From sequence record OL656110.1: a stretch of DNA of 64,000 nucleotides; one strand, given 5' to 3'. The notes beneath the pieces are model-generated. The model saw only the letters and a program-made list of their open reading frames with translations, had not been told where the DNA came from and did not search any database. This DNA is from Escherichia phage vB_EcoM-RPN242. This document shows, piece after piece, positions 1 to 64,000 of the stretch. The translations under genes were made by a program, and so were the position numbers. Every line of letters begins with the position of its first letter. Positions within the stretch are counted from its first letter, which is position 1.

Positions 1-820
1 TCCAGCGATCAATACCACCGTTGTACAGTACCGTCACAGGGAGCTTGGCTTTCTCTTTGACATGGCGACCTTTCATGATGCTTATGTTGAAGTTCCAACC
101 CAGCAGATCTTTGTCTTCCTTCACCTGAGAACGGGTGATAAACCAGATCAAGTTGGAGGATAAGAAGCCCTGTTTGCCGCCTTTGATGTTAGGCTCGGCA
201 TATTGGTTGCCGATCTCATCGTAATAGGAGTTGATCCAAACACACACGAGATTTTTGCTGTTGATTTCGGGAGTCATGACACGCCAGAAGCTGTTAAGGG
301 CACGGGCGCGGGTCATGTCCTGAGTGTCGTTCCCTTTGATCGCATCTTCAACTTCCTTGGTGGAGGGAAGTTGGCTGATAGAGTCGATGAAGATTATAAC
401 ATGGTCGCCTTTCTTGACTTCCTGTAGGATCTGCAGCAAGCGGATCTTGGTCTGTTCAACGTTGTCGATCGGTACGTACAGGACGCGGTCCATGTCAATG
501 CCCATAGAGGTCCAGTAATCGGCGTTGGCACCCTTTTCTGAGTCAGCAAATACACAGATAGCGTCAGGGAACTTGTCCATGTACGCCTTGACGTCCACCA
601 GACCGAACATCGTTTTGAAGGTACGGGAATCACCCACCATCATCTTGATACCGGAGATCAGACCGCCGTCAATACGCCCAGACCATGCGATATCGATCAG
701 GGGAATACCAGTAGAACAGATGATAGACGGTTCCAGAGCGTCGGATTTGGACAGCACTGAAGCCTGGTCATCGTGTTTCTTAGCAACCTTCAGCATGCGG
801 TCCATTAATGAACTGGCCAT
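1..820 (-). CDS. uvsX: UvsX-like RecA-family recombinase (partial; C-terminal end lies beyond window start)
   Basis: Manual minus-strand translation from ATG at 820 gives MASSLMDRMLKVAKK...GIPLIDIAWSG...MMVGDSRTFKT...VCVFADSE..., collinear with T4 UvsX; no in-frame stop before position 1; AGGAAG RBS upstream. Not in ORF track because incomplete. Confidence 0.85.
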   Translation of the reverse strand, partial: MASSLMDRMLKVAKKHDDQASVLSKSDALEPSIICSTGIPLIDIAWSGRIDGGLISGIKMMVGDSRTFKTMFGLVDVKAYMDKFPDAICVFADSEKGANADYWTSMGIDMDRVLYVPIDNVEQTKIRLLQILQEVKKGDHVIIFIDSISQLPSTKEVEDAIKGNDTQDMTRARALNSFWRVMTPEINSKNLVCVWINSYYDEIGNQYAEPNIKGGKQGFLSSNLIWFITRSQVKEDKDLLGWNFNISIMKGRHVKEKAKLPVTVLYNGGIDRW

Positions 821-1347
821 TTCACTTCCTCTTTATTGTTGATCGTCGTTAATAATTCTACACCCATAACCTTCTGGGACAAAATGTTAACCGCCTCTTG
901 GATGCTCTTCAGGGACATTGTCTCAACAAGTGACGATGCGTCATTATGCCGGTCGGTTAGGTACATATTGCGCAGATTGTTGTAGTTCGTGCGGTTGATG
1001 CACGCAGTGTTCAGTGCTATATTCAGGATATACATCATCTGTTCAATGGTTACATCCTTTGGCATAGCGTGGATGTAATAGATCGAGCCTTCAAAATAGA
1101 CGTCTACCAGTTCATCTGGTATCTTGATGCCACCACCGGCATACTCTTCGATCATCCTGAACAGAGACTCTGGTTGCTCGCTGGCGATCTTATGCGTAAC
1201 AGTCGCCGAAAGACCGTCGCCTGGTTTAACAGGCCTGTTGTATTCAGTAAGGAATACATTATGTCCGCCGCCGATGATGTGCTCGGCGAATTTGGAGGAT
1301 GCCTGAGCAGCGTTCTCCGCATGGTATGAAACGACGACTGTAAACAT
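805..1347 (-). CDS. hypothetical protein (180 aa)
   Basis: Complete ORF with ATG start; 3' end overlaps uvsX start by 16 nt; no recognisable motif. Confidence 0.6.
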   Translation of the reverse strand: MFTVVVSYHAENAAQASSKFAEHIIGGGHNVFLTEYNRPVKPGDGLSATVTHKIASEQPESLFRMIEEYAGGGIKIPDELVDVYFEGSIYYIHAMPKDVTIEQMMYILNIALNTACINRTNYNNLRNMYLTDRHNDASSLVETMSLKSIQEAVNILSQKVMGVELLTTINNKEEVKWPVH

Positions 1348-1901
1348 TAGAACTCCAGGGTCAGAGGGGTTTCTGCGGACTTATCGTAATCCGCGCCACC
1401 AGCAGCACGCAGGCGATTGCGATCGTTCTTGCGTTTGTGTGCCAATATGTAAGTCTCAATGTCGATCTCCATATAAGAACACGCAGACGACAGGAAGAAC
1501 ATGAGAGTCTCAACGCAAGGATCGTTCATGAATTGCCCAAGGCGGTACGTAACATTGCGATGCCCTACAACACCCAAAGCAGATGGGGTGAATTCGCGAT
1601 TACTAAGGACTTCAAATTCTTCTTCGATCTCACCTTTGGTGCGGTCCACAAGGATGAAGCACAACATGAAGTGTACCACGTCCACCAGTTCATAAACTGC
1701 GTTCGTATGGTCAAACCCGATGTCGTTGCCATAGACCTTCCAGTCACGGGTGGTTTCATCAAGGAACTCTGCCCACTCACGATAGATGGAGTTGATGACT
1801 GCGTTCTGACTCCATACATTCTTCCACTCTTCCCCAAAGTAGGCCACGTTGGTGGCCTTTTGGAGTTCGAGCAGGCTTTTGATATGTCCTGCTGTGATCA
1901 T
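1347..1901 (-). CDS. putative all-alpha NTP pyrophosphatase (dCTPase/dimeric dUTPase/MazG-like)
   Basis: 184 aa; acidic EIEEEFE and YELVDVVHF segments and C-terminal K..N..R pattern reminiscent of T4 gp56-type enzymes; ATGA overlap with neighbour. Tentative. Confidence 0.45.
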   Translation of the reverse strand: MITAGHIKSLLELQKATNVAYFGEEWKNVWSQNAVINSIYREWAEFLDETTRDWKVYGNDIGFDHTNAVYELVDVVHFMLCFILVDRTKGEIEEEFEVLSNREFTPSALGVVGHRNVTYRLGQFMNDPCVETLMFFLSSACSYMEIDIETYILAHKRKNDRNRLRAAGGADYDKSAETPLTLEF

Positions 1902-2467
1902 TTACGTTCTCCGTAGAATTTAACGAACGGTTCCCAACCATCAAATGGATTGAGGAATTCGTAGTCCACTTTCATTTGGTCAATGAAAGCCTCTATATCG
2001 TCCTCTATGATACCAGCACGGTCGGCCTTTGAAATACGGGTGATAGGACATTTCGTACTCAGCGCCCATTCATATTCCTGAGGGGTACGCAGATCGCTCA
2101 CGATATAATGGACGTGGGGGTTCTGCTCTACCAGAGGAAGCTGGAAGCGCTTGAAGAATGCCAGGAACAGATCGGGTTGTACGTAACGCAAGCCCGTATC
2201 GCTGCCTAGATGAAGCCAGATCTGCCGTGGAGTTAAGCCCTTGGGGTTATCAGGGTGGGTGTAAGGAACGTCCTTCACGGCATCCTCTACCTCCGCTGGG
2301 AGCCATGGGTAGATGTAGTTGGCTACACGGCGCAGTTCATCAGAGAAAGAAAGGCGCTGTATGTCCATATCACCCTGTAAGTGGTGATAACTGATCAGGG
2401 ACTCCAAACAGAAGTCCTTACCGGAGCGTTTGCGCCCCGTAAAGAATTCAAGATTTGGGTACATCAT
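1898..2467 (-). CDS. deoxynucleoside monophosphate kinase (T4 gp1-like)
   Basis: 189 aa; N-terminal P-loop FTGRKRSGKDF matches T4 gp1 LSGVKRSGKDT; ATGA overlaps on both sides. Confidence 0.7.
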   Translation of the reverse strand: MMYPNLEFFTGRKRSGKDFCLESLISYHHLQGDMDIQRLSFSDELRRVANYIYPWLPAEVEDAVKDVPYTHPDNPKGLTPRQIWLHLGSDTGLRYVQPDLFLAFFKRFQLPLVEQNPHVHYIVSDLRTPQEYEWALSTKCPITRISKADRAGIIEDDIEAFIDQMKVDYEFLNPFDGWEPFVKFYGERK

Positions 2468-3510
2468 ACTACACCTTCCAGGAACTTAGGATCAACGATC
2501 TTGCGGTCAACCGGAGAATGGGTGAGCGCGGTGTTCAAGCCATGATCCTGAATCAGGTCCAGGTTAATGAGCTTTTCGTTCAGTTTGCAGTGCAGACAGT
2601 ACGCCATCTGTACAATCAGGCCGCGATCCGCATCGTATTCCTTCAGGTGGGCGACCACAGTTTCCCAAGGGCTGCCGATATCACAGTGATGAAGCACGCC
2701 AGTGAACAGATTGCGGATATGGTTCTGGTTGGTCACGTTCTTGAAGTGAATCATGGAGTTGATGAACCCAGCTTCTACTTTGGTGTCCTTCGTGATCTTT
2801 CCCAGCTGCTTCTGGCTGACTTCATTGTTGTAGTAATGAAGATTGTTAGAGAATAGCTTGTACTGACCGACATCAACATCCAGCACCCGAGCAATCACTT
2901 CCTGAAGAATAGAGAACTCAATGAAGTTGATTGAACTCATCCCCCACAGAACATCCTGTGAGCGATTGATGACCGTCAGGTTCAGACGACCTTCAACGAT
3001 GGCGAACAACAGAGCCAGGTTACACACCATGTCCTTAGTCTTCGCTTCGCCGCTCTCGCTGAACTTCGCCAGACCAGCATCCGAATCTAGAGCCGGGTCA
3101 TAGATGGTGAGGTACGCCTGGCGAGTGTTTGGGTTCTTGCGCAGGCGGTTAATAACGCTATCCAGCTGGCCATGGGCGTACAGACGCGGACCATAAGCAG
3201 CTCGCCATGTTACCCCATCATCCGAAAAGTTAGCAGCGCGAGGCAATACGCGTGACAGGAACTTTATGTCGTTGCGGCCTGACAACACCCAGAAGGTCTC
3301 GCCGATGGCAGCGATAGCCGATGAGTTGCGACCTTCAATAGAGAGCCAGCGGTCACGGATGTCGGCGACGGTTATGGTCACGCCATCAAGGAAGCGGGTG
3401 CTATCAGTATTGATTTCAGCATTACCAGGATCAGATTCGATCCCGAATTCACGGATAGCCAAGACAGCCTGCTTCAGCATGTCATTGTTGTTAATTGCTT
3501 TGATTTCCAT
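2464..3510 (-). CDS. thymidylate synthase-fold enzyme (ThyA / pyrimidine hydroxymethylase family) with ~100-aa C-terminal extension
   Basis: 348 aa; collinear with ThyA: AAIGETFWVLSG, NPNTRQAYLTIYDP, catalytic-Cys region DMVCNLALLFAIVEGRLNLTVINRSQDVLWG, then VGQYKLFSNNLHYYN; extra C-terminal domain not found in canonical ThyA. Confidence 0.8.
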   Translation of the reverse strand: MEIKAINNNDMLKQAVLAIREFGIESDPGNAEINTDSTRFLDGVTITVADIRDRWLSIEGRNSSAIAAIGETFWVLSGRNDIKFLSRVLPRAANFSDDGVTWRAAYGPRLYAHGQLDSVINRLRKNPNTRQAYLTIYDPALDSDAGLAKFSESGEAKTKDMVCNLALLFAIVEGRLNLTVINRSQDVLWGMSSINFIEFSILQEVIARVLDVDVGQYKLFSNNLHYYNNEVSQKQLGKITKDTKVEAGFINSMIHFKNVTNQNHIRNLFTGVLHHCDIGSPWETVVAHLKEYDADRGLIVQMAYCLHCKLNEKLINLDLIQDHGLNTALTHSPVDRKIVDPKFLEGVV

Positions 3511-4169
3511 CAGATACTCCCAAAATCACGACAGAGGAATGCCATCACAGCCTGGTCTACTGTTAGGCCGTGAGACTTCATCATACCCGCAGCCACCGTA
3601 GGGAACAAGTCTTTATGTCGTTGACGATGGTCATGAACTCTCTCCCACTTCTCGACCACCAGACTTTCATTGAAGTCCACACCACCGTTACGTGATTTAA
3701 CGCGGGAGATACACGTTTCAAGGGGAGTGTCCATAAAGAGCACAACCAATTCACGTGGTGGGCGTGTCAGGCGGGGGATCCAAGAACTCAATAATGTTGA
3801 TGGAATGATACCTTCGAAAATCACATCATATTTCAAGTATTCTGGTTGGTCAGCAATAGACAACGCGAACAACATCTGCTCAGTGTCCTTCAGGGAATCA
3901 ACCCCCTTGGACTTCGACTTGTCATATTTACCGATACAGACCACGTTGAACGAAGGACAGACAGTCAGCATGACCTTGCCGTTATGGGTCACGACATACG
4001 CCTGAGGATCCCTCTCCGCCAGCTGAGAAGGCACAGTGGATTTACCGCTACCATTGGAGCCTTTGACGTAGTAGATTTGCCCTCGTGCTGGGTAGATCCC
4101 CTTTACGACGGGTGGTTTAAAGAATGTGTGGACGGGGCGCTTCATCAGCCCCTTCAGGGAGTAGGACAT
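3510..4169 (-). CDS. P-loop kinase (nucleotide or DNA-base kinase candidate)
   Basis: Walker A YYVKGSNGSGKST; first ATG at 4169 with GGAG RBS (track start at 4181 is TTG); stop overlaps start of ThyA-fold gene. Confidence 0.7.
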   Translation of the reverse strand: MSYSLKGLMKRPVHTFFKPPVVKGIYPARGQIYYVKGSNGSGKSTVPSQLAERDPQAYVVTHNGKVMLTVCPSFNVVCIGKYDKSKSKGVDSLKDTEQMLFALSIADQPEYLKYDVIFEGIIPSTLLSSWIPRLTRPPRELVVLFMDTPLETCISRVKSRNGGVDFNESLVVEKWERVHDHRQRHKDLFPTVAAGMMKSHGLTVDQAVMAFLCRDFGSI

Positions 4170-4180
4170 AAACTGCTCCA

Positions 4181-4212
4181 ATAAACAAAAGGAGCTGCTA
4201 TTATAGCAGCCC
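4181..4212 (-). terminator. putative rho-independent terminator
   Basis: Hairpin gctgct-attat-agcagc (4194..4210) followed on minus strand by tccttttgtttat. Confidence 0.5.
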
Positions 4213-4244
4213 CTTCATCTATTGAACAGTTTCTGAACTTAAAT

Positions 4245-5081
4245 CTACACAGCTTTCGCTTCAGCCAGAGCCTGTGGAAGCCATTCATTGATCGCCTTAA
4301 CCAGAGACTCAGCATCAGACTCTTTGATCTTCTGACGTTTGGTGAAGGACTTACCGTTCACGTACAGACTGAAGCCCCAGCCACCGGAAACGATAGGCGC
4401 AACGTCGACATACGTATTGGTGCGGGCGTGAAGGTTTTCAGGGTTAGCCAGTTCGGTGACCGGGAACTGGAACCAACGCATGTCTGGGTTCACGTAGCTC
4501 AGGAACACGCCGGGAACAACACCAGCTTCAATCGCCGCCAAGACCGGACCGTGATTAGAAGCGCGAGCCAAGTCAACCATTTCCTCACGTTTGGTGTGAC
4601 GGCGTTTACGCTCTACCAGCGCCGCCTGCGGGGTCAGGGTCTTACCCTTCGATGCTTCTTTCAACATAGAAGACGCCAAGGAACCGATTTTCGCGTCGGA
4701 CGGCTGATTGCCTTCTTCCAGCGCCGCGTTGACTGCATCTTCAACCGCGTCTACCGGGGCGTCGGACACTGGGGCTTCACATGCATCGGCAGAGATCGGT
4801 GCTTCAGCATCAATGGTTTCAGCGACTTTCAGCGATACTTCAGCTTGGGCTTGCTCTTGGGCTTGCGCCAGAGCCTGCTGAGTTTCTTCCTTCTCTTCGG
4901 CGCTCAGACCTTCAATCAGTTCGAAGCCGTTGGCAGCCTGAAGAACACCTTCAACCATACGGCGCAGGGTAACGTTTCCGATGATCAGACCTGCTTCTTT
5001 GATTTCAGCCTGAATAGCAGCAACGTCTTTGCCTTCAATTTCAATTTTGGTTCCAGAATCCACATGAAGAATATATGACAT
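4245..5081 (-). CDS. hypothetical protein with acidic Ala/Glu/Gln-rich low-complexity centre
   Basis: 278 aa complete ORF with ATG start; segment EEKEETQQALAQAQEQAQAEV. Confidence 0.6.
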   Translation of the reverse strand: MSYILHVDSGTKIEIEGKDVAAIQAEIKEAGLIIGNVTLRRMVEGVLQAANGFELIEGLSAEEKEETQQALAQAQEQAQAEVSLKVAETIDAEAPISADACEAPVSDAPVDAVEDAVNAALEEGNQPSDAKIGSLASSMLKEASKGKTLTPQAALVERKRRHTKREEMVDLARASNHGPVLAAIEAGVVPGVFLSYVNPDMRWFQFPVTELANPENLHARTNTYVDVAPIVSGGWGFSLYVNGKSFTKRQKIKESDAESLVKAINEWLPQALAEAKAV

Positions 5082-5151
5082 AATAAAAACCCTTTCGTTA
5101 TTAAGACCGTATCCGCGGCATATTGTTGTTCTGACTGTGTAGTGAGAACAT

Positions 5152-5179
5152 AATATACTGCATTTTCATAGATGTAAAC
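5152..5179 (-). promoter_or_regulatory. sigma70-like (T4 early-type) promoter candidate
   Basis: Minus strand reads GTTTAC - 16 nt - TATATT about 70 nt upstream of the ATG at 5081, inside a 176-bp AT-rich intergenic region. Confidence 0.4.
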
Positions 5180-5257
5180 TACTTTTTATTGAAAAGAAAG
5201 TTAACACCTAAGTGTTATAAGGTGCGCGACCAAGCGGAGCGCGAACTTGCGTGAATA

Positions 5258-5545
5258 TTAACTTTCTACGTCAATATAGAAAACCATTTCCGGTGGCCAA
5301 CAATTTGTTAGCTCGACTTTTGCGAACCGTGGTTGGCAGTACGCATCAACCGACTCATCAAACAGACAGTGTTCTACATTTGCAATCATCAGATCATCAT
5401 CCACCACTTCAACAGAATGGACAATGATCTTGTGGTCATATGTCAGGCAACCGTCTAAATGCATGTTGTCGGCGCGGAGGTGTTGCATGATGAAATACTC
5501 TATGATCGACTCAAGGGCAGTCGTCAGCTTCAGATAACGTTTCAT
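5258..5545 (-). CDS. hypothetical protein
   Basis: First ATG at 5545 (MKRYLKL...) with GAGAGG RBS; track start at 5551 is GTG. Confidence 0.5.
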   Translation of the reverse strand: MKRYLKLTTALESIIEYFIMQHLRADNMHLDGCLTYDHKIIVHSVEVVDDDLMIANVEHCLFDESVDAYCQPRFAKVELTNCWPPEMVFYIDVES

Positions 5546-5565
5546 ACACACCTCTCACAGTGGAG

Positions 5566-6315
5566 TTATTTGGACAGATAGAAGTTTGGAACTTCAGGGA
5601 AATGTTCTGGTGGGATATCTACCAGAACATCCTGTTTCACCTTCCCTTCGATATCTTCGCGGATACGACGAATCACTTCTTCCTGTTGTTCTGCTGCCAT
5701 CACTTCTTCCATGGCTGAGTACAAGTTTTCTAGAATGACACCTACGTAGTTGTGGATGGCACGACAGGAGTTCTGATCATACTCCATATCCGGATGAATC
5801 GCCAGGTCGACCTGATCACGCCCTACCAGCAGATGTCCAGAAACCAGATTTATCGGGTATTTGAATACTTCACTAGATTTGACAGCAACTCCGTCGGCTT
5901 GCTTCAGCAGAAATTCGGTTTCAGAGAAGCGTTCAAGCAGTTCTGATGGGAATACCATATCGAGATTCTGACGCTTGCGACCAAAGAAGTATAGACAATG
6001 CGCCAGTTTCAGGCATGCATCGGTGGCCATCTTCATGTGTGCTTTAGCGTGTTCATAACCAGCGATCACATCACGGACATAATCGTACAGGTCGGAATGA
6101 CCAAAACGGATGTCCTCTTCGAAGCGGATTGCTGTTTCACTGTCCGGTTTCACACCCAGAACATCGAAAATATTTTGTTCACGAACGAATCTGCCGTTTC
6201 GATCGAAACCCAGAACACAACCTACTTCGAATCCACTCTTTTCAAAATTTGGGAGTTTCATATCAAGGCGAGCTGGGGTAAACTCTAACCCGAACATACG
6301 ATAAATTTGTGACAT
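5566..6315 (-). CDS. hypothetical protein (249 aa)
   Basis: Complete ORF with ATG start; no recognised motif. Confidence 0.6.
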   Translation of the reverse strand: MSQIYRMFGLEFTPARLDMKLPNFEKSGFEVGCVLGFDRNGRFVREQNIFDVLGVKPDSETAIRFEEDIRFGHSDLYDYVRDVIAGYEHAKAHMKMATDACLKLAHCLYFFGRKRQNLDMVFPSELLERFSETEFLLKQADGVAVKSSEVFKYPINLVSGHLLVGRDQVDLAIHPDMEYDQNSCRAIHNYVGVILENLYSAMEEVMAAEQQEEVIRRIREDIEGKVKQDVLVDIPPEHFPEVPNFYLSK

Positions 6316-6377
6316 GTTATAGCCTCATCATTTAGGATTACCTGTTCACGAATTATCCCTCGGAACGGGTTATAGAA

Positions 6378-7082
6378 CTATTTCTTCTTATGCATACGAC
6401 GTGCATCTTTCCACACAGACATCTGGCTCTGTTTCTGGAAGCGGGCAGTGCGCATGAAGAGAACGATCTCCCAGTACTGTGGCTCAATCTCGTAAAGCTG
6501 TGAACGGAACTGATCGGCGCGGTACAGCTTCACACAGTGATTGTACAGCGGATGGTTGGCGAAGCGCTTCAGGGCTTCCCAGGTGAGCTTCAGACGCGTC
6601 TTTGAGCGGTATGCCCGTTCGTTACGCAACTTGATCAGATCCTCAAACACCAACAGCCTGAGCTTTGGTGGCAGGTAGTGCATGTTGAGTCCCCAGAGGT
6701 ATGTTACACCCTTCTCTCCAAAGGTGATACCATCACCCTTGACAAAGTTGAAGAAGAACACCAGAGGGTACATATCCCAGTAGGGTAGTTCATTCTTCGT
6801 CAGAGCATCATATTTGAAATAGAACATACGCCCGACTATATACCGCACACCTTGTACCGGACGTTTGTGATCAGCAAACGCCTGTTTCATATGGTTGGGA
6901 CTCAGGTTGGCGTCCTTAGACACACGCTCCATGAACCACACATGCGAACGGCGGATGTTACGCTTCGCCTCTGGACCGAAGTGTTGACGGTACTTGCGGA
7001 TGTAACGCTTGACCAGCTCGGGGGCGTCCATCTCGGCCGGAAACAGCAACGGATCTTCTTCGCCAGCTGCATTCTTTGCCAT
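6378..7082 (-). CDS. hypothetical protein (234 aa, basic C-terminus)
   Basis: Complete ORF with ATG start; divergent from the plus-strand late gene at 7136. Confidence 0.6.
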   Translation of the reverse strand: MAKNAAGEEDPLLFPAEMDAPELVKRYIRKYRQHFGPEAKRNIRRSHVWFMERVSKDANLSPNHMKQAFADHKRPVQGVRYIVGRMFYFKYDALTKNELPYWDMYPLVFFFNFVKGDGITFGEKGVTYLWGLNMHYLPPKLRLLVFEDLIKLRNERAYRSKTRLKLTWEALKRFANHPLYNHCVKLYRADQFRSQLYEIEPQYWEIVLFMRTARFQKQSQMSVWKDARRMHKKK

Positions 7083-7093
7083 TTGTCAACTCC

Positions 7094-7101
7094 TATAAAT
7101 A
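7094..7101 (+). promoter_or_regulatory. T4-type late promoter box TATAAATA
   Basis: Exact TATAAATA on plus strand about 35 nt upstream of the 7136 start; a gp55-like late sigma is encoded in the window. Confidence 0.55.
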
Positions 7102-7135
7102 ATAACAGTTATTTTATTTAAGTGGAGTCCTCATC

Positions 7136-8080
7136 GTGGAAGACTATCGCAATTTTATCACACAGATGTTACAGCGGGGCTTGTCGCGCAAGAACCGCTT
7201 CAGAGTGACCATCCCTCTACCACCAGGGATCTTTGACTCCAATGCCACTCTGGCTAATGACGGAAAGGCGTACAGAACCAATTCATCTTTTGGTGACTTG
7301 TTTAAGCAGTCAGCCCGTATTGTAAACGCTTTCTTTGGAGGGACAAACCAGACGTCCCGTTCCCTTCAGATGATGTGTATGGTTGCCTCATTGCCAGGGG
7401 TTGGTATCGACACCACTCCAATGACAAACAACGGTAATCACATCAAGATGCCGAACAACAAGTCCAACGTCGACCTCGACTTGTCATTCTTATTAGCCAA
7501 TGACTATTATGAGAAGTCTGTGATGGACAAGTGGAAGAGTCTGATCTTTGATCCACACACCACCAAAATGGGATATTACGAAGACTTCGTGACTGACATA
7601 TGCATTGAACAGCTTGACACCGAAGATCAAGTGGTCCACCGCGTCTACATCGTCGAGGCTCACCCAATAAATTTCAGTTCTATTGAGCTAGATAAAGGTG
7701 CCACAGACCAGTTCAACCAGTACAACATTTCTTTCTCTTACAACAAAGTGCTTTCGGAGACAGAATATGAAACACGCAGCCTTTCCAGCGATTTTCTTCC
7801 TCTCGGCATTGCTGACGCTCTTACCAGTGGTGACTGGGAAACTGCGGCCTCAAAAGCTGGACAGCTTTATCGCAAGGTGAAAGAAGGGAACTTCACAGGA
7901 GAGGCTCTCCTGGCTTACAAACAGCTTGACCAACTTGTAAACAACCTGGCTGGGATAAGCATACAGGACTTCGAGCGCATCTCGGTAGGTATCTCTCGTG
8001 ACATCATGGGTAACGATAACCTGACGGCGGCGGAGAAGACAAGCCTGTTGGGAATATTGCAAGACGTGATGGGGAAATAA
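7136..8080 (+). CDS. tail-tube-fold structural protein (T4 gp19/gp54 family-like)
   Basis: 314 aa; GTG start at 7136 preceded by GGAG; NRFRVTIPLPPGIF ... MMCMVASLPGVGIDTTP pattern resembles the gp19/gp54 family; late promoter upstream. Confidence 0.5.
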   Translation: MEDYRNFITQMLQRGLSRKNRFRVTIPLPPGIFDSNATLANDGKAYRTNSSFGDLFKQSARIVNAFFGGTNQTSRSLQMMCMVASLPGVGIDTTPMTNNGNHIKMPNNKSNVDLDLSFLLANDYYEKSVMDKWKSLIFDPHTTKMGYYEDFVTDICIEQLDTEDQVVHRVYIVEAHPINFSSIELDKGATDQFNQYNISFSYNKVLSETEYETRSLSSDFLPLGIADALTSGDWETAASKAGQLYRKVKEGNFTGEALLAYKQLDQLVNNLAGISIQDFERISVGISRDIMGNDNLTAAEKTSLLGILQDVMGK

Positions 8081-8105
8081 AAAGCCATCCGAAGATGGCT
8101 TGTTG
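8081..8105. terminator. bidirectional hairpin terminator between convergent genes
   Basis: agccatc-cgaa-gatggct stem-loop (8083..8100) with flanking A/T runs, between the + gene ending 8080 and the - gene ending 8107. Confidence 0.5.
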
Positions 8106-8106
8106 A

Positions 8107-9129
8107 TCAGTTAGACTTGAGATACTGCTCGAATTCGTCAATGGAAGCCGTGTTTCTGGCATTCGGTTGAGACTGAGACTGAGACTGAGCCTGCGACGGC
8201 GCGGCCTGTTGCTGTTTCAGGCTGTCTTGAGCAGTTGGCTGATGTGTAGTCTGGGTGCTAGGAGCATGAGCCATCGTGGCTGCACCACCTTCAACCAGAG
8301 GCTGGTCATCAGGGATTGCCAGAACTTTGCGCAGGCGCTTTTCCAGGGAGTCGTAGTCTTTGAAGTTAGCCGGATTGAAGAATTCAAACAGGCTGTGCTC
8401 GCGAGACCAGACGTCTTCCATATACGCTTCGTCATCACTCAGCGGGGCAGGGTTCTCCCACACCACCTTACTGAAGTTTGCCACCAGACCTTCCCAGTTC
8501 CCAAACTTCTTCTGCTCGCCAAAGAGCTTCAGGTTCAGGTTGGCACCTTCCCACAGATCGAACGGATCGAATTTAGGGTCGGTTGGGAACTTAGGATTCT
8601 GCGCCTGATCCAGGATTTTCTTGATGGCGTTACCAAATTCCAGCAGGAAGACCTTGCCGTTGTTTTCCGGTACGTTGACATCTTTGATCACCAGGATGTT
8701 AGCGTAGTATTTGGTGTCGGGTAGACGTTTCTTCAGGATGTCCTTCAGCTTTTCGTCGTTCGTTTCTTTCTGCTGCGCCCACAGCGGACGGTCATGGTCG
8801 CGCACCGGATCGTCGTTGCCGAACGTCTGAGGTGAGTTCTCAATGTACCAACCACCAGGACCCTGGAACTGATGTTTCATGATCATGGCACAAGGGGTGA
8901 GGATCTGATCTTTATCGATCGTCCCTTCTTCCTGTGCCTTGAGGTCTACCAGCGGGACTGGCAGGAAGCGGATGATGTTCTCTGAGATACCATCTTTGTT
9001 CCAAGTCCATTTCCAGATGCGAGGATCCTTCTGGAAACCGGACTTCTGGCCTTGCTGTGCAAGACGCGCCTGCATAGCTTCAGTTTGCTGGCCACGGGAT
9101 GCTTTCAGACGATCGAATAAATTACCCAT
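8107..9129 (-). CDS. 32: single-stranded DNA-binding protein (T4 gp32-like)
   Basis: 340 aa; IRFLPVP, YYANILVIKDVNVPENNGKVFLLEFG and DLWEGANLNLKL match gp32 core motifs; Q/S-rich acidic C-terminal tail. Confidence 0.85.
   Translation of the reverse strand: MGNLFDRLKASRGQQTEAMQARLAQQGQKSGFQKDPRIWKWTWNKDGISENIIRFLPVPLVDLKAQEEGTIDKDQILTPCAMIMKHQFQGPGGWYIENSPQTFGNDDPVRDHDRPLWAQQKETNDEKLKDILKKRLPDTKYYANILVIKDVNVPENNGKVFLLEFGNAIKKILDQAQNPKFPTDPKFDPFDLWEGANLNLKLFGEQKKFGNWEGLVANFSKVVWENPAPLSDDEAYMEDVWSREHSLFEFFNPANFKDYDSLEKRLRKVLAIPDDQPLVEGGAATMAHAPSTQTTHQPTAQDSLKQQQAAPSQAQSQSQSQPNARNTASIDEFEQYLKSN
8168..8190. repeat. tandem hexanucleotide repeat (tgagac x ~3.8)
   Basis: Encodes the SQSQSQSQ low-complexity stretch in the gp32-like C-terminus. 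Confidence 0.6.
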
Positions 9130-9228
9130 TTCTTAATTTCCTATGTTTCCGCCCCTCAGGGCTATTCTGTTACATGTATTTTCAGTTTGCTACAAAGCGG
9201 GGTAATTATACCCCGATCTTACATTGAA

Positions 9229-9468
9229 TTAACCTTTAAGCACTTGATTTGCTGGGTCAATTTCAATAATGTCGAACACGTCCGAAAACGTCTTCTTGCC
9301 TTCGTCGTGCGTGTGATACTCAACGACGTATGAGCGACCATCAGGGGTAACGTAACGAATACGATCCGTCTGGTCGGCATGCTCGTTCAGGCTACCCACA
9401 CGCCAGCGCATAGAGCCAGGAAGAAACTCGGCAGCTTTCATTGCGCTGTAAATTGATTCTTTGCTCAT
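9229..9468 (-). CDS. hypothetical protein (79 aa)
   Basis: Complete ORF with ATG start. Confidence 0.5.
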   Translation of the reverse strand: MSKESIYSAMKAAEFLPGSMRWRVGSLNEHADQTDRIRYVTPDGRSYVVEYHTHDEGKKTFSDVFDIIEIDPANQVLKG

Positions 9469-9475
9469 AATAGAC

Positions 9476-9721
9476 CTACACTAATTTCTTGGACTTTAGC
9501 GCGTCTTTGATCAGGCGCGCATCGGAGCACTCAGCTGTCAGTCGTGACAACAATGGTGCTGTAATCATCTTTTTGACTTTGGTCTCGTCTATGTCGTTCT
9601 CTTCACAGACAGCTGCCAGAGTCTCAAGGATACTATCCTTGGTTTGGGCGGCGCGTAGTAGGACGATTTCAGAAAATAATTCTGGTGTCATCACAAGCGC
9701 TGGCTGTTTTTCTTCAGACAT
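9476..9721 (-). CDS. hypothetical protein (81 aa)
   Basis: Complete ORF with ATG start; overlaps upstream gene. Confidence 0.5.
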   Translation of the reverse strand: MSEEKQPALVMTPELFSEIVLLRAAQTKDSILETLAAVCEENDIDETKVKKMITAPLLSRLTAECSDARLIKDALKSKKLV

Positions 9722-9959
9722 CGATTGTGTTCCCCTTACCCGAACCCTTCTTTATCGTACGCAAGACGTCCTTGAAGCCATCTGGAGCTGATTGTGGTCC
9801 CTTCACCCCAGAGACAATCTTGGGAGCACCCACGACCATTTTAATCTCCCCTCCGCACTCAGTGCAGGGGTTGGATTCAGGCTCATGGCGATCTGCAATA
9901 GATTTACGCAGTGTCATCGCGTTACCACAGCCCTTGCATTGATAATCATACAGCGGCAT
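9714..9959 (-). CDS. zinc-ribbon protein (FmdB-like CxxC...CxxC)
   Basis: 81 aa; YDYQCKGCGN ... CTECGG. Confidence 0.55.
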   Translation of the reverse strand: MPLYDYQCKGCGNAMTLRKSIADRHEPESNPCTECGGEIKMVVGAPKIVSGVKGPQSAPDGFKDVLRTIKKGSGKGNTIDV

Positions 9960-10260
9960 GGAACACCCCCACAGTTGTCAGTACGAAACGTACCATAATG
10001 ATAACCAGCAACATCACTGTAGAAAACACTACACGCTTGATCATTTTATCGCGCATGTGGATGAACTGATATGAGAGGATAGCCTCGGCCTGTTGATCGG
10101 CACGAACGTTCGTGTCACGATGTGGGGACAGCGTGTAGAAGTTGATCTGGTACACATACGCATGAACCAGAGTGAAGAACGACTTCACCCAGACCAAGAC
10201 AACCACTAACAACAAAGCGAACGTCAGGAAGTTCGCCAACAACCAATAATCGACCATCAT
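9946..10260 (-). CDS. small membrane protein (two predicted TM helices)
   Basis: 104 aa; hydrophobic segments LLANFLTFALLLVVVLVWV and VVFSTVMLLVIIMV. Confidence 0.5.
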   Translation of the reverse strand: MMVDYWLLANFLTFALLLVVVLVWVKSFFTLVHAYVYQINFYTLSPHRDTNVRADQQAEAILSYQFIHMRDKMIKRVVFSTVMLLVIIMVRFVLTTVGVFHAAV

Positions 10261-10847
10261 ATACCTCTGTTGAAGTCTGGATTATTCTCAATGAAGTAAG
10301 AGCCACAAGCCATTATCGCAAATGAATCCACAAGGTCATCGATTGGCTTAGGATCCTTAACTTCCAACATATCCATTATACCGCGCATGCTAACATTGAA
10401 CAGTGACTCGAAGTGAGCGATCATGGCGTGTTTATCGGCGTTGCCCTTGTCGGTGAACATCTTCTTCACATGGGATGGCGTCACGATCTGGAAGTCGAAA
10501 TTGTTACGGCGCAGGGCTTGCTTCAACAGTGAGGTATTCTCTGCGGTCTGGCATATGTTGTTGGAATTCTTAGAGTTGCCCATAGCATACCCTTCAAGAG
10601 TGATCACATCCGGCTTCTCAGTCAACAGGACAGCCTCAGCCCATTTACAGATGTTATAGAAGCGTTCTTCTGGGGTCTCCCACTTCGGTTGCTTCATGAT
10701 AAGGATGTTCTGACGAATCTGAGTGCAGTACTTCTCCACAGTATAATATGCGTAGAAGCGCAGATGATCAAAATCAAGAGGGTCTTTATCATCCCAGAAG
10801 CACAGGGATGGACAGCCATAGGAGTAGTCGATTCCGCAATATTTCAT
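10257..10847 (-). CDS. RuvC-like Holliday junction resolvase
   Basis: 196 aa; N-terminal MKYCGIDYS, central ITLEGYAMG and C-terminal DDLVDSFAIMACG match the RuvC catalytic acidic motif arrangement. Confidence 0.5.
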   Translation of the reverse strand: MKYCGIDYSYGCPSLCFWDDKDPLDFDHLRFYAYYTVEKYCTQIRQNILIMKQPKWETPEERFYNICKWAEAVLLTEKPDVITLEGYAMGNSKNSNNICQTAENTSLLKQALRRNNFDFQIVTPSHVKKMFTDKGNADKHAMIAHFESLFNVSMRGIMDMLEVKDPKPIDDLVDSFAIMACGSYFIENNPDFNRGI

Positions 10848-10898
10848 GTAAATAGCCCATAACGAAGTTTCATTGGTGTATGGGCTATTTATGCCGGG

Positions 10899-11390
10899 TT
10901 AACGGGTGATGATTTTGCTATCAGGCAGGATCAGACCAGGGTGGTCTAGGTTCTTCTGCATCTGTTGGATACTCTGCAGGATCACGGTAGTGTCAATGTG
11001 GCGTTTCACTTTGCGCGCTTCATCACCGTAGGAGATCTGTCCCTGAGGATCTATGTAGTGGGCTGTCACAACCTGCAGATCATAACCACACTTGATCAGG
11101 TACTTAGCAATGTTGCTAACTTCGAGAGACAGGGACTCACCGTCCACACCGATGTTGGCTGAGTAGACGATTACGCCATTTTCTACTGCTTTCGGTTCAA
11201 ACAAAACCATACCAGCGATCGTCTGGATCAAAGGAACTCCCTCGGTATCGAAAGCCACCTGATCGAACGCACCGATGAACTCATCCGGCACTTTACCTTC
11301 GGCATCAGAAACTGTGTGTTTCATAAGGTCCAGAACGTGTTGTTGTACTTCCTCAATCGGAGCACGTTCAACGGGTTTTTCGTTTTGCAT
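10899..11390 (-). CDS. hypothetical protein
   Basis: Start taken at ATG 11390 (MQNEKPV...) with GGAG RBS; longer track ORF would overlap the upstream gene extensively. Confidence 0.5.
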   Translation of the reverse strand: MQNEKPVERAPIEEVQQHVLDLMKHTVSDAEGKVPDEFIGAFDQVAFDTEGVPLIQTIAGMVLFEPKAVENGVIVYSANIGVDGESLSLEVSNIAKYLIKCGYDLQVVTAHYIDPQGQISYGDEARKVKRHIDTTVILQSIQQMQKNLDHPGLILPDSKIITR

Positions 11391-11898
11391 TACTTTTCTC
11401 CAGTTCATAATCGCGCTCCACAACGTATTGGTAGACACGCATCTTAATATAGTCAGCACTGCCTGCTGAAGACAGCACCATCCATCCACTACTAAGGGCA
11501 TTCATCTTATATTGACCAACACCCTCTTGAAAATAACTTTTAATCTGTTCCAGCTTTCGCACACGATGATAATACGAGATGAGTTCGCCAATGACAATAC
11601 AATCTGGATAATGCTTGTCCAATGTATTGATGTTGCGGTGAACATACACGGGTAGAACTTCTTCATCGTCGATAGGGCTGTAGTATGGGTCTACGATGAC
11701 CACTTGTAGACCATAACGCAGCAGGTCTTTGACACCCAGCCGACAGAACTTATAATCTTCGTGTTTCATTGCCACATGGAGGATATTCTCTTTCTTGGCA
11801 TAATCGGTCAGGAAGATAAAGAAGTCTGTGTTGGGATCGGGATATTGTATAGACAGTTCTTTGCCTATTTCACTAAAACAAAATCCGCGCATTTTCAT
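11368..11898 (-). CDS. hypothetical protein (176 aa)
   Basis: Complete ORF; GAGGA RBS near start (second ATG at 11892 may be the real start). Confidence 0.55.
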   Translation of the reverse strand: MKMRGFCFSEIGKELSIQYPDPNTDFFIFLTDYAKKENILHVAMKHEDYKFCRLGVKDLLRYGLQVVIVDPYYSPIDDEEVLPVYVHRNINTLDKHYPDCIVIGELISYYHRVRKLEQIKSYFQEGVGQYKMNALSSGWMVLSSAGSADYIKMRVYQYVVERDYELEKSNAKRKTR

Positions 11899-11941
11899 TC
11901 CTCGTTATAATTACTCTTACAATATACCGTGGAGATACATT

Positions 11942-12748
11942 ATGAATTTACCATCATTGCCCAGAACAGAAAAGACATATAAAAGCGACTTTTGGCCTAC
12001 TGTGATCAAATATCGCGCCTTTACTGCGGGGCAACAAACTTTATTACTTCAGGTGTCAGATCCGCAAACGCCGATTGAAGAACGCGCGGCCATGATGGAG
12101 AGTCTCTTTAGCGAGTGTGTAAATGCAGGCGCACCTTTCAGTAAACTACCAATCGGCGTTGTTGAGGAAGTGTTCATCCGCATGCGCATGATCTCCATCG
12201 GTGAATTGATGAAGATTCGTTATAAGTGCAATAATCAGATTGAAGAAATGATCGATCTGGGAGATGGTCAAGAAAAGCACCAGATGGTTCCCTGTGAGCA
12301 GGAACTGACTCTACCTATCCCGTTGAACAACGTCAAATGCATTGCTCAGGACGGCTTCCGGGAGACGTTTGACCTGCCAGGTGGATATCACCTCAAGATG
12401 CGCCAACCTTCCTTCTCGGACGCTACGGCACTGTCTGATGCTGCAAGCGTTGAGATGATGCTGGCCACCTTTATCGACTGTCTGTACGATGATGACGGTC
12501 AGGTTTGGAAGGTTGAGAATCCTGAAGAAATCGGAATCACTCCGGAAGAGGCTACTGAGCGCCGCCGTGTGAAAGAAGCGTTTGTTGAGTGGGTGAAGGA
12601 TAACATCGAATCAGATGTTATTGACAGCGTTACGAAGAACTTCTTCCATAAAATACCGCGCATCCACTACAAGAGTTCGATCAAGTGTCCGAAATGTGGT
12701 AAGGAGCACAAAATCGAATTCAATAGTATTAATGAAATTTTCATTTAA
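11942..12748 (+). CDS. hypothetical protein with C-terminal zinc ribbon (possible baseplate-associated)
   Basis: 268 aa from ATG 11942 with GGAGATACATT RBS (track start 11828 is GTG and overlaps minus gene); C-terminal CPKCGKEH; directly upstream of gp5-like gene. Confidence 0.55.
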   Translation: MNLPSLPRTEKTYKSDFWPTVIKYRAFTAGQQTLLLQVSDPQTPIEERAAMMESLFSECVNAGAPFSKLPIGVVEEVFIRMRMISIGELMKIRYKCNNQIEEMIDLGDGQEKHQMVPCEQELTLPIPLNNVKCIAQDGFRETFDLPGGYHLKMRQPSFSDATALSDAASVEMMLATFIDCLYDDDGQVWKVENPEEIGITPEEATERRRVKEAFVEWVKDNIESDVIDSVTKNFFHKIPRIHYKSSIKCPKCGKEHKIEFNSINEIFI

Positions 12749-12895
12749 TGTTTGAAACTGATTTATTATCCTACTTCGTGATGTGTGATGAATTGAAGTT
12801 ACACGGCTATAGCATATTTGAAATCAACGAGTCGATGCCATGGCATCTTGACTTGTTAACCGAAGCCCTCAAGGTCAGGTTGTCTAAGAAACAGT

Positions 12896-12921
12896 AATCC
12901 CGCTTCGGCGGGATTTTTATT
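12896..12921 (+). terminator. rho-independent terminator
   Basis: aatcccgc-ttcg-gcgggatt stem followed by TTTTAT, about 150 nt after the stop at 12748. Confidence 0.65.
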
Positions 12922-13218
12922 GGCTTAACTGTAAAATCGGTTAACACGAACTTTCTTTACCTGAAATTGCTATAATGGGCTTGTTCCCGAGTCATTTGTT
13001 GGTGTTTGTCTGTTTTGAATCAGATTGTCAGTAAAATACCATTTTTCAAGGAGTGTTCTGGGGTGTACAGTTATTGCCTCGCCCTTATGCCTCCATGGCA
13101 TTGGAATGGTGCTGCCCGCATAGGGCGGTTTGATGAGCGAAGCGAATAGGATCGAATAAAACAAATAAAATGAACGGAAGCAGAGCTTCCTATAGTATAT
13201 AAGGCAAAATCAGCTGCG

Positions 13219-13226
13219 CATAAATA
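13219..13226 (+). promoter_or_regulatory. late-promoter-like box CATAAATA (one mismatch to TATAAATA)
   Basis: About 35 nt upstream of gp5-like start at 13261. Confidence 0.3.
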
Positions 13227-13260
13227 CCTTCAAATCCTTGTTTGACAACCGGAATTCAAT

Positions 13261-14871
13261 ATGTTAGACAATATGAGATGGTTTTACGGCACCGTTGAAG
13301 ATGTCAACGATCCAGACCAAAATGGGCGAGTTGCTGTTCGCATATATGGCGTACACACCGACGATCCCGTCCTCCTGCCTACGGACAAACTCCCATGGGC
13401 GAAGGTACTGATGCCTGCTTCAAATGCCTCCTCTGCTGGTTTAGGTTGGTCTCCAACGGGTATCATTCCTGGTACTGAGGTTATGGGGTTCGCCCTTGAC
13501 GAAGCATACCAGAATTTACGCATCACCTGGACTTGGACTGGTTCAAGCCCTACTGATGGTGCCGACACAAACCCACTGGCTCTCGGGCAGGTCGTTCAAT
13601 CTGTAGAACGTCAGGCGTACAACGCTGTCACTGACGTTCCTGTGAAACAAGAAGACGAACCACAACCAGATCCACAACCACCTGTTGGTGGGTATGATCC
13701 AGAGAAGTGGATGACAATCGCTCGTGGCGAATTGGGTATCAAGGAGTACGCCGGAAAGTTCAACAACAACCCGCGCATTATAGAATATCACAAGACAACC
13801 TCCCTTGGTGCTTCTGAAGATGAAGTGTCGTGGTGTGCGGCGTTCGTGGGTTGGGTTATGATACAGGCTGGATACACGTCTACACGCTCCGCTCTTGCCC
13901 GATCTTACCTTACATGGGGCACTCCACTGTCAGCACCACAATATGGCGCTATCGTAGTCTTCCGGCGTGGTAACAACCCTACATTTGGACACGTAGCGTT
14001 TGTGCAGAAGTTCGATGCAAACTATGTCTGGTGTATTGGTGGCAACCAATCCGATTCAGTGAAGGTCAGTCGTTTCAGACGTTCTTCGGTCTTGGGATAT
14101 CGTTGGCCTGGTCCTGCTAACACAGCCACAGCCGCGCCTGCGCAGCAGAATGGTAAATGGTCAGAACCTATCCCAGATCGTACTCCAAAGGAACAACCGA
14201 CTCCGGCTCCTACTGGGCGAGTACAGGATATTGACAACACTGGAGAGACCATGGTTCCGGCTGCGGGTGGCTCCAAATACCCGTACAATAACGTCATGGT
14301 GTCCCGAGCTGGGCATATTATGGAAGTGGATGACACCCCTGGTGGTGAACGTCTTCACTGGATGCATAAGTCTGGGTCTTACAAGCAAATGTTGCCGGAT
14401 GGTGATGTGGTCAACAAGTCCGTCAAAGACCACTATGACCTGACGATGTTCAACAAGCGTTATTATGTCGGCGGGGACCACAACCTGACGGTCAAAGGAA
14501 CTGAAGTTCAGCGCAAGACAGGTGAGGTCTATCATTTGCATTCCAACAACTACTCAAATGTGGTTGCGGGCACAGCGCTGATGAAATTCAGTGACCTAGC
14601 GGAAATGCAAGCGCAGAATATTCTGCGCATTATCTGCGAGACTCTGGAGGTCGGTGGGACATTGAAGGTTCCTAAGATTCTAACGACTGAGATAATCGCT
14701 GACAAACTGACTGTCGCTCAGACGATCAATGGTAACATCATATATGCCGAAGGTGCTGGTCGCGCTTCTTCTCTGTCAGGTGCAACCCCTGCATCCCCTA
14801 CGGGTCCGGGTGAGATTGACATCAAGGCAGAATTAAAAGACAATGGTGGTAATTTCGGCACCAAAGAGTAA
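13261..14871 (+). CDS. baseplate central spike protein (gp5/VgrG-like OB-fold N-terminus) with embedded CHAP-type cysteine peptidase domain
   Basis: 536 aa; N-terminal NGRVAVRIYGVHTDDPVLLPTDKLPWAKV; CHAP-like SWCAAFVGWVM ... GHVAFV; Gly/Val-rich C-terminal region. Confidence 0.7.
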   Translation: MLDNMRWFYGTVEDVNDPDQNGRVAVRIYGVHTDDPVLLPTDKLPWAKVLMPASNASSAGLGWSPTGIIPGTEVMGFALDEAYQNLRITWTWTGSSPTDGADTNPLALGQVVQSVERQAYNAVTDVPVKQEDEPQPDPQPPVGGYDPEKWMTIARGELGIKEYAGKFNNNPRIIEYHKTTSLGASEDEVSWCAAFVGWVMIQAGYTSTRSALARSYLTWGTPLSAPQYGAIVVFRRGNNPTFGHVAFVQKFDANYVWCIGGNQSDSVKVSRFRRSSVLGYRWPGPANTATAAPAQQNGKWSEPIPDRTPKEQPTPAPTGRVQDIDNTGETMVPAAGGSKYPYNNVMVSRAGHIMEVDDTPGGERLHWMHKSGSYKQMLPDGDVVNKSVKDHYDLTMFNKRYYVGGDHNLTVKGTEVQRKTGEVYHLHSNNYSNVVAGTALMKFSDLAEMQAQNILRIICETLEVGGTLKVPKILTTEIIADKLTVAQTINGNIIYAEGAGRASSLSGATPASPTGPGEIDIKAELKDNGGNFGTKE

Positions 14872-14944
14872 GTTGGTATAAGTTTAGTGGCAGAGGGACA
14901 GCACGTCTCTCTGCTCCTTATAGGCATCCTGAGAGGATCGCGAA

Positions 14945-15325
14945 ATGAAAGAGTATAAAGATGTCGATCTGAAGTTCGGCATGCATCCAGTGACCAAAGA
15001 TGTCACCATGAAATCAGGCGTATACGCTGTCTTGCAATCTGTGCGGAATATCGTCATGTCTTCAGTCGGGGACTGGCCCACTTATCCTGGGATCGGCGCG
15101 GGGCTTTATGGGTTGCTGGGTGAAAACACGACACCGACTATCCAGGTAGATGTGAAGAACAAAGTAGAGGACGCCATCGCCCTGTATGAACCCAGAGCAG
15201 AGGTAGAAGAAGTCACGGTGAGTCTGTCAGAGGATTACCATTCTCTGGGCGTGACCATCACATTCTATGTGGTCAACAATCCAGATCCAATAACAGACAC
15301 CGTGTGGTTGAAAAGGACGAATTAG
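14945..15325 (+). CDS. baseplate wedge protein (T4 gp25 / GPW-like)
   Basis: 126 aa; VLQSVRNIVMSSVGDWPTYPGIGAGLYGLLGE matches the gp25 family signature; directly after gp5-like gene. Confidence 0.7.
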   Translation: MKEYKDVDLKFGMHPVTKDVTMKSGVYAVLQSVRNIVMSSVGDWPTYPGIGAGLYGLLGENTTPTIQVDVKNKVEDAIALYEPRAEVEEVTVSLSEDYHSLGVTITFYVVNNPDPITDTVWLKRTN

Positions 15326-15672
15326 AATTTCGTCCTGAATGCCGGAGCCACGACTAACATGAAGTGGCTCAATAACCTGAACATCTCTTTACCGTTGAAT
15401 TGGTAGAGGATAATCATCGGCCTGACGTCAACCACTGATCCCTCCAGCTTCTTGTTCAACACAAATCTGGAACCCACACTGACCTGTCCGCGCTCTTCGT
15501 CTCCTGGTTTGTCGTAGACCACGCAACTGGTGGCATAACCGATCTGAGATCCATCCTCAGACCGCAAGGGCAGCATATGCCCTTCAGACATCAGATGATG
15601 CAGGTTTTGGTATAAACCTTTGTCTGGTATGGGGACTGCCAGCTGCATTCTCAACTCTTTGTAATCTTGCAT
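15322..15672 (-). CDS. hypothetical protein (116 aa)
   Basis: Complete ORF with ATG start; convergent with gp25-like gene (stop codons overlap). Confidence 0.5.
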   Translation of the reverse strand: MQDYKELRMQLAVPIPDKGLYQNLHHLMSEGHMLPLRSEDGSQIGYATSCVVYDKPGDEERGQVSVGSRFVLNKKLEGSVVDVRPMIILYQFNGKEMFRLLSHFMLVVAPAFRTKF

Positions 15673-15677
15673 GAGGA

Positions 15678-16139
15678 CTACTCCGCCAGGGTGATCACAA
15701 CCATATTTAAGACTGTGTCGATAGCTCGGCCTGTTTCCTCTTCATGGAGGGTTTCGGCGCGGAGGTGCACGTCGGTGATGAAATTGTCGATGTGCATTGA
15801 AGTCAGATACGGGCGGTGTTGACTGACCGGGCGGTTGACCAGAACATAATTGCGCAATGTGTTGAAGTCCTGATGAGAGCACCCCGTTGTATCGATACGA
15901 AGGAAGCGTTCGTTGTGGCTTGTCTTCAGTTCAGTTACCTTGCCGAGGTAGACCAGAGGTCCATTGCGACCGATACGGAACATAACATCAACAACAGACT
16001 TGAAGATTTCGCGTTCAATTAGTGCGGTGGGTGACCAGCAGATCTCTTCTTTGTCATCGGCGTACAGGGTGTCGATCACCAGAGGGAGTTGAATGTAACC
16101 GAAGTTGTGCATTGGGTTGGTGAGTACTTTGTTTGTCAT
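15678..16139 (-). CDS. hypothetical protein (153 aa)
   Basis: ATG start with GGGAACTATATC leader; downstream of promoter cassette D. Confidence 0.55.
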   Translation of the reverse strand: MTNKVLTNPMHNFGYIQLPLVIDTLYADDKEEICWSPTALIEREIFKSVVDVMFRIGRNGPLVYLGKVTELKTSHNERFLRIDTTGCSHQDFNTLRNYVLVNRPVSQHRPYLTSMHIDNFITDVHLRAETLHEEETGRAIDTVLNMVVITLAE

Positions 16140-16244
16140 GATATAGTTCCCGCTTTCAATTTGTGGCGAATGCCAATGAATTACTGGGAAGTATAAGCGC
16201 AGGGATTATAGAAGTAAAGCCCCTCAATGAGGGGCTTTGGCTTG
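16140..16244 (-). promoter_or_regulatory. intergenic cassette D: hairpin terminator + TTTACT-N17-TATACT promoter + conserved leader
   Basis: Hairpin agcccctc-aat-gaggggct (16218..16236); minus-strand -35 TTTACT (16213..16218), 17-nt spacer, -10 TATACT (16190..16195); leader ends GGGAACTATATCATG; homologous to cassettes at 29252, 50853 and 63197. Confidence 0.5.
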
Positions 16245-16469
16245 TCAGCGTTTAAGGCTGGCGGCGAGTCCATTAACGTCGGTCACGGTCTGGTCAGCGA
16301 GGACGATTACAGGCATCGACACGCGCGGCTTACCCGTCAACTGCTGAAGTTCTTCCAGCCGGTAATCTTTGTCCAGCTTGAGGATCTTGTGTTCCAGCCC
16401 TTTCATTTTGCACAGATTTTCGGCTGTTACACACTGAGCGCAACCTTGTTTGGAATAGATCGTAATCAT
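16245..16469 (-). CDS. nrdH: NrdH-like glutaredoxin
   Basis: 74 aa; redox motif CAQC near N-terminus (IYSKQGCAQC); immediately downstream of nrdB. Confidence 0.65.
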   Translation of the reverse strand: MITIYSKQGCAQCVTAENLCKMKGLEHKILKLDKDYRLEELQQLTGKPRVSMPVIVLADQTVTDVNGLAASLKR

Positions 16470-16478
16470 TTCTCACCT

Positions 16479-17582
16479 TTAAGCGAATTTGAGGCCATCG
16501 GATACCGAACCAGTCAGTACACCCATCAGATAATCAGGAGCTTCCGCTTCCTGCAACGCGTACTGCATTGCCTTATTATCTAGCCAGTCATTAATCCATG
16601 GGACTGGGTTCTCCTTGCGAGGTTCACCGGGATATGGATGCCCGATAGCGCCCATTCGGTGGGTTGCCAGCCAGTCTACCATCTGATGAAGGATCTTGGC
16701 GTTCAGCCCCAGGATGGAACCGTCTTTGAATAGGTAGTTCGCCCACTCCTTCTCCTGATGGACCACGTCCAGGAACATCTGGGTCATCTCACCACGCAGT
16801 TCCTCACGGATGATTGCAAAGTCGGGGTCCATACCAGGCAGGCGGTTTAGCAGCGTCTGGGTCAGGATCAGGTGATCCTGCTCATCACGGGCGATCTGTC
16901 GAATGATTTTGGCATTGCCTTCCATCTTCTTCTGGAACTGTGTGAATGCCCAAGAGCATGCAAAGGACACGTAGAAGCGAATGCCTTCCAGTGTGTTGGC
17001 AGCAAACAGAGCACGCCAGAATGCGCGTTTGGCATTCATCAGATCTTCTCGGGTGAAGATGCGTCCGGCCATACGCATGCCACTGTACTGTACCATGTCA
17101 TCGTAGTACACACTGATCTGGTGAGCGCAGTCCACGATCTCTACAACATCCAGTACGTGGTCAAACACGATACCTGGATCGTTCACAGTATTGCGCAAAA
17201 TGTGGGTGTACGATAAAGAGTGAATGGCTTCCTGACGCGTCCATTCAAGGACAGCAAACTGCATTTCAGGGGTAGACGCCCACGGACCAAACGCCTCGAA
17301 CGGAGCCGCACCCTGGATAGAGTCCAGCATGGTCTGGCGCTTCAGGTTGCTGAAGTAGACATGTTTCTCTGCTTCGTTCAGAGTAGCGAAGTCTGCCTTG
17401 TCCTTGGTGATGTCCACCTCTTCAGGACGCCAGAACTGACTGAGACCTTTCTCATACCACTTCTGTACGAATGGCCAGGCCACGACATCGTAACGCTGGA
17501 TGCTCACTGGGTCGCCGAAGAACGGTAGACCAGTGTTGTCCGAGCTTGGGTCGAATACGGAGAATTGTTTCTGTTCGCTCAT
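16479..17582 (-). CDS. nrdB: ribonucleotide reductase class Ia small subunit
   Basis: Start at ATG 17582 (MSEQKQF...); di-iron/tyrosyl-radical regions (EAIHSLSYTHIL, IRQIARDEQDHL). Confidence 0.9.
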   Translation of the reverse strand: MSEQKQFSVFDPSSDNTGLPFFGDPVSIQRYDVVAWPFVQKWYEKGLSQFWRPEEVDITKDKADFATLNEAEKHVYFSNLKRQTMLDSIQGAAPFEAFGPWASTPEMQFAVLEWTRQEAIHSLSYTHILRNTVNDPGIVFDHVLDVVEIVDCAHQISVYYDDMVQYSGMRMAGRIFTREDLMNAKRAFWRALFAANTLEGIRFYVSFACSWAFTQFQKKMEGNAKIIRQIARDEQDHLILTQTLLNRLPGMDPDFAIIREELRGEMTQMFLDVVHQEKEWANYLFKDGSILGLNAKILHQMVDWLATHRMGAIGHPYPGEPRKENPVPWINDWLDNKAMQYALQEAEAPDYLMGVLTGSVSDGLKFA

Positions 17583-17583
17583 G

Positions 17584-17877
17584 TTATGCCTTGCCTTCGT
17601 GGAGTTTGATCTGTTCAGTGGTGATGTAATTCTTGATGTTAACAACAAAATCCTGGCGTTTGTCTGCAGGTAATTTGCTGAGGTCTAGAAGGATGTGAGT
17701 ACGGTTCACAGTATCCATTGGATCCGTGTAATTCAACGGGATAGCCGTGACTTCGCCGCCGTTGTGCCAAGCAGTGGCCACCTTCACGTTGCGGAGAACA
17801 TTCTCCGCTTCCATTTTGCTGTTGTGTTCGAGCAAGATACCTGGTTGGCCAGGGACTAACAATAACGTTTGGAACAT
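17584..17877 (-). CDS. hypothetical protein (97 aa) between nrdA and nrdB
   Basis: Complete ORF with ATG start. Confidence 0.5.
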   Translation of the reverse strand: MFQTLLLVPGQPGILLEHNSKMEAENVLRNVKVATAWHNGGEVTAIPLNYTDPMDTVNRTHILLDLSKLPADKRQDFVVNIKNYITTEQIKLHEGKA

Positions 17878-17946
17878 ATAGAACTCCTGATGAATAGGGG
17901 TGATCTCTCACCCCTGATGATATAACGGTAGTAGGTTTAGACCAAT

Positions 17947-20229
17947 TTATACAACACAGCTGTCGCACTGAGTTTCCTCAGCCTGTTTCAGCTCTTCGTC
18001 TTCCTTGGCGTCCTTGTTTGTGTTGTAATACAGAGTCTTGCCACCCCACATATAGAACGACAGGATATCCTGCATCATCTTGGCGCGAGGGATCTTGCTG
18101 TCAGGGTACTTCTCTGGGTCATACCACGTGTTGGTACTGATGGACTGGTCAACCCAGCGCTGGATGACAGCAGCGGTCTTCAGGTACTCAATACAGTCCA
18201 GGTCCCACTTGAGGTCATACATCGGTCCAAGGGTCTCAACGTCCGGGACGACCTGCTTATAAGTGCCGTCCTTGCTACCCTTGATGCTCACCAAGCCCTT
18301 CGGTGGCTCAATGCCGTTCGTTGCGTTGAGGACCTGTGAGGAGCTTTCGGTAGGGGCTACTGCCAGCAGGGTGGCGTTTCGGATACCATAGGTCTTCAGA
18401 TTATCCTTCAACCCATCCCAATCCAGCCCGTATGCCATCCCTTCTGGCTTCTTGCCATTTGGTAGGATATCAAGTGGAAGCGGCTGAAGGTCGGCGGTGA
18501 CCTGCCCATTATTGTGGATGGTTCCGCGTTTACACGCCCCGAACTTCATAGCCAGACGGTTGGACGCCTTGACCAGATAGAAGTGCAGGTGTGCCATCCA
18601 CGCATCCAGCATTTCAAGACCAGCTGGTGAGCCATAGCCCGTGAAGTTCTTGGCCAAGAAGTGAGCCACATTCACGATACCAACACCCAGAGGACGATAG
18701 TCTTCAACAGCTTTACGAGCCTGAATCGCTGGATAGTCCTGATATTCCAACAGCATGTCCAGCGCAGACACCAACACGAACGCCACGTCTTCCATTTCCG
18801 TAGGATCTTCGAACGCTGTCAGGTTGAAGGAAGCCAGGGTGCACAGAGCCACGCGCCCGTTTTCATCGTTGTACTGCTCAAACTCACGGGTCGGCAGGGC
18901 GATTTCTAAACAAAGATTTGAAGAATAAATCGTGTCTAGGTTGAATGGACTGTACTCATTCATGTGATCGACAAACGCGATGTAGATGCGGCCTGTGTCT
19001 GAACGCTGGTCTAACAGCATCTGGAACACCTCTTCTGCCTGCAACTTTTTAGCACGAACCAAACCAGCATCGGCGGCCTTGATCATGTTCTCATACAGAG
19101 TACGGAACTTGTCAACGTCAGCGAAGTATGCTTCATACATTTCGCGGTTGTCTTTCGGGTCGAACAGATACAGAGGCTGCTTGGCAACCAGGCGCTCAAA
19201 CATCACGCGGTTGATCTGAATGCCATAGTCGATACGGCGTTCGCGGTTTTCTTCAGTACCACGGTTGTTCTTCAGAACAACAACGTCATCGAACTGGTAA
19301 TGCCACAGAGGGATGTACGCTGTTGCTGCACCACCACGAATGCCGCCCTGAGAGCAAGATTTGAGTGCCCCAGTGAGATACTTGATGAATGGGATCAGGC
19401 CTGTGTGAACCATCTCTCCGCCGCGAATAGGACTACCAATCCCACGGATTGCCCCGACATCGAAGCCGATACCCGCACGTTTGGACACATAGTCAACGAT
19501 GGTCTTGGCTGTTGCGTTGATAGAGTTCAGGGTGTCATCAGTCTTGATTAACACACAGGAACTGAACTGACGGGTAGGAGTACGAACACCTGCCATAATC
19601 GGGGTGGGAAGACTGAACTTGCCTGTGCTGGCATATTCATAGAACTTTTTCACCATCTCCAGGCGGCTGGCTTTGTCCCAGTTAGAGAACAACGCCATGG
19701 CGATGCCCATGTACATGACCTGAGGGGTTTCGTAGAAGATCTTGCTGTCTTTCTTGGAACGGTCGCGCAACAGGTACTTCTCAGTCAGCTGACCCATGGC
19801 CGCCCACGTGAAGTTCTTATCGCGTTTGTGATTGATGACATCGTTCAGCTCGTTGAACTCTTCGGTCGTGTAGAGATCAAGGAACTCACGATCATACACG
19901 CGCTGTTTGATGTTCTTGACGAAGATGTCCAGCAGGTGAGGCGGCTTGTACTGACCGTAGACAGCCTTGCGCAGATCATACGACTTCAGACGAGCAGCCA
20001 CATACTGGTAATTGGGTTTGTCTACAGAGATCAGTGAAGCCGCAGCCTGGATGAGGATATCCTGAATGCGATCTGTTCTCATGTTGTCGGTGAACTGAAT
20101 CTTCGATGCAGCGATCACCTCTGACATTGACACACCAGACAGGCCATCACAGGCGCGGTCTACGACTGCGTGTAGTTTCTCAATATCAAATGGGACAGAA
20201 GATCCGTCACGTTTTATAACGTTAATCAT
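17947..20229 (-). CDS. nrdA: ribonucleotide reductase class Ia large subunit
   Basis: 760 aa; collinear with E. coli NrdA (KRDGS, PNYQYVAARL, LPTPIMAGVRTPTRQFSSCVLI, SCSQGGIRGGAAT, NLCLEIALPT, C-terminal CDSC). Confidence 0.95.
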   Translation of the reverse strand: MINVIKRDGSSVPFDIEKLHAVVDRACDGLSGVSMSEVIAASKIQFTDNMRTDRIQDILIQAAASLISVDKPNYQYVAARLKSYDLRKAVYGQYKPPHLLDIFVKNIKQRVYDREFLDLYTTEEFNELNDVINHKRDKNFTWAAMGQLTEKYLLRDRSKKDSKIFYETPQVMYMGIAMALFSNWDKASRLEMVKKFYEYASTGKFSLPTPIMAGVRTPTRQFSSCVLIKTDDTLNSINATAKTIVDYVSKRAGIGFDVGAIRGIGSPIRGGEMVHTGLIPFIKYLTGALKSCSQGGIRGGAATAYIPLWHYQFDDVVVLKNNRGTEENRERRIDYGIQINRVMFERLVAKQPLYLFDPKDNREMYEAYFADVDKFRTLYENMIKAADAGLVRAKKLQAEEVFQMLLDQRSDTGRIYIAFVDHMNEYSPFNLDTIYSSNLCLEIALPTREFEQYNDENGRVALCTLASFNLTAFEDPTEMEDVAFVLVSALDMLLEYQDYPAIQARKAVEDYRPLGVGIVNVAHFLAKNFTGYGSPAGLEMLDAWMAHLHFYLVKASNRLAMKFGACKRGTIHNNGQVTADLQPLPLDILPNGKKPEGMAYGLDWDGLKDNLKTYGIRNATLLAVAPTESSSQVLNATNGIEPPKGLVSIKGSKDGTYKQVVPDVETLGPMYDLKWDLDCIEYLKTAAVIQRWVDQSISTNTWYDPEKYPDSKIPRAKMMQDILSFYMWGGKTLYYNTNKDAKEDEELKQAEETQCDSCVV

Positions 20230-20312
20230 GGTGTTCCTCGGGTTTGTTTACGCAGGTTTTATTATACGCCGCCATCGTAGATTGAAGGCGGCAGGGAGGG
20301 TTGGCGAGTTAC

Positions 20313-21155
20313 TTAAATGTCATACAGATCGTTGACTTCCAGCATCAGGCGGGTGAAGTCGCCGCGCCCGTTGCGGTCAGACTTGTCGAACTCGATGATA
20401 CTGAACGGCTGAACCCATTCAGGGTACTCATCACCGACGCCAACACCATCGATCTTCAGGGTTCCGGCCTCCAACTTGGCGTTGAAGTCGCGGAAGGAAC
20501 TGACGTACTTTTCAAGGGCGCTGTCGCGCAGGCGCTTGTTGGACTGTTTGATGTCACCGTTGACGAAGATGTAAGTCGAGTCGGATGCGCGGGTCAGTAG
20601 GTTCTTCAGCTGCTCCATATCACATTCCTGCGCTTCTTCAATGATCAGGAAGGTGTCGTCGAAGGTCATCCCCTTGATGGTCTCCAGATCCTGGATCTCA
20701 ATAATCCGCTTCTCCCACAGATAGTTGAAGAAACCGTCGCTACCTGTGTCGGTCTTCAGCACCTTCTTCAGCGTCTGAATCAGGGGCATCAGATATGGCA
20801 TCAGCTTTTCGTATGTGTCGCCAGGACGGAAGCCTGCAGTCTGGCCTGTTGGCAGCGGAGAGCGCGTGATGACGATCTTACTGACCACTTTATCGATCAG
20901 GAGCTTGGCGGCGGCTGAGGCACCACAATACGATTTACCTGTGCCTGCCGGGCCGATTGCGATGGTGAGGTTTTCTTCAAGAGCAGATTGATACGCGAGG
21001 TTCTGATTTTCTGAGAGGCCATTGAACGGAGCGATTCTGAAGTCACCTTTAGAGAACTTCATCCAGTCATCTTCTTTCTGGATTGTCTCTTTCTTACGTG
21101 CTGACTTGGTCTTGCCCGCTGGCTTCTTACTTACAACTTTGGTGGCAGATTGCAT
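20313..21155 (-). CDS. phoH: PhoH-like ATPase
   Basis: 280 aa; ENQNLAYQSALEE ... GPAGTGKSY Walker A and PhoH-type downstream regions. Confidence 0.85.
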   Translation of the reverse strand: MQSATKVVSKKPAGKTKSARKKETIQKEDDWMKFSKGDFRIAPFNGLSENQNLAYQSALEENLTIAIGPAGTGKSYCGASAAAKLLIDKVVSKIVITRSPLPTGQTAGFRPGDTYEKLMPYLMPLIQTLKKVLKTDTGSDGFFNYLWEKRIIEIQDLETIKGMTFDDTFLIIEEAQECDMEQLKNLLTRASDSTYIFVNGDIKQSNKRLRDSALEKYVSSFRDFNAKLEAGTLKIDGVGVGDEYPEWVQPFSIIEFDKSDRNGRGDFTRLMLEVNDLYDI

Positions 21156-21221
21156 GGGAACCTTCCTATATCTCAGGGTGTCATCACCTCTAATTAAGGT
21201 GACAACCCCAGCATACCTGAG

Positions 21222-21254
21222 GATTGGATAAAGAAAAGGCCGTTTCCGGCCTTT
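21222..21254 (-). terminator. rho-independent terminator
   Basis: aaggccg-tttc-cggcctt hairpin (21236..21253) followed on minus strand by TTTTCTTTATCC. Confidence 0.65.
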
Positions 21255-21257
21255 GAG

Positions 21258-22052
21258 TTAACTGAAACTCTTGTATGCTGCTGCGAGCTTCGTGTCGTAC
21301 TGGTTCTTGGCATACGCCGGACCATTATAGCGCCGCGCAAACTCAGCCCAGTTCTTGTCCTTCAGAGCCTGCCAGAGCTTGGCGTCAGCCTTGATGAACT
21401 TCACGAATGCCATCAAATGAGCACGTTCTCCTGTCAGGAAGTCGTTGAACATCTCCTTGGCGTTGGCATATCCACAGACCTGGCAGTTGAATCCCATGAT
21501 CTGGAAGAGACCGTAAGAGGCGCTCTCGTACGCACAATCCTCATCAATGTTGATGGCCGCATGAAGTCGATCCAACTCCGCGTCGCCGCCCGTGTACCCG
21601 CCTGCAGAAGGGTTGACCAACGTCGGGTACATATGTCCCATGGCATTCGCCCGAGCCTGTCCGAACTTCGCCATCAGCTTTTTATACATGATGTGGCGCT
21701 CAAATAATGTCTTGATCTTACCTGACTTGGTGAAGCCCGTGCCGCGCGACTCAACCTGATTCACCGCCTTGACAGAGGCAAGGTCAACACCCAGATCGTT
21801 AGCAGCATCAATCAGGTCTGACTCAGTTAGATGATCCTGATGGGCGTCTCCGGCGTTGCGAATAGCATAGGAGGTCTTTGGACCCACGATACCATCAATG
21901 ACAAGCCCCGCACCCGCCTGAACAGTCTTGACGGCGTTCTCTGTTGCCTTGCCAAAGATACCATCAGCGACGAGGGTGAAGCCGATTTTGTTGAGGCTAT
22001 CCTGAAGTGCCTTCACTTCAGTACCACGGTTGCCAAATTTTAGAATGGCCAT
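21258..22052 (-). CDS. endolysin: N-terminal peptidoglycan-binding domain + C-terminal muramidase-like domain
   Basis: Start at ATG 22052 with GGAGG RBS; PG-binding-like LKFGNRGTEVKALQDSLNKIGF...DGIFGKATENAVK; C-terminal YGLFQIMGFN region resembling DUF3380-type N-acetylmuramidases. Confidence 0.7.
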   Translation of the reverse strand: MAILKFGNRGTEVKALQDSLNKIGFTLVADGIFGKATENAVKTVQAGAGLVIDGIVGPKTSYAIRNAGDAHQDHLTESDLIDAANDLGVDLASVKAVNQVESRGTGFTKSGKIKTLFERHIMYKKLMAKFGQARANAMGHMYPTLVNPSAGGYTGGDAELDRLHAAINIDEDCAYESASYGLFQIMGFNCQVCGYANAKEMFNDFLTGERAHLMAFVKFIKADAKLWQALKDKNWAEFARRYNGPAYAKNQYDTKLAAAYKSFS

Positions 22053-22121
22053 AAGAAAATACCTCCACAATGAATGCAGAGGTATTTAAAGTGAAAGTGA
22101 ACTACTTGAGGGAGTGGTGTA

Positions 22122-22457
22122 CTACATTTCTTTGAGCAGCGTTGCCATAAATTCCACCTTCTGGCGCAAACTGATATACGCTTCCGGAGCCGATTTGCCA
22201 CGCCCTTCTAATGAATCCCACCCGATGATTTTCGCCGACCAAAGTTTCTCATACTGATGGTAGGTCATCAAAAACGACTTACGACACATTTTGATGTCTG
22301 CGCCTTCTATGTTTCTGAGTATTTCCCAGTCCACCTGGCCCAAAGAAATTTTGAGTTCATACAGAGCCAATCTTGACAATTCCAAGTTATTCTTTGGAGT
22401 GCCTTCTGGTTTACCTGGCTCTGTTATGGCCAAAGCCTCTTGTTTTGTTAGTTTCAT
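22122..22457 (-). CDS. hypothetical protein (111 aa)
   Basis: Start at ATG 22457 (MKLTKQ...), ATGA overlap with upstream gene; longer track ORF is an out-of-frame extension. Confidence 0.5.
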   Translation of the reverse strand: MKLTKQEALAITEPGKPEGTPKNNLELSRLALYELKISLGQVDWEILRNIEGADIKMCRKSFLMTYHQYEKLWSAKIIGWDSLEGRGKSAPEAYISLRQKVEFMATLLKEM

Positions 22458-22642
22458 CTTGCTATCACCACTGGCATAACTTCGCTGAAGGACGTACGAA
22501 CTTCGGCGTCGTACCCGTATTTTTCCAGGACTGCCAACATCGCCTGCTCGAGTTCCTCTTGGAACTGAGGGAAGACTTTGTTCGGAATGCGGTCGGCAAC
22601 CCAGAGAGCGCCTGCTGAGGCTTGGATGACTGCGCGGGGCAT
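22454..22642 (-). CDS. hypothetical protein (62 aa)
   Basis: ATG start with strong AGGAGA RBS. Confidence 0.5.
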   Translation of the reverse strand: MPRAVIQASAGALWVADRIPNKVFPQFQEELEQAMLAVLEKYGYDAEVRTSFSEVMPVVIAR

Positions 22643-22664
22643 GGTAATCTCCTACCAAAAATCT

Positions 22665-22690
22665 GAATGGGAGGGGAGGTAACTCCCCTT
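22665..22690 (-). terminator. rho-independent terminator
   Basis: ggggag-gtaa-ctcccc hairpin (22673..22688) followed on minus strand by a T-rich run. Confidence 0.55.
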
Positions 22691-22705
22691 TGTTACACGT
22701 CGGGA

Positions 22706-23194
22706 TTAGGCCAGTTTGCTCACCAGAGCTTCAACTGCGTCGGCGCTCAGTTTACCCATTTTGACGTACTGAGCTTTTGCTTCACCACCAGCCGCTTTCA
22801 CGATGTCGGTGTTGTCGTACCCCTTCTTAGGGAATACCATCACAGAGAAGGAACCGTTGTTCAGCGGGTTCAGCTGGATGCGACCTTTACCGACTACGAT
22901 GGTGCCGTAAGTTTCGGTGTTTGCTTCGACAATGTGGATGTCGTGACCCAGGTTTTTCAGCATACCAACTTTGTCGGCAGTCTTAGCAACCACAGCTTTG
23001 TCAACCACAACCTGCTCTACCAGGGTGAAGCCGTTAGTCGATTTCACTTTACCGTTCAGCAGGTTCATGAAGGAAGTTTTGCCACCAGTGAAGCCAGCCG
23101 CCTGAGCGATGCGGAACATTTCAACTTTAGCAACTTCGGTGTTCAGTTCGAAAGAGATGGTGCCGTTGGTGATCAGAGTTTTGGTAGTAGCCAT
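22706..23194 (-). CDS. hypothetical protein (162 aa), probably highly expressed
   Basis: Start at ATG 23194 with GAGGAATTACATC leader; flanked by a terminator downstream and an AT-rich structured upstream region. Confidence 0.6.
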   Translation of the reverse strand: MATTKTLITNGTISFELNTEVAKVEMFRIAQAAGFTGGKTSFMNLLNGKVKSTNGFTLVEQVVVDKAVVAKTADKVGMLKNLGHDIHIVEANTETYGTIVVGKGRIQLNPLNNGSFSVMVFPKKGYDNTDIVKAAGGEAKAQYVKMGKLSADAVEALVSKLA

Positions 23195-23340
23195 GATGTA
23201 ATTCCTCATAATGTAGTTGGTTCATTTCACTTTTCATTCGGCGGTGTGTTGCCGCCCTATGTGAACTATAATAGTGCATCATTATTGAAGAGTAAAGTCT
23301 TTTTCAATAATTTTTTAAAATATTTTTGAAGTATTTTAAA

Positions 23341-23361
23341 AGGCCTCATTCGACGAGGCCT
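23341..23361 (-). terminator. hairpin terminator candidate
   Basis: aggcctc-gtcgaat-gaggcct palindrome followed on minus strand by TTTTAAAATAC. Confidence 0.45.
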
Positions 23362-23435
23362 GGAGGGAGGTGATGTGAAGTAAAAAGTTTTAGCTCGGGC
23401 GAAATCTTACAAACTCGCGAGCCAATTCGGCCTGT

Positions 23436-23597
23436 TCAGCACTGATTGGTTCCCCATGGAAGTCCACCTGACCATTCTTCCAGCCGTGGATGAAACTCGG
23501 AGACTCTTCCCCAGATAGGACATACCCCTTCACGAGATTTCAAGTACCCCCGCACGACCTCTCCGTCGTCCAGTTTGTTCAGTTCTTCTAACGTCAT
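23436..23597 (-). CDS. small ORF (53 aa) with apparent +1 frame continuation
   Basis: ATG at 23597 (ATGA overlap with primase stop, GAGGAAAG RBS); frame 1 stops after 53 codons but protein-like reading continues in the +1 frame to about 23384. Confidence 0.3.
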   Translation of the reverse strand: MTLEELNKLDDGEVVRGYLKSREGVCPIWGRVSEFHPRLEEWSGGLPWGTNQC

Positions 23598-24652
23598 CGC
23601 ACTTTCCTCAGTTCAGCGAATTGTAATGATGCGGCCATACCTTGGTAAACGTTCTTGGCGATTAGCTTCAGGAGGTCTTGTATGGACATGTTGCCCTTTG
23701 ATGGCATGACCATGTCGTTGATATCCTTCCAAGGAACGTCTGGTGGGAACAGTACAACCTTGACACCTTTATCTATCATCTTCTGAATACCGTCACACAC
23801 CTGTGGGTTCCGGTACTGATTATCAGGGATATAAATGTCTCCCTTCACGCTCAGTAGATCAGCGTCGGCCGATGCAAGACAGTTGGGTAGGAACAGGCTG
23901 TCAATCGGACCTTCCACAACCAGCTTGGTCTTGTGAATGTTTACCCGGTCTTCACCATACACCTTAGTGTCTTCATCCTTGGGCTTGACTGTTGCGTAGC
24001 GCAGTGTCGCATTCTTGTCGAATGCACGCCCCTGAACGATCTTCATCCGCCCATCTTGCGTCCAGAATGGGATTACCAGGCGCTCGTCATCGGGAATTTT
24101 CAGTTGCTTCTCAGGGTTCGTTTCGAACTGGAGTAGATCCTGGCGGAAGTGTTGTGTGTAATACAGGAGGGACAAAGTGCTCTCCGGCAGTCCACGCCAC
24201 TGTACGTACTGTCGAGCCTTATGGTCAGGCGGTAGCAGATCAAGCCGTAGCATATTGCCGAGGAGGCTCTCGTCGCGTTTCGCCGCCACTGAGCCAATAC
24301 GGGCGGTCTGTGTCAGCTTTGGCAGCGGCTTCAGGGAAGGAAGTGGTCTGTCCGACGTATCACCCAGCAGACGGAACTTCTCCATGTTGTACTCTGTTGA
24401 GAGGCGTTCGTCGAACTTCTTCAGCCAGAACTCAAATGACCAGCCATTCATCTGGTTGCAGTTGTGGCATTTGAACCGGAAGCAGTCATGATCCCGATCA
24501 TAGAAGAAGTATCCACGGCGCTTGTTAGCAGACTTCGTGGAGTCACCACACAGGGGACAACGGAAGTTCGCAACAGAACCCACGCGCTCCCACTTGAACT
24601 TGTCAAGGCGGGGCGATACGTTGTTGATAAATTGCTCGTCAAGAAATTTCAT
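23594..24652 (-). CDS. 61: DNA primase (T4 gp61-like; zinc ribbon + TOPRIM)
   Basis: Start at ATG 24652 (TAATG overlap); zinc motif RCPLCGDS...CHNC; TOPRIM LVVEGPIDSLFL; collinear with T4 gp61. Confidence 0.8.
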   Translation of the reverse strand: MKFLDEQFINNVSPRLDKFKWERVGSVANFRCPLCGDSTKSANKRRGYFFYDRDHDCFRFKCHNCNQMNGWSFEFWLKKFDERLSTEYNMEKFRLLGDTSDRPLPSLKPLPKLTQTARIGSVAAKRDESLLGNMLRLDLLPPDHKARQYVQWRGLPESTLSLLYYTQHFRQDLLQFETNPEKQLKIPDDERLVIPFWTQDGRMKIVQGRAFDKNATLRYATVKPKDEDTKVYGEDRVNIHKTKLVVEGPIDSLFLPNCLASADADLLSVKGDIYIPDNQYRNPQVCDGIQKMIDKGVKVVLFPPDVPWKDINDMVMPSKGNMSIQDLLKLIAKNVYQGMAASLQFAELRKVR

Positions 24653-25263
24653 TAGATCTTCGGCCTCTGGAACACTTCGGTCACAGTATAGTCTACACCA
24701 CGACTTTGAGCTATACACAGTTGACGCCAAGCCCCATACAGGATATTCTGCTCCCCGGCAGTGTTGCGCTCAAAGTGGGCGAAGCCGTCGAGGAGTTCCA
24801 TGTAGCTACGCATATGCCGGGTAACGGTTCTTCCTCTCTTGATCTGTTCATCAAGGTACTTCTGATAATGCTCTGGTGATGACAATGAAGAGTACTGCAT
24901 GTCTGGCACATGAACTGGCATCAGGGACTTGCGGGGTGTGAAGTAGAACAACCCCCACTTTGGTGGCAGGTCTTCAACCCTGATCACGTCCTGAGGGCAG
25001 ACATAAAAGCGGTATGCGCCCATCCCTGTTGTGGGGTCCATCCGATGGGGCTTCTTCTTGTCGGTAAGGAAATCAGAGCGAGACACCTTCACTTCCATCA
25101 GGATAGAGCAACCGCCGGAACGGAACCCGATGGCATCAGGTGATTCTTTGTTGTCAAACGAATTTGGCTCGATGAAGACAGCGCCGCAGTTCATGCGACC
25201 GCGCAGGTAGTTGGCCGCGATTTCACATCCTTCGCGGTGTGACGGGATAAAGATTTTGCTCAT
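24652..25263 (-). CDS. PD-(D/E)xK nuclease-fold protein
   Basis: Start at ATG 25263 (MSKIFIP...); D ... EVK arrangement (PDAIGF ... ILMEVKVS). Confidence 0.4.
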   Translation of the reverse strand: MSKIFIPSHREGCEIAANYLRGRMNCGAVFIEPNSFDNKESPDAIGFRSGGCSILMEVKVSRSDFLTDKKKPHRMDPTTGMGAYRFYVCPQDVIRVEDLPPKWGLFYFTPRKSLMPVHVPDMQYSSLSSPEHYQKYLDEQIKRGRTVTRHMRSYMELLDGFAHFERNTAGEQNILYGAWRQLCIAQSRGVDYTVTEVFQRPKI

Positions 25264-25319
25264 TGTCCTTTCCTTTCGGTGAATAATGAGCAAATTATAT
25301 GCCTTTATTTCGTATTGAC

Positions 25320-25673
25320 TTACGACAGCTGCTTCAGTTTGTAGATCGTCTGATAACACAGTGTCTTGATATCGTCAAGAGTGCTCTGAAGGTGGGAGTC
25401 ACACTGCTTGTAGATGCCATCGACGTCTATCACCACACTATTAATATAGGAGATAGGGTCTGGGTTGTACAATTTGATATTCTCGAATGATGGAACATAC
25501 TGACCACCCGCACCGATGTATGCTTCGGTAAACGTGTCCAGCAAGTCCTCTAGACCCCCGTAGAACTCCCCGAGTGCCTTGTGCTTGGCATAGGACGTTG
25601 TAACGAAGTGTAAGGCATGAGAGTGGGCTATAGCAAGCAGTCCACGGTTGATGAAAATACTCGCATTGACCAT
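25320..25673 (-). CDS. hypothetical protein (117 aa)
   Basis: Start at ATG 25673 (MVNASIF...) downstream of terminator hairpin. Confidence 0.5.
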   Translation of the reverse strand: MVNASIFINRGLLAIAHSHALHFVTTSYAKHKALGEFYGGLEDLLDTFTEAYIGAGGQYVPSFENIKLYNPDPISYINSVVIDVDGIYKQCDSHLQSTLDDIKTLCYQTIYKLKQLS

Positions 25674-25684
25674 GATTTGTTTCC

Positions 25685-25720
25685 TCAGAAAAAGAAATCC
25701 CCCTGTATTTAGGGGGATTG
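25685..25720 (-). terminator. rho-independent terminator
   Basis: atccccc-tgtattta-gggggat hairpin (25697..25718) followed on minus strand by TTCTTTTTCTG. Confidence 0.6.
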
Positions 25721-25758
25721 TAATCACTGTTTGACCAGAGTCATCTTGATAGTTTCAC

Positions 25759-26064
25759 TTAGTCTTTGTCGGCAGACTTGCCAAAGAAGAATTCGAAACC
25801 GTCATGGACAACAACGACTTCCTGACCTTGGGAGATACCGTGAGTCTGGTCTGGGGTCAGTTTCACCTTGATAGTGTTGCCGTTGGTTAACTCCAGGTTG
25901 TAGACATCCGCCTGATTGTCAGGGGTGATCTGGGTCACGGTAGCACCGGAGCACCACTGAGTGCCGTCAGCTTGCTTGGTGATGGATACGGTCTTACCCT
26001 GGACACCAGCATGGGTCTGAGGTTTAGCGGCTTGTTCTTTAAAATATTCGATAAACGGTTTCAT
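25759..26064 (-). CDS. hypothetical late protein (101 aa)
   Basis: ATG start with GAGGAG RBS; TATAAATA late box 24 nt upstream on the coding strand. Confidence 0.6.
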   Translation of the reverse strand: MKPFIEYFKEQAAKPQTHAGVQGKTVSITKQADGTQWCSGATVTQITPDNQADVYNLELTNGNTIKVKLTPDQTHGISQGQEVVVVHDGFEFFFGKSADKD

Positions 26065-26087
26065 CTTAATCTCCTCGGGATTTCAGT

Positions 26088-26095
26088 TATTTATA
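26088..26095 (-). promoter_or_regulatory. T4-type late promoter box TATAAATA (minus strand)
   Basis: Plus strand reads tatttata at 26088..26095; abuts hairpin agcccc-cgaa-ggggct (26096..26111), which may terminate the upstream 906-aa gene. Confidence 0.55.
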
Positions 26096-26119
26096 AGCCC
26101 CCGAAGGGGCTTTCGATGA

Positions 26120-28840
26120 TCAGATCTTAATCTGCATGTTGCCACCCAGGGACTGCTCGTACTCGCTGTATGCGCCTTCCCCGTAGTCTCGTGCCCACTG
26201 GTCAGACTGCTGGGCGCTATCCAGAGTCATCAGGTTTGGTTCAGTCGGGTTGTAACCCTTGGACTTCGCATCCCGGTACAGAGTCTGCAGGTACTGGTTG
26301 GCGCGGTCAATCTGAGATTTGAACTCGCGATATGCCCCTTCAGTTGTGTTGCGGCGGAAGGTGATATCCCAGTCCACGTTCAGAGTCTGACCATCACGGC
26401 TTGCATAGATCTGCCAATCCAGGTCGCGGCCTTTTGGTGCGTTGTCGCGGATGGAGTCGGCGTATGCCGCAAGGTCGGCACCAGTCTTCTTCGCAGTACT
26501 CGACTCTTTCTCCAGTCTCTCGGTTTCTTTGGACAGGATACCCAACATAAATTCATTAGTGCGGCGATCCGCCATGTCGTACCCGCGCCAAAGGACTGAA
26601 CCGTTGTTGTCAACAGAAATGTCGTCCAAAAATACTTGTTTCGGATTATACGACGTGCTTTTCAGAGTTTGTATATTCCGAGATATCATTTCCATTTTAG
26701 AAGAAATTTCATCGATCACGGCCTGAACAATATCTTTCTTCAAAGTAAGTTCATATGTCTTCGGATTGTTCAGGGTACGACCTTTATTGGATACAATAGG
26801 CGTGATCGCCACTTTGCCTTTGTCGTAGTAATAGGTCACATTCGTGGTCAATACAGCACCATCATACTTCCCAGTTTTCGGGAAATTGACGCCAGACCAA
26901 GTGATGGACATACCGTTGACAGTCTCACCAAACACCATGGCGTTGCTTGGTATATTCAGGGTTCCAGAGTTGACCAGATCAGCGCCTTGGGCATTCAGGT
27001 CGATAGAACCATAGATGGCCCCGGTAATACGATCTTTCAGCATCAGGGTCTTGTCGCCCTTCTCTGGGATGATTTCCAGCGGGTGCTTGCCACGCGGAGG
27101 TTCTTTGATGAGTTCCAGTAGAGCAGTTTTCCCTGGCTTCACACGATTCAGGACAGCGTCGGACACTGTCAGAGTCCAGTTTGCGGTTTCCACATAACCC
27201 CAGCCCCGAGAACGGCGAATGGCTTTGATAGGATATGGAGCGCTTGTTGGCACTGCGCTAATTTCCCATTTGCCAGTGTACTGGGTCTTGGCAACCTCAA
27301 AGATGGACGCAATTACCGCATTGGCGACGTCACGGGCGCTACCTTTGGCCACGTTCTCCTCTTCAGCAATTTCGCTGAAAACTGAGTATTGAACGAAACC
27401 AGCGAGGACGTTTGTGAAGTTGACAACGATAACCAACCCGCCTGCTGTCGTGTAACGACCAGCGCCCACACGACGGATGTTTTCACCAGGAAGAATAGAA
27501 GTGTCCAGCCCAACGTTGGTATCAATGATACCCAGAACACGAGCGATGAAACCACTGTTACGTAATTGATCAACACTGGTTGCACCCTCGGTCGAATCCG
27601 ATGCGGATTTAGACACTTTGTTCAACTTGATAGAGACAAGGGTTTCCCCGTTGACACCGATGATATCCCATTCAGTACCCTGCTCGTTCGAGATGCGAGC
27701 AGTCTTGCGCTTTGAATTGATGGCACCTTCGTAACGCCCGTTCTTGACTACAACAGAGGCTGTGGCAGCATCAGTAGCACTTGCTGCATTTGAAAAGTCT
27801 GGGTCAGAAATACTGATGTCGACGTCACCGTTTTGAGAACGCATGCGAACGCCGTTTTTGAATCGTTCCACGTTTACTTCTCGAGCACCAAGTCGTTTGG
27901 CATCAATAACAGCAGTTCCAGAACCGATAATGTTGGCTGGGTTATTTCTGTCTGAACTGTTTTGAGAACCTTTCCAAAATTTTGTGGACGCTGTGGTGAA
28001 ATCATTCAGGATACTGATAGGGACTTGTGGTAATTTCAACTGACGAGCAATGAAATCAGCACTTTGCCCACGCACAGGTTTCTCATTCATGTATGCGCCA
28101 ACATACACACCCGGCTCATTGTAGTGGGGAGCGATATTTGCCGTGTTCATGCGGCCTCTCTCCTTACCAGCCCATAACAACATGGGCTGATCTCCGTTTG
28201 AAGTTAATTTCCATCCGTTGGAATTATCAACAGAAGATGACACACCCACATCCGGAGTATTGTTCTGAACCGGAACGTCACCGACCTTGTCTGGATCATC
28301 CCAGGTGATACCCTGCATCTTCGGACCGTCGAATACCTGAGCCGGATCTTTACCCTTGCGGACCAGCCACACATAACCACGGTCAGGGACAGGCGCGTAG
28401 GTCAGGTCCATGACATTCAGTTTCTGTTTCAGGCCGGACTGGCGGATGATCTTAGGAATCAGGGTCATACCGCGATCCAGCGCTTTCTTCGAGAAGTTGA
28501 CAGCAAAGCCATCGATGGTTTTGCCCAGAGGAGTCGCCATGAATTGTTTGGTCGCTTCGATCATGGAAGCGATAACGCGCATTGGGTTCTTGAAGCGAGC
28601 GATGGCGTCAGGATAGACGGAGCCGCGCTTCTGGCCGATGAAAACCTGACGAACACTCTTACCCAGCCCCTGAGGGGTATAGAACTGAATACGGTATTCC
28701 TTTTCATCTTCGTCGACGAAGGTGAAGAACACATCGCCTGCGTTCTTCTTACCCATGGTCAGCTCATACGGAGCGGAGTTGAACGCTTCGTCCAACTGAT
28801 CTCTTTCCTGCATGAACTGGAGGAAACTTAGCTTTGACAT
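26120..28840 (-). CDS. large hypothetical protein (906 aa), possible virion/ejected protein
   Basis: Complete ORF with ATG start and AGGAGATATAAA leader; no nucleotide-binding or catalytic motif recognised. Confidence 0.7.
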   Translation of the reverse strand: MSKLSFLQFMQERDQLDEAFNSAPYELTMGKKNAGDVFFTFVDEDEKEYRIQFYTPQGLGKSVRQVFIGQKRGSVYPDAIARFKNPMRVIASMIEATKQFMATPLGKTIDGFAVNFSKKALDRGMTLIPKIIRQSGLKQKLNVMDLTYAPVPDRGYVWLVRKGKDPAQVFDGPKMQGITWDDPDKVGDVPVQNNTPDVGVSSSVDNSNGWKLTSNGDQPMLLWAGKERGRMNTANIAPHYNEPGVYVGAYMNEKPVRGQSADFIARQLKLPQVPISILNDFTTASTKFWKGSQNSSDRNNPANIIGSGTAVIDAKRLGAREVNVERFKNGVRMRSQNGDVDISISDPDFSNAASATDAATASVVVKNGRYEGAINSKRKTARISNEQGTEWDIIGVNGETLVSIKLNKVSKSASDSTEGATSVDQLRNSGFIARVLGIIDTNVGLDTSILPGENIRRVGAGRYTTAGGLVIVVNFTNVLAGFVQYSVFSEIAEEENVAKGSARDVANAVIASIFEVAKTQYTGKWEISAVPTSAPYPIKAIRRSRGWGYVETANWTLTVSDAVLNRVKPGKTALLELIKEPPRGKHPLEIIPEKGDKTLMLKDRITGAIYGSIDLNAQGADLVNSGTLNIPSNAMVFGETVNGMSITWSGVNFPKTGKYDGAVLTTNVTYYYDKGKVAITPIVSNKGRTLNNPKTYELTLKKDIVQAVIDEISSKMEMISRNIQTLKSTSYNPKQVFLDDISVDNNGSVLWRGYDMADRRTNEFMLGILSKETERLEKESSTAKKTGADLAAYADSIRDNAPKGRDLDWQIYASRDGQTLNVDWDITFRRNTTEGAYREFKSQIDRANQYLQTLYRDAKSKGYNPTEPNLMTLDSAQQSDQWARDYGEGAYSEYEQSLGGNMQIKI

Positions 28841-28915
28841 TTTATATCTCCTGACTGAATTAACGGCGGTTTCTTCTAATTAGCGAAACCAAAAGGGAGC
28901 GTCAGCCCCCTTATC

Positions 28916-29251
28916 TTATTTTTGAACTTGGGCTACAGACATCGCCCAGAGCGGGAGGGTGTGGGGGTCCAGGGCTTCCAGTAGATATTCGACGCGCTCT
29001 GACATGATACCTTCAGGGAAGTTTACTTCTTCTGGTTCGTTGTTGGCCGTCCAACCCAAGGTCAGTCCTTCAGCGTGATGGATGATATAAACGAAGTCGC
29101 CCGATTCGTAGTCCTTTTCCATCAGGGAGAAGAAATCTTCCATTTCTTCGTCGGAGAAGTAGTAGATGCGAGGTACGGAGCCGTCAGCAAAGTGCTCAGC
29201 ACCCTGGAAGGCAAACATGTCATCGGCGGTGAAGTTCTTGAGTTGTGTCAT
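28916..29251 (-). CDS. hypothetical acidic protein (111 aa)
   Basis: First ATG at 29251 (MTQLKNF...) with AGGAACTATATC leader; track start is TTG. Confidence 0.5.
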   Translation of the reverse strand: MTQLKNFTADDMFAFQGAEHFADGSVPRIYYFSDEEMEDFFSLMEKDYESGDFVYIIHHAEGLTLGWTANNEPEEVNFPEGIMSERVEYLLEALDPHTLPLWAMSVAQVQK

Positions 29252-29357
29252 GATATAGTTCCTGCTATTCAAGTTGGTGTCGTACTGCTTATGGAATGAA
29301 GTATAGGGAAGGATATTGAAGAAGTAAAGGGGCGAAAGCCCCTTTTATTGAATTATT
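29252..29357 (-). promoter_or_regulatory. intergenic cassette A: hairpin terminator + TTTACT-N17-TATACT promoter + conserved leader
   Basis: Hairpin ggggc-gaaa-gcccc (29329..29342); minus-strand -35 TTTACT (29323..29328), 17-nt spacer, -10 TATACT (29300..29305); 20-nt block 29286..29305 identical to 63331..63350. Confidence 0.5.
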
Positions 29358-29996
29358 TTACGGCGTCGGATTCACAACCGGAATGTGGGATCGAATACCT
29401 GCGATGATGTCCTTCAGCTGAGGCTTCCATCCATCCACCAAACGGGGTAGAGCGATAGCACCAGGCTGAACTAAAATGATGTCGCTGCCTGTGATATTGT
29501 GCTGAGGGAACTGGGCAAGGTACTGCTCCATGGTGACACCCTCATCAATCAGAACCGCACCGACGTCAGACGATGCGTAGGTTGCACCCAGACCGTCAAC
29601 ACCCCACGCCAAAATACCCCAGTCAGGGATGTTGGCTTCAGATGTGATAGTGAATCCAAACACGGTGTTCAGTGATGTAAAGGAGTAGACATCGTGGGTG
29701 ATGTCATACACCAGATACCCCTTGGTCAGCATATCGGCAAAGATCGCGTCCGTATCGCCAGCAGTCGGAGTCGGTACAGTAAACAACAGCTCGCCATCAG
29801 GAGGAGCAGGGTATGTGCTGAGGGCATAGAGGCACCATGCGTCAATACACTTCTTGATAAATGCCTCCGGTGCGACATAATCAGCAAGGCGAACCGTACC
29901 TGAGTACTCGGATACGATGATGCCTTCCTTCGCACCCTGTAGAGCAATGAAGACCAAGATATGTTCATATCCGGCCTGAGATGGAGTGATGTTCAT
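29358..29996 (-). CDS. hypothetical protein (212 aa)
   Basis: Start at ATG 29996 (MNITPSQ...), overlapping the upstream stop. Confidence 0.55.
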   Translation of the reverse strand: MNITPSQAGYEHILVFIALQGAKEGIIVSEYSGTVRLADYVAPEAFIKKCIDAWCLYALSTYPAPPDGELLFTVPTPTAGDTDAIFADMLTKGYLVYDITHDVYSFTSLNTVFGFTITSEANIPDWGILAWGVDGLGATYASSDVGAVLIDEGVTMEQYLAQFPQHNITGSDIILVQPGAIALPRLVDGWKPQLKDIIAGIRSHIPVVNPTP

Positions 29997-30610
29997 TATC
30001 TTGTCCTCTTCAGTTTCTCTATTGTGTGCTTGTTCATGGTGATCACCTGAGGATCTACCTCGGAGATGGTCCGGCCTTCGAAGGACACACATTTCTGAAG
30101 ATATTTAGCTTTCTTCACGACGTCGGCAGCATAAGCGTTCGATGCAGGATTACGGGCGAAGCCAGCATTGTAAGAGGAGAGGGATTTGCGGATATTCTGA
30201 TTGTGATAGGTCAGCCAGAACTGCATCTCATCGAGGGCGGCTTGCGCGGCATATTCTTGGTCGGTCAGCAACTTTATAGCGACATTGGCATAGCACTTGC
30301 GATTCTTACAACCTTCGCGATCACCAACTGTCTTCACCTTGTTCTGAAAGGCTCCCATGTTGGCCGCCTTGAGGTCGTATCGCATTGACACTACATCTTC
30401 ACCAGCGCGGCTCTCTCGCCAAGATATGGCGGCCAGAGTGTAGCCAAGATCTTGTGTCTTGCCTACGTGATAGGCGGTTGCCAGCGTATTAAGTTGTTGC
30501 TCGGAGAAATTATAATCGCATTGGGTGGTACTTTGGGAAGCGTGCACATTCCCGCTGGCAATGGTAAAGGTCACGGACAAGGCCATGGCCTTCAACGTTG
30601 TCATCGTCAT
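29996..30610 (-). CDS. secreted SLT-domain protein (lytic transglycosylase-like) with signal peptide
   Basis: 204 aa; N-terminal signal-like MTMTTLKAMALSVTFTIASGNVHA; SLT motifs LAAISWRESRAGED (catalytic ES) and SSYNAGF. Confidence 0.6.
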   Translation of the reverse strand: MTMTTLKAMALSVTFTIASGNVHASQSTTQCDYNFSEQQLNTLATAYHVGKTQDLGYTLAAISWRESRAGEDVVSMRYDLKAANMGAFQNKVKTVGDREGCKNRKCYANVAIKLLTDQEYAAQAALDEMQFWLTYHNQNIRKSLSSYNAGFARNPASNAYAADVVKKAKYLQKCVSFEGRTISEVDPQVITMNKHTIEKLKRTR

Positions 30611-30707
30611 GATGGCGTTCCTTATGTTTTGTCGACTTGCAGCTCGCTTGAGCCTCCTGACAGGGGTTAAAAGATAAAGGGCACGTGGTATTTAGTGCCC
30701 TTCAGCC

Positions 30708-30992
30708 TCATTCGTAGATGAGGTGGTAGGATTCCTCGATACACTCCAGCCAGCCGTAGACGAACTGTAGAGGGTCATCCCATGCCGTCTTGGTCGCGAC
30801 GGTAAAGTTGCCGTCCAGGATCTGCATATCTTGGTACTTGTTGAAAGCGAGTACAGCATCAACCACAATCAGGCCGCCCTGCTCAAGATAACGATTCGGA
30901 GTGACGGTCACTTGGTAATGAGGATTCCTGCGATTCCATATCTCCACAGCAATGTCACAGGATTCCTGAATTTCATCTTTGTTTTCTGACAT
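30708..30992 (-). CDS. hypothetical protein (94 aa)
   Basis: Complete ORF with ATG start. Confidence 0.5.
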   Translation of the reverse strand: MSENKDEIQESCDIAVEIWNRRNPHYQVTVTPNRYLEQGGLIVVDAVLAFNKYQDMQILDGNFTVATKTAWDDPLQFVYGWLECIEESYHLIYE

Positions 30993-31302
30993 ACGTTTGT
31001 CTCAGATGTTCGGTAAAGGATTTACCCAGCTTGCGGAATAGTTTAATACGACCAATGACTTTGACGTAAACATCTCCGTGGCAGGGGCGCGGCTTACACC
31101 AGCACCCCAATACCTTCCCGTCAAGATCAAGGAGTTCATCCTCAGTGATATCCCCTTTAATCAGGCGCACATACAGGTCGTCCTCAAACAGTTCGATACA
31201 GACGCCTCGTCCATGGTCTTTGACCTCAAACGGGTTCCCCCATTTACCAGGCCGACCAATGTAGACGTCATATGGCTCCTTCTTGAAGTGGACGACTTTC
31301 AT
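30973..31302 (-). CDS. DUF4326-like protein
   Basis: 109 aa; YDVYIGRPGKWGNPF ... LGCWCKPRPCHGDV pattern typical of DUF4326. Confidence 0.5.
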   Translation of the reverse strand: MKVVHFKKEPYDVYIGRPGKWGNPFEVKDHGRGVCIELFEDDLYVRLIKGDITEDELLDLDGKVLGCWCKPRPCHGDVYVKVIGRIKLFRKLGKSFTEHLRQTYVRKQR

Positions 31303-31304
31303 TT

Positions 31305-31463
31305 CAGGATTTGACCTGCAAGTAGATAACAGAACCAGACAGAGAACCCGAGATACCCCAGTGCTTTCAGGTAGTTTTTCCTTTCGACTTCACGAGAAAA
31401 CGCAACGATGTCAATGATGCATGCAAAGACCAGGATTGCGAGTTTAATTTGTTCGTAGTCCAT
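31305..31463 (-). CDS. small membrane protein (about 52 aa)
   Basis: Manual translation MDYEQIKLAILVFACIIDIVAF...; below the track length cutoff; sits exactly between flanking genes. Confidence 0.35.
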
Positions 31464-31465
31464 GA

Positions 31466-33802
31466 TCAATCCTTCTTGATAACTTCAGTCAGGCCGTTTC
31501 GCAGGCCGTAGCGAATGTTGTGTTGGAAGTATTCCTGGAACTCCTGTTCGCGCTGGCTAATAACAAACAGGTTGTTCCCGCCGAACTTATGCTTCAACAT
31601 CTCAACAGATTCCTGCACCCCGCGCTCGCTCATGTTCTCAAGGATCTCGTCCAGCACGAACAGGTTACATTGTACAGACGCCTTGAGGTTAGCCACATCG
31701 CGCAGAGCTAATGTTACAGCCAGGTTCAGACGACTGCGCTGGCCAGTAGACAGGGAGAAGATACTCTGTCCTTTGCGACCTGCTGCGCTCATGGTGATCT
31801 CAAAGGTATCGTCAACAACGATGTCCAAGAACATGTTGAGGGCTTCAAGATACTCGTTGATCTTGCTATTGAGGAATGGCAAGTACAGGGCGATGATACG
31901 CGCCTTGGTCTGGTCATCCTTCAAGAAGAACAGCAGGTGCTGTAAGTCCTGGAGTTCCTCATCTGCATCTTCACGGAGTTCATACAGAGCCTCCAGTTCA
32001 CCTTCCAACGCAGCGATAGAGTTCTCCAGGTCGGTGGTAGGTGTTGGCTGTACAGCCAGTTTACGCTCCAGATCGGCAATAGACGCCACGAGAGGAGCAC
32101 GACGGGCTTTCAGCTCGGCGATCTTATCATCGACGGCTTTAATCCCGCTGACGGCATTCTCTCGCGTCTGTTGCAGCGAAGCAGTGATATCTTCAAAACG
32201 AACGTTCAGTGCCTTACGGATGTCAAGGATCTTCTGTTGGCATTCACGGTTCAGCGAATTACACTCAATCGTGGCGGCATCATGAAAACCTTGAATATCA
32301 CGGCGCAGCTGCTTGATGTTGTCAACGATTTCGTCGGCCTGCTTGCGCATGGCATCCAGTTCAGCATCCAACACAGCAATGTCAGCAACCAGCTTGTCGT
32401 CCTGAGCCTTGTGATCATCGATCAGGACATTGATATCGGCGGTAACTTTGTCCAGTTGATCTAACTTCGACTGTAGTTCCTGGATCTGAGGATTGTACTC
32501 ACTCTCAATCCGCGCCTTGGTGTCATCAGACACCAGTTGGGTACATGTTGGGCAAGTCCCCATATCGTGGAAGCGCTTGATGGCCGACTGATGCCCCTCC
32601 ATTTCAGTCTGGAACTTGATACGGAAGTTCTCACCCTGCTGGCGGCGCTGAATAGCAGCGTTCAGGGTGTCCAGGTTTGTGTTGCGCTCGGTGAGCAGGG
32701 TGTTCTTGCGTTCGGCCACTGTAAAGGCGCGGTCACGCAAGACCTGAAGATCATGCTCCGCAGTAGACACTTCGATGCGCTCATAATCGTCAGCCTTGTC
32801 CTGCGCGGCGTCCTTCACCGCCTGGATCTTGGCATCAAAGTCTTTCTTGACAGCCTCGATCTCCACCATGGATTCATCATGCAGGCGGCTTTCTACCGTC
32901 TTCATTTCCTGGGTGGCTTCAAACTCCACAGCCGTGAGGCGGGTGCGCTCTTCATTCTGGGCGGCGATGTCAGCGTCTAGGGAAGTCAGGGCTTCCTGTT
33001 GCTGTACAAGGATATCGGCCGACTGCTGTTGGATAAGGGCATTGGACCGCTCTATCTGCTGTAGCTGCGTCTTCTTGTTGGTGCGGTCAACAACCTTCAA
33101 CGCACATTCATTCGCGATCGTGTCCAGCTTTTCGTTCGCTTTCTTGATGGCAGCCTTGACATCTTCGTTCATCAGGCTGAAGAAGCCCAAATCCCAGATA
33201 GTCTCCACCATGGCGCGGCGGTCGGCTGTGTACATCTCCGTGAACGGAATGAACTTCTCTTTGCCCAGCACCAGAGAGTTCTCAAACATCTTCTGGTCCA
33301 CGCCGATGAGGTTCACGATGTACTTGTTCATGTCGGCTTTGGCTGCTTCGTTATCGATCTGCAACCACTTGCCGTCCACCATCTGGTAGACTTCAACAAA
33401 GTCAGGTTTAATGCCACGGCGAACCTTCCATTCGCTACCACGGCAGGCAAACTCCACCTCACCCACACATTCCTTGCGGCTCTGTGAGTTAACCAGACCT
33501 GCCTTCTTCTCCTTCTTGCTGTATGTGTCGTTGTACAGTACGAAAAACAGCAGCCATACCAGCATCGTGGATTTACCCGCGCCGTTGTCATCAGACGTAA
33601 CAAGGGTGGCCGGGTTGCGCTGATAATCAATCTCCATGAACTGATTGCCGATGGAGCGGAAGTTCTTGGCGCGGCCTTTGCGGAAGGTCAGTTTGTGTGT
33701 AACAACGTTACGCACTTCAAATGGGACTTCAACCTCGACCGGGGCGTCGGCTTCCTTCAAAAGATTACCAAATTTGGTCAAGATATCTGTGCTCTGAGTC
33801 AT
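31466..33802 (-). CDS. 46: recombination nuclease subunit, SbcC/Rad50-like ATPase (T4 gp46-like)
   Basis: Start at second ATG 33802 just after gp47 stop; Walker A DDNGAGKST, long coiled coil with CPTC zinc hook, signature LSTGQRSR, Walker B LFVLDE. Confidence 0.85.
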   Translation of the reverse strand: MTQSTDILTKFGNLLKEADAPVEVEVPFEVRNVVTHKLTFRKGRAKNFRSIGNQFMEIDYQRNPATLVTSDDNGAGKSTMLVWLLFFVLYNDTYSKKEKKAGLVNSQSRKECVGEVEFACRGSEWKVRRGIKPDFVEVYQMVDGKWLQIDNEAAKADMNKYIVNLIGVDQKMFENSLVLGKEKFIPFTEMYTADRRAMVETIWDLGFFSLMNEDVKAAIKKANEKLDTIANECALKVVDRTNKKTQLQQIERSNALIQQQSADILVQQQEALTSLDADIAAQNEERTRLTAVEFEATQEMKTVESRLHDESMVEIEAVKKDFDAKIQAVKDAAQDKADDYERIEVSTAEHDLQVLRDRAFTVAERKNTLLTERNTNLDTLNAAIQRRQQGENFRIKFQTEMEGHQSAIKRFHDMGTCPTCTQLVSDDTKARIESEYNPQIQELQSKLDQLDKVTADINVLIDDHKAQDDKLVADIAVLDAELDAMRKQADEIVDNIKQLRRDIQGFHDAATIECNSLNRECQQKILDIRKALNVRFEDITASLQQTRENAVSGIKAVDDKIAELKARRAPLVASIADLERKLAVQPTPTTDLENSIAALEGELEALYELREDADEELQDLQHLLFFLKDDQTKARIIALYLPFLNSKINEYLEALNMFLDIVVDDTFEITMSAAGRKGQSIFSLSTGQRSRLNLAVTLALRDVANLKASVQCNLFVLDEILENMSERGVQESVEMLKHKFGGNNLFVISQREQEFQEYFQHNIRYGLRNGLTEVIKKD

Positions 33803-33803
33803 G

Positions 33804-34919
33804 TTATGCATCCAGTTTGTTCAGGCGTTGTTGGGCAGCATTATAGAAGTGCTCTGCCAGTTTACAGACGTTGTCGGGGCGCTGAATGTTGTTCCCGGCG
33901 CGGATATCCTTCTTCAGGACTTCCACCGCATCGGTCGCCACCATCTCTTCGGTGACCTCAACCTTCTCGGCAGCAACAGTAATCGTCCGGTCGATGAAGT
34001 TGTAGTCAATGCACTTACAGCGCTTCATGGCATCACAGAACTTTTCATAATGCTTAGCATTGTCACGGTTCTGTACAATAACCTTAACAATTTGCCCTTC
34101 AATACCCAAGCCTGTGTTCAACCATTCCGGGTCGATCCAATTACCTTCTTCATCAGATGACAACTTGGTGTAATCATATTCCACATAGCGGAACAGCGTC
34201 TGGTGCTCGGCGTTCGGGATAAAGATCTCACCACCACGCATGTCGTCCACATAGAAGCCACGGTTAGTGCCGTCTTTGTAGTCTTCCCAGTTCAGGTGAT
34301 ATGGAGTCCCAATATATTGAATGTTACCTTCCATCGAACGGGTATGGAAATGGCCCGTGTCGACCCTGGTAAACTTGGAAAGCAGAGCAACGTCGATCTG
34401 ACCGTGATCACAAGTAGAAGACTGGTACATTTTGAACCCCGCCAGCTCCAGATGCGCAAAACAGTACTCGGCGTCTGTATCTTGTATCGCTTTAATAGAC
34501 GCATCATAGTTCTCCTTGTTGATCCAAGGCAGCAGCAGAGTCTTGACACCCTCGATCATCACTTCGGTCGGTTCGCTGTAATAGCAGTACACATCCGGGT
34601 CGAGTTCGTTCAGGTAGGATGGCCAGTTGATGCGGTTGGACTCTTCCAGGGTGATGTCATGGTTGCCCACGATGCCATTCCACTTGATACCAGCCGCTTT
34701 CAACGCAGGGGTGAGTTCATCCTTCAGCCAGTCTTTGTCGCGCCCGTACATGAATTTGCGGACATCAAACGTATCACCGAACTGCCAGACCTCTTTGATA
34801 TCAGAGTCGGCAAGTTCAGGAATGAAATAATTGATAAGATAGTTCTTGATGAAGTCGCGAACGTATCGAGAACCATTACGGCTCCCGATATGCAGATCGC
34901 CAATTTTAGCAATCGCCAT
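33804..34919 (-). CDS. 47: recombination nuclease subunit, SbcD/Mre11-like phosphoesterase (T4 gp47-like)
   Basis: 371 aa; phosphoesterase motifs GDLHIG, GDTFD, GNHD, GHFH. Confidence 0.8.
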   Translation of the reverse strand: MAIAKIGDLHIGSRNGSRYVRDFIKNYLINYFIPELADSDIKEVWQFGDTFDVRKFMYGRDKDWLKDELTPALKAAGIKWNGIVGNHDITLEESNRINWPSYLNELDPDVYCYYSEPTEVMIEGVKTLLLPWINKENYDASIKAIQDTDAEYCFAHLELAGFKMYQSSTCDHGQIDVALLSKFTRVDTGHFHTRSMEGNIQYIGTPYHLNWEDYKDGTNRGFYVDDMRGGEIFIPNAEHQTLFRYVEYDYTKLSSDEEGNWIDPEWLNTGLGIEGQIVKVIVQNRDNAKHYEKFCDAMKRCKCIDYNFIDRTITVAAEKVEVTEEMVATDAVEVLKKDIRAGNNIQRPDNVCKLAEHFYNAAQQRLNKLDA

Positions 34920-35697
34920 TGTTCTTTTTCTCCCGTTCTTCTAATCTTTGTTTGAGGGCTTCCCAATCTGGTTCCATCGCACAGATATCATCTTCCAGAT
35001 TGAATTGGGTTTTGCCGAAGTCTTGATCTGAATTGTCTTCGGCCTGCGCTGTTACCGTATTCTTAGCCTGCGCCATGTATTGAAGTATGCCTTTCGCAAT
35101 CTTTTTATTCGATTCTGCGAGACGAGCTGCCTCCACCTTCTCTCGCTCCTTCTGCCTTTGAGCGTCCTTTTTGTTCTCAAAGTTGCCGATACGTTCACGG
35201 AAGTCCATGCCAATTCCTGTAGCATCAACAAAGACCTCTTGTTGGAAGTCGGGATCGTCTGCCAGGCCTGCGAACCCACCCGCCTCTTCAAATGAGCGCA
35301 ATTTAATGTACGTGTGCTCTTCTTCGATATTCAGTTTACGAGCGAATGATCGATCAGCACACATGGTCACCCAAGAGAAGAAGTTGATCTTCCCTTTCTT
35401 TCCAATGTGTTCGACGTCAAATGTGTGGAGGTAGCGCAAGATGTTGACTATTGCTTCAGAGACCATGTCTTCACGGAAGGGATAGTCGCGATAGTTGTAG
35501 CGGGTGCTCATCTTGGTGATGATGCGCTGGACCTGTAGAGCAACATAGTTGGGGATCTTTGGAAGCCTGGTGCCTTCAGCCAGAGCCTTCTTACGAGCAG
35601 GGATCCAATCACGAAGGATACTGATGACACGCTCGTTATCTTCGTCTGTGAAATATTTGACGACATTCTCCCCTCTGTCCACGAAGTTCATTCCCAT
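34906..35697 (-). CDS. 55: late-transcription sigma factor (T4 gp55-like)
   Basis: 263 aa; NYVALQVQRIITKMSTRYNYRDYPFREDMVSEAIVNILRYLHTFD aligns with the T4 gp55 core; lies upstream of gp47/gp46 as in T4. Confidence 0.7.
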   Translation of the reverse strand: MGMNFVDRGENVVKYFTDEDNERVISILRDWIPARKKALAEGTRLPKIPNYVALQVQRIITKMSTRYNYRDYPFREDMVSEAIVNILRYLHTFDVEHIGKKGKINFFSWVTMCADRSFARKLNIEEEHTYIKLRSFEEAGGFAGLADDPDFQQEVFVDATGIGMDFRERIGNFENKKDAQRQKEREKVEAARLAESNKKIAKGILQYMAQAKNTVTAQAEDNSDQDFGKTQFNLEDDICAMEPDWEALKQRLEEREKKNNGDC

Positions 35698-35708
35698 TAT
35701 GAAATCCC

Positions 35709-36236
35709 TCAGATACCGATAAATTCATCAAAAGATCCAACAACCTTCTTCACCGAGATCTTGTCATTCTCAATCAGGAAGTTGCTGTCGTTTTTGGCTG
35801 CTGTGGCCCAGTCATCGGCAAGTTCGTTGCCTTCGTGCCCCGCATGACCCTTAACCCATTTTAGTTCAACATCACAAATTGAACAAACGAGATCATAGAT
35901 TCTGAACAGATCTTTGATGAGTTCAACGTTCTTTTCTGGGAAACCCTGATACTCCCACTTCGCTCGCCATTCGGTGACGCTCTTGATAGCATATTGGCTG
36001 TCAGACCAAATTGTTGCCTTTGGTATTCTGCGCTCACCCTTTCCTGAGAATGCCCACAGTAGCTTCAATGCGTTGGTCACACCCAACAACTCGGCGATAT
36101 TGTTAGTGGACGGGGGAGGTAGATGACCGAAGAACACCTTCCATTGCATACCCGTTATTGGCCTGATGACAAATGCCCATCCTGCGGCCTGGTTGGTCTT
36201 CGGGTTAGAACCCCCGTCAGAATAAATTTCTATCAT
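35709..36236 (-). CDS. rnhA: ribonuclease HI (RnhA-type)
   Basis: Start at ATG 36236 (MIEIYSDGG...); DEDD catalytic pattern YSDGG, NNIAELLGV, IWSDSQY, KGHAGHEGNELAD. Confidence 0.85.
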   Translation of the reverse strand: MIEIYSDGGSNPKTNQAAGWAFVIRPITGMQWKVFFGHLPPPSTNNIAELLGVTNALKLLWAFSGKGERRIPKATIWSDSQYAIKSVTEWRAKWEYQGFPEKNVELIKDLFRIYDLVCSICDVELKWVKGHAGHEGNELADDWATAAKNDSNFLIENDKISVKKVVGSFDEFIGI

Positions 36237-36238
36237 GA

Positions 36239-36246
36239 TATAAATA
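36239..36246 (+). promoter_or_regulatory. T4-type late promoter box TATAAATA
   Basis: Exact TATAAATA 36 nt upstream of the plus-strand ATG at 36282. Confidence 0.5.
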
Positions 36247-36281
36247 TCCCAAACTGGTTTTATAGAAAGAGGAATGAAACT

Positions 36282-37049
36282 ATGGCACCCCGCGCATATC
36301 GTTTCAGTCTCACCGCCCCGCAGATTGAGCAATTGCTCCTCTCTATCTATGATGCTATCAAGTCAGAAGATATCATCTATGATTATGCTGCAGGTGGGAC
36401 TGCTGGACAAGTCGCAGCAGCTTCTGCTGTCAAGAACATGTGGTTGAAGCTCAACGAGATGGTGACAGGCCAAGGTCTCAAAGATGCCATCAACGATGCA
36501 GAAGACAGCAACGTGTTCACCGACTATTATAAGTCTTTACTGGATCGCGAAGGTTGGAAATTTATTGGATCTCCAGCAGATGAACTTCAGCGAGGCGACA
36601 TCGATACCTCGAACTTCAAAGGTGGTGAGGTCATTCTACTTCAGAAGAACGCTTCGGGCAACCCAGAATTCCAATACTGGAAGCGAACCCCTGTTGCTGG
36701 GGGTGATCCTACCTTTGCATGGGCTTCGGTCTATGAAGGGAACTCCAATGATTCCAGCATAGAGATTCCCGTGGTTGGCACCAGCGTACTCAAGGACATC
36801 CCCAAGGCACTCTTCCATATGATCGAGTTCAGAGTGCATGTCTACGATGAGACACTGGGTCATTGGCAAGACACCGACGGGAAGGTAGGGTATCGTGGCG
36901 AGGATCTGATCTACAGTGTATACAACCATATTCAGACCAAACCTCTCGCCACCATTGACTTCAGCCAAGATACGGACAATATGACGGTTTCTGTAACGTC
37001 GTTGGAACCGAATGTCAAGTGCCATCTGTCCTTCGTTGCGGGTTACTAA
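36282..37049 (+). CDS. hypothetical late protein (255 aa), possibly structural
   Basis: ATG at 36282 with AGAGGAATGAAAC leader; lone plus-strand gene inside a minus-strand block; late promoter upstream. Confidence 0.6.
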   Translation: MAPRAYRFSLTAPQIEQLLLSIYDAIKSEDIIYDYAAGGTAGQVAAASAVKNMWLKLNEMVTGQGLKDAINDAEDSNVFTDYYKSLLDREGWKFIGSPADELQRGDIDTSNFKGGEVILLQKNASGNPEFQYWKRTPVAGGDPTFAWASVYEGNSNDSSIEIPVVGTSVLKDIPKALFHMIEFRVHVYDETLGHWQDTDGKVGYRGEDLIYSVYNHIQTKPLATIDFSQDTDNMTVSVTSLEPNVKCHLSFVAGY

Positions 37050-38764
37050 ACCTCAAACACGGCATCAGTGAACCAAGCGGGGAAGAACTCTGGGTTGCGC
37101 ATCATCAGTGATTCAAAAGAAGAATCAAGGATGTACGTCGCAGCCCAGTCATTCACACCCCTGACCGAACGCCCACACATCTGAACGATACGCAGTACCG
37201 CCATCCTGAAGTACGCCGATGGGTCCACGCTGTTGACGTGGGCCACCAGAGGATCACCAAGGTAATCATATGGCACCTTGATCAAGATCTGAAATCGACT
37301 ATAATCGCCTTTGAAGTCATACCCCTCTTCCATGGCCGGACTGGCGATGACACAAGGCGTCTTCGTCCTGAACGCGTGTTCCATGATGTCCATCAGAGCC
37401 TTACGAGTACGAGGAACGTGAATCATATTCCGGTACTTACTGAACTTTTGTAGAGCCAGGGCGCGGTCATAACTGACTGTGTGAATGATGCCAGACTGCC
37501 CAGGGTGGAACGCGATAATTTCATCCACGTATTCAGCCAGCTTCTTCATCTCGTAGTCGCCCATGTTCGCTGTCATCTTCATGATGGGCATGTAGTTGAC
37601 TTTCCGGTTCTCAATCGGGATAGGGTTGCCGATCTGTATCTTGTGGTACTCACCCTCGCGGATACCCAGTGACCGGGCGTACGAGTCAATCCCACAAATG
37701 GTAGCCGACATGTGGACGTGGTAGTCACCCTTGCGGAACAGACCGAACTGGGATACATCAGAGGCGATGACAGGCTTGAACTGAATCATACCCTTGTCCT
37801 TCTCCTGTACGATGAAAGTGCTGGCGTTGGTCTGCCCCATGATACCACAGTAGTCGCTGAGGTTGTGAAGATTATCAATAATATCAGACAGCTTCATCAC
37901 CTGGGCTTCAGTCAGGCGCTCGTCCTCTACCAGTTCCTCAAGAGTTTCCAATAGGGCTTCAACCTTGCCATACAGTTCATCAAATATCGCATGCATCTCA
38001 CCAGACAGGGAATACAGCTTGCCCAATTCGTAGTTCTCTGTGCGGATGATGATATCCTTGATGGTCTCCACGATAGGCACTCCCTCGGGGATCGTAAGCA
38101 ACCCTTCCACAGCCTTTATGTTGTATTCCATGATAGTATGCTCTAGGAGCGTAGAGGGCATCTTATGACACTCGTCAAGGATCAGCATATCGGCACGGTT
38201 TTCCGGCTTCATACAAATCGTCGTACACATCTCCACCATCATGGCGGCGTTGGTGCAGCGCAGGGAGGAGACGTCGGTCCACTGTCTACGCGCCTGAACA
38301 TATGGGCAACGATTCTTACTACAGTGGCCATCACGGCATGCCATACGGCACTGAATGGCGTTGTAGTATAGGTCGGGACTGATGTGGCAACGATAGTTCT
38401 TCTTGCCCTTCAGGATGTCTATCGCCACGGCTTTCTCTGCTGCATACTGATCCTGTAAACCTTTGGTCGGCGTCGTGATAGACGTGCGGAACTGACCATA
38501 CGGGTTGTGCTCAAGAACCAAATGGCGAAGCACGTTATGGATGGTAGTGCCGATGAGGGATTTACCTACACCAGTCGGAGCCTCGATGATCACGTGTTTG
38601 AATTTCTTATTCACAAGGGCATCGATGGCTTCAACGATGCATTCCATCTGGCCGGGGTTGGCGGTGTCATACGGGAAGAACTCAGTGGCAAGAGACTTGA
38701 TGCGGTCTATGCTGACTGGTCCGACGCCGTTAAGCGCCTTGGTATATTGGTTGAATGCTGTCAC
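37046..38764 (-). CDS. DinG/XPD-like superfamily-2 DNA helicase with Fe-S cluster cysteines
   Basis: 572 aa; GTG start preceded by AGGAGGA; Walker A APTGVGKS, DECH box LILDECH, four-Cys cluster YRCH...CRMACRDGHCSKNRC. Confidence 0.7.
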   Translation of the reverse strand: MTAFNQYTKALNGVGPVSIDRIKSLATEFFPYDTANPGQMECIVEAIDALVNKKFKHVIIEAPTGVGKSLIGTTIHNVLRHLVLEHNPYGQFRTSITTPTKGLQDQYAAEKAVAIDILKGKKNYRCHISPDLYYNAIQCRMACRDGHCSKNRCPYVQARRQWTDVSSLRCTNAAMMVEMCTTICMKPENRADMLILDECHKMPSTLLEHTIMEYNIKAVEGLLTIPEGVPIVETIKDIIIRTENYELGKLYSLSGEMHAIFDELYGKVEALLETLEELVEDERLTEAQVMKLSDIIDNLHNLSDYCGIMGQTNASTFIVQEKDKGMIQFKPVIASDVSQFGLFRKGDYHVHMSATICGIDSYARSLGIREGEYHKIQIGNPIPIENRKVNYMPIMKMTANMGDYEMKKLAEYVDEIIAFHPGQSGIIHTVSYDRALALQKFSKYRNMIHVPRTRKALMDIMEHAFRTKTPCVIASPAMEEGYDFKGDYSRFQILIKVPYDYLGDPLVAHVNSVDPSAYFRMAVLRIVQMCGRSVRGVNDWAATYILDSSFESLMMRNPEFFPAWFTDAVFEV

Positions 38765-38811
38765 TTTCTTCCTCCTATGGGATTCGCCTTTAGTTTAACC
38801 GATTCCCAGGA

Positions 38812-38850
38812 ACGAAAAAGCCGGAGCATTGTACTCCGGCTTTCTCTTTT
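38812..38850. terminator. bidirectional rho-independent terminator
   Basis: agccggag-cattgta-ctccggct hairpin (38819..38841) with T-run on plus strand and A-run on the other side. Confidence 0.65.
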
Positions 38851-38892
38851 GCCATACCCTGATTGCAGAGCCTGGCCGCGCGTCAGATAGAA

Positions 38893-39171
38893 TTACTTGC
38901 CGTTGGCAGCGTTCTTCAGACCTTCGCCCACTTTGAATTTCACAACGTTTTTCGCCGCGATCTGAATGGTCTGGCCGTTCAGAGGGTTGCGACCTTCACG
39001 CGCTTCTTGGTGTTTCACTTCGAACGCACCGAAGCCAACCAGCTGTACAGATGCGCCTGCAGCAACTGCAGTTTTAACACCGTCGATAAAGGATGCCACT
39101 ACTTTCTCCGCTTCGCCTTTGGTGATATTCTGGGTCGAAGCAATGTGGGCAACAAATTCAGTACGATTCAT
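38893..39171 (-). CDS. HU/IHF-family DNA-binding protein
   Basis: 92 aa; MNRTEFV ... FGAFEVKHQEAREGRNPLNGQTIQIAAKNVVKFKVGEGLKNA, the HU beta-arm signature. Confidence 0.8.
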   Translation of the reverse strand: MNRTEFVAHIASTQNITKGEAEKVVASFIDGVKTAVAAGASVQLVGFGAFEVKHQEAREGRNPLNGQTIQIAAKNVVKFKVGEGLKNAANGK

Positions 39172-39264
39172 CTGGATTTCTCCGTTGGGTTAATGTTTAC
39201 TTTCATGTTCACTACAAGAGGACTACATCTTACCTAACAAAACATATTGAATAAAGCGAAATTA

Positions 39265-39513
39265 TTAGCCTTTCGCCACGTCTTCAGTCGTCATCGTGCC
39301 ATAACATCCACAGCGTTCACAAATCACTCTGACGCAAGGCTTAAAAGTCTGAATATTAGTCACAGGAACGTTCACCGCCTTTGAAGAAACTTGCATTTCG
39401 CGGACTTCAACCCGTTGTTCGGCCAGGCGCTCATCGTCCAAGAAGGTGATCGTCTTGTGAGAACAACGCATTGACGATTCACCAACCCAGATTATTGCCA
39501 TGTTGGGACTCAT
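39265..39513 (-). CDS. hypothetical protein (82 aa) with CxxC pair
   Basis: Complete ORF with ATG start; ICERCGCYG. Confidence 0.45.
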   Translation of the reverse strand: MSPNMAIIWVGESSMRCSHKTITFLDDERLAEQRVEVREMQVSSKAVNVPVTNIQTFKPCVRVICERCGCYGTMTTEDVAKG

Positions 39514-39788
39514 GATTTGACCTCCGATTTGGAGATTAACGATTCCATCTCCTGACGACCAATGACAGTCTCAACTTTGTCTTCTTCAACCATCATTTCA
39601 TTCAGAAGATCGTACCCCAGGACTTGTACACCAAAAGACTTTTTGTTCAGTTCTGCCTCAATATTGAGAACTCGCTGAACCGTCAGGCCACCGGAAGAGA
39701 ACGGTACTGGATAGAAGGCGGAACGCACTTGGACACACCCATTTACGCTGTAACGAACCAGCAAGACATCACACCATACGCCAGCCAT
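39510..39788 (-). CDS. hypothetical protein (92 aa)
   Basis: Complete ORF with ATG start. Confidence 0.45.
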   Translation of the reverse strand: MAGVWCDVLLVRYSVNGCVQVRSAFYPVPFSSGGLTVQRVLNIEAELNKKSFGVQVLGYDLLNEMMVEEDKVETVIGRQEMESLISKSEVKS

Positions 39789-39789
39789 G

Positions 39790-40452
39790 TCACACCTCCA
39801 CCGCGTGAGACTTCAGGAGTTCATCAATCTCTTTCTGCCCCATGTATGAGAACGGGGTGCGCTGGTAGAACGCCCAGAGTACTAACTGGACAACAGCACG
39901 GGAACGGGTTTCGGCCGTCATCACCAGGCCACTGAAATGAGGAGACTCAGCTGTCCATTGTATCTCTTCGCCCAGGTCTTGATTACAGGTCACCGAGATG
40001 CGGAACTTGTTGCACAGATTGTCGACTTCTTTGTACGCATCGGTAGACACACGAAGTTGTTCCGAATGTGCCCACGGAGTTGTGACGATTCTTTCACCCA
40101 TCACTTTATCAGAGATAAACCAATCAATACATTCGGTAAACTCACTAAAATGGTCTATACGATAAATGCAGTCTCCCCCTTCCATAGAACGCATGGCATG
40201 ATAGCGAGAGTCGATTTCGTTGTTGTGCATCGCGTTGAAGTCGATGAACACGCGACGCGCCAGCACAACGTCTTCTGGTTGAAGTGCCAGGAAATCGTTC
40301 AGGCGGCTATAATGGAGGATATTGGAACCGTCGTGGCCACGTGTGCAATATGCGTAATAGCTACCGATACGGGCGTGGGCAATATAAGACAACGGGGCGA
40401 AGAATAATCCGTCAGGATCAGGACCGACGATAATAGAATAAAGTTTTTCCAT
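39790..40452 (-). CDS. hypothetical protein (220 aa)
   Basis: First ATG at 40452 (MEKLYSI...) with ...ACTATATC leader; track start is TTG. Confidence 0.5.
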   Translation of the reverse strand: MEKLYSIIVGPDPDGLFFAPLSYIAHARIGSYYAYCTRGHDGSNILHYSRLNDFLALQPEDVVLARRVFIDFNAMHNNEIDSRYHAMRSMEGGDCIYRIDHFSEFTECIDWFISDKVMGERIVTTPWAHSEQLRVSTDAYKEVDNLCNKFRISVTCNQDLGEEIQWTAESPHFSGLVMTAETRSRAVVQLVLWAFYQRTPFSYMGQKEIDELLKSHAVEV

Positions 40453-40508
40453 GATATAGTCACTCAAATGAAAGGGCAGCTTTATGATAAGCCGCCCGAG
40501 GTTATTGA

Positions 40509-41375
40509 TTATTGGAAATCGCCAACATACATATTCAGCTTGTCGTCCCAGTTCAGAACGACACGGATCGTTCCAGTATCTTCTGGGAAGGTCAGTTTGT
40601 CACACATGGCGCGATTAACATAAGTCCCGCTCTGGTTGACGTTGTAGTCCTTGCCTTGCATGATACCAAAACGCTTGAAGTCGCGAGTGACCATCATGTT
40701 CAGAGTTGTCCAAGGGATTGCATCGCGCAGGGCTTTGCACAGGACGATCTTGCCATCCGACCTGAACGACACAAACAGCTCGTTGGCGACACGACGGCGA
40801 GTAGGCGGTTCAAGTTCACGCAGGGAAATGAATTGTGAATTCTTTACCTTTTCTGCCAGCGCCTGTACTTCTGCTGGATCCGGCTTGAACGGCTCCACTG
40901 AAGAGTCAGACTTCATCACAACGTCACCCTTGCGCTTCTCGACCAATTGCTCCACAGCCTTTTGACTCACGGGCGGGAGGTATTTGGACTTAGGAACAAC
41001 CGCTGGCTTGATGACAGGGCTTGCATCTGGTTTCGCCTTTGGGGTACTCCGAGCCGCACGCAGCTTTTCCTGGGCTTCCAGAATGCGCTCTTGACGAGAA
41101 AGCGGAGCCTTTGGGGTGATCTTCGTACTGAAGTCAGAAACGCCGACCCAGTCACCCTGGTCATTACGCTTGGCCACCAGAGTCAGTTTGTGGATGATAC
41201 CCTGAAGTTTGCTCTCACGTAAGTTGTCGGCATACCAGAACTTCGCGCCCATCTCGAACTTCTCGGCGAAGATCACGCGAGCGTCTTCGTGTACCAACAT
41301 AACTTTGGCTGCGTTGGGGGCAAAAGCCTTATTCTTTTCGATAATCGCCGCAGCGATTGTTTTGGTCAGGAGCAT
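40509..41375 (-). CDS. hypothetical protein with Lys/Pro-rich linker
   Basis: 288 aa from ATG 41375 (track start GTG at 41378); central KAKPDASPVIKPAVVPKSKYLPP. Confidence 0.55.
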   Translation of the reverse strand: MLLTKTIAAAIIEKNKAFAPNAAKVMLVHEDARVIFAEKFEMGAKFWYADNLRESKLQGIIHKLTLVAKRNDQGDWVGVSDFSTKITPKAPLSRQERILEAQEKLRAARSTPKAKPDASPVIKPAVVPKSKYLPPVSQKAVEQLVEKRKGDVVMKSDSSVEPFKPDPAEVQALAEKVKNSQFISLRELEPPTRRRVANELFVSFRSDGKIVLCKALRDAIPWTTLNMMVTRDFKRFGIMQGKDYNVNQSGTYVNRAMCDKLTFPEDTGTIRVVLNWDDKLNMYVGDFQ

Positions 41376-41414
41376 CACAGTGTATTCCTTCAGTTCACAA
41401 TGTAGGGCTAAATT

Positions 41415-41741
41415 TTAACCCGAAACTTTATTTTGAAATCCGACAAAGTCCTGGGCAATCCCCCGGCAATACATCAGGTCTTTCTTCGTTTGTGGACTGT
41501 TGTCAGCCGCAGTCAGCATCATGGGAAGGTCCAGCGCATTCTCTATCTGATCAACACTGAACAGATCAAGGCGCTTCAGCTCTCCCTCGAAGTCAGACAG
41601 TAGGATAGATGTGTCTTTGTCATCTGGGTGGAACTGCTGATACGTCTCCATCCATGCCACACATGTGTTCAGTTTGGACGGCGGCGCAGCGTTTACACAC
41701 CCGGCTATCAGTACCATCAAGAGCAGGATTTTACATTTCAT
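41415..41741 (-). CDS. putative lipoprotein
   Basis: N-terminal MKCKILLLMVLIAGC with lipobox L-I-A-G-C. Confidence 0.55.
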   Translation of the reverse strand: MKCKILLLMVLIAGCVNAAPPSKLNTCVAWMETYQQFHPDDKDTSILLSDFEGELKRLDLFSVDQIENALDLPMMLTAADNSPQTKKDLMYCRGIAQDFVGFQNKVSG

Positions 41742-42427
41742 CACTCGTTCTCCTTCATCATATTGTCGCAGTCAACACGAGTCTGCTGAAGTTCGCGCGA
41801 CATGCGAGGATCATCAAGGTTCACGCTCAGATTCGTGGCCAGGTCTTTCAGACCGTTCTGAACCCTGTCTTCAAAGTAATAATCGTTCTCAACCAGCCAG
41901 GCTCTGAGACCAAGAGCGCGGGTGCGCCATTCCTTCTTCAGGACGCGATCAGAGGTCTGCGTAGCGCTGTATTCGAATACTTTGATGCACTGGTTGCCAT
42001 CGTTGATAAGGTTCAGGTGGCGGCGACCAACCTGCACACCCTTCTGTAATGCCGGAGAAGGGAGCGAACGGCACTGTCTTACGGTCATTCGGCCTTGGGT
42101 GCCCATTCGGCCAGTCATGATCAAATCGCCAGCCTCCATGCCTCCACGGTTAAATTCGTCGTCATTGAGGTAGCCTTTGAGGTTATAGGCTCCCTGTTTG
42201 TAACGGTTGAACTCAATTCCGGCATTGACGACAGCAGTGGAGACGTTGCCTGTGTTCCAGAGTTCAGCGAAGTTCTCTATGGAACCAGACTTGTCGATGG
42301 CAACCGCCTGGGAGAACCCAGCACAATAGGAAAGGTCGGACCACAGTTTATCACCTGTGGAGTTCAGCTTGGCAGCGGCGGGTAATGCCAGACCAGCCAG
42401 CACAACCCCGAGGATTAAACGTTTCAT
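41741..42427 (-). CDS. secreted/periplasmic hypothetical protein
   Basis: Start at ATG 42427 (MKRLILGVVLAGLALPAAA...), a signal-peptide-like N-terminus. Confidence 0.5.
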   Translation of the reverse strand: MKRLILGVVLAGLALPAAAKLNSTGDKLWSDLSYCAGFSQAVAIDKSGSIENFAELWNTGNVSTAVVNAGIEFNRYKQGAYNLKGYLNDDEFNRGGMEAGDLIMTGRMGTQGRMTVRQCRSLPSPALQKGVQVGRRHLNLINDGNQCIKVFEYSATQTSDRVLKKEWRTRALGLRAWLVENDYYFEDRVQNGLKDLATNLSVNLDDPRMSRELQQTRVDCDNMMKENE

Positions 42428-42506
42428 GGCGATTCTCCTTATTTCATTGGATGAAATGATAGGCGGCTCACCATGATGAGTAAAGGGTTTCAATAAACTA
42501 TCGTAT

Positions 42507-42956
42507 TCAGAAACGGGTATCGCTGACCGTTCTGTATCGCACACCCTGAAACTGTTTAGCGAGTTTAACAAATTCCATCGCTGGCAAATCAACTTTGTAG
42601 ACCTTCATGCGCTGTTTGCCATCCATGTTCAACGCAGCGACAAATCGGTGAGAACCGTCAATAACGTAATTGTCAGAAGACACCCAAACTCGACCCATAG
42701 GTTTCTTATTTCTGATCTGCTTCATAATCTTCCAGACCTTCATTTTATTGATTTCGTTCTGGGTGAGACGAAGCATTTTGATGGGCACTTGCACAGCATC
42801 TATGGACACGCCGTTGTCTTCAAGATATTTGTGAAAATCTTCTTGTTTGTCGGCATCGATTTGTGGCATAGAAGAACGAGAAAGCCCGAGGTTCCCAACA
42901 GGAATCCTCAGGCCGTTAATGATGTTCAACCAGTCAATAAAGGATGTAAGGAACAT
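42507..42956 (-). CDS. ParB/sulfiredoxin-fold nuclease-like domain protein
   Basis: 149 aa; LRLTQNE ... YVIDGSHRFVAA resembles the ParB N-terminal domain signature. Tentative. Confidence 0.4.
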   Translation of the reverse strand: MFLTSFIDWLNIINGLRIPVGNLGLSRSSMPQIDADKQEDFHKYLEDNGVSIDAVQVPIKMLRLTQNEINKMKVWKIMKQIRNKKPMGRVWVSSDNYVIDGSHRFVAALNMDGKQRMKVYKVDLPAMEFVKLAKQFQGVRYRTVSDTRF

Positions 42957-42988
42957 GACACACCTCGGGATATAGGGTTATCCCTTAG

Positions 42989-43180
42989 TTAGCGCATCCA
43001 TCGATCCTTTCTCTCTTTCTCCTTGCGTTCGCGACGTTTCTGGTCGGATCGTAATAACCAATAGAAGAAGTTCCCACCCAAGATGAAAACCACCGCGATT
43101 ATTACTAGGACACCCTTCACAATTTCCCAAACCAATTCTTTATCCAAATTACACCTCGTCTTCTTCAGGTCCACCGTCAA
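42989..43180 (-). CDS. possible small membrane protein (63 aa)
   Basis: Single TM-like segment plus basic C-terminus; track start is TTG and no upstream ATG exists. Confidence 0.25.
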   Translation of the reverse strand: MTVDLKKTRCNLDKELVWEIVKGVLVIIAVVFILGGNFFYWLLRSDQKRRERKEKERKDRWMR

Positions 43181-43436
43181 TCAGGATACGAGCGGTGTCG
43201 AAAGTTTCCCCGCCCGTGTTCAGCAGCTTGGTCAGATCGTCAAGATATCGGACCGTACCAAGATCAGATGACCGCGATATAAACTCCAGCATGCCATACA
43301 ACGCTGTTTGGAATCGGCTGTTATCGATATCGTTCTTTATTACCATCAGGCGCAAGATGTTCTCTGACTGAGTATGGTCAACACACGCCTTGTCTCTGAT
43401 CATCTCCTTGATAGAACTTCTCTCTGATGGTGTCAT
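43149..43436 (-). CDS. hypothetical protein (95 aa)
   Basis: Complete ORF with ATG start. Confidence 0.45.
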   Translation of the reverse strand: MTPSERSSIKEMIRDKACVDHTQSENILRLMVIKNDIDNSRFQTALYGMLEFISRSSDLGTVRYLDDLTKLLNTGGETFDTARILIDGGPEEDEV

Positions 43437-43807
43437 AACGTACCCCCGACAGAGATCAAGAACTCTTCTTGCATGGTCTTGACCGGGTGGTGGTTGCGGG
43501 TTTCGAACATGAAGCCCCAGCCACCGTCGGCGACGTTGCCAAAGGTCTTGACGCCAAAGGACTTCGTCCCGTTAGAGCAGGAATAGATGTCCAGGACGTA
43601 TGGGCTACCCTGATTGTCGATCCCACGATTCACGTCGTCTGATACGCAGCGCTCAATCATCTTCCCGTTCTTATACAGAACGAGGTCTTGGCCATACGCC
43701 TTGAAAGCATAAACACCGTTGGTAGACACTCCGGTGATGACAGGAGGGGCGGAAACAGCAGCAAAGGAAGCGCCCAGCAGAGCAACAGCGAGGATTAACT
43801 TTTTCAT
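43433..43807 (-). CDS. secreted hypothetical protein
   Basis: Start at ATG 43807 (MKKLILAVALLGASFAAVSA...) with AGAGACTATATC leader. Confidence 0.55.
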   Translation of the reverse strand: MKKLILAVALLGASFAAVSAPPVITGVSTNGVYAFKAYGQDLVLYKNGKMIERCVSDDVNRGIDNQGSPYVLDIYSCSNGTKSFGVKTFGNVADGGWGFMFETRNHHPVKTMQEEFLISVGGTL

Positions 43808-43866
43808 GATATAGTCTCTTGGTTTCAAATGGGCGGGGTAATCATACCCCGCCCAAAGTTATAGAA

Positions 43867-44106
43867 TTAACTGATGTGCTTCAGAAGAGCGAAGAGGATC
43901 GCGGCCTTGGCCTTTACCTTTCCCACGATGCCTGTCTCGACATCAACTTCTTCAGCAACCCACTCTTTGCCTTTCTTGCTGATGATCACGTCACGGCGCT
44001 GTGCGTAGACTTCTTTGGTCGCATACACACGACGGAACCCTTTAGCGCGGAGCAATCCCCAATTACGATCAATTTCTACTGAGGTTTCTACCATTTTGTT
44101 CTTCAT
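43867..44106 (-). CDS. hypothetical protein (79 aa)
   Basis: Complete ORF with ATG start. Confidence 0.45.
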   Translation of the reverse strand: MKNKMVETSVEIDRNWGLLRAKGFRRVYATKEVYAQRRDVIISKKGKEWVAEEVDVETGIVGKVKAKAAILFALLKHIS

Positions 44107-44189
44107 GATATAATCTTACCTTTCAACCCGGTGAACCCATCGTTCGCCAGTTATTGAATAATAGGACATTCCTTAGAGGAAGTAAACCC

Positions 44190-44223
44190 CTAAAAGTAAA
44201 AATCCCCAACGTTTGTTGGGGAC
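44190..44223 (-). terminator. rho-independent terminator
   Basis: tccccaac-gttt-gttgggga hairpin (44203..44222) followed on minus strand by TTTTTACTTTTA. Confidence 0.7.
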
Positions 44224-44228
44224 TTCTG

Positions 44229-44552
44229 TTATTTGCGCAGGGCAACCACGAGTTCAGCGAGTTCACCAATGGTCGGGTCATCACCTTTACTACCCAGCCA
44301 ACCGTCGTCGATTTCGACCTGAAACTCTTCTTCTAGTTCCATTACGATTTCGATGGCATCCAGTTCGTCACCGCCGAGGTCTTTCTTGGTACGGAGACCA
44401 GCCAGCTTGTCCAGGGCGTCCTCGTTCTGAGATGCCACGTCGTCCAGCAATTTGCGCTTGTCATCGTCACGCCACAGATCCATATTCAGATTGTCAGTGG
44501 CGTACTGAGCCAGATGACGCATGACTTCAACATATGTTGGTTTACTGCTCAT
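44229..44552 (-). CDS. acyl-carrier-protein-fold protein lacking the phosphopantetheine serine (DSL -> DEL)
   Basis: 107 aa; KKDLGGDELDAIEIVMELEEEFQVEIDD parallels E. coli ACP [27 protein letters not shown]; DNA reads gac-gaa-ctg-gat, so Glu replaces the carrier Ser. Confidence 0.55.
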   Translation of the reverse strand: MSSKPTYVEVMRHLAQYATDNLNMDLWRDDDKRKLLDDVASQNEDALDKLAGLRTKKDLGGDELDAIEIVMELEEEFQVEIDDGWLGSKGDDPTIGELAELVVALRK

Positions 44553-44555
44553 GCT

Positions 44556-44590
44556 ACTTCTCCCAAAGAAAGGCGGGTTGCCCCGCCCGT
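44556..44590 (-). terminator. hairpin terminator/attenuator in leader of ACP-like gene
   Basis: ggcggg-ttgcc-cccgcc hairpin (44572..44588) followed on minus strand by CTTTCTTTGGG, about 20 nt upstream of the ATG at 44552. Confidence 0.5.
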
Positions 44591-44594
44591 TGGA

Positions 44595-46796
44595 TTAGAT
44601 TTTGATTTCTTTCTCTGTCAGTTCGGCAGTGACCTTGTACTTCACGCCATCCACTTCAACTTCCATGGTGGACTCTTCCAGGTCGAGGTCGGTGAACCAG
44701 CCGTGGCCAGCAACGATACCATACACCACTTTAGACAGTGTCTTGTTCAGGGCACGGACTTCGGTGATGGCCGCCTTGGCAGCAGCGTCGATCCAGTTTT
44801 CGATCAGCTGTTTCTGTAAGGCTTCAGGCACGGCAGTGATCATAGGAGACTTCACGAATGCTTCGTACTCTTTCAGAGCATTGGCGATGAACAAGTCACC
44901 AGCATTGAGTTTCTTGTTCTCTGCGATCTTCTTCTGTACTGCCGCGATGCTCGGTAGTGAAGACGCCCCGGCGATCTTCACGTTCAGCTCACGGCTCATG
45001 TAGAAGTCGGTAGACTCTTTGGTCTCAGTCTTCGGTGAGAAGCCGTAATCGCGGATGCCGTAGGAGGACAGGAACTCGGCCGCCTCAGCGCCGTACTGTA
45101 CTGCCAGGCCTTTGGCGTTACCCTTACCAACCAGGGCGTCTCGATAGAACTTCAGCACCTTCTGCTTGCCTTTCAGGGCTTCCAGACGGACATTATCCGC
45201 AAAGAACTGAGCAGCACTGATGTTCTTGACCATGGCGCGGTTGACCAGCGGTACGCTTTCCAGGTTCAGGACAAACACTTCCGGACCACCAAACACGTGG
45301 ACGCCCATTTCGATCAGCTTCTGTACAACTTCGATATCAGCCTTGAACGGCAGAGTCTTCACGTTAATGATACCGTCTTTGACGATGGTGTAGTTGCGCC
45401 ACTGGAAAGTATCCAGTTCTTCAGGCAGGCCAAACTTCTTCTGTGCGAATTCAGGCACAGCCACAGTACCGTGTTGAATTGTACGCACACTGATGTTCGG
45501 GCGCTCGGAGTTATAGACCAAATCACTGATTGGCACAACACCCAGATCGTTGGTAGGTTCGAACGTCGGGTTCCACTCTTCGTGCTCTGCCAGCTTGAGA
45601 GCCAGGGCTTTACGCTCTTCTTTGGACTGAGCATTCGCGATCTGTTCTGCCAGCTTGTCTTCGGTGTCGTCGGTTTTCTGCACAGTACCGCGCCCGATGC
45701 TCTTGTAGGAGAACATCGGATGCTTGGTAGCAACAGGCACACCAGCTTCAGCCAGGTACGTCAGAACATCAACGACGGTCGTCGCATCTTCGGCCGGAAC
45801 CAGGTCATAGTCAATACCGTCAACGCCGCGCAGCTGGTCATCAACGATGGCCTGGGTCAGATCGTTCTTGATGTTGGAGTAGTCCTGCTTGGTGAAGCAG
45901 TTGCTGTACTGTTTGATGAAGCGAACGTCGCCCGTCTTCTTCAGCGCAGCCCAAACCAGATCTGCGTCCATAGTGTGTACGCCGTAGAACGCCAGCACGT
46001 ATGCCGCCTGGATGTCCGCCAGGCTATCCATCTGGTCGATCATGTTAGGGTTTACAACCCACAGCTTGGTGACGCTCTCAGGGATGCTCACGTGGCCGAT
46101 AGGATGGTCTTCATCCGGCTGTACCGCCAGAACAGTTGCTACGCCGTTTTCAACATAGATAGCGTGGGTGTATAGCAGAGGCACATCAACAACCACCTTC
46201 GGTACTGATGACTTCAGCACGTTTTCCAGTTCGGTCTGGTATTCGGTCTGACCTTCGGCAAACACGTGAGTAGCACCAGAGCGTTCGGCCATCTGCGTCA
46301 GCAGTTCACGGTTACAGTGCCAGCCGTATTCGATAAATGTAATGTTATCGAAAGCAAATGGCAGGGTCTCAGCAACCAGTAGAATTTCGTTGGTACGCCA
46401 GCAGTTGTCATACCCGTCAGTCATGAACGCCAGGTTGTTGACGTAGCCAGGTTTCTTCAGGTCACGCGCAGTATCCATCGCCAGTTTCAATGGCTCAACG
46501 AATCCAGTACATCCGGACGGTTGCAGGAAGCGATCGATCAGTTTGTTCAGCTCGCTCAGGTCAGACGCAGCACCAACCTGGCGGCCAGCGAACACAGTGC
46601 CAAAGTCGCCTTTGGATGAGAAGTATAGAACACTTACAGTGTCTTCCGGTTTCACCAGGGAAGGCAGGTTCTCCTTCAGGTGCTTGCGGACTTCAGGAAG
46701 CGCACGGTACATAGAGCCGGAAATGTCTACAACGATTACATGGTTGGACGGAGCAGCAGTCGCAACCGCATTCTTAAATTCTAATGATTCAATCAT
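44595..46796 (-). CDS. large von Willebrand factor A (MIDAS) domain protein
   Basis: 733 aa from ATG 46796 (MIESLEFKN...); N-terminal vWA motifs HVIVVDISGSM (DxSxS) and FMTDGYDN; about 550 aa of unassigned C-terminal sequence. Confidence 0.65.
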   Translation of the reverse strand: MIESLEFKNAVATAAPSNHVIVVDISGSMYRALPEVRKHLKENLPSLVKPEDTVSVLYFSSKGDFGTVFAGRQVGAASDLSELNKLIDRFLQPSGCTGFVEPLKLAMDTARDLKKPGYVNNLAFMTDGYDNCWRTNEILLVAETLPFAFDNITFIEYGWHCNRELLTQMAERSGATHVFAEGQTEYQTELENVLKSSVPKVVVDVPLLYTHAIYVENGVATVLAVQPDEDHPIGHVSIPESVTKLWVVNPNMIDQMDSLADIQAAYVLAFYGVHTMDADLVWAALKKTGDVRFIKQYSNCFTKQDYSNIKNDLTQAIVDDQLRGVDGIDYDLVPAEDATTVVDVLTYLAEAGVPVATKHPMFSYKSIGRGTVQKTDDTEDKLAEQIANAQSKEERKALALKLAEHEEWNPTFEPTNDLGVVPISDLVYNSERPNISVRTIQHGTVAVPEFAQKKFGLPEELDTFQWRNYTIVKDGIINVKTLPFKADIEVVQKLIEMGVHVFGGPEVFVLNLESVPLVNRAMVKNISAAQFFADNVRLEALKGKQKVLKFYRDALVGKGNAKGLAVQYGAEAAEFLSSYGIRDYGFSPKTETKESTDFYMSRELNVKIAGASSLPSIAAVQKKIAENKKLNAGDLFIANALKEYEAFVKSPMITAVPEALQKQLIENWIDAAAKAAITEVRALNKTLSKVVYGIVAGHGWFTDLDLEESTMEVEVDGVKYKVTAELTEKEIKI

Positions 46797-47004
46797 TGTT
46801 CTCTTCGCCTTGTGCGTAAGGGTTAAGTTCAGACTCATCAGCGGCTTCGATGCGCGTCTTTACAGAGTCCAGCATATTGTTGATAAACTCACGAGACTGC
46901 TCCAGCTGAGCCAAGAGCACATCCTTTGGAGCATAGTTCTGAATGCAAGCCGGAATACTTTCAGACGTCGCCTTCAGGTCGGTAAAACATTCTTTCAGTA
47001 TCAT
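46789..47004 (-). CDS. hypothetical protein (71 aa)
   Basis: Complete ORF with ATG start; overlaps vWA gene start by 8 nt. Confidence 0.45.
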   Translation of the reverse strand: MILKECFTDLKATSESIPACIQNYAPKDVLLAQLEQSREFINNMLDSVKTRIEAADESELNPYAQGEENND

Positions 47005-47086
47005 TTGATCTCACTTAACAGAGACGACACCCTGTTGGGATTTAATAGCGGTCTTCACGCGCCAGGGGTGATAGAATCACCGTAGA

Positions 47087-47320
47087 TCAGGCCGATGTGC
47101 TCATCCAACAGGAAGTGCCCAGTTTCAAAGATCTCCCACAGGCGCTGGATAGAGCCAACCGCTTCTGAACGTCTGATGATTTGATGTGAGCATCAATCAC
47201 CACGTTCTGAACATGGCCGATAGGGATACCAGATTTTTGAATCTTGATATGTTCCTCACCACCTGGGAAGGTGAAGTGTTTGTAGAACACATCTTGGTCG
47301 TTCAATTTCAAACGAAACAT
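47087..47320 (-). CDS. hypothetical protein; reading frame appears to continue in another frame
   Basis: 77-aa ORF with ATG start; after about residue 47 a protein-like continuation (RSEAVGSIQRLWEIFETGHFLLDEHIGLIYGDSITPGA) exists in a different frame ending near 47055. Confidence 0.4.
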   Translation of the reverse strand: MFRLKLNDQDVFYKHFTFPGGEEHIKIQKSGIPIGHVQNVVIDAHIKSSDVQKRLALSSACGRSLKLGTSCWMSTSA

Positions 47321-47428
47321 AATGTAACCTCATGGTGTATTGTACAGCCGTATTATACTGTGATGTACAAATTGAAACGCCCAGCATTTACGCTGGACGT
47401 TATTGATATTGAAAAGGTTTTGACAAAC

Positions 47429-47662
47429 TCAGGATTTGGAGGAAGCGCCCTTCCATGTCTGACGTTTGTAGTGGGAAGCCATGGCCATCGACCCGGCGTA
47501 TTGCGTTTCACCCCTGACCACCACAGCCACAACCAGCTTATGTCGTAACAGGAAGTCCAGACCTGACTTAGACGGGATATCGCCAATGCTCAGTGGACCA
47601 CGATTGTACAGGGCATACATGGTGTCAAGCGCCGCCCCGGTAAAGATAATCTCTTTAGACAT
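47429..47662 (-). CDS. hypothetical protein (77 aa)
   Basis: Start at internal ATG 47662 (MSKEIIF...). Confidence 0.4.
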   Translation of the reverse strand: MSKEIIFTGAALDTMYALYNRGPLSIGDIPSKSGLDFLLRHKLVVAVVVRGETQYAGSMAMASHYKRQTWKGASSKS

Positions 47663-47669
47663 GGCGGTC

Positions 47670-47975
47670 TCACTTAAACGAGTCAACGATGGATGTAAGA
47701 ATTTCGGGGGTGGGTTTGGCGTCTTGTGGTTCACGGAAACCCACCTTTGCGATGCGGCCCAAGACATTGTACACTTCGCGCGGAAGGGTGTCTACGACCG
47801 TGTCCGACATGAACGCCACGTCTTCTTGGATGGCGTTGTATTCGGCCAGTTTAGCCAGTTCTGATTCTACCAGGGACTTCAGCTTTTGCAATGGGTCGTT
47901 GCAATAGTTGAGACGGTTGCAGTTGGTGAGCGCCTGAGTTAGATTCTCAAACGCTTCTTGTATTTCCTTTGACAT
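47670..47975 (-). CDS. hypothetical protein (101 aa)
   Basis: Start at ATG 47975 (MSKEIQEAF...). Confidence 0.45.
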   Translation of the reverse strand: MSKEIQEAFENLTQALTNCNRLNYCNDPLQKLKSLVESELAKLAEYNAIQEDVAFMSDTVVDTLPREVYNVLGRIAKVGFREPQDAKPTPEILTSIVDSFK

Positions 47976-48357
47976 TGATATGTGCCTCGTATTGTTGACA
48001 GACAACAACTACTTTACGGCACATGTCGATATCGAACAAGCCAATATGACACTCACGCTTCTTTATCCCCAGCTTATGCGCCAGCCAACTATAAGCGTCG
48101 CTCCTGCTCCTCTCTCCGCTTTTCCACAATGGGTCAAACGATCTATGGGCTTCCTGCTTAGCAGCACGGAGAGCGGCATTCGCCATCCTTCCCAAAGGTT
48201 GTCTGCCGTCGCCATGGGTATGGCAACCGACACGGGCATCACATGGAGTGCACACCCAGAACTTCAGATTGCGGAGGTCAGGGCGATGAGGGTAGAGAAC
48301 ATCACCACCGACGAATTCGGCTGGGAGGCCGCAGTAATCACAAATGACAGGTTTCAT
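47947..48357 (-). CDS. zinc-ribbon protein (DUF3268-like)
   Basis: Start at ATG 48357 (MKPVICDYCGLPAEFVGG...); second Cys cluster CTPCDARVGCH. Confidence 0.5.
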   Translation of the reverse strand: MKPVICDYCGLPAEFVGGDVLYPHRPDLRNLKFWVCTPCDARVGCHTHGDGRQPLGRMANAALRAAKQEAHRSFDPLWKSGERSRSDAYSWLAHKLGIKKRECHIGLFDIDMCRKVVVVCQQYEAHINVKGNTRSV

Positions 48358-48417
48358 ATTCTTTGTCCAAAAGAAACCCCGCACATGGCGGGGTTGCTCA
48401 GGCTGAGGTCAGACAGA

Positions 48418-48789
48418 TTATTTCAGGAGTGCTTCCAGTTCTTCAACAGATTTGCTTTCCAGCTCTTGCTGTTTCTTACGTTGGATCAGCTCCAGGATAA
48501 CCTGGTTGTTCGCCTTACGCTCTGCCGCTTCTCTGCTGTCGTCACGTTCTTTCAGCTTAACGCCGATGATGTGCTTGACAACGTCGAAGCGCAGCTGCAG
48601 TTCGGAGTCAACGTTGCTTTTGGTACCAATGAAATCTTCTTCATCGGTTTCTGCTGCTTTCACCTGACGGCTCAGACCTTTCGCCATTTCGTTCAGGGCA
48701 GTCAGGCTCAGGTCCCAGACCTGCTCAACAGACAGCAGACCTTTGTTAGACTCGAAGCGCAGTTTCATACGGGTTGCTTTATCAAACAT
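48418..48789 (-). CDS. hypothetical coiled-coil protein (123 aa)
   Basis: Complete ORF with ATG start; charged helical C-terminus. Confidence 0.5.
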   Translation of the reverse strand: MFDKATRMKLRFESNKGLLSVEQVWDLSLTALNEMAKGLSRQVKAAETDEEDFIGTKSNVDSELQLRFDVVKHIIGVKLKERDDSREAAERKANNQVILELIQRKKQQELESKSVEELEALLK

Positions 48790-48833
48790 TTTACTATCCT
48801 CAATGATGAATGGGTTACAATTTCAAATCAGGT

Positions 48834-50852
48834 TTAGAACACAACTTTCACAGTGCGGTTGAACGAACCGCTCACCTTCACGAACACGTGGTTGCGTTGG
48901 GTGGTAGAGAAGCCCAGACCGGACAGCTGCTCAGTGCTTGGCTGTACTTTAATCTTACCACCTAACATTTCAAAAACCTTGCGGTGTTTATCAAGTTCCG
49001 GCTTCAGATATTCGTTATAGAAACCACGGGTGCCGACAGGGTTAGCACAACCTTCCAGGATGAAGAACACGTGCTTGTTGCCAGTCTGCTCGCCGTCCCA
49101 ATGGTTTGGTGAGTTCAGAACCAGCTGTACCTTCTGGAAGACGGAGGTCTTGATGCCCCAGATTTCCTGAGAGCGAGCGTCGTCTTTCAGGGTAGAACTG
49201 ATGTCAACCACCTGACCAGCGCGAACCTGAACCACAACAGCCAACGTGCGATCTTTGTTGCCCAGGCCAGGGTGTGAGAAGCGCTTAGTCTGGCCTTTGT
49301 ATTCAACTTCGATTTCGAAACCAACGTCACAGGTTTCACGCTTGTTGAAGTTGGTGACATAGAACTCATAATTCCCGTCACGCAACTTGCGTTCATCGCT
49401 AAAGAAGATGTTCTCCACCGGACGGCGGTTTGGATCAATGCCGTCCATACCGTTCATGTCGATGTCCAGAGTTGCGCCAGTTGTCGAACGACGGTTGCGA
49501 AAATATACGTGGTTGTGAAGAGGATCGTTCATGCTCAGATCCAGGTCGTCGTTGTTATGCCAAGCCAGTGACACGCGGAGGAAGCTGTCGACATTGCCGC
49601 CTGCGGTCTTCACGCGCTCTTTGATGGAGTCGGCCACTTCGCCATTGTACGACCAGCTGAAGCCGTTGTTCCACTTGAACAGGTTAGGAGCGCCTGCGGT
49701 AGCCGGAGCGATCAGGGACATCAGGTTGCCAATGTGAGAGTTTTCGACCAGCACTTCTAGGGAATGCGCCTTTGGCAACACGTTGGTCAGGAAGTCGTCG
49801 ATCGTGATCTCTTCAACCTTGTCCAGGGACTTTGTCGGAGTCTTCACTTCAGACGCCAGCTGAGCAAACGGGTCCATCTTCTTCTGAGCTGCCAGATCGG
49901 CGAACAGAACGTTGTTGATGGTCAGATCGTCATACACGGCATAACGGCGACCCAGTGAATCAGTCAGACCCAGCGCTTCGACTTCTTTCTGCGCGTTTTC
50001 AATCATCGACTTCGTGACCAGCGCGGTTGGGCGCTTGTAGTTCGTCGGAGCGACTTTGGCTTCAAAGGACTTCACGGCGGTTTCCAGATCCCGGCCTTCA
50101 TTGAGGTCTACCAGCAGAGAGCCAATCACGGTATTACGAATGCCGTGAGGGGTATGACCGTTTGCACGGTAGCCAGTGCGCCAAGCCCACAGAGCGCGTT
50201 TCTCTTCTGCAGTTTGTTCGTACAGGGTCTTGTTCACCACGAACGCCTGCACTGCCGCTTTGTGCTCTTCACCGCGATACAGAGAATTCTGGTCGATCAA
50301 TTCCAGAACGATTTCAGCCGATTCCAGAGACAGTTCACGCAGGCCGCGCTCAAACACTTCAATCGCCTGGCGGATTTCACCCTTCTTAGAAGCGATGGTA
50401 TCTGCCCGCAGAACATAGCTGCTCAGCAGGTCGGTGTGGAAGTGGTTGTAGGTGCGGACAATACCGTCTTTCATTTCGTGATTCGACCCAACACCAACTT
50501 TCTTGGTGTCGTTGAAGTACACGTCGACGATTGCGTGCTGCTTAACATATGCTGACAGCGCCGCAGCGACAACGTCGTATTCGTTACCCAACTGAATGTT
50601 ATCCCAGATAGAGATCACGTTCAGGTCGGAGTCGATGGTGACCACACCGCCGATGTTACGGATGAATTGTTTACAGCAGGTGCAGTCGTGCTCGGTACGC
50701 TCACGATAAAGCGGGTTAGTGCCAGCAGGGAAAGAAGACAGATACAGATCCCACAGAGCATCTTTATCGATGTTGGTCATGAACAGACCAGTTGCTGACA
50801 TGGCCCGCACGTTATTGTTGACAGCTACTGCGAAGGACTTAAAATCTGACAT
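48834..50852 (-). CDS. large hypothetical protein (672 aa) with N-terminal Cys cluster
   Basis: ATG start with AGGAAGATTACATC leader; HDCTCCKQF near N-terminus; no Walker or polymerase motifs recognised. Confidence 0.7.
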   Translation of the reverse strand: MSDFKSFAVAVNNNVRAMSATGLFMTNIDKDALWDLYLSSFPAGTNPLYRERTEHDCTCCKQFIRNIGGVVTIDSDLNVISIWDNIQLGNEYDVVAAALSAYVKQHAIVDVYFNDTKKVGVGSNHEMKDGIVRTYNHFHTDLLSSYVLRADTIASKKGEIRQAIEVFERGLRELSLESAEIVLELIDQNSLYRGEEHKAAVQAFVVNKTLYEQTAEEKRALWAWRTGYRANGHTPHGIRNTVIGSLLVDLNEGRDLETAVKSFEAKVAPTNYKRPTALVTKSMIENAQKEVEALGLTDSLGRRYAVYDDLTINNVLFADLAAQKKMDPFAQLASEVKTPTKSLDKVEEITIDDFLTNVLPKAHSLEVLVENSHIGNLMSLIAPATAGAPNLFKWNNGFSWSYNGEVADSIKERVKTAGGNVDSFLRVSLAWHNNDDLDLSMNDPLHNHVYFRNRRSTTGATLDIDMNGMDGIDPNRRPVENIFFSDERKLRDGNYEFYVTNFNKRETCDVGFEIEVEYKGQTKRFSHPGLGNKDRTLAVVVQVRAGQVVDISSTLKDDARSQEIWGIKTSVFQKVQLVLNSPNHWDGEQTGNKHVFFILEGCANPVGTRGFYNEYLKPELDKHRKVFEMLGGKIKVQPSTEQLSGLGFSTTQRNHVFVKVSGSFNRTVKVVF

Positions 50853-50966
50853 GATGTAATCTTCCTGTTTCAGTTCAAATGTGCGCCCCGTTTGCCAGGG
50901 CGCTTCGTTTAAGTGAGGTCAGTATACGCTGGATTGAGTTATTGAAGAACGAAGTAAAGGGAATCT
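50853..50966 (-). promoter_or_regulatory. intergenic cassette C (degenerate copy): TTTACTTCGTTCTTCAATA ... TATACT plus leader hairpin
   Basis: Minus strand carries CCCTTTACTTCGTTCTTCAATAACTCAATCCAGCGTATACT (TATACT = 50921..50926) and leader hairpin gcgccc-cgtttgcca-gggcgc (50883..50903); -35/-10 spacing is non-canonical. Confidence 0.35.
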
Positions 50967-51955
50967 TTATTCAGAAGAACCATATCGTTCTGTCCATTTA
51001 GGACATTTCAAAGGTTCCCACCCTCTATTGAAACGTTCGATAATGCTGTTTGTCGCATTAAAAGCCTTCAGGTCTTTTGTTCTGTACACATGCATGAGGG
51101 CTTCCGCTCTTTTCATTGTTTTTATTGCTTCAAGGAATTTATCAGCTTTTGACCAATACGCATCATTGTCGGGGTTCCATTTACCCTTCTCCCAAGGCAT
51201 CTTAGCCAACATGCCTTTCTGAGCGTTTTCTTTCTGTTTGGCGCGTTGCTCTGGTGTGAATGAGTTGGTTAAGTCCTTCCCATAATTGGGATTGAGTTCC
51301 CCAAGTTTAGCTTTACTGGCACGTTCAGAAAATTGTTCTAAATCTATGTTGGCGCGGCGTTTCTCTAAAACCCGCCTTTTATATTCAGGATCAGAAGCCA
51401 TCCTTTCATGGATTTTCATCAATCCTTTGGTAATTTTCTTGACTTGCTCTGGGGTTCTCTTATATCCATATTGGGGATTATTCTTTCCTCTTCTCCCATA
51501 CATTGGGTTGTTTGCCCCGACGCATTTGGAGACACCCTTTGTGAGTTTGGATATTCTTTGTCCAAATTCTTTCCTTAACTTTTCGTAAAGGTGAGAATTA
51601 AATTTTATACCCGTTGGTGTATACCTACCCCCACGGCTCATCAAAAGAACAGCATATACCATATCAGAATTCGGGAAAGCCAAGGCCAAGCATACATGGA
51701 CAAGATAATGTTGTCTGCCTGTTAATCGAACCAAATTTATCTTATCTTTAGAATATTCAGGGAACATGCTCTTGGGAAGGATGTGGTGCAATTCAGTGTA
51801 GTCACCATCAGAATATTTGAAAGATTGAACCATCATCAAATACTTCTTGATGAAATGCGGTTTACCGCCTTTAGAAATCAATAATTCGTAAAACATAACA
51901 GGAACTCCAAATGAAAGTTCCTGTTATAATATACTTTCTTAACTCACAAAGTAAG
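50860..51955 (-). mobile_element. free-standing homing-endonuclease insertion (candidate mobile element)
   Basis: AT-rich island holding only the HNH gene, inserted between two conserved-looking genes and bounded by intergenic AT-rich sequence on both sides. Confidence 0.45.
50967..51896 (-). CDS. HNH homing endonuclease with NUMOD-like repeats
   Basis: 309 aa; HNH core ELHHILPKS ... N ... H; repeated NPMYGRRGKNNPQYG and NPNYGK motifs; ATG start with GGAG RBS. Confidence 0.75.
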   Translation of the reverse strand: MFYELLISKGGKPHFIKKYLMMVQSFKYSDGDYTELHHILPKSMFPEYSKDKINLVRLTGRQHYLVHVCLALAFPNSDMVYAVLLMSRGGRYTPTGIKFNSHLYEKLRKEFGQRISKLTKGVSKCVGANNPMYGRRGKNNPQYGYKRTPEQVKKITKGLMKIHERMASDPEYKRRVLEKRRANIDLEQFSERASKAKLGELNPNYGKDLTNSFTPEQRAKQKENAQKGMLAKMPWEKGKWNPDNDAYWSKADKFLEAIKTMKRAEALMHVYRTKDLKAFNATNSIIERFNRGWEPLKCPKWTERYGSSE

Positions 51956-53149
51956 TTACTTTTTAAATAAATTTAGTAGGTTTTTAGAACCAGATGTCGC
52001 TTTAGGTTGTCCTTCCCCATCGTATCCAACCTTCCCGCGCGGTTTTTTACCTTGCTGTACAGCCTCTACACAACGGGTATATTTCTGAAGTTCACAAAAC
52101 ATATTTTCTCCTGCCATTATATTTAAATGGCGATCCCAAGGCTCTTCCACAGACCAAAATTCTTCCCTGTTATACCCAAGAGGACCATAAACTGCGTCCT
52201 GGTTGTCCCGTAGCCAGAAGATGCATTCTTCGTGGGTCATACCGTCTTTGTTCAGGAACAGCAGATCAATACCTGCGCGACAGCCTGGTCCAGCAACCGT
52301 GAAGTGGTTCTCACTGAAAGGATATTCAGGAATGTAAGTGAAGTCTACCCAGATCTGATAGGCCAGGAATGGACCAAGCCCTTCGATGTCGTCATACATG
52401 CGCTGGTATACTTCCAAAGGAGTACCAAGGCGCAGCAGGTCATGGAAATAATTTGGATACTTGTTGACGAATGCCTTCAGGGAGCGGATGACACGCATTG
52501 GCATGTACGGTTCCCAACCTTCGATGGTGTAGAAGTCCGGCTCTGCTTCGGCTATCGCCTTGGCTTCTTTATAATCCATGTTCTGGGTTGAACCGTCTTT
52601 ACAGATCAGATTCACCATCATCCCACCGAAGCGCTGCTCCTTGTGGTTGACAACCATCTCAGGGAAAGCCAGGCATTGCTTCAGGCCGCCCGTGTTGAAG
52701 GCATTGGTGAATACCTTACCGCCGTCGGCCTCGAACTTCTGAAGTCGTTCGCGGGTTGCATCGAGGTTGATCTCGGCGAATTCTTTGATCGTCATCGCGC
52801 CGCCGATAGCCTGGATTGGATCCCAGAGGTTGAACATGCGGAACATCACGCAGTTGAACATCTTGTCGGCCATACCCAGAGCATCGTTGTTGACAATGTT
52901 GTTGATCAGGTTGAGAGACTGCCTGTCGTGCTCTCTCCGGACATTACAGAACTTGACCTGCCGTAGTATGGGATTATCAGTCCAAGGAGCAGGAAGGCGC
53001 TGGACGTCCTTCTTGACGTGGATCTGATAACGATCGCGCATCCATTCGTAAGACAGGCGGGTATGGGTCGGACTGAGAACCGGTTTGGCCGACTTTATCT
53101 TTTCTTCACGGACACCGCAGTACGGGACGTCTAGGGCTTTATCTTTCAT
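51956..53149 (-). CDS. hypothetical enzyme-sized protein (397 aa)
   Basis: ATG start with AAGAGGATACC leader; no motif recognised. Confidence 0.65.
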   Translation of the reverse strand: MKDKALDVPYCGVREEKIKSAKPVLSPTHTRLSYEWMRDRYQIHVKKDVQRLPAPWTDNPILRQVKFCNVRREHDRQSLNLINNIVNNDALGMADKMFNCVMFRMFNLWDPIQAIGGAMTIKEFAEINLDATRERLQKFEADGGKVFTNAFNTGGLKQCLAFPEMVVNHKEQRFGGMMVNLICKDGSTQNMDYKEAKAIAEAEPDFYTIEGWEPYMPMRVIRSLKAFVNKYPNYFHDLLRLGTPLEVYQRMYDDIEGLGPFLAYQIWVDFTYIPEYPFSENHFTVAGPGCRAGIDLLFLNKDGMTHEECIFWLRDNQDAVYGPLGYNREEFWSVEEPWDRHLNIMAGENMFCELQKYTRCVEAVQQGKKPRGKVGYDGEGQPKATSGSKNLLNLFKK

Positions 53150-53217
53150 GGTATCCTCTTAGAATACGAAAACAGAGGCCATTATAGCCTCTGTTGTTTA
53201 GTGAATAACTGTATATC

Positions 53218-54090
53218 TTAATCGATACGGGTCAGTTGGGTGATAGATGATTGCACTGGGCTGGCCACATAGATACGGACGTTGGCTTTCCATTCACCCC
53301 AGATCAACGGCAGAGTTGGGAAGTTGTCTTCATTGAAAACAAACACGGGAATGTAGCTCTCGACTGTTTCGCCAGAGAACGCCTGAAAGCCCATCTTGGT
53401 GTATCCCATGATCTCGTCAATAAAATCGAACGGAGCGAAGGCAACACCAGCGTGTTCGTTAGAACCGAGCTGGCCTGGAATGGCCGTGCCCGTCAGAATG
53501 ATTTCGGTGATCTGGCGCTTAGGCTCGGTGGTCAACATATCAGAGAAGTCAGGCTCTTTGAAGGTTGCCATGTTCTTCAGGAACTTGCCAGCCGGGTACT
53601 CTTTGCCGTCGACAGTGATGGTGTCCACCACTTTGATGCACGCCTGAGGGAATTCCCCTTCGATGCGCAGACTTTCGCGTGGGAAGCCTTTGTTGTAGTA
53701 GTAATCCAGTGCAGGCACAACTTCACCTTCATTACGGATGAACTTGCTCATGTTAGAGGCATACACGCGCTGTAGGCATTCGTCACCGTCGAAACCAGCA
53801 ATATGAGCCACACCGTCGTTGACTGTTGTGATGTCGCCCTGGGCGTCCATGATCTGGCGCATGATGTCTTTGATGTCGACAACAACGGGTTCTTTCAGGA
53901 CTCGCGGAGATGCAGTGAACTCAATTTTCACCTCGTGGTCGAAATACGCCGCTTCCAGCAGTTCACGGGTTTCTTCCAGCACCAGTTTCGCCTGATTGCG
54001 GATCTTACCAAAGTCGGGCGATGTGACGTCGCCCTTTGCATTACCGAAAGCCAGATTCAGATTCACGTTCTTGGAAAATGTAGTTGTCAT
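53218..54090 (-). CDS. hypothetical protein (290 aa) immediately downstream of regA
   Basis: Complete ORF with ATG start; occupies the position where T4 carries gene 43. Confidence 0.65.
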   Translation of the reverse strand: MTTTFSKNVNLNLAFGNAKGDVTSPDFGKIRNQAKLVLEETRELLEAAYFDHEVKIEFTASPRVLKEPVVVDIKDIMRQIMDAQGDITTVNDGVAHIAGFDGDECLQRVYASNMSKFIRNEGEVVPALDYYYNKGFPRESLRIEGEFPQACIKVVDTITVDGKEYPAGKFLKNMATFKEPDFSDMLTTEPKRQITEIILTGTAIPGQLGSNEHAGVAFAPFDFIDEIMGYTKMGFQAFSGETVESYIPVFVFNEDNFPTLPLIWGEWKANVRIYVASPVQSSITQLTRID

Positions 54091-54106
54091 AATATAGCGA
54101 CTCCAG

Positions 54107-54571
54107 TTATTCGCTTTTTGCCTTTGTAGGCCGGATGATGTATTTTGGAACCAGCTTCCATTCAGGAACCTGATCGTGTTTAACCACTTTAATGCGAGAC
54201 ATATCGGCTGCTTCGGTGACCTGCTCAGGATGAATGACCTTCACCATGTTCCACTGCTCCAGCAGCTTGATGATTCGGTTCATCCTCAGGACATCTTCGC
54301 GGTTAAATCCGTTGTAATGCCCGTCCAGCATAAATAGATGCTTAAAGTGGACGATATAATACTTACCACACTTATGAAGAATATGGCAAGTCTGATACAG
54401 AGTATTCGGCTCTTGGCGCGTGTTTACCCCAATTCGACTCAGTGTTTCCTTGATCCCCAGAAATATACCTGGCCGATCTTGGTTCAATTGAACTTCAACC
54501 ATACAATCAACGATGCTGGCCTCATCGTTGACTGCTGAAATATTCAATATGTCTAGCGTATTACGCGCCAT
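54107..54571 (-). CDS. regA: translational repressor RegA
   Basis: 154 aa; LYQTCHILHKCGKYYIVHFKHLFMLDG and PEWKLVPKY match T4 RegA. Confidence 0.8.
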   Translation of the reverse strand: MARNTLDILNISAVNDEASIVDCMVEVQLNQDRPGIFLGIKETLSRIGVNTRQEPNTLYQTCHILHKCGKYYIVHFKHLFMLDGHYNGFNREDVLRMNRIIKLLEQWNMVKVIHPEQVTEAADMSRIKVVKHDQVPEWKLVPKYIIRPTKAKSE

Positions 54572-54600
54572 GACTCATTCCCCTTTTACAATAGTTTGAA

Positions 54601-55056
54601 CTATTTAGCCTTGCGCGGTTTCGCTTTGGCGTTCAGCTCAGTGCGTCTCATCTTCTCGCGTATCTCGGCCAGGACTTCCTTCGGCAAGAAACGGACGTAC
54701 TCCGATGCCTTCTCCATGCTGATGTAGAAGTACTCTGAGAGTAACTTCACGTCAGGATCAATCGGACCTTTCTTAGACCATTTATCGTAGCGTTTCCGAG
54801 CCGGAATGGTGTAAAAGGCATATGACCATTGCATCCATGGAGTGATAGCATGTAGCTTATTCATCTGTTGCGCAGCCACTAGAGTGTCTTTGCTCTGAGC
54901 TAAACCACGCCGCGTCATAAACGGGTCGAATCCTTTCAACACTTCTGGGTCATCAGACCGCAAAAGGTTTTCTTTGCTGCTGTTCAGAGCAGCCAGGTAA
55001 TCGAACAATCCAAGGGCGGCCATAATATCACTTCCACTTGATGTTGAGCATGACAT
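54601..55056 (-). CDS. clamp-loader small subunit (T4 gp62-like), start uncertain
   Basis: Assigned by synteny between gp44 and regA; first start codon overlaps gp44 by 29 nt, alternative ATG at 55023. Confidence 0.5.
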   Translation of the reverse strand: MSCSTSSGSDIMAALGLFDYLAALNSSKENLLRSDDPEVLKGFDPFMTRRGLAQSKDTLVAAQQMNKLHAITPWMQWSYAFYTIPARKRYDKWSKKGPIDPDVKLLSEYFYISMEKASEYVRFLPKEVLAEIREKMRRTELNAKAKPRKAK

Positions 55057-56017
55057 TGGTCAGGAAAAACACGGCATGCAGCCAGACATCGCCGACTTGA
55101 CGGTGTTCAATCTGAGACTGACCACATACGCATACCAGATCAGGGATAGACTCATTCTGAACCAACATTTGCTTCTCTTTATCCTGTGGTACACAGAACT
55201 GGAAGAAGCGGGAATAGAAGTCTTCAGTGATATAGTTCTGGTTGTCGGTCACCCACTGCTTCATCCCAGCCCAGTCATTATCCTTCAACATATCCACCAA
55301 CATGCCCATATCGGCCGATTTTAACACAGCCAGTGCACGTTCGTCAATCTTGCCGTAAGTGGTGACGTTATCCTGTAGAACACCCATGATGCGGCGGTTA
55401 TCAGGGAAATGGCGCTTGACAATAGCAGCCAACACAGGAGGGTCATACTCAACACCTTCGCAGCGAAGGATTTCAGCACAGCGGCGCATGAACTGAAGTT
55501 TGACCTCATCAGCCTCGGTCTCATTCCAGATAAAGTCGATTTCACGGCAACGAGAGCGCAGAGGTTCGTTCACACGTTGCTTGGCGTTGGTGGTCAGGAT
55601 GAATGAACAGTTCTTGGAGACCTTCTCCACAATACCCTTCAGCGACTCCTGTGCCGCCATAGACAGACGCTCTACTTCGTCGAGGATAACGACTTTGCGA
55701 CCACCGAATACGCTCACACCAGTAGAGTACTGAATCACGCGGTCACGGATAACGTCGATGCTGTTGTCCAGGGATGCGTTGATCATCAGTGGTTGCTTAC
55801 AACCGATTTCATTACACACGGCCAGGGCGGAGGTAGTCTTGCCAGTACCAGGCTGAGGGGAGTAGAACAGCATAGACGGGATGTTGCCGTTGCCGCTGGT
55901 GATGTAGCCATGGATTTTAGCGCGGACGTCTTGAGGGATGATAATCTCGTCCAGGTTGTCAGGGCGGAAGCGGTTTTCCCATGCATACTGGTCTTTTACA
56001 ATTGTGATATTAGACAT
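55028..56017 (-). CDS. 44: clamp-loader ATPase (T4 gp44-like, RFC family AAA+)
   Basis: 329 aa; collinear with T4 gp44: NRFRPDNLDEII, Walker A SPQPGTGKTT, VVILDEVE, SRCREI. Confidence 0.9.
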   Translation of the reverse strand: MSNITIVKDQYAWENRFRPDNLDEIIIPQDVRAKIHGYITSGNGNIPSMLFYSPQPGTGKTTSALAVCNEIGCKQPLMINASLDNSIDVIRDRVIQYSTGVSVFGGRKVVILDEVERLSMAAQESLKGIVEKVSKNCSFILTTNAKQRVNEPLRSRCREIDFIWNETEADEVKLQFMRRCAEILRCEGVEYDPPVLAAIVKRHFPDNRRIMGVLQDNVTTYGKIDERALAVLKSADMGMLVDMLKDNDWAGMKQWVTDNQNYITEDFYSRFFQFCVPQDKEKQMLVQNESIPDLVCVCGQSQIEHRQVGDVWLHAVFFLTNVMLNIKWK

Positions 56018-56098
56018 TTTCAGCCTCGTGTAGAAGAATCATTTCAAATAGGCGGGGAACGCCCCGCCCACACATTATAGCATCAGGCTGGAGATTGA

Positions 56099-56767
56099 TT
56101 ACTCAATCTGTGCGCCGACGAAGTAATTGATCGTCGCGTCGGATGATTGGAAGTTCACCATCTGTAGATCAGCACAGGCACGCAGAGTGTAGTTGCCTTC
56201 GATCATTTTCAGGTTGGCAACATCCAGCGGCATTACGAAGTCCGGCAGCGCGGTTTCGCCCAGCTCAACAGTGTAGTTGTTGGAGTTGTCCAAGGTAGTG
56301 GTGGTTGCAACCAGGCGAGTTTTGCCACCCTGAGCAACCAGGCGCACAGTCTTGTGTCCGAGGGTAGAGCAGGCGCGGGTCAGTTCTTTCATCTTCTCTG
56401 GAGTGATGATCGCTTCAAAGTCAACAGACGGCAGTTCAATGGTGTCAGCCGGGACAACCGTGAGTTCTTTAGCAGAACGCCAGAATTGCAGCTGAGAGCT
56501 TTCGCCTTTCAACAGGATGTAGTCCTGATGGAATTCGGCTTTGGCACCTTTGAAGGAAGGTAGGCGCTGGATGGCCAGAAGTTTGGTCAGGTCCAGAATC
56601 GGGAACTCAAACGGGAAGTCTTCTTCGATCTGCGCCACGGCGATCACAGTAGAAGAATCATTAATACTGCGCAGCATCTTACCCGGTGTCAGAACGATAG
56701 ATGGGTTGATGGTCTCAAAGTTGGCCAGCAACTGAAGTGTACGTTCGGAGAGAGTGATCTCTTGCAT
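56099..56767 (-). CDS. 45: sliding clamp (T4 gp45-like)
   Basis: 222 aa; N-terminal TLQLLANFETINPSIVL parallels T4 gp45 TALLKNFATINSGIML; position upstream of gp44/gp62/regA as in T4. Confidence 0.75.
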   Translation of the reverse strand: MQEITLSERTLQLLANFETINPSIVLTPGKMLRSINDSSTVIAVAQIEEDFPFEFPILDLTKLLAIQRLPSFKGAKAEFHQDYILLKGESSQLQFWRSAKELTVVPADTIELPSVDFEAIITPEKMKELTRACSTLGHKTVRLVAQGGKTRLVATTTTLDNSNNYTVELGETALPDFVMPLDVANLKMIEGNYTLRACADLQMVNFQSSDATINYFVGAQIE

Positions 56768-56900
56768 TTGTATGTATCCTCAAAATATAGTGGGGGTTCA
56801 AGTCATGTTTGACGCAATCTAGTATCGCTGTGTTTTGTTTATAGAACAAGTGGCAAATTGCGCTACGCGTTATTAATAAATGCCTTCGGCATTTATGGAC

Positions 56901-56947
56901 TTTATTAAAGATAATAACCTTTATTAAAGATAATAATCTTTATTAAT
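56901..56947. repeat. tandem palindromic iterons (TTTATTAAAGATAATAA x2 plus partial third copy)
   Basis: Copies at 56901..56917 and 56920..56936 are identical, 19-bp period; each unit is TTATTA-aaga-TAATAA; lies in a 361-bp AT-rich region between divergent genes. Confidence 0.7.
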
Positions 56948-56979
56948 CCTATTCGCTTCGCTCATAAAACAAATACTCG

Positions 56980-57009
56980 TTGTTCGCTAACGCTCACAAC
57001 TCGTATAAT
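56980..57009 (+). promoter_or_regulatory. sigma70-like promoter candidate for plus-strand gene
   Basis: TTGTTC - 18 nt - TATAAT (57004..57009), about 120 nt upstream of ATG at 57129. Confidence 0.35.
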
Positions 57010-57128
57010 ACCACGCCATTGTTCAACAAGAAAGCAGTTTTTATTCAACAGCAAAATTAATTTATTTGGTCTAAACATGCACGCGAAATAATATGTATGT
57101 CATGTTAACCAACACACGAGAGTAATAT

Positions 57129-57500
57129 ATGAAACAGTTCGTAGGTTTATACGCAGTCGGGTGTAGTAAGCCAGACGCCAACCTCACCACAGGTCAATTT
57201 ATCACAGGCACCCCAGTTTATCTGACACAGCTGGCGTCAGACAAGAACTTACCATCGGAACCGCGATTTGTCCCCCTTGGCTTGATGACAGGCCTGAAAG
57301 TTGGTCTGTATGTCGGCGTTGTGACGTTTGAAAACGGCATCGAAGCGAAGGTTCTGCCATTCAAATTGGGTAGTGAACAAATGCTGAAGGATACGATCAG
57401 TGAACACCTGAACTCACAATGTCTGGCTTCTCTGGATAAATTGTTCGGCGTAGTATCTGATGAAGGCGAGGCCACCCCCGCCTATGTGAATCAAGATTAA
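57129..57500 (+). CDS. hypothetical protein (123 aa)
   Basis: Complete plus-strand ORF with ATG start; convergent with uvsW (overlapping stops). Confidence 0.5.
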   Translation: MKQFVGLYAVGCSKPDANLTTGQFITGTPVYLTQLASDKNLPSEPRFVPLGLMTGLKVGLYVGVVTFENGIEAKVLPFKLGSEQMLKDTISEHLNSQCLASLDKLFGVVSDEGEATPAYVNQD

Positions 57501-59005
57501 TCGTGATTACCCAGCGCCACCTTCATGAACTCCACAGGGTGGCGCTCTGCCAGGTAAAACTTGTAACGCTCATGAGAGTGCCTAAGAGCGTGGTTCGTGC
57601 TGGCGTTATACGATGCATCATCCACTAAGTCCCATATCCACGCGACGTCCTTAGAGGAGTGCTGACGCATCAGACGACCCAATGTCTGTATGACGCGGAT
57701 ATATGACTTGCTCGGGTGTGCCAGTACAAGGTGGTGTAGCTTCTTGATCGACACTCCCTGCTGCATTGTCCCGTATGATGCCAACAGGGTGATGTCCTCT
57801 CCATCCTCCATCGCTTTCTGTATGCGGCGGCGGTCTTCGATCTTCACTTCCCCGTTGATGACAAACACGTTGGGCTTGACTGCGCTCAGCATATCATACA
57901 CGACCATCATGTGACCATCAATACGCTCGAACATGATGGCCACGTTTCCTTTCAGATTCAGTGCCATCTTGGCGATCAGTTCGTTGCGGGACTGGTGTGT
58001 AATAAGGTATTCTATTTCCTTGGAATAATCCCCGTCTAGACCAACAGCATCCGCCGGAGTGTGCTTCAGCTGGATCATCTTCACTTTGATGTCAGTGGCG
58101 TACCCGAGATTGATAAGATCGCGAGCCGTGATGATCTTATGGTACGCCCCGAAGTGAGCCACCACCTGAAGCCCGGCAACTTTGGTGTTCGCCAGCGTAC
58201 CTGTAACCCCCAGGCGCTGGTCGGCATAGATGCAGTTGTTCAGGATGTAAGACAGTTTCTCAGACTTGGAGGTGTGCACTTCATCCACCACGATATCACC
58301 GAACTGGTGGAACCATTCCTTCGGCTGGTCTTGAATGCCCTGCCATGTGCTGATGACGATTGGTTTGCTGATCTCCTTTGTCGCGCCCTCAAAAATCAGC
58401 TGGGTGTTAACAACGGGCTTCCAATCACTGCCATGAGCATACTCTTCGAAGTTGTCGTACAGCTGAGTGACTAGGTGGATTGACGGCACCACGATAAGCG
58501 TCTTCAGAGGACTTTCGAGAGCTTCTCTGCGCCGCCTGTAGTACCGCGCCATGACATACAGAATAAAGGACTTACCGGCACTCGTAGCCAGTTCACAGAC
58601 GCATCTGGTTTGACGCATAGCCTTGGCGATGGTGTCGTATTGGTAGTCACGAGTCTCGGCATCGATATATTCGTGATTTTCGGTGCGGATCTTTGGATGC
58701 AGACTGTCGATGAAGTCACGGATTTCTTCATCTGGGATGTCCTGAATGTACTTCAGTGCCGGATCCAGTTCAATGGTGTATCCGTTGTTCTTACAGAACT
58801 TAAATACCTCAAACAGCAGACCGATATCGATTAGACCAGATGACTTGGTAAATAGGCGGACAACCCCGTCCCATTTAGAAAAGGGGTTGGGAACGAAGTT
58901 CGGGTCTTCGAATTTGAAGTAGTCATTAAGTTCTTCCCTGATAGAAAGATCTGCGATGCAACGCATGCGGACTTCGTTAACCTTAACAATCTGAATGTCT
59001 GCCAT
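57497..59005 (-). CDS. uvsW: UvsW-like SF2 DNA/RNA helicase
   Basis: Start at ATG 59005 (MADIQIVKV...); collinear with T4 UvsW: Walker A ELATSAGKSF, DEVH box IVVDEVH, KLHHLVLAHP, QTLGRLMR. Confidence 0.8.
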   Translation of the reverse strand: MADIQIVKVNEVRMRCIADLSIREELNDYFKFEDPNFVPNPFSKWDGVVRLFTKSSGLIDIGLLFEVFKFCKNNGYTIELDPALKYIQDIPDEEIRDFIDSLHPKIRTENHEYIDAETRDYQYDTIAKAMRQTRCVCELATSAGKSFILYVMARYYRRRREALESPLKTLIVVPSIHLVTQLYDNFEEYAHGSDWKPVVNTQLIFEGATKEISKPIVISTWQGIQDQPKEWFHQFGDIVVDEVHTSKSEKLSYILNNCIYADQRLGVTGTLANTKVAGLQVVAHFGAYHKIITARDLINLGYATDIKVKMIQLKHTPADAVGLDGDYSKEIEYLITHQSRNELIAKMALNLKGNVAIMFERIDGHMMVVYDMLSAVKPNVFVINGEVKIEDRRRIQKAMEDGEDITLLASYGTMQQGVSIKKLHHLVLAHPSKSYIRVIQTLGRLMRQHSSKDVAWIWDLVDDASYNASTNHALRHSHERYKFYLAERHPVEFMKVALGNHD

Positions 59006-59033
59006 ACAAAATCTCCCAAGGATTATGGGGTAT

Positions 59034-59780
59034 TTAGTGATCCGGCCAGACTCCGTTTTGTTCTTTATCCATGCGATGATACAGACGAACACGCTCAAAC
59101 ATCTTTGTCAGAATGTCATCACGGTTGAACTCAATGACGGTTGGTAGAGGGGAAGACTCGTTGGCGATCACGTTGATGAGGCGGGTGATCTTGACGCCGA
59201 ACATCTGCTGGAACATGACCGAATATAAGCACAGCTGGATACTGTAATCCTCGATCATGCCCCGCGTCTTCATGGTGTTCGATGTCTTGAAGTCGATGAC
59301 AGCAGGTTTACCCTCATAAACCCCGATAAGGTCTACACGACCTGCAAGACCAAGCACCTCACTATATAATGGGATCTCCTGAGCATAGATCTTTGTCATC
59401 TTGTTCAGGTAAGGGAACAGCTGCTTGAACATGAACATGTATTCGCCAGCCGCTTCCAACACTTCTTTCATTGGGCGGTTCTTTAGATACAGTTCACACG
59501 CAAGGTGCAGCTTCTCCCCTCGGTCAGCACAGCGCATGGTCTCAAGATCAGCGGCCTCTGCGCCCAGCTTCTTCCTCCAAGACTCAAGCCATTCATGATC
59601 TCCAGTGCGTCCCAGCATAGTCGTGACGGATGTCAGTTTTACACCAGACGGTGAAACGTAATGACGACCATTCTCCGTCGTAACACACTCCAGTTCCTTA
59701 TGAGGAAGTTCGTATTGCTGGAATGTGTAATGACGGTTTTCGAAGTCATTCAGCTTGCGTAGATCCTGGAGAGATGCCAT
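59034..59780 (-). CDS. PD-(D/E)xK nuclease family protein (RecB/Cas4-like fold)
   Basis: 248 aa; GRVDLIGVYEGKPAVIDFKTSN ... QLCLY arrangement. Confidence 0.45.
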   Translation of the reverse strand: MASLQDLRKLNDFENRHYTFQQYELPHKELECVTTENGRHYVSPSGVKLTSVTTMLGRTGDHEWLESWRKKLGAEAADLETMRCADRGEKLHLACELYLKNRPMKEVLEAAGEYMFMFKQLFPYLNKMTKIYAQEIPLYSEVLGLAGRVDLIGVYEGKPAVIDFKTSNTMKTRGMIEDYSIQLCLYSVMFQQMFGVKITRLINVIANESSPLPTVIEFNRDDILTKMFERVRLYHRMDKEQNGVWPDH

Positions 59781-59795
59781 TATGTGTGATCCTCG

Positions 59796-60248
59796 TTATA
59801 CACCATCAATATATTTTCTCCACTCAATAGCATTTTTCACTTCGTATCCCAGTTTGTTCAGGCGATCCAAACAAGTCTCTATGAACTTGACTTTTGCTTT
59901 TTGTTCTTGTAACAGAACAGACAACTCCACATAGTCATCGTCTGCTTTGACCCATGTATCTAGGTCAGACTTCAGGGGGCGAACCTTCAGGGGGCGATCT
60001 GCGTAGATGTTAGGGGGTAACTCCCCTGCATAGTAGCGGCGCAGATAGAGATCGATTTGGCGGAAGCGCCCGTTGAGAAATTCAAGATAACGTCCCTCGC
60101 GCAGATAATGCCGCTGTACAGCCATCCAAGAGCGCCCGATTTTCAGTGAGATCTGGTCAAGGTTCATGTCTTCTGGGTCCACTGTGATCAGCGGCTCCAG
60201 TTCGTTCATGATGTCCTCGGTAGCCATTGTCTGTAGTTGTTCTTTCAT
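59796..60248 (-). CDS. uvsY: UvsY-like recombination mediator
   Basis: 150 aa; similarity of the C-terminal half to T4 UvsY and conserved position next to uvsW. Confidence 0.55.
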   Translation of the reverse strand: MKEQLQTMATEDIMNELEPLITVDPEDMNLDQISLKIGRSWMAVQRHYLREGRYLEFLNGRFRQIDLYLRRYYAGELPPNIYADRPLKVRPLKSDLDTWVKADDDYVELSVLLQEQKAKVKFIETCLDRLNKLGYEVKNAIEWRKYIDGV

Positions 60249-60290
60249 AAAATATCCCAGCTTGTCAATGTCATAGAATTATACCGCATT

Positions 60291-60791
60291 TCATGGATTA
60301 GAATCAATCGCCTTCCCAACAGATAGTGGAACCAGCTGTTGGAACTTGAAGGTCACTGTCGTCACCAGCTGAGGTACAGCCGCGTCTACGTCCACCAGTA
60401 CGTTGTCCAAAGCAGTCGGGCGGGCTTCCTCCAGCACTAGAGTGAGGCCAATCGGTCGGTTGAGGTTATCCAGCAATTCAATGGTAATGTCCTTGCTGAC
60501 AGGCAAATCCTTGCCGACGTTGCTGGTAATCCATTGGTGGATCTGTAACCATGATTTCCAGTCCTCGTCTATAACGAAAGTAAATACGACGGGATCATAG
60601 GTTAAACGCTCTGAAGGTATAGAAACCAACACGTCACCAGGAGACGGACCATCGATGCCTTCGGAGTACACCCCTGGTATACTGAAGTCGTGGATGTTAC
60701 GGGTTAGGAGTACAAGGTCTCCGATAGTCAGACGCCACTTATCGGACGCCGCGAAATTAGGGTTTTCGTTCTTGAATTGTACGTTGGACAT
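60291..60791 (-). CDS. hypothetical protein (166 aa; possible tail-tube-like fold); start uncertain
   Basis: Taken from ATG 60791 (MSNVQFKNE...); track ORF extends to a GTG at 61094, which would overlap the divergent plus-strand ORF. Confidence 0.45.
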   Translation of the reverse strand: MSNVQFKNENPNFAASDKWRLTIGDLVLLTRNIHDFSIPGVYSEGIDGPSPGDVLVSIPSERLTYDPVVFTFVIDEDWKSWLQIHQWITSNVGKDLPVSKDITIELLDNLNRPIGLTLVLEEARPTALDNVLVDVDAAVPQLVTTVTFKFQQLVPLSVGKAIDSNP

Positions 60792-61062
60792 AATAGCACC
60801 TTTGCTGTGGAGATATTTTGTGACCCTGATGCGCGGGATCAGTAGATTGTTGTTGGCATGCTCGATGCTCTTGTTTACGAGCTGTCGCATCTTTGTCACG
60901 CCAATAATTTCTGTTTCCGAACTCTGGAACCCAGAAGTGCGCACTGTACCTGTGACGTTGTCGGCCAGCGTTCCCACTTGTAACAAGGGTATGCTGGACA
61001 TCATCGTGCAAGAGTTCCAGCCCTTCCAGAAGCTCGTACCTTTAGGTTGCTTTGATGAGAAC

Positions 61063-61470
61063 ATGAGCACCCTCAAGCCATACTGGAAGACCACAATTCC
61101 TCTCCTGCGGCATGGCGATGAAGGGAAGATTCCATACCTATCAGCAAGTATTTATTACTCTCAGAACAACAGCATCATTATCACTTTTAATCCATCATTC
61201 CATGCCAAGCTGAAGCAACACATGGTTGGGCGACTGGATACAACATCAGATATAATCGTGACGTTCAAGATCATGAATGACTCGGATAAACCAGTACGAA
61301 TCGCAACTCAGGGTGTGTTCGTTAACAACGACGCGGTTGGAAATGGGATGAGTATCTTTGAAGTTAACCCAGGGGGAACGATCTTGATCAGACTGAGTAA
61401 TGTGGGTGTGAACTCCCTGCTGTTGGATGGCATCGAACCAGTGGGAGTTCTTCCGGCGCGGGAGCACTGA
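61063..61470 (+). CDS. hypothetical protein (136 aa)
   Basis: ATG at 61063 (MSTLKPYW...); convergent with the minus gene ending 61471. Confidence 0.4.
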   Translation: MSTLKPYWKTTIPLLRHGDEGKIPYLSASIYYSQNNSIIITFNPSFHAKLKQHMVGRLDTTSDIIVTFKIMNDSDKPVRIATQGVFVNNDAVGNGMSIFEVNPGGTILIRLSNVGVNSLLLDGIEPVGVLPAREH

Positions 61471-62241
61471 TTACTTCAGCGCGTTCTTCAGATTATCGGA
61501 ACCAATGCTGTTGATGACACCTCCGGCGCAGATATCTTTCGCCCACTCTGAGATCACGTTGGCAAAAGAGAAGTTAAGACACTTACCAACCATGTCTTGG
61601 ATATGGGCTAACTCTGCTGCAATACCGTTCGTGATGTCCTGAGCAATAGAGGCTACTGATGCGACAGCAGTGTCGATGGCCTGAGTAACTTCAGCAGCCA
61701 GTGCCTGAATAGCATCAAGACCAGCACCGACGCCCTGAGCTACCAACTCAGCCAGCTCATTCATCTTGTTTGTGATAGTTGTGAGAACACTTTGCATGGT
61801 GTTGATCCACTGTTTGCCGAGGTTCTGAATAACCCCAAATGCATTATTGATCAGATCACAGTTGTTCGGTTCTCGACCTATAGACTTCAGGGCGGACTTA
61901 TACGACACAGATGTACCGATGCGGGAATATGCCTCGTTCACTGACTGGTCGCCATAGTTGTTCAAAGTAGTGATGCTGTTGTTGGCTGAGTTGAACATTG
62001 CTGTAGATTCGTTGAGTTTGGCTGTAGTCAACCCACCTGCCGTCAGCGCTTCCTGAATCTGCGCATTTCCGGTGTTAGCCAGTGACGCTGTAGTCGCCTT
62101 ACCACTGGTGATTAACCCCTGTGAGGCGCTGCTGAGGGACGGGAGAGGATTGGTAAAGGCGTTGCCCTGTGATAGGGCGTCATAGATCTGTGCGTTCATA
62201 AGAAAATACCCCCATGGATGATGGGGGTATTTAGGGATCAT
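61471..62241 (-). CDS. hypothetical Ala/Thr/Ser-rich protein (256 aa)
   Basis: ATG start overlapping upstream small gene stop (ATGA); hairpin atacccccat-catc-catgggggtat inside the first codons. Confidence 0.55.
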   Translation of the reverse strand: MIPKYPHHPWGYFLMNAQIYDALSQGNAFTNPLPSLSSASQGLITSGKATTASLANTGNAQIQEALTAGGLTTAKLNESTAMFNSANNSITTLNNYGDQSVNEAYSRIGTSVSYKSALKSIGREPNNCDLINNAFGVIQNLGKQWINTMQSVLTTITNKMNELAELVAQGVGAGLDAIQALAAEVTQAIDTAVASVASIAQDITNGIAAELAHIQDMVGKCLNFSFANVISEWAKDICAGGVINSIGSDNLKNALK

Positions 62242-62408
62242 GGTAGTTTGTAAACGAAGTTGGACCAGAACTTACGAACAAACTTCTTGACATAAACCAT
62301 TCGGTTGGCGTATTCCCCATCCTTCAGGTCATTGTAGGTCTCGATCCCTACCGCGCCCAAGAAGTACGCCGTGAAGATATAGCAGAACAGATTGATGACG
62401 ACAAACAT
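62238..62408 (-). CDS. small membrane protein (56 aa)
   Basis: Manual translation MFVVINLFCYIFTAYFLGAVG...; GGAGATACATC leader; below track cutoff. Confidence 0.4.
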   Translation of the reverse strand: MFVVINLFCYIFTAYFLGAVGIETYNDLKDGEYANRMVYVKKFVRKFWSNFVYKLP

Positions 62409-62448
62409 GATGTATCTCCGCTGTGTGTACTCAATTATTTATGGTATG

Positions 62449-62871
62449 TTACAAAAGGCGCTTGGTCTTCGGCTTACCCATTAGAGTGATATCCACAGGC
62501 AGGCCAGCTTTCTTGCAACGGTTGATCATGTCCAGGGTGCCAGTGGACGAACCATCCCACATCGCAATCGGATACACTTCCAGCTTGGTCTGTCTGACGA
62601 GATCCAATGCCTTGTCTAACATGTCCTGATTGCGTTTGTTGCCCATCCCTTTCCCATACTTTTCATAATAGCTCGGAGGTATTGGCATAGGAGTGATATG
62701 AACATAATTGATTTCAGCCCAGTCACGGCAAATCTTGTCCACACCAGAGGCTTCACCCTCAATCAGTGTATAGACCTCACGAGGATCGAGGAGTTCGTCC
62801 AGCTTGGCGAATACCTTATCCCGCTCGGTGATTGAGCGGGAACCCGTAATGAGAACGATATACTTCTTCAT
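62449..62871 (-). CDS. SLOG/DUF2493-like Rossmann-fold protein
   Basis: Start at ATG 62871 (MKKYIVLITGSRSITERD...); EGEASGVDK motif typical of YspA/DprA-like SLOG domains. Confidence 0.5.
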   Translation of the reverse strand: MKKYIVLITGSRSITERDKVFAKLDELLDPREVYTLIEGEASGVDKICRDWAEINYVHITPMPIPPSYYEKYGKGMGNKRNQDMLDKALDLVRQTKLEVYPIAMWDGSSTGTLDMINRCKKAGLPVDITLMGKPKTKRLL

Positions 62872-62875
62872 AGAA

Positions 62876-63196
62876 TCACAGCGCCCCAAGATTGCCGATT
62901 ACGTACAGGGAGCACAGAGGAGTACCTGACGAACGAGGTTCGATCGTCATCCCGCTCAGGCGGATCAGTTCCAGTAAGCCGTCAGTGGTCTGATACGCGC
63001 GTGTCGAACCGTTCGGTCGATATAGCTCCAGCTCAGTTCGCCCTTCCTTTATTGCATTTCGAATGCGAGTGAACACACTGTGGTCGCCGAACTTCTGTTT
63101 CAGAAGATCCAGCTTGGTGGTCAGGCGGCGACGTGGTTTGCGCGCACGAGGGTTCTCTTTTACGACCGCTTCTAAAATCGGGATGCTGTTAGCCAT
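62876..63196 (-). CDS. hypothetical protein (106 aa)
   Basis: Complete ORF with ATG start and AGAGGA RBS. Confidence 0.5.
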   Translation of the reverse strand: MANSIPILEAVVKENPRARKPRRRLTTKLDLLKQKFGDHSVFTRIRNAIKEGRTELELYRPNGSTRAYQTTDGLLELIRLSGMTIEPRSSGTPLCSLYVIGNLGAL

Positions 63197-63398
63197 GATA
63201 AAGTCCTCTATTTGTAGGGGATAGGGTATGCGGTTAACATACCCTGTTCAAAGGTTTAGAACAAATTGCTGCAATGTTACTTTGTAACGAGAGTGGTGAT
63301 AGTTCCTTCATTTCAGAGTCAGTGTTGTGCTGCTTATGGAATGAAGTATACGGGGTTTATTGAAGAATTAAACCCCGTATATTGAATAAATTTAAAAT
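63197..63398 (-). promoter_or_regulatory. intergenic cassette B: TTTAAT-N16-TATACT promoter + conserved leader
   Basis: Minus-strand -10 TATACT (63345..63350) and -35 TTTAAT (63367..63372); 20-nt block 63331..63350 identical to 29286..29305; leader contains ATGAAGGAACTATCACC and a hairpin before the 63196 start. Confidence 0.45.
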
Positions 63399-63635
63399 TT
63401 ATTTGAAGCGATCAGGAAGGGTGTCGTGAACCTCGGCGCTCAGCACCAGAAACTTACCATCCGTCGTTGGGAAGCAATAGTCTTTCTTGATGTGACGCAA
63501 GTGTTCAGCTACAGCTGCTACGCAGTCATCTGTCACGTCGGTCTTCTCACCAACCCACATGCTGGTTTTGGTGTTCAACCTGCCCTGGAATATAGTACCA
63601 GTGAGAGGACTTGCGCCGATCTTTTTGATAATCAT
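63399..63635 (-). CDS. hypothetical protein (78 aa)
   Basis: Complete ORF with ATG start. Confidence 0.45.
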   Translation of the reverse strand: MIIKKIGASPLTGTIFQGRLNTKTSMWVGEKTDVTDDCVAAVAEHLRHIKKDYCFPTTDGKFLVLSAEVHDTLPDRFK

Positions 63636-63643
63636 GTTTAACC

Positions 63644-64000
63644 TCAGTTGTTAACGCGGAATGCCGCCGGATACCCACCTGGATGCCCTTCTCCGGTCAC
63701 GAAGACCTCGTACCGGGCACCTTTAACCAAACCAGGCAAATTGCCTGAGTCAAGCAGATAGCGGATTTTATCCATAGTCTCCATCCAGGACTTAGCAGGT
63801 TCGGCCTCGGCCTCCCCACGGTTGATTTTGATCACACCCTCTGAATAATACTTCCCATTGTCCTTCATGTAGTACAGCTTGACATCGATAAACTGTGGGG
63901 ATGGAACTTCTGTCCAACCCTCATCGTTCAAATCCTGGCGATCATTGTCGAAACTCTGAAAATCAACATCACCGCATGCCAGGCGATAATCTTTGAATTT
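63644..64000 (-). CDS. hypothetical protein (partial; N-terminus beyond window end)
   Basis: In-frame reading continues without a stop from 63931 to 64000 (track start is TTG). Confidence 0.45.
   Translation of the reverse strand, partial: KFKDYRLACGDVDFQSFDNDRQDLNDEGWTEVPSPQFIDVKLYYMKDNGKYYSEGVIKINRGEAEAEPAKSWMETMDKIRYLLDSGNLPGLVKGARYEVFVTGEGHPGGYPAAFRVNN

Follow-up and report, generated by a model that had tools for sequence, protein, structure and literature searches.

Two overlapping genes of an Ackermannviridae phage, here called B and A, encode proteins that are, with good support, Sec-exported, SPase-I-released, compact, disulfide-stabilised and all-helical residents of the periplasm, and it is likewise well supported that the pair is not a spanin and that the database label fails. 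We favor the explanation that the cluster around them comprises the phage's predicted Sec-exported proteins and that B-A would act by a Spackle-like protective mechanism; taken as a whole, this explanation falls somewhat short of an even chance.

The window, i.e. the whole 64,000-nucleotide stretch of Escherichia phage vB_EcoM-RPN242 (OL656110.1) that was analyzed, is an Agtrevirus-like Ackermannviridae genome (Vi01-like) that shares ~98% identity with PC3 and AV101, and both its gene order and its sequences match those of Ackermannviridae phages. The ORFs that the original prediction had listed within ~2.4 kb (41415-43807) are all present, with their coordinates borne out and every one on the minus strand. 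The features of the locus are:

40474..40497, minus strand: terminator-like hairpin that closes the B-A-289aa unit
40509..41378, minus strand: 289-aa gene, PHROG 3828, no export signal
41415..41741, minus strand: gene A, 108-aa precursor with a Sec signal and an RBS; labeled 'o-spanin' or 'Rz-like spanin' in relatives
41741..42427, minus strand: gene B, 228-aa precursor, strong RBS AAGGAG; labeled 'i-spanin' in relatives
42456..42484, minus strand: sigma-70-type promoter-like site, TTTACT-N17-TATCAT, 29 nt upstream of the B start
42507..42956, minus strand: gene C, 149 aa, cytoplasmic, pI 9.9, no Cys, VIDGSHR motif
42989..43147, minus strand: gene D, 52 aa, a single TMD and a strongly basic K/R-rich C-terminal tail
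43149..43436, minus strand: gene E, 95 aa, acidic, cytoplasmic, PHROG 4458
43433..43807, minus strand: gene F, 124-aa precursor with a Sec signal, PHROG 5474

Export signals and predicted structures

By our own rules for Sec signals and lipoboxes, combined with conservation of the -3/-1 positions, a heuristic scan of the ~90 ORF-level genes of the window found classical Sec-type N-termini in A, B and F only, and the same three genes were the only ones genome-wide (~208 genes, the window together with the rest of the near-identical PC3). A back-of-envelope estimate puts the chance of finding 3 Sec-signal genes inside 6 consecutive genes of 90 at ~0.01, and the grouping of exported-protein genes exceeds chance. 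Moreover, no ORF other than A, in any frame of the ~156-kb genome, has a credible lipobox.

Two lines of evidence give good support to the probable periplasmic location of A, B and F, which the original prediction had suspected from their signal peptides. First, the -3/-1 positions of the SPase-I sites are kept in all three proteins while -2 and the h-region vary, and this conservation extends to remote homologs at 33% identity. Secondly, the mature proteins have invariant and even Cys counts (2 in A, 4 in B and 2 in F), which suggest disulfides in B and A.

B carries a short, cleavable-type AxA Sec signal (rule-based call; MKRLILGVVLAGLALPAAA↓K, with the arrow marking cleavage here and below), in which a hydrophobic core of 13-16 residues that includes a Pro is followed by P-A-x-A↓. 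Small residues are conserved at -3/-1 with a variable -2 (A/T/S/H) in all orthologs, bearing out the signal-peptide-like N-terminus claimed for this gene, and the remote homologs P0068, P0069 and P0075 keep equivalent sites (ASA↓A, ANA↓G) down to 33% identity. Mature B is ~209 aa and ~23.6 kDa with a pI of 6.8, and its four Cys are invariant. The protein is 82-100% identical in 270 phage records, its carriers being phages of Salmonella, Escherichia, Klebsiella, Dickeya, Serratia and Enterobacter. When 1.8e9 representative proteins were searched exhaustively with an HMM of B, 11 matched. The informative matches come from contigs of Ackermannviridae type; P0076, the weakest (E=7.8e-4), resembles an unrelated repeat protein.

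The N-terminus of A (MKCKILLLMVLIAGC followed by VNA↓APPS) combines a canonical lipobox, IAGC, with an SPase-I site, VNA↓A, 3 residues on, and leaves a mature protein of ~90 aa (~10 kDa) that is acidic (pI 4.4), contains 5.6% Pro and has two invariant Cys. The SPase-I site is present in every ortholog, and its -1 Ala is retained in 35/36 ortholog clusters (90%-identity clusters), whereas the lipobox occurs in six of the 36, each sharing at least 95% identity with the window, and is confined to one shallow clade (PC3/AV101, Marshall, Maynard). In a 92%-identical relative Ser replaces the lipobox Cys. The A proteins of the Limestonevirus, Kuttervirus (Det7-type) and Taipeivirus loci examined are without a lipobox and have signals that end AYA↓AP, VLA↓AP or ALA↓VP, and the orthologs in divergent contigs have none either. 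The lipobox claimed for A is thus canonical in the window, but since the Cys is limited to one shallow clade, 'lipoprotein' is not a property of the family. The lipobox Cys appears, with good support, to have been gained by the A signal peptide only in the window's clade, where A may be tethered to the outer membrane instead of released.

Modeled by AF2 from shallow alignments (20 sequences, mostly >80% identical), B is predicted to form a globule of nine packed helices, each of at most 25 residues (pLDDT 81.6, pTM 0.70), and A a small and compact five-helix bundle (pLDDT 77 overall, 81-92 for residues 21-100, which make up most of the mature protein, and 52 at its C-terminus). Foldseek of the B model gave no fold match in the PDB (best E = 1.9) and only uncharacterised family members in BFVD, and for A the best Foldseek E was 4.6, with no PDB sequence match. 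PDB sequence-profile searches with A, B, C and F returned nothing below E=0.6, and none of the cluster proteins gave more than its self-family and weak noise in Pfam, PHROG and NCBIfam; in the PHROG scan A falls in its own family, PHROG 3843. The notion that A is a duplicated fragment of B was rejected (hhalign probability 17% over 11 columns).

Organization and expression of the B-A unit

B and A co-occur strictly. In the window the stop of B overlaps the start of A (TGATG), and a stop-start overlap of 1 or 4 nt is maintained in all lineages examined, which suggests that the two genes are probably translationally coupled. The order C-B-A is syntenic, core to the family and retained in divergent contigs. 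No core exported protein was found besides B and A, while the secreted F and the small membrane protein D are, with good support, accessory additions to the C-B-A core. The surroundings of the cluster are plastic; relatives there carry a P22-type Sie gene, a LysM protein, DenV or an RNAP ADP-ribosylase.

The promoter-like site upstream of B belongs to a recurring motif, TTTAC[AT]-N16-17-TA[TC][ACT]AT, of which the window contains 4 copies (0.08 expected), each of them intergenic, on the minus strand and 29-69 nt upstream of a gene start. The Taipeivirus site has an identical -35 hexamer, a related -10 (TACTAT) and the same 17-nt spacing, with most spacer bases different. Our promoter inference for B uses this specific motif only and not the generic sigma-70 and terminator scan, which overall did no better than shuffles. 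T4-type late promoters (TATAAATA) occur in the phage 23-35 nt upstream of gene starts, including that of the tail-tube gene, and none was found near the cluster. A sigma-70-type promoter with no late promoter nearby argues for pre-late synthesis, and B-A are probably expressed early or pre-late. The 289-aa gene, separated from A by 36 nt with no hairpin in the gap, is probably co-transcribed with B-A. An Rfam scan of 38500-47200 found no RNA family.

Proposed function of B-A

We propose that host RNA polymerase would transcribe B-A from the sigma-70-type promoter ahead of the late genes, that the products would build up in the periplasm, and that B and A would there work together, in fixed stoichiometry, on a conserved target at the envelope stage. 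The preferred target would be the cell-wall-penetration or DNA-entry step of an incoming virion, e.g. its CHAP-domain tail hub, and B-A would then be functional analogs of T4 Spackle that exclude superinfecting phages or guard the cell against lysis from without. An exclusion role of the cluster, which the original prediction had raised, is possible on circumstantial evidence: the promoter type, the lack of a late promoter, the Spackle-like layout and the accessory-gene neighborhood. Our literature search found neither a transcriptome nor an experiment on the cluster genes, and a 2024 review of Ackermannviridae mentions neither lysis, the periplasm nor superinfection.

T4 Spackle (Sp, gp61.3) acts in the periplasm, where it inhibits the tail lysozyme gp5 (PMC7677548). 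Like Sp, A has a precursor of ~100 aa with a lipobox-like motif before an AxA site (LASC…AMA↓G in Sp, IAGC VNA↓A in A), and both mature proteins are acidic helical bundles (predicted for A) of 75-90 aa, each with one Cys near the mature N-terminus and a second 16 residues from the C-terminus, and each encoded by a gene amid replication genes with an early-type promoter. The cleaved signal, small acidic helical bundle and single disulfide of Spackle are thus present in A as a layout only, with the disulfide predicted. Since this layout is shared without homology, an early periplasmic protective or superinfection-exclusion role of A is our favored guess. Homology itself was rejected, as hhalign of the A profile with Spackle gave a probability of 2% and neither the PDB sequence search nor Foldseek returned a Spackle entry. 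Unlike Spackle, A is always accompanied by a larger partner, B, and the target would differ: the tail hub of this phage (13261-14871, plus strand) contains Gp5_OB plus a CHAP domain and no lysozyme domain. Spackle inhibits a lysozyme, and the analogy can therefore be functional only.

A is also reminiscent of the exclusion lipoproteins T5 Llp and Cor (lambdoid/T1-like phages) in its small size, its export and, in the window, its lipobox. However, most A orthologs have no lipobox, no homology to Llp or Cor was found in Pfam, PHROG or NCBIfam, and the receptors of Ackermannviridae are surface polysaccharides bound via tailspikes, not FhuA-type porins. Overall, no sequence or fold similarity was found between A or B and Spackle, Imm, Llp, Cor or any solved or annotated protein. 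That B-A (with C) would be a novel-fold, Ackermannviridae-specific periplasmic effector pair that supplies an unlocated envelope function, e.g. exclusion at the CHAP hub, is in our judgment rather unlikely.

Alternatively, B-A could serve host takeover in the periplasm and not exclusion, e.g. by inhibiting an envelope enzyme or defence conserved among enterobacteria, or by disturbing the assembly of O-antigen or capsule so that progeny would not become trapped on debris. The 82-100% identity of B across phages of six enterobacterial genera implies a target conserved in Enterobacterales or within the phage itself and agrees with such a role, as do the early expression that we infer and the dependence of Ackermannviridae on polysaccharide receptors via multiple tailspikes. 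However, the searches turned up no related enzyme, inhibitor or binding domain, the idea is wholly inferential, and the sequence data do not distinguish it from the favored exclusion explanation; we regard it as unlikely.

Somewhat less probable again is that B-A are non-canonical, soluble periplasmic lysis factors, which would either control lysis timing (as antiholin or lysis-inhibition sensors) or disrupt the outer membrane without a spanin. No holin or spanin has been identified in Ackermannviridae, B and A are their sole core exported proteins found, and these phages carry rIIA/rIIB and a T4-like gene organization. T4 RI, an antiholin, is like B and A a small helical periplasmic protein. 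However, neither RI nor any other PDB entry matches B-A in fold, no sequence match to RI was found, RI has a signal-anchor-release domain, and no T-type holin is known in Ackermannviridae. Moreover, the absence of a nearby late promoter and the sigma-70-type promoter argue for pre-late synthesis, and a soluble protein could not couple two membranes. Mature A is acidic and B neutral, whereas the phiKT disruptin and membrane-active endolysin tails are cationic or amphipathic (Kongari, PMC6139136).

Spanin identity of B-A

B is annotated 'i-spanin' and A 'o-spanin' or 'Rz-like spanin' in relatives (Marshall, PP35, moki, GenBank, RefSeq, PHROG 3843), an existing annotation that the original prediction had missed. 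A canonical two-component spanin would span the periplasm and bring about membrane fusion at lysis, and we hold it highly improbable that B-A is one. B-A does resemble two-component spanins (lambda Rz/Rz1; 'separated/overlapped' class, PMC6139136) in that it is an adjacent and overlapping pair in i-then-o order (with overlaps of 1-4 nt in other lineages), both products have N-terminal export signals, that of B hydrophobic, and the second product bears a lipobox, in the window clade only. The window copy of A fits an o-spanin, its canonical IAGC followed by Val at +2 (outer-membrane sorting) and belonging to the sole lipobox ORF of the genome. Furthermore, Kongari 2018 (PMC6139136) places Marshall among the two-component spanins (2CS), and no other spanin is known in Ackermannviridae.

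However, an o-spanin has a family-conserved outer-membrane lipoprotein signal (lipobox Cys with no Asp at +2), and the lipobox Cys is missing in 30/36 A clusters and in all divergent lineages, with Ser in the 92%-identical relative; nor is A a short, Pro-rich and unstructured mature peptide, being 90 aa with 5.6% Pro and predicted to be a folded helical bundle. Likewise, an i-spanin has an uncleaved N-terminal TMD (type II, N-in/C-out), and by our rules the B signal is cleavable and not a membrane anchor, its core of only 13-16 residues with a Pro being followed by an AxA site that is kept even at 33% identity. B is predicted to be globular with no helix >25 residues, and not coiled-coil, although more than 120 accepted i-spanins are without coiled-coil predictions (Kongari 2018, PMC6139136), so that this domain does not strictly define an i-spanin. 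The endolysin is unlinked, ~20 kb distant, and the local promoter is of the sigma-70 type and not late. Kongari 2018 itself classed as 'spanin-less' ten close relatives that carry these genes, and the extreme length outlier of that study is Marshall, with 300 periplasmic residues (PMC6139136). We reject spanin identity on the unconserved lipobox, the cleavable B signal and the folded bundle predicted for A.

Uses in therapy and biocontrol have been widely proposed for Ackermannviridae (Vi01, CBA120, Det7, LIMEstone, AV101 and relatives). Their sole 'spanin' label depends on a lipobox that is absent from most members, and has spread to RefSeq, PHROGs and papers that count B-A in the lysis arsenal; dropping it makes the family 'spanin-less' again. 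The gain of a lipobox in one clade, together with the cryptic lipobox of T4 Spackle, warns against equating 'phage lipobox' with 'o-spanin'. Tightly conserved, early-looking, exported and with no known fold, B-A are prime candidates for exclusion or lysis phenotypes.

Neighboring genes

C lies directly upstream of B in every lineage, is 68-98% identical across loci, and matches part of the 740-position profile PHROG 2859 (E=1.6e-44; PHROG label: function unknown). The ParB-fold label originally given to C finds some backing in its VIDGSHR motif and in a weak match of residues 66-132 to PHROG 1033, 'ParB-like partition protein' (E=1.3e-3). Against it, C has no Pfam, NCBIfam or PDB sequence match, and Pfam ParBc was absent even at E up to 10 among 8 orthologs. 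The ParB/Srx-like assignment of C is tentative and weakly supported.

The signal-peptide-like N-terminus claimed for F was upheld by a conserved SPase-I site (MKKLILAVALLGASFAAVSA↓PP; …SFAAVSA↓PP), with two invariant Cys in a mature protein of ~104 aa. F has no PDB, Pfam or NCBIfam match and is accessory, not being found in many Kuttervirus genomes and being truncated in Marshall. D, also accessory and missing in many relatives, is the possible small membrane protein of the original prediction, and its one TMD and membership of PHROG 14464, 'membrane protein', agree with that description; its start is TTG, preceded by a GAGGTG RBS. E is fast-diverging, except for a conserved C-terminal DDLTKLLNT motif.

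Export signals of the cluster

The original prediction described a lipobox in A, signal-like N-termini in B and F, and a possible membrane protein in D, and the sequences read here agree with it. The cluster holds six genes:

41415-41741, minus strand: gene A, 108 aa
41741-42427, minus strand: gene B, 228 aa
42507-42956, minus strand: gene C, 149 aa
42989-43147, minus strand: gene D, 52 aa, TTG start preceded by a GAGGTG ribosome-binding site
43149-43436, minus strand: gene E, 95 aa
43433-43807, minus strand: gene F, 124 aa

A begins with MKCKILLLMVLIAGC-VNA-APPS, including the lipobox IAGC, B with MKRLILGVVLAGLALPAAA-K and F with MKKLILAVALLGASFAAVSA-PP; D has a single transmembrane domain followed by a K/R-rich tail. 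Ribosome-binding sites of the cluster genes were taken by direct reading of the sequence, as was the TGATG in which the stop of B overlaps the start of A. A rule-based Sec-signal scan of ~208 genes (~90 ORF-level genes in the window, the others from the rest of the near-identical phage PC3) found classical Sec-type N-termini in A, B and F only, and a LipoSearch-like scan of the ~156-kb genome, in all frames and with all start codons, left A as the sole credible lipobox ORF. The clustering of export signals is thus real and beyond chance. The predicted periplasmic localisation of the exported cluster proteins holds: there is strong support for Sec export and SPase-I cleavage of A, B and F, whose cysteine counts are even and conserved.

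Conservation and synteny

By megablast, 278 phage records match 41000-44200, nearly all of them Ackermannviridae (Vi01-like), headed by Escherichia phages PC3, PH4, ZQ1 and AV101 at ~98% identity. B is 82-100% identical in 270 records from phages of Salmonella, Klebsiella, Escherichia, Dickeya, Shigella, Serratia and Enterobacter, and an exhaustive profile search with B over 1.8e9 representative proteins returned 11 matches. Two full-length remote homologs of B lie in divergent Ackermannviridae-like contigs that keep the order vWA gene … C-B-A … HU-helicase, and in these too B and A share a stop/start overlap. All of 27 loci contain A, B and C, whereas D, E and F are variably present; in two of the loci, L027 and L028, B is shorter (~126 aa). 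That C-B-A forms a core Ackermannviridae module is strongly supported. Within it B-A is a separable unit, since in two phages (loci L016 and L022) an ORF of ~1 kb lies between C and the conserved B promoter region, with promoter and B-A intact. This ORF looks like a homing endonuclease. The region around the cluster is plastic, and relatives carry in it a P22-type Sie gene, a LysM protein, DenV or an RNAP ADP-ribosylase.

Comparison of B and A with spanins

The annotation of Salmonella phage Marshall (Center for Phage Technology, CPT, 2013) names B 'i-spanin' and A 'o-spanin'. A is named 'Rz-like spanin' in RefSeq and PHROG 3843, and the spanin label has been copied in PP35, moki, dinky and others and repeated in papers. 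The RefSeq/PHROG name reaches even lipobox-less orthologs, such as 0507-KN2-1 orf145. Kongari et al. 2018 (PMC6139136; Tables 3, 4, 10) treated Marshall as a singleton two-component spanin with a periplasmic length of 300 residues, the longest of 528 spanin systems, but their 'spanin-less' table includes ten Ackermannviridae: Maynard, Vi01, SFP10, SJ2, SJ3, CBA120, PhaxI, ECML-4, AG3 and RC-2014. In both Maynard and Marshall, identity to the window proteins is 100% for A and 98% for B, and that study is internally inconsistent on Marshall versus its close relatives. Orthologs in Klebsiella phage Menlow were later left 'hypothetical' by the same laboratory. We found no experiments on the cluster genes in the literature, and the 2024 Ackermannviridae review holds nothing on lysis or exclusion.

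Among 36 full-length 90%-identity clusters of A orthologs, a canonical lipobox occurs in six, each at least 95% identical to window A; one 92%-identical relative has MAGS in place of IAGC. Ordinary SPase-I sites are found in the other lineages sampled, which are Limestonevirus (AYA|AP), Det7-type Kuttervirus (VLA|AP, VVA|TP), Taipeivirus (ALA|VP) and divergent lineages (AQA|AG, VLA|T, ARA|D). The -1 Ala is retained in 35/36 clusters, with -2 nearly free, and window A itself keeps an SPase-I site, VNA|A, three residues past its lipobox Cys. The lipobox is, on strong support, a recent and clade-restricted trait; the earlier lipoprotein claim therefore stands in the window clade but not elsewhere. 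Mature A (90 aa, pI 4.4, 5.6% Pro, two invariant Cys) is modeled by AF2 as a five-helix bundle, with pLDDT 81-92 over most of the mature protein (residues 21-100), falling to 52 at the C-terminus.

B has a hydrophobic core of 13-16 residues including one Pro, followed in all orthologs by P-A-x-A|; remote homologs (33% identical) have ASA|A, ANA|G or SAWS-type sites. Four Cys are conserved in mature B: close orthologs keep all of them without exception, and three stay at ≥90% when a truncated remote homolog is counted in. Its AF2 model (pLDDT 81.6, pTM 0.70) is a globule of nine helices, each of at most 25 residues. With the lipobox of A mostly absent and the signal of B of a predicted cleavable AxA type, the family as a whole lacks both of the membrane anchors by which a spanin is defined, and the evidence strongly supports that B and A are not a canonical spanin.

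As an alternative to the exclusion role proposed below, B-A may take part in non-canonical lysis control or in outer-membrane disruption in a spanin-less family, or may have other envelope takeover roles. Ackermannviridae are described without an identified holin (PMC6486244), and in the endolysin, ~20 kb from the cluster, reading the N-terminus by eye reveals no evident signal or SAR (signal-anchor-release) segment:

21258-22070, minus strand: endolysin, PG_binding_1 plus Muramidase PF11860

In one divergent Ackermannviridae-like contig (L032:9028-10028) the A-like gene is followed directly by genes for a two-TMD protein of 69 aa and for a Band_7/SPFH protein that carries a genuine lipobox, LLTGC; the PC3-type genome yielded no such lipoprotein.

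Candidate promoters and probable expression class

42456-42484, minus strand: sigma-70-like promoter motif TTTACT-N17-TATCAT, C-B spacer, 29 nt upstream of B start
44158-44186, 23268-23296 and 5150-5178, minus strand: further copies of the same strict motif
7094 (plus), 36239 (plus) and 26095 (minus): T4-type late-promoter boxes TATAAATA, every one 23-35 nt ahead of a gene start

Four copies of the motif TTTAC[AT]-N16-17-TA[TC][ACT]AT stand in the window, where shuffled sequence predicts 0.08; each occupies an intergenic stretch of the minus strand, 29-69 nt ahead of a gene start. The copy ahead of B resembles T4 early promoters (GTTTAC at -35). At the corresponding site in Taipeivirus the -35 hexamer is exact, the -10 related (TACTAT) and the spacing 17 nt, with spacer bases mostly different. 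From the position of the late boxes, one of which precedes a gp19-like tail-tube gene at 7136, the phage appears to use T4-like late promoters; none lies near the cluster. Recurrence of the motif, its conservation in Taipeivirus and this placement of the late boxes support the site ahead of B as a promoter. Together with that site, the lack of late boxes near the cluster and a terminator-like hairpin after the 289-aa gene downstream of A lead us to infer that B-A-289aa is a pre-late unit transcribed by host RNAP. Between the 79-aa gene and F lies a perfect G+C-rich hairpin, GGGCGGGG-TATGATTA-CCCCGCCC (43831-43854, minus strand), without a clear T-run, which may be a partial terminator dividing two units.

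Comparison with T4 Spackle

A, B and F have no function-bearing sequence relative in Pfam, NCBIfam, PHROG or PDB sequence profiles, and Foldseek of A and B against PDB, and of B against BFVD, gave no fold relative of known function. Mutual homology of A and B was ruled out by direct comparison. The closest design analog of A is T4 Spackle, an early periplasmic protein with a 97-aa precursor (MKKFIFATIFALASCAAQPAMA|GYDKDLCEW…). Its mature 75-aa form is an acidic bundle of helices containing a single disulfide (C29-C81) and acts as an inhibitor of the gp5 tail lysozyme. Spackle (L034:2759-3052, T4 sp) has a lipobox-like LASC seven residues ahead of AMA|G, as A has IAGC…VNA|A; the presence of such a string in the signal peptide of a phage protein is not proof of a lipoprotein. 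The two invariant Cys of A are precursor residues 27 and 92; the second, like that of Sp, lies 16 residues before the C-terminus. The layout is shared, but homology is not detectable, and the tail hubs differ, T4 having a lysozyme domain in place of CHAP:

13261-14871, plus strand: gp5-like baseplate hub, Gp5 OB domain plus CHAP amidase/peptidase domain

A and B are probably expressed early, and would act as a stoichiometric pair with a periplasmic protective or exclusion role analogous to that of Spackle. A superinfection-exclusion role is plausible; with periplasmic localisation upheld and the lipoprotein local, the original prediction is partly supported.

The ParB-fold label given earlier to C is weak, backed by PHROG 1033 (E=1.3e-3) and a DGSHR motif but by nothing in Pfam, NCBIfam or a PDB sequence search. 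Across eight aligned orthologs of C (42507-42956), including a 68%-identical one, the first 34 residues are invariant except five. C also matches an internal segment of the long profiles PHROG 2859 (its own family, 740 positions) and PHROG 11358 (3431 positions), which suggests that its domain is present inside giant polyvalent phage proteins as well.

Follow-up and report, generated by a model that had tools for sequence, protein, structure and literature searches.

A conserved acyl carrier protein-like family of Ackermannviridae phages with a carboxylate at the phosphopantetheine-serine position: a putative cofactor-less docking protein

The window analyzed here, namely the whole stretch of 64,000 nucleotides from Escherichia phage vB_EcoM-RPN242 (sequence record OL656110.1), encodes a protein of 107 aa that, judged from its sequence, appears to be a cofactor-less ('dead') homologue of acyl carrier protein (ACP). 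The gene family has already been catalogued and is thus not a new one; what seems to be novel is that a carboxylate consistently takes the place of the serine accepting the cofactor, while the docking helix of ACP is retained. The region comprising positions 43000-47000 shared 96.9% identity with Escherichia phage AV101 (Agtrevirus) and matched 263 phage records, nearly all of which were of Ackermannviridae (Salmonella, Klebsiella, Escherichia, Dickeya, and Shigella phages). The window represents an Agtrevirus-like phage of Ackermannviridae. By tblastn, the ACP-like gene was detected in 271 phage records, most of them carrying the annotation 'acyl carrier protein', and the gene occurs in essentially all Ackermannviridae genomes. 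In the annotated genome of Salmonella phage Maynard, the locus is situated in a minus-strand block of early/middle genes that contains helicases, the clamp loader, RegA, MazG, and recombination nucleases. Neither the neighborhood in the window nor that in Maynard contained an acyl-handling enzyme or a gene for fatty-acid synthesis, and the searches against Rfam and PADLOC returned no significant match. A gene for a 5-hmdU DNA kinase was found 7.4 kb from the ACP-like gene. A link to thymidine hypermodification, considered on account of this kinase gene, was rejected, as the published pathway involves neither a carrier nor a vWA protein (PMC8989533). The features described below are listed in Table 1.

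Table 1. The ACP-like gene, the predicted elements of its product, and the adjoining genes and signals in the window. Residue numbers are those of the 107-aa protein.
Feature	Position	Strand	Basis and remarks
Coding sequence of the serine-less protein with the ACP fold (107 aa)	44229..44552	-	pI 4.26; 27 Asp+Glu vs 13 Lys+Arg
Shine-Dalgarno-like GGGAGAAG of the ACP-like gene	44557..44564	-	5 bases upstream of ATG; from the sequence
Glu63 codon GAA at the phosphopantetheine-serine position (DSL to DEL)	44364..44366	-	sequence; alignment to B. subtilis ACP and E. coli AcpP
Helix II, ACP recognition helix (residues 62-77, DELDAIEIVMELEEEF)	44322..44369	-	invariant columns; model helix 63-77
Insertion of about 27 residues (24-50), from helix I to the loop before helix II	44403..44483	-	alignment with canonical ACPs; two extra helices predicted
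Helix III-IV loop W85-x-G87-x3-D91-D92-P93-T94	44271..44300	-	invariant columns
Helix I	residues 7-21		model; aligns with ACP helix I
Insertion helices	residues 30-40, 44-51		model
Helix II	residues 63-77		model
Helix III	residues 83-88		model
Helix IV	residues 95-106		model
Intrinsic terminator after the ACP-like gene	44190..44227	-	13-bp stem 44198-44227, then UUUUUACUUUU
G+C-rich intercistronic hairpin	44571..44588	-	directly after the vWA stop; terminator scan; dG = -18.3, z = -2.0
Upstream vWA-domain protein, 747-aa ORF	44595..46838	-	Pfam VWA, PHROG 2426; 42 nt before the ACP-like gene
Small 71-aa ORF overlapping the vWA start	46789..47004	-	ORF list, sequence; opens the apparent unit of three genes

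Residues 58-102 of the 107-aa protein matched Pfam PP-binding (PF00550) with an E-value of 8.1e-7 and 29.6 bits (cut-off of 20.8), and the score for PF14573 was below the threshold (25.1 vs 32). The protein missed all of the cut-offs of the NCBIfam ACP models, the best score being 34.6 bits against 70.45 and involving helix II only. Over its entire length (residues 1-107 vs profile positions 1-108 of 108), the protein matched PHROG 4154, annotated as 'acyl carrier protein', with an E-value of 5.9e-57; the phage family to which it belongs is this PHROG of its own, and no established phage family with an unrelated function emerged. Among solved structures, B. subtilis ACP was the best match (E = 5e-6) in an alignment that crosses the prosthetic-group site; the phage side, running from kkDLG to qvEI, reads DLGGD-E-LDAIEIVMELEEEF at the attachment site. 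The best matches were the ACPs of B. subtilis, plastids, and mitochondria, not enterobacterial AcpP.

The structure model built from 28 close homologues alone was unusable (pLDDT of 44), and that from an alignment of 89 sequences reached a pLDDT of 82.5 and a pTM of 0.75, albeit biased to the ACP fold as the alignment contains canonical ACPs. In the latter model, the four-helix ACP fold is complete. The evidence for ACP at the sequence level is independent of the bias in the model. The initial annotation had noticed the likeness to ACP in the C-terminal half; the likeness is not limited to that half, as residues 7-21 align with helix I. Two elements set the family apart from canonical ACPs. 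One is the insertion following helix I, which neither canonical ACPs nor the short homologue in Miltonvirus (the protein of Serratia phage 3M) possess. The other is the loop preceding helix IV; its residues W85, G87, D91, D92, P93, and T94 do not vary within the close family, and distant members have the loop too. Compared to bacterial type II AcpP (PF00550), the phage protein shares the four-helix carrier fold and the acidic helix II (D35, D38, E41, E47, and E48 in AcpP) but possesses the 27-residue insertion and a longer W-x-G-x3-DDPT loop, falls below the equivalog cut-offs of NCBIfam, and is accompanied by no genes for fatty-acid synthesis or a transferase. Furthermore, all members of the phage family have Glu or Asp in place of the AcpP serine.

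The attachment site, DLGAD-S-LD in ACPs, is DLGGD-E-LD in the phage protein. The initial annotation had claimed Asp-Glu-Leu in place of Asp-Ser-Leu, at least two base changes away from any Ser codon, and the GAA codon in the window bears this out. The relatives compared comprised 39 cluster representatives at 58-96% identity, to which a profile search added full-length ones down to 33%. Across 50 cluster representatives, the most distant at 33% identity, Glu occupies the cofactor position in 43 and Asp in seven (e.g., GGDDLD in the homologue of phage ViI), and Ser was found in none of them. Given this distribution, the substitution at position 63 is due neither to chance nor to a sequencing error. 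The invariant columns contained neither Ser nor Cys, and the only invariant residue with a hydroxyl group, T94, aligns with the conserved Thr that opens helix IV of ACPs. No AcpS-type transferase was detected by tblastn in any Ackermannviridae record with an approximate probe, which did recover annotated acpS genes. Since a carboxylate occupies the position of the cofactor serine throughout and Ser is conserved nowhere else, we conclude from the alignment that the 107-aa protein cannot carry acyl groups and that the label 'acyl carrier protein' is most likely wrong. The earlier claim that the canonical site cannot be phosphopantetheinylated is thus supported by the 50 representatives, among which no alternative Ser is conserved.

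In ACPs, the acidic residues of helices II and III contact basic docking patches on partner enzymes; these are surface residues and costly to the stability of the fold. In the phage family, D62, L64, D65, I67, E68, E74, and E76 of helix II are invariant and E75 is nearly so. The invariant D62, D65, E68, E74, E76, I81, and D83 correspond to D35, D38, E41, E47, E49, I54, and D56 of AcpP, respectively. The identity with E. coli AcpP amounts to 14/22 over AcpP residues 35-56 in contrast to 27% overall. Invariant residues were also found in helix I (Y7, V10, M11, L14, Y17, and N21-L22-N23) and before or around the cofactor position (R54, K56, and L59-G60-G61-D62). Altogether, the close family shows no variation at 30 or more positions, a core of which is still kept in distant members down to 33% identity. 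The persistence of these features in full-length homologues as divergent as 33% identity indicates purifying selection on the family. The invariant acidic residues point to a retained docking function, because costly surface residues have been kept unchanged though AcpS and acyl chemistry would no longer be needed.

Proteins with Glu or Asp at the cofactor position were found beyond the close family. The short homologue in Miltonvirus (Serratia phages 3M and phiMAM1) reads DELD and bears neither the insertion nor the loop, from which it follows that the loss of serine is older than the other family-specific features. In Miltonvirus, three ORFs lie between the vWA and ACP-like genes. The search with the pattern D[ED]LD retrieved DELD in ACP-sized proteins of five unrelated viral contigs (L021-L025), and in L021 the gene for the DELD protein has an ordinary DSLD ACP gene as its tandem neighbor. 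No gene family was common to the neighborhoods of the ACP-like genes in the five contigs, nor was any shared with the locus in the window, and none of the five genes had a vWA neighbor; Pfam recognized only a DNA methylase among the neighbors in L021. Two bacterial proteins with DELD/DDLD were obtained, P0203, which bears a lipoprotein-type signal sequence and adjoins argJ, and P0205, which bears a signal peptide and sits between prpC and prpD. Being apparently exported, these two proteins look unlikely to be carriers. The counts of D[ED]LD proteins give no frequencies, as the search profile favored Glu at the cofactor position. When bacterial genomes were scanned for DEL-type relatives, the matches listed were canonical DSL ACPs, the search pattern having matched ordinary helix II, which makes the scan uninformative.

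The ACP homologues of Vibrio phage ICP1 (ORF97), Vibrio phage helene 12B3, and Pseudomonas phage pf16 (gp58) are likewise encoded by small, stand-alone 'acyl carrier protein' genes of large lytic phages. On the other hand, they keep D-S-L-D, are in principle phosphopantetheinylatable, and belong to other PHROG families. A link to a 672-aa protein, whose homologue in pf16 is encoded about 550 bp from the ACP gene, was also considered and rejected, as the pf16 ACP keeps Ser. Caulobacter phage Ccr10 possesses a homologue of the 672-aa protein with no ACP nearby, and the arrangement in pf16 was treated as chance.

We infer that the phage protein works purely by protein-protein binding at a basic ACP-docking site. 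As the partners, we rank the host ACP client protein(s) first, for which the phage protein would be a non-productive competitor of acyl-ACP or holo-ACP; we put this proposal forward tentatively, as the likeliest reading but one that is less likely than not. It takes the first rank because the docking surface is kept, the scattered DEL-type homologues share no phage neighbor, and obligate apo-ACP provides a direct precedent. A target in the host is favored because the neighborhoods of the five unrelated viral contigs have no gene family in common and the DELD gene of Miltonvirus is separated from the vWA gene. Competition for host clients fits the invariance of the acidic helix II and also the published observation that obligate apo-ACP is toxic to E. 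coli (Keating et al. 1995; result with S39A; both as given in PMC4736557). Like the phage protein, obligate apo-ACP (overproduced AcpP or its Ser-to-Ala version) is unmodifiable and has an intact docking helix, and by analogy it may serve as a functional model for a phage decoy. There is a difference, as obligate apo-ACPs are laboratory constructs of the host ACP, whereas the phage protein is 27% identical to AcpP and possesses extra elements.

The mitochondrial ACP of Plasmodium falciparum, which lacks the serine, works as a binding subunit (PMC8547962). It and other serine-less ACPs of apicomplexans resemble the phage family in that the ACP fold has been kept under selection after the loss of Ser, and conserved acidic residues of helix II in the Plasmodium protein mediate the contact with Isd11-Nfs1 (PMC8547962). 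The residue replacing Ser differs between the two cases: it is Phe in Plasmodium (Cys/Gly in Toxoplasma), which enters a hydrophobic pocket of the partner, whereas the phage family always has a carboxylate. Likewise, the partner of the Plasmodium protein is a LYR protein (Isd11), but none was recognized near the phage gene, the neighboring proteins scanned with Pfam giving no match to the LYR family.

In competition with host ACP, the carboxylate at position 63 would keep the negative charge where helix II begins and continue to cap this helix. It may also stand in for the phosphodiester of holo-ACP, the phosphate of which contacts an Arg of the partner in the ACP-Isd11 complex (PMC8547962). 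In addition, the carboxylate would hide the protein from AcpS, so that neither drain of CoA nor acylation would take place. The choice of partners is probably adjusted by two family-specific elements, the insertion (residues 24-50) and the W-x-G-x3-DDPT loop. Several considerations speak against a host target. The acidic helix II is equally suited to docking on a partner encoded by the phage, and the insertion and the altered loop between helices III and IV may block the binding of classical ACP clients. Nor is there a sign of recent mimicry of the host protein, because the ACPs of B. subtilis, plastids, and mitochondria match better than enterobacterial AcpP does. Finally, Glu or Asp could be simply the best structural stand-in for the helix-capping Ser. 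A wider version of the proposal, which we regard as somewhat doubtful, is that Ackermannviridae and scattered other phages have dedicated cofactor-less ACP mimics, in which Glu or Asp would imitate the phosphodiester of holo-ACP, and that these proteins commandeer or block a hub of the host that reads ACP, such as PlsB/phospholipid synthesis, SpoT/ppGpp control, MukB, IscS, or the lipid A acyltransferases.

The gene upstream of the ACP-like gene encodes a large vWA-domain protein. The adjacency of the two, already pointed out in the initial annotation, was found to be general: the vWA gene lies on the same strand at most about 45 nt upstream in 23/23 loci with a full-length family member, including contigs L026 and L028, the ACP-like proteins of which are 33-39% identical to that of the window. 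This adjacency is weak evidence for a partnership of the two proteins, as gene order is conserved throughout the region in the family. At an identity of at least 60%, the neighboring vWA gene was found in about 269 records, as compared with 271 for the ACP-like gene. The true start of the vWA protein is probably Met15 at 46796, yielding 733 aa, because the homologues are 733-734 aa long (aligning from residue 8-14) and an ATGA overlap with the 71-aa ORF is found there. The vWA domain is N-terminal with the metal-site motif intact (DISGS...T...D), and the motif DxSxS...T...D is conserved across the vWA family. The vWA and ACP-like genes share a reading frame. In Maynard, the same arrangement of the small ORF, vWA, and ACP-like genes is accompanied by annotated terminators on both sides, and the three genes appear to constitute a transcription unit. 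The vWA family is distributed more widely, with 503 phage records including those of Straboviridae (RB16, Slopekvirus) and of Vibrio and Shewanella phages, as well as some bacteria. No ACP-like gene was found near the distant vWA homologues of Vibrio phage VmeM-32, Shewanella phage Thanatos-1, Novimethylophilus, and RB16.

The transcript signals around the ACP-like gene were compared among the relatives as well. The stem of the hairpin between the vWA and ACP-like genes is kept in relatives via paired changes (GGCGGGG/CCCGCC, GCCGGGG/CCCGGC, and GGGGGC/GCCCCC), and a T-rich run follows it in most loci. The gene had initially been assigned a leader hairpin of its own; a conserved hairpin does precede the gene, but it looks like a terminator rather than a leader, judging from the T-rich run in most relatives. 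Sequestration of the ribosome-binding site by the outer stem of this hairpin was dismissed, as it is seen in the fold of the window but is not conserved in relatives. The ribosome-binding site itself is conserved in relatives. The strong terminator assigned to the gene was substantiated, with a dG of -18.5 kcal/mol, a z-score of -4.4, and none of 200 shuffles being as stable, and it is kept in most relatives. Downstream of the terminator, there is a conserved promoter-like GGGGTTTACTTC for the next gene.

We weighed four further functions against competition for host ACP clients. The phage protein could be a dedicated subunit or adaptor docking on the 733-aa vWA protein, possibly with the carboxylate at position 63 completing the metal coordination of the vWA domain, in the way acidic residues of the ligands complete metal coordination in integrin I-domains. 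We rank this second, as the main rival, but consider it rather unlikely. In its favor are the invariable position of the gene right behind the vWA gene down to 33-39% identity, the unit of three genes bounded by terminators in both Maynard and the window, the conserved metal-site motif, and the acceptance of Glu and Asp alike at position 63, from which the carboxylate appears to matter. Both proteins were also found in a single preparation of CsCl-purified Sajous1 virions (gp186 of the ACP-like family and gp185 of vWA, one mass spectrum each; PMC10892097), which is weak evidence of expression and none of a role in the virion. Mitochondrial complexes, in which ACP is a structural subunit, would provide a parallel. 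On the other hand, the vWA family is found in 503 phage records and in bacteria, many of them having no ACP-like gene nearby, and its metal site must therefore have another ligand there. The conserved gene order in the whole region, the three ORFs that separate the two genes in Miltonvirus, the DEL-type ACP-like genes with no vWA neighbor elsewhere, and the terminator-like hairpin between the two genes further argue against a dedicated partnership.

An acidic mimic of DNA or RNA, acting in anti-restriction or anti-defence as Ocr and ArdA do, is quite improbable. The protein is small and very acidic (27 acidic vs 13 basic residues) and encoded among early/middle replication genes of a phage that invests in restriction evasion, as seen from the 5-hmdU DNA kinase gene, and Ocr and ArdA are likewise small, very acidic, and early-expressed proteins of phages or plasmids. 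Nevertheless, acidity is common to canonical ACPs (computed pI of 4.05 for E. coli AcpP vs 4.26 for the phage protein), and the acidic residues conserved in the family coincide with those of the docking helix in ACPs, without forming a new pattern of charge. The fold of Ocr and ArdA is unrelated to that of the phage protein, no sequence or structural match to known DNA mimics was found, and PADLOC gave no significant match. The suggestion of a nucleic-acid mimic in the initial annotation thus received no specific support beyond the acidity that all ACPs share. It is very improbable that the protein is still a carrier, using another modified residue or another prosthetic group in a biosynthetic pathway of the phage. 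The annotation in most records, the Pfam PP-binding score above the threshold, and the Ser kept in the homologues of ICP1, helene 12B3, and pf16 would agree with a carrier, but no Ser or Cys is conserved, T94 is accounted for by the Thr of helix IV in ACPs, neither an AcpS-type transferase in Ackermannviridae nor an acyl-handling enzyme in the neighborhood was detected, and the scores stay far below the NCBIfam cut-offs. The least credible reading is that an ACP gene was once captured and is now decaying, having lost any function. The residue essential to a carrier has been lost, but the ORF is intact at full length in about 270 phage genomes, the invariant positions persist as described above, and both the ribosome-binding site and the terminator are conserved. 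Decay is effectively refuted by this pattern of conservation. The rest of the probability goes to functions other than those of a decoy for host clients, a vWA subunit, a nucleic-acid mimic, a carrier, and a remnant.

In PMC3220722 and PMC10892097, the gene appears merely as 'acyl carrier protein' in annotation tables. In the literature searched, we found neither a study on an ACP mimic of phages nor a mention of the missing serine in this family. Outside Apicomplexa, serine-less ACPs have been noted only in a chromerid (PMC8547962); the conserved viral family, together with the Glu/Asp variants in other phages and the exported bacterial proteins, widens the known range of serine-less ACPs. 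The finding bears on phages that are widely used, as members of Ackermannviridae are applied as biocontrol agents against Salmonella, E. coli O157, Klebsiella, and Dickeya. The gene is routinely filed as an auxiliary metabolic gene, and the label misleads metabolic interpretation. The family provides a testable lead, as this small protein may inhibit or redirect an ACP-dependent process of the host or reveal the role of a vWA protein that is widespread in phages. If the protein is truly a mimic of ACP, hundreds of phage 'acyl carrier protein' annotations would be functionally wrong, and Ackermannviridae would possess a mechanism of host takeover that has not been described previously.

ACP-like proteins in which glutamate replaces the phosphopantetheine-attachment serine (DELD in place of DSLD) were found in other phages and in bacteria as well (Table). 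On a 44.6-kb viral contig (L021), a DELD gene is followed immediately by a DSLD gene, and we regard these tandem genes as a natural pairing of the serine-less and serine-bearing forms. The Miltonvirus homologue, gp097 of Serratia phage 3M, already bears DELD but comprises only 90 aa, being devoid of both the insertion and the DDPT loop of the window protein. The gp097 gene lies approximately 0.9 kb downstream of a vWA gene, from which it is separated by three small ORFs. Two bacterial ACP-fold proteins, P0203 and P0205, also bear DELD at the cofactor site. Both start with N-terminal signal or lipoprotein sequences containing lipobox-like AAGC/ATGC and seem to be ACP-like proteins that are exported and bear no cofactor. 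One of the two genes adjoins argJ on a 1.17-Mb contig, and the other resides between prpC and prpD in a methylcitrate operon.

Table. Locations of the ACP-like genes in other genomes and of the features flanking the ACP-like gene in the window.
Feature	Sequence	Position	Strand	Description
ACP-like gene, DELD	L021	6818-7075		tandem, viral contig
ACP-like gene, DSLD	L021	7083-7391		tandem, viral contig
gp097, Serratia phage 3M	L035	5573-5845		Miltonvirus homologue
P0203	L033	7001-7483		bacterial, DELD
P0205	L034	2116-2469		bacterial, DELD
gp58, Pseudomonas phage pf16	L037	5963-6454		ACP, serine kept
Next gene	window	43867-44106
Promoter-like motif	window	44158-44190	-	behind ACP-like terminator
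vWA gene (longest ORF)	window	44595-46838	-	family size ~730 aa
PHROG 1735 gene	window	48834-50852	-	672 aa
NUMOD3 ORF	window	50967-51896	-	309 aa
HMUDK_hel gene	window	51956-53149	-	397 aa

The motif AGGGGTTTACTTC, right behind the terminator of the ACP-like gene, is kept in distant relatives and was found at the equivalent position in the comparison loci L002-L020, L026, and L027. The window copy overlaps a match to a sigma-70-like promoter, TTTACT-17-TATTAT, and the motif may be a conserved promoter of the next gene. On the other side of the ACP-like gene, the vWA protein carries its vWA domain, whose metal-site motif is intact, at the N terminus, followed by approximately 550 uncharacterised residues. 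The longest ORF is probably over-extended by 14 codons, with the true start probably at 46796. Members of this family were detected in Ackermannviridae as well as Straboviridae, 503 phage records in all, and in a few bacterial genomes, and no solved structure of a relative was found.

The 672-aa protein had no match in Pfam, NCBIfam, or PADLOC. Its homologues occur in 552 records of very different large phages at 38-50% identity, including Caulobacter phiCbK-like phages, Pseudomonas phages pf16 and Lu11, Bacillus phage BCP12, and Vibrio and Aeromonas phages. One record annotates the homologue as 'DNA-directed RNA polymerase.' It is a common protein of large phages. In pf16, the gene for gp58, a 163-aa ACP with a C-terminal extension, lies approximately 550 bp upstream of the homologue. 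We consider this arrangement probably coincidental, because Caulobacter phage Ccr10 possesses the homologue and no ACP was found nearby.

Between the 672-aa gene and the gene for the HMUDK_hel protein (5-hmdU DNA kinase; Pfam, E = 1.8e-78), the window carries an ORF with a NUMOD3 motif of the homing-endonuclease type. In Salmonella phage Maynard, in contrast, a homing endonuclease is located on the opposite side of the kinase gene, suggesting that the NUMOD3 ORF is a mobile insertion differing among relatives. The kinase is the counterpart of ViI gp67, a member of the thymidine hypermodification pathway (PMC8989533), and this correspondence makes it very probable that the DNA of the phage studied here contains hypermodified thymidine.

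Follow-up and report, generated by a model that had tools for sequence, protein, structure and literature searches.

A conserved gene segment of an Ackermannviridae phage is probably a set of independent parts and holds the relic of a NARP1 pathway

Introduction

Do the co-oriented genes of no recognised function between positions 44229 and 50966 of the window studied here form one functional unit or several? The window, a stretch of 64,000 nt from Escherichia phage vB_EcoM-RPN242 (OL656110.1), belongs to an Ackermannviridae phage and shows 97% DNA identity to Escherichia phage LHE287. A preliminary description, made from the sequence alone, took the whole block for one operon-like accessory module, serving anti-defence or host takeover and expressed from one promoter cassette. 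Our analysis indicates that the segment is probably a conserved syntenic part of the early/middle replication and nucleotide-metabolism region, consisting of four functionally independent parts: a DUF8224 pair, a variable cargo spot, a stand-alone vWA/MIDAS protein and an ACP-fold protein. A 'block of hypotheticals' is thereby resolved into defined units.

Gene content and synteny

All listed ORFs were present and co-oriented on the minus strand, where the preliminary description had placed them. The observed features, in the direction of transcription, are as follows.

50853..50966, minus strand: leader/intergenic region of 114 bp ('cassette C' of the preliminary description), upstream of the DUF8224 gene; sequence read directly
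48834..50852, minus strand: DUF8224 protein, 672 aa (PF26675, phrog_1735), assigned by the phrog_1735 profile
48418..48789, minus strand: DUF8224 partner, a coiled-coil protein of 123 aa (phrog_2018), assigned by adjacency to DUF8224
48369..48395, minus strand: terminator-like hairpin AACCCCGC-CATGT-GCGGGGTT + TCTTTT, closing the DUF8224/partner unit; from a scan and direct reading
47947..48357, minus strand: DUF3268 zinc-ribbon protein, 136 aa, 8 Cys (Pfam PF11672, E 2.7e-37); start as in close relatives
47670..47975, minus strand: small acidic ORF, 101 aa (phrog_9847), shared with LHE287 and fGh-Ecl02 but not with ZQ1
47429..47662, minus strand: small basic ORF, 77 aa (phrog_15102), annotated as hypothetical in LHE287 and fGh-Ecl02
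47050..47320, minus strand: NARP1 relic, ~270 bp, from blastn against LHE287
46789..47004, minus strand: small acidic ORF, 71 aa, found ahead of the vWA gene in several Ackermannviridae loci
44595..46796, minus strand: vWA protein, 733 aa (phrog_2426); start as in close relatives
44565..44588, minus strand: terminator-like hairpin GGGCGGG-GCAA-CCCGCC + TTTCTTT, between the vWA and ACP-like genes
44229..44552, minus strand: ACP-fold protein, 107 aa, pI 4.3 (Pfam PP-binding, E 8e-7)
44192..44222, minus strand: intrinsic terminator TCCCCAAC-AAAC-GTTGGGGA + TTTTTACTTTT, read directly, at the block end

The small ORFs are real except for the one at 47087-47320, which is the fusion relic of two deleted genes and no gene. 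ORFs on the plus strand within the block (up to 292 aa) had no PHROG match and were therefore treated as antisense artefacts. In agreement with the preliminary description, the block proteins matched no replication or structural family in Pfam, NCBIfam, PADLOC or PDB sequence searches, and the defence and anti-defence profiles of PADLOC gave nothing meaningful among them. Their PHROGs matches were to families of unknown function, plus an 'acyl carrier protein' family for the ACP-like gene.

In Ackermannviridae the gene order is aGPT-pyrophosphorylase, DUF8224, coiled-coil gene, variable spot, vWA and ACP-like, as seen in Kuttervirus, Taipeivirus, Miltonvirus and Aglimvirinae-like relatives. 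Co-occurrence in relatives, which a functional unit had been expected to show, is thus kept inside the family, but outside it the genes are separate. The DUF8224 and vWA proteins are distributed over different sets of phage genomes from different host and phage groups, and one 148.7-kb contig (L087/L127) carries both genes ~30 kb apart. Because the genes separate outside Ackermannviridae, we regard the block as a case of synteny and not as a functional unit. Inside the family all parts keep strict synteny, so that a family-specific link, for example of vWA with the ACP-like protein, is possible.

A variable cargo spot with the relic of NARP1

The spot between the partner gene and vWA contains here the DUF3268 gene, two small ORFs (101 aa and 77 aa) and the NARP1 relic. 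Its content varies in near-identical phages: LHE287 and AV101 have NARP1, fGh-Ecl02 has a 120-aa gene and ZQ1 nothing; at the same spot, CBA120 has a 241-aa gene and Taipeivirus UPM 2146 has NARP1. The DUF3268-like zinc-ribbon protein had been recognised correctly, as the match covers positions 2-120 of 121 of PF11672, including the CxxC...CxxC ribbon; its gene is missing from the near-identical phage vB_EcoM-ZQ1, and of the 62 DUF8224 loci outside the family, 5 have it no further than 10 kb away. Translational coupling of the 71-aa ORF to vWA is likely because the two overlap by 8 nt at the vWA start.

NARP1 (Adps + Namat; Osterman et al., bioRxiv 10.1101/2024.02.11.579819; PMC12774641) rebuilds NAD+ from ADP-ribose and nicotinamide, and has been shown experimentally to counter NAD+-depleting defences (bioRxiv 10.1101/2024.02.11.579819). 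An adps-namat pair occupies exactly the position of the relic in LHE287, AV101, P46FS4, Ag3, SKML-39 and Taipeivirus UPM 2146. Here, in contrast, ~2.27 kb is gone, neither enzyme's catalytic region is left and the remaining fragment has acquired further indels; the intact arrangement, a Prs-like adps (~284 aa, with the catalytic Lys) beside a NAMPT-like namat (~554 aa), is absent. The relic consists of the first 48 adps codons (~47177-47320) fused to a 131-nt internal namat fragment (47050-47180), and the 77-aa ORF at 47087-47320, considered as a gene, was rejected as an adps-namat fusion pseudogene.

Its descent can be read from the comparison with LHE287, in which both genes are annotated: the flanks and the adps 5' end are 98-99% identical, and the first 48 adps codons with their upstream region show 98% identity. 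Relative to that phage, 444 bp and 1830 bp are missing (blastn), with the junction microhomologies GGTCTTCAC (47050-47058) and GATGAT (47175-47180), and the namat fragment carries an additional 1-nt insertion and a 15-nt deletion. A promoter-like TATAAT of adps (within 47348-47360) and a hairpin (47369-47396) are kept upstream. PHROG matches of the relic to the NAMPT/Prs families are confined to the N-terminal 60-65 residues (profile positions 1-65). The same deletion scar was observed in an independent IMG/VR genome (L030).

The spot is an accessory-gene hot-spot in which NARP1 was lost in this lineage through two deletions between short direct repeats. Judged from what is left of the two genes, the pathway is non-functional in this phage, and since two deletions destroyed it, protection against NAD+-depleting defences should be lost. 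We predict that the phage, without NARP1, plates poorly on hosts with type I Thoeris, DSR1/2 or SIR2-HerA, unlike its closest relatives; the loss would matter where Ackermannviridae phages of this kind are selected for biocontrol or therapy. As a well-delimited hot-spot, the site is a likely source of new Ackermannviridae anti-defence genes. The proposed anti-defence role of the block holds for the variable spot only, by virtue of NARP1 in the closest relatives, with the system dead here.

DUF8224 and its obligate partner

The 672-aa protein matched phrog_1735 over positions 1-673 of 673 (E=0), and its homologues carry PF26675; the family was assigned through phrog_1735 and these homologues, as the local Pfam copy did not report the PF26675 model for the window protein. 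The N-terminal Cys cluster noted earlier is real and conserved (EHDCTCCK, residues 57-60, 50673-50684). The protein comprises an N-terminal alpha/beta and helical part without structural match and a C-terminal alpha/beta domain, and residues ~420-560 (49173-49595) form a TerD-like beta-sandwich, a similarity of fold only. Sequence searches of solved structures gave no match for DUF8224 or its profile, the partner matched nothing in Pfam or the PDB, and a literature search on DUF8224 found nothing.

The pairing of the two genes was observed throughout. In 80 IMG/VR loci, 18 from Ackermannviridae and 62 from outside the family, mostly of unrelated phages, the partner adjoins DUF8224 without exception, immediately downstream in 77 and immediately upstream in 3; it is a protein of ~125-135 aa, encoded on the same strand, with the motif RxKLRF...EDLWDL. 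This N-terminal motif, in full RxKLRF..KG.L[ST]VEDLWDL, is conserved, and the C-terminus is charged and helical. The adjacency was also found in L003, L005, phiCbK and MaMV-CH01. Around DUF8224, none of the 62 loci outside the family had a vWA or ACP-like gene, and neighbour clustering found, the partner aside, no family in more than 10 of the 62. The commonest neighbours there were DNA polymerase A (17/62) and ATP-dependent DNA ligase (15/62), with DnaB-, Dda/PIF1- and SNF2-type helicases also frequent; Xp12 has RNR, PNK and ligase as neighbours. The pair of the window sits between clamp loader/regA/MazG/aGPT and helicase/HU/RNase H/gp55.

Conservation of DUF8224 is about that of core replication enzymes. 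The mean column identity of its alignment is 58%, and identity is ~50% between enterobacterial, alpha-proteobacterial and marine phages; the protein is still recognisable in Bacillus, Microcystis and Cellulophaga phages, with fold-level relatives in a giant virus. At least 556 sequenced phages carry the module, as do thousands of metagenomic clusters; its bearers include hundreds of large virulent phages infecting proteobacteria, Bacillus, cyanobacteria and Bacteroidetes.

From this neighbourhood, the very strong conservation and a TerD-like domain that may bind a metal or ligand, we infer that DUF8224 and its partner make up a non-structural complex with a role in replicating or repairing phage DNA; the argument from neighbourhood must be read with the caveat that large phages cluster many unrelated early genes together. 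In the RNA-seq data for Ma-LMM01 (PMC5780444), the DUF8224 homologue would fall among the middle genes, a placement reached by exclusion on a provisional gene mapping, and we do not use it as evidence. A further-reaching reading is more doubtful: the pair might be an unrecognised two-component DNA-metabolism machine whose N-terminal domain, catalytic or metal-binding, is of a new type and whose TerD-like domain is a sensor. Separately, the serine-less ACP mimics might be a family of phage proteins directed at ACP-dependent enzymes of the host or acting as ligands of MIDAS sites. The strictly paired DUF8224 module is a good target for functional work, since conservation at this level points to an important, universal substrate.

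The vWA protein and a serine-less ACP fold

The identification of the vWA protein was confirmed by Pfam VWA (PF00092; 29.2 bits against a cut-off of 23.8). Its N-terminal Rossmann-like domain has an intact MIDAS (D-x-S-x-S, Thr, Asp), residues that are invariant or nearly so. The vWA domain, to which sequence matches with solved structures (PDB) are limited, adjoins a beta-sandwich, and ~430 aa of unexplained helical/beta domains follow; residues 1-14 of the long ORF have a pLDDT below 50. Proteins likened to the vWA and beta-sandwich arrangement are a Catenulispora vWA protein (4fx5), archaeal ArnB (8s05/5a8j), the Sec23/24 trunk and the N-terminal region of Ku70. The protein resembles the MoxR-vWA/CobS-CobT pairs of large phages in being a large phage-encoded vWA protein among early/middle genes; in contrast to these pairs, there is no AAA+ ATPase in the block and no conserved partner at 53 vWA loci outside the family. 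In those 53 loci, DUF8224, its partner and the ACP-like gene were absent within 8 kb, and the best other neighbour family was found in 13. With its MIDAS metal, the protein probably grips an acidic residue on a protein partner.

The ACP-like identity of the 107-aa protein also stood, with 29.6 bits for PP-binding (PF00550) against a cut-off of 20.8; NCBIfam ACP models matched below their cut-offs only. It shares with AcpP the acidic character, the small size and the helix II recognition region (LGxDxLDxVELVMxLEEEF), and differs in a 25-30-residue N-terminal extension or insert, a family-specific DDPT motif and, above all, the residue at the 4'-phosphopantetheine serine, which is Glu or Asp in every member examined. 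In this phage Glu63 (codon 44364-44366; GGDELD vs GADSLD) occupies that position, aligned with Ser36 of E. coli AcpP, and E or D was observed there in 19/19 family sequences, in phiMAM1 gp092 and in 7/7 distant full-length relatives. As the attachment serine is always Glu/Asp, the protein is predicted to be unable to bear acyl groups at the canonical site, and for lack of this serine the widely propagated annotation 'acyl carrier protein' would be chemically wrong. It may act by binding instead of carrying, as a mimic of host ACP or as the MIDAS ligand of the vWA protein.

The gene is specific to Ackermannviridae and always lies downstream of vWA. This raises the idea of a two-protein device in which the MIDAS metal binds Glu63 or another acidic residue, or the mimic titrates a host ACP-binding enzyme while the vWA protein anchors it. 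The two genes occur together in 18/18 and 22/22 Ackermannviridae loci, in the latter set adjacent or nearly so, which together with the near-invariant MIDAS and the acidity of the ACP-like protein (27 D+E in 107 aa, invariant D-[E/D]-L-D) speaks for such a device. However, the 53 vWA loci in other phages have no ACP-like neighbour, phiMAM1 has three genes between the two, and a terminator-like hairpin separates them here, so that we consider the device unlikely.

Transcription signals and the single-module view

The leader at 50853-50966 contains a hairpin (GCGCCC-TGGCAAAC-GGGGCGC, 50883-50903), a possible -10 element (TATACT, 50921-50926) and a Shine-Dalgarno sequence (AGGAAG, 50861-50866); the region is also kept in LHE287, immediately behind the aGPT gene and without an HNH gene. 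Its interpretation as the one promoter cassette of an operon was not sustained. Within the window, blastn-short found only chance 10-13-mers as repeats of the leader, the motif TTCAATAACT occurs at chance frequency, and a scan for the sigma-70 consensus was negative on the minus strand of the leader; moreover, hairpins occur inside the block. The strong terminator described at the block end is present after the ACP-like gene as a hairpin with a T-run (44192-44222). In the record of Salmonella phage Marshall, terminators are annotated at both gene junctions that carry the internal hairpins here, and a third after its variable gene. Terminator-like hairpins in total are not above chance (13 found vs 10.2 expected in shuffles); support for the two named internal hairpins comes from the Marshall annotation and their T-runs, termination at them is predicted, and read-through could give one long transcript. 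With this qualification, the internal hairpins and the Marshall terminators argue against a single operon and for separate transcription units. Searches of the literature for an Ackermannviridae transcriptome, and of 44229-50966 for the late promoter motif TATAAATA, were negative; a known RNA element, such as the DUF3268 RNA motif, was rejected because Rfam (E<=1, 43500-53500) gave only two chance matches.

A single anti-defence or host-takeover module, which is suggested by the co-oriented, tightly packed genes with a strong terminator at their end, by the order conserved across Ackermannviridae genera, by a proven anti-defence system inside the block in relatives and by the filing of the ACP-like PHROG family under 'moron, auxiliary metabolic gene and host takeover', appears improbable. 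It is largely refuted by the co-occurrence counts, and the DUF8224 pair and vWA part company outside the family; a typical anti-defence gene would be far less conserved and less widespread than DUF8224, the internal terminators are joined by the promoter-like TATAAT upstream of the relic, the 'cassette' is unrepeated and lacks a consensus promoter match, and there is no PADLOC or defence-related match.

Comparison with the Ter system

The Ter stress-response system was reportedly described by Anantharaman, Iyer and Aravind in 2012. Could a phage version of this tellurite-resistance or stress and exclusion system be built from DUF8224, through its TerD-like domain, from the vWA protein (in the manner of TerF/TerY) and from the phosphoribosyltransferase-type enzymes of the relatives? 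A BFVD match carries the name 'tellurium resistant like protein' (E 7e-4), and some phages are known to encode Ter components, namely TerD, TerF vWA and PRTases (PMC7824862, PMC8386662). Nevertheless, we consider this very improbable. There is no sequence-level TerD (PF02342) signal: a Pfam search of DUF8224 residues 415-560 at E<=10 was negative, and hhalign of the DUF8224 alignment against a TerD sequence gave a probability of 0.3%. DUF8224 differs from TerD further in its domain context, being a multidomain protein of 672 aa whose 123-aa partner is obligate. Pfam, PHROG and NCBIfam scans of the block's nine proteins, the part of the window covered, gave no Ter-family match; TerB, TerC, TelA and TerZ are all absent among them, and neighbour clustering around DUF8224 or vWA gave no recurrent partner of this kind. 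DUF8224 and vWA do not co-occur outside Ackermannviridae, and what look like PRTase genes in the relatives encode the characterised enzymes of NARP1 and not those of Ter biosynthesis.

Virion association

That the large proteins are virion or assembly components, as automatic labels in a few records ('tail protein', 'minor head protein', 'minor tail protein') and the detection of vWA, ACP-like and two 'putative RNA polymerase' proteins in CsCl-purified Sajous1 virions (PMC10892097) might suggest, is the least credible of these readings, against which stand the trace counts in those virions (1-3 spectra each vs 196-311 for the most abundant virion-associated proteins), PHROG families without a structural category, the location among replication genes and a block without the late promoter motif TATAAATA, in line with the non-structural character first assigned to these genes. 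One of the two Sajous1 'putative RNA polymerase' proteins would be the homologue of DUF8224.

Hundreds of published genomes already contain this region, of which the block (minus strand, 44229-50966) is a new instance. The preliminary description, which read the block as one operon-like unit with, for example, an anti-defence or host-takeover role, was largely right in what it observed but not in its interpretation of the block as a single module. The anti-defence idea holds for the cargo spot between the 123-aa and vWA genes, where a known system (NARP1) has been destroyed, but not for the rest of the block. Its most interesting features are a DUF8224 module whose two genes are strictly paired and found very widely, a serine-less putative mimic of acyl carrier protein (ACP) and a delimited hot-spot.

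Gene content and genomic setting

All of the ORFs listed earlier were found on the minus strand, and Pfam agreed with the DUF3268 (E 2.7e-37), vWA (vWA domain) and ACP-like (PP-binding domain) calls, while the 672-aa and 123-aa proteins had no match in the local copy of Pfam. The starts used by relatives are shorter for two genes, giving a vWA protein of 733 aa and a DUF3268 protein of 136 aa. Every ORF of the block falls in a PHROGs phage family, with function unknown for all but the ACP-like one; NCBIfam, PADLOC and PDB sequence searches of the block proteins returned nothing further, and the plus-strand ORFs of the block had no family matches.

The strong terminator at the end of the block is real, with a hairpin and T-run at 44192-44222. 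The supposed promoter cassette (50853-50966) is a 114-bp leader that is shared with Escherichia phage LHE287 and occurs only once in the window, and its strand carries no consensus promoter. Two further terminator-like hairpins lie within the block, 3' of the 123-aa gene and 3' of the vWA gene, and terminators are annotated at the same two junctions in the Marshall record; taken together, hairpins of this kind are no more numerous in the region than expected from shuffled sequence.

The 6.7-kb block is matched by 264 phage records, nearly all from Ackermannviridae, the best being LHE287 (97.5% over the full length), in which the matching region spans 9.0 kb. In LHE287, AV101, P46FS4, Ag3 and SKML-39, the additional ~2.3 kb carries genes with the annotations nicotinamide phosphoribosyltransferase and ribose-phosphate pyrophosphokinase. 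Following the direction of transcription, genes for a clamp loader, for regA, for a MazG-like pyrophosphatase and for alpha-glutamyl/putrescinyl thymine pyrophosphorylase (aGPT) come before the block; after it come small genes, spanins, a helicase, an HU-like protein, RNase H and gp55. The block therefore sits within a replication and nucleotide-metabolism region.

A NARP1 relic in the cargo hot-spot

Even near-identical phages differ in what lies between the 123-aa and vWA genes.

Content of the spot in related phages
LHE287: NARP1
fGh-Ecl02: a 120-aa gene
ZQ1: empty, with DUF3268 missing too
CBA120: a 241-aa gene
Taipeivirus UPM 2146: NARP1, immediately after the 123-aa gene

NARP1 (Adps and Namat) remakes NAD+ from ADP-ribose and nicotinamide and thereby overcomes NAD+-depleting defences (bioRxiv 10.1101/2024.02.11.579819). 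Its described arrangement, a Prs-like gene side by side with a NAMPT-like gene, is that of the LHE287 genes, which are assigned to NARP1 by this arrangement. In alignment with LHE287, the Prs-like gene retains its first 48 codons and upstream region (98% identity) and is cut by a deletion of 1830 bp with GATGAT microhomology at the junction; the NAMPT-like gene retains a 131-nt internal piece, in which 1 nt has been inserted and 15 nt deleted, and a second deletion, of 444 bp, has GGTCTTCAC microhomology at its junction. These two deletions and two gene pieces identify the 77-aa ORF at 47087-47320 as a fusion pseudogene, which matches the NAMPT and Prs PHROG families over its first 60-65 residues only. 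Because the same scar is present in an independent 154-kb IMG/VR genome (L030; ~96-97% identity where the block aligns), it is inherited and not an assembly error. Among 18 Ackermannviridae IMG/VR loci, NARP1 is intact at the spot in five and scarred in one.

A perfect TATAAT and a hairpin (CCAGCGTAAATGCTGG) are retained upstream of the dead adps start, at 47348-47396 (minus strand); left without its own genes, this NARP1 promoter region may now serve to transcribe the 71-aa ORF and the vWA gene. L030 shows no alignment over ~575 bp (window 47413-47987), corresponding to the two small ORFs of 101 and 77 aa, a gap that reveals additional cassette exchange within the hot-spot.

A paired and widespread DUF8224 module

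More than 5,400 clusters are homologous to the 672-aa protein, and full-length identity is still 50% at the 120th best; the homologues come from unrelated phages and a Bradyrhizobium contig, and all carry PF26675 (DUF8224). The 556 phage records with DUF8224 include Ackermannviridae, ~145-150-kb Klebsiella, Cronobacter, Erwinia and Acinetobacter phages, phiCbK, phiRSL1, ~155-160-kb Bacillus cereus phages, and Microcystis and Cellulophaga phages. A homologue of the 123-aa protein, itself without a Pfam or PDB match, adjoins DUF8224 in 80 of 80 IMG/VR loci; vWA, ACP-like and aGPT genes are nearby only in the 18 that belong to Ackermannviridae. Apart from the partner, no family neighbours DUF8224 in more than 10 of the other 62 loci; when families are clustered more loosely, it is most often accompanied by DNA polymerase A (17/62), ATP-dependent DNA ligase (15/62) and several helicases. 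From this context and conservation, we infer that DUF8224 and its partner form a replication- or repair-associated complex. No mention of DUF8224 was found in the literature.

The BFVD matches to the DUF8224 model are exclusively uncharacterised viral proteins, one of them from a giant virus. This 624-aa protein of Indivirus ILV1, a giant eukaryotic virus (A0A1V0SEF2), was matched by Foldseek with E 1.8e-6 and a probability of 1.0; the fold family may therefore extend beyond phages.

vWA and ACP-like proteins

The vWA protein has 214 homologous clusters and 503 phage records, a set that overlaps that of DUF8224 only in part and comprises Ackermannviridae, ~175-kb Klebsiella, Citrobacter, Cronobacter and Enterobacter phages, pf16, AR9 and Rhizobium phages. 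None of 53 vWA loci outside Ackermannviridae has DUF8224, its partner or the ACP-like gene within 8 kb, and no neighbouring family occurs in more than 13 of them; a few have Namat, Adps, HNH or DUF3268 homologues within that distance. Namat homologues lie at most 8 kb from the vWA gene in three unrelated viral contigs (L140, L146 and L160), the last also with an Adps homologue, which may reflect chance or a preference of both genes for accessory regions. The MIDAS residues are conserved, and in the protein model (pLDDT 89.9) ~300 residues match proteins that combine vWA with a beta-sandwich (4fx5, ArnB, Sec23/24), with no match for the other ~430 among the structure hits listed.

Among sequenced phages, the ACP-like protein is confined to Ackermannviridae (271 records). 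In the loci examined, its gene follows closely downstream of vWA, with three small genes between them in phiMAM1. Alignment with E. coli AcpP places Glu at the position of the phosphopantetheine serine, and each of the 19 family sequences, phiMAM1 gp092 and every distant full-length relative has Glu or Asp there; the protein is therefore not expected to be an acyl carrier in the usual sense. The distant relatives came from a profile search of 1.84 billion representatives, with only 10 matches at E<=1e-10. Of the shorter relatives outside the family, some also have D-E-L-D and others retain D-S-L-D. Four serine-less but ACP-like proteins outside the full-length Ackermannviridae-type family (P0291, P0293, P0296 and P0300; LGGDELD, LGADELD, DGDDLD) share a C-terminal DDPT-type motif, and close relatives of these four retain D-S-L-D; this suggests that carrier function was lost repeatedly or long ago.

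Virion proteomics and record labels

In CsCl-purified Sajous1 virions, the vWA and ACP-like proteins and two 'putative RNA polymerase' proteins, one presumably the DUF8224 homologue, were detected by 1-3 spectra each, the most abundant virion-associated proteins having 196-311 (PMC10892097). No T4-type late promoter motif was found in the block. The same genes are labelled inconsistently across database records: our searches did not support 'putative DNA-directed RNA polymerase' or 'coil containing protein' for DUF8224, 'minor tail protein' for vWA, or 'putative acyl carrier protein' for a 56-aa ORF upstream of vWA in ZQ1.

Genes upstream of the leader

A 309-aa HNH endonuclease gene (50967-51896, minus strand) lies between the aGPT gene and the DUF8224 leader. 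It is missing in the closest relatives LHE287, fGh-Ecl02 and ZQ1, and the same site holds an HNH homologue in some Kuttervirus loci (L021, L025). The adjacent 3' end of the aGPT gene (51956-52186, about 230 nt) has no alignment to LHE287, which is what co-conversion during homing would produce. The 397-aa gene at 51956-53149 (minus strand) has a counterpart in CAU_YEP3 annotated as alpha-glutamyl/putrescinyl thymine pyrophosphorylase clade 1, an annotation that would imply thymidine hypermodification by the phage.
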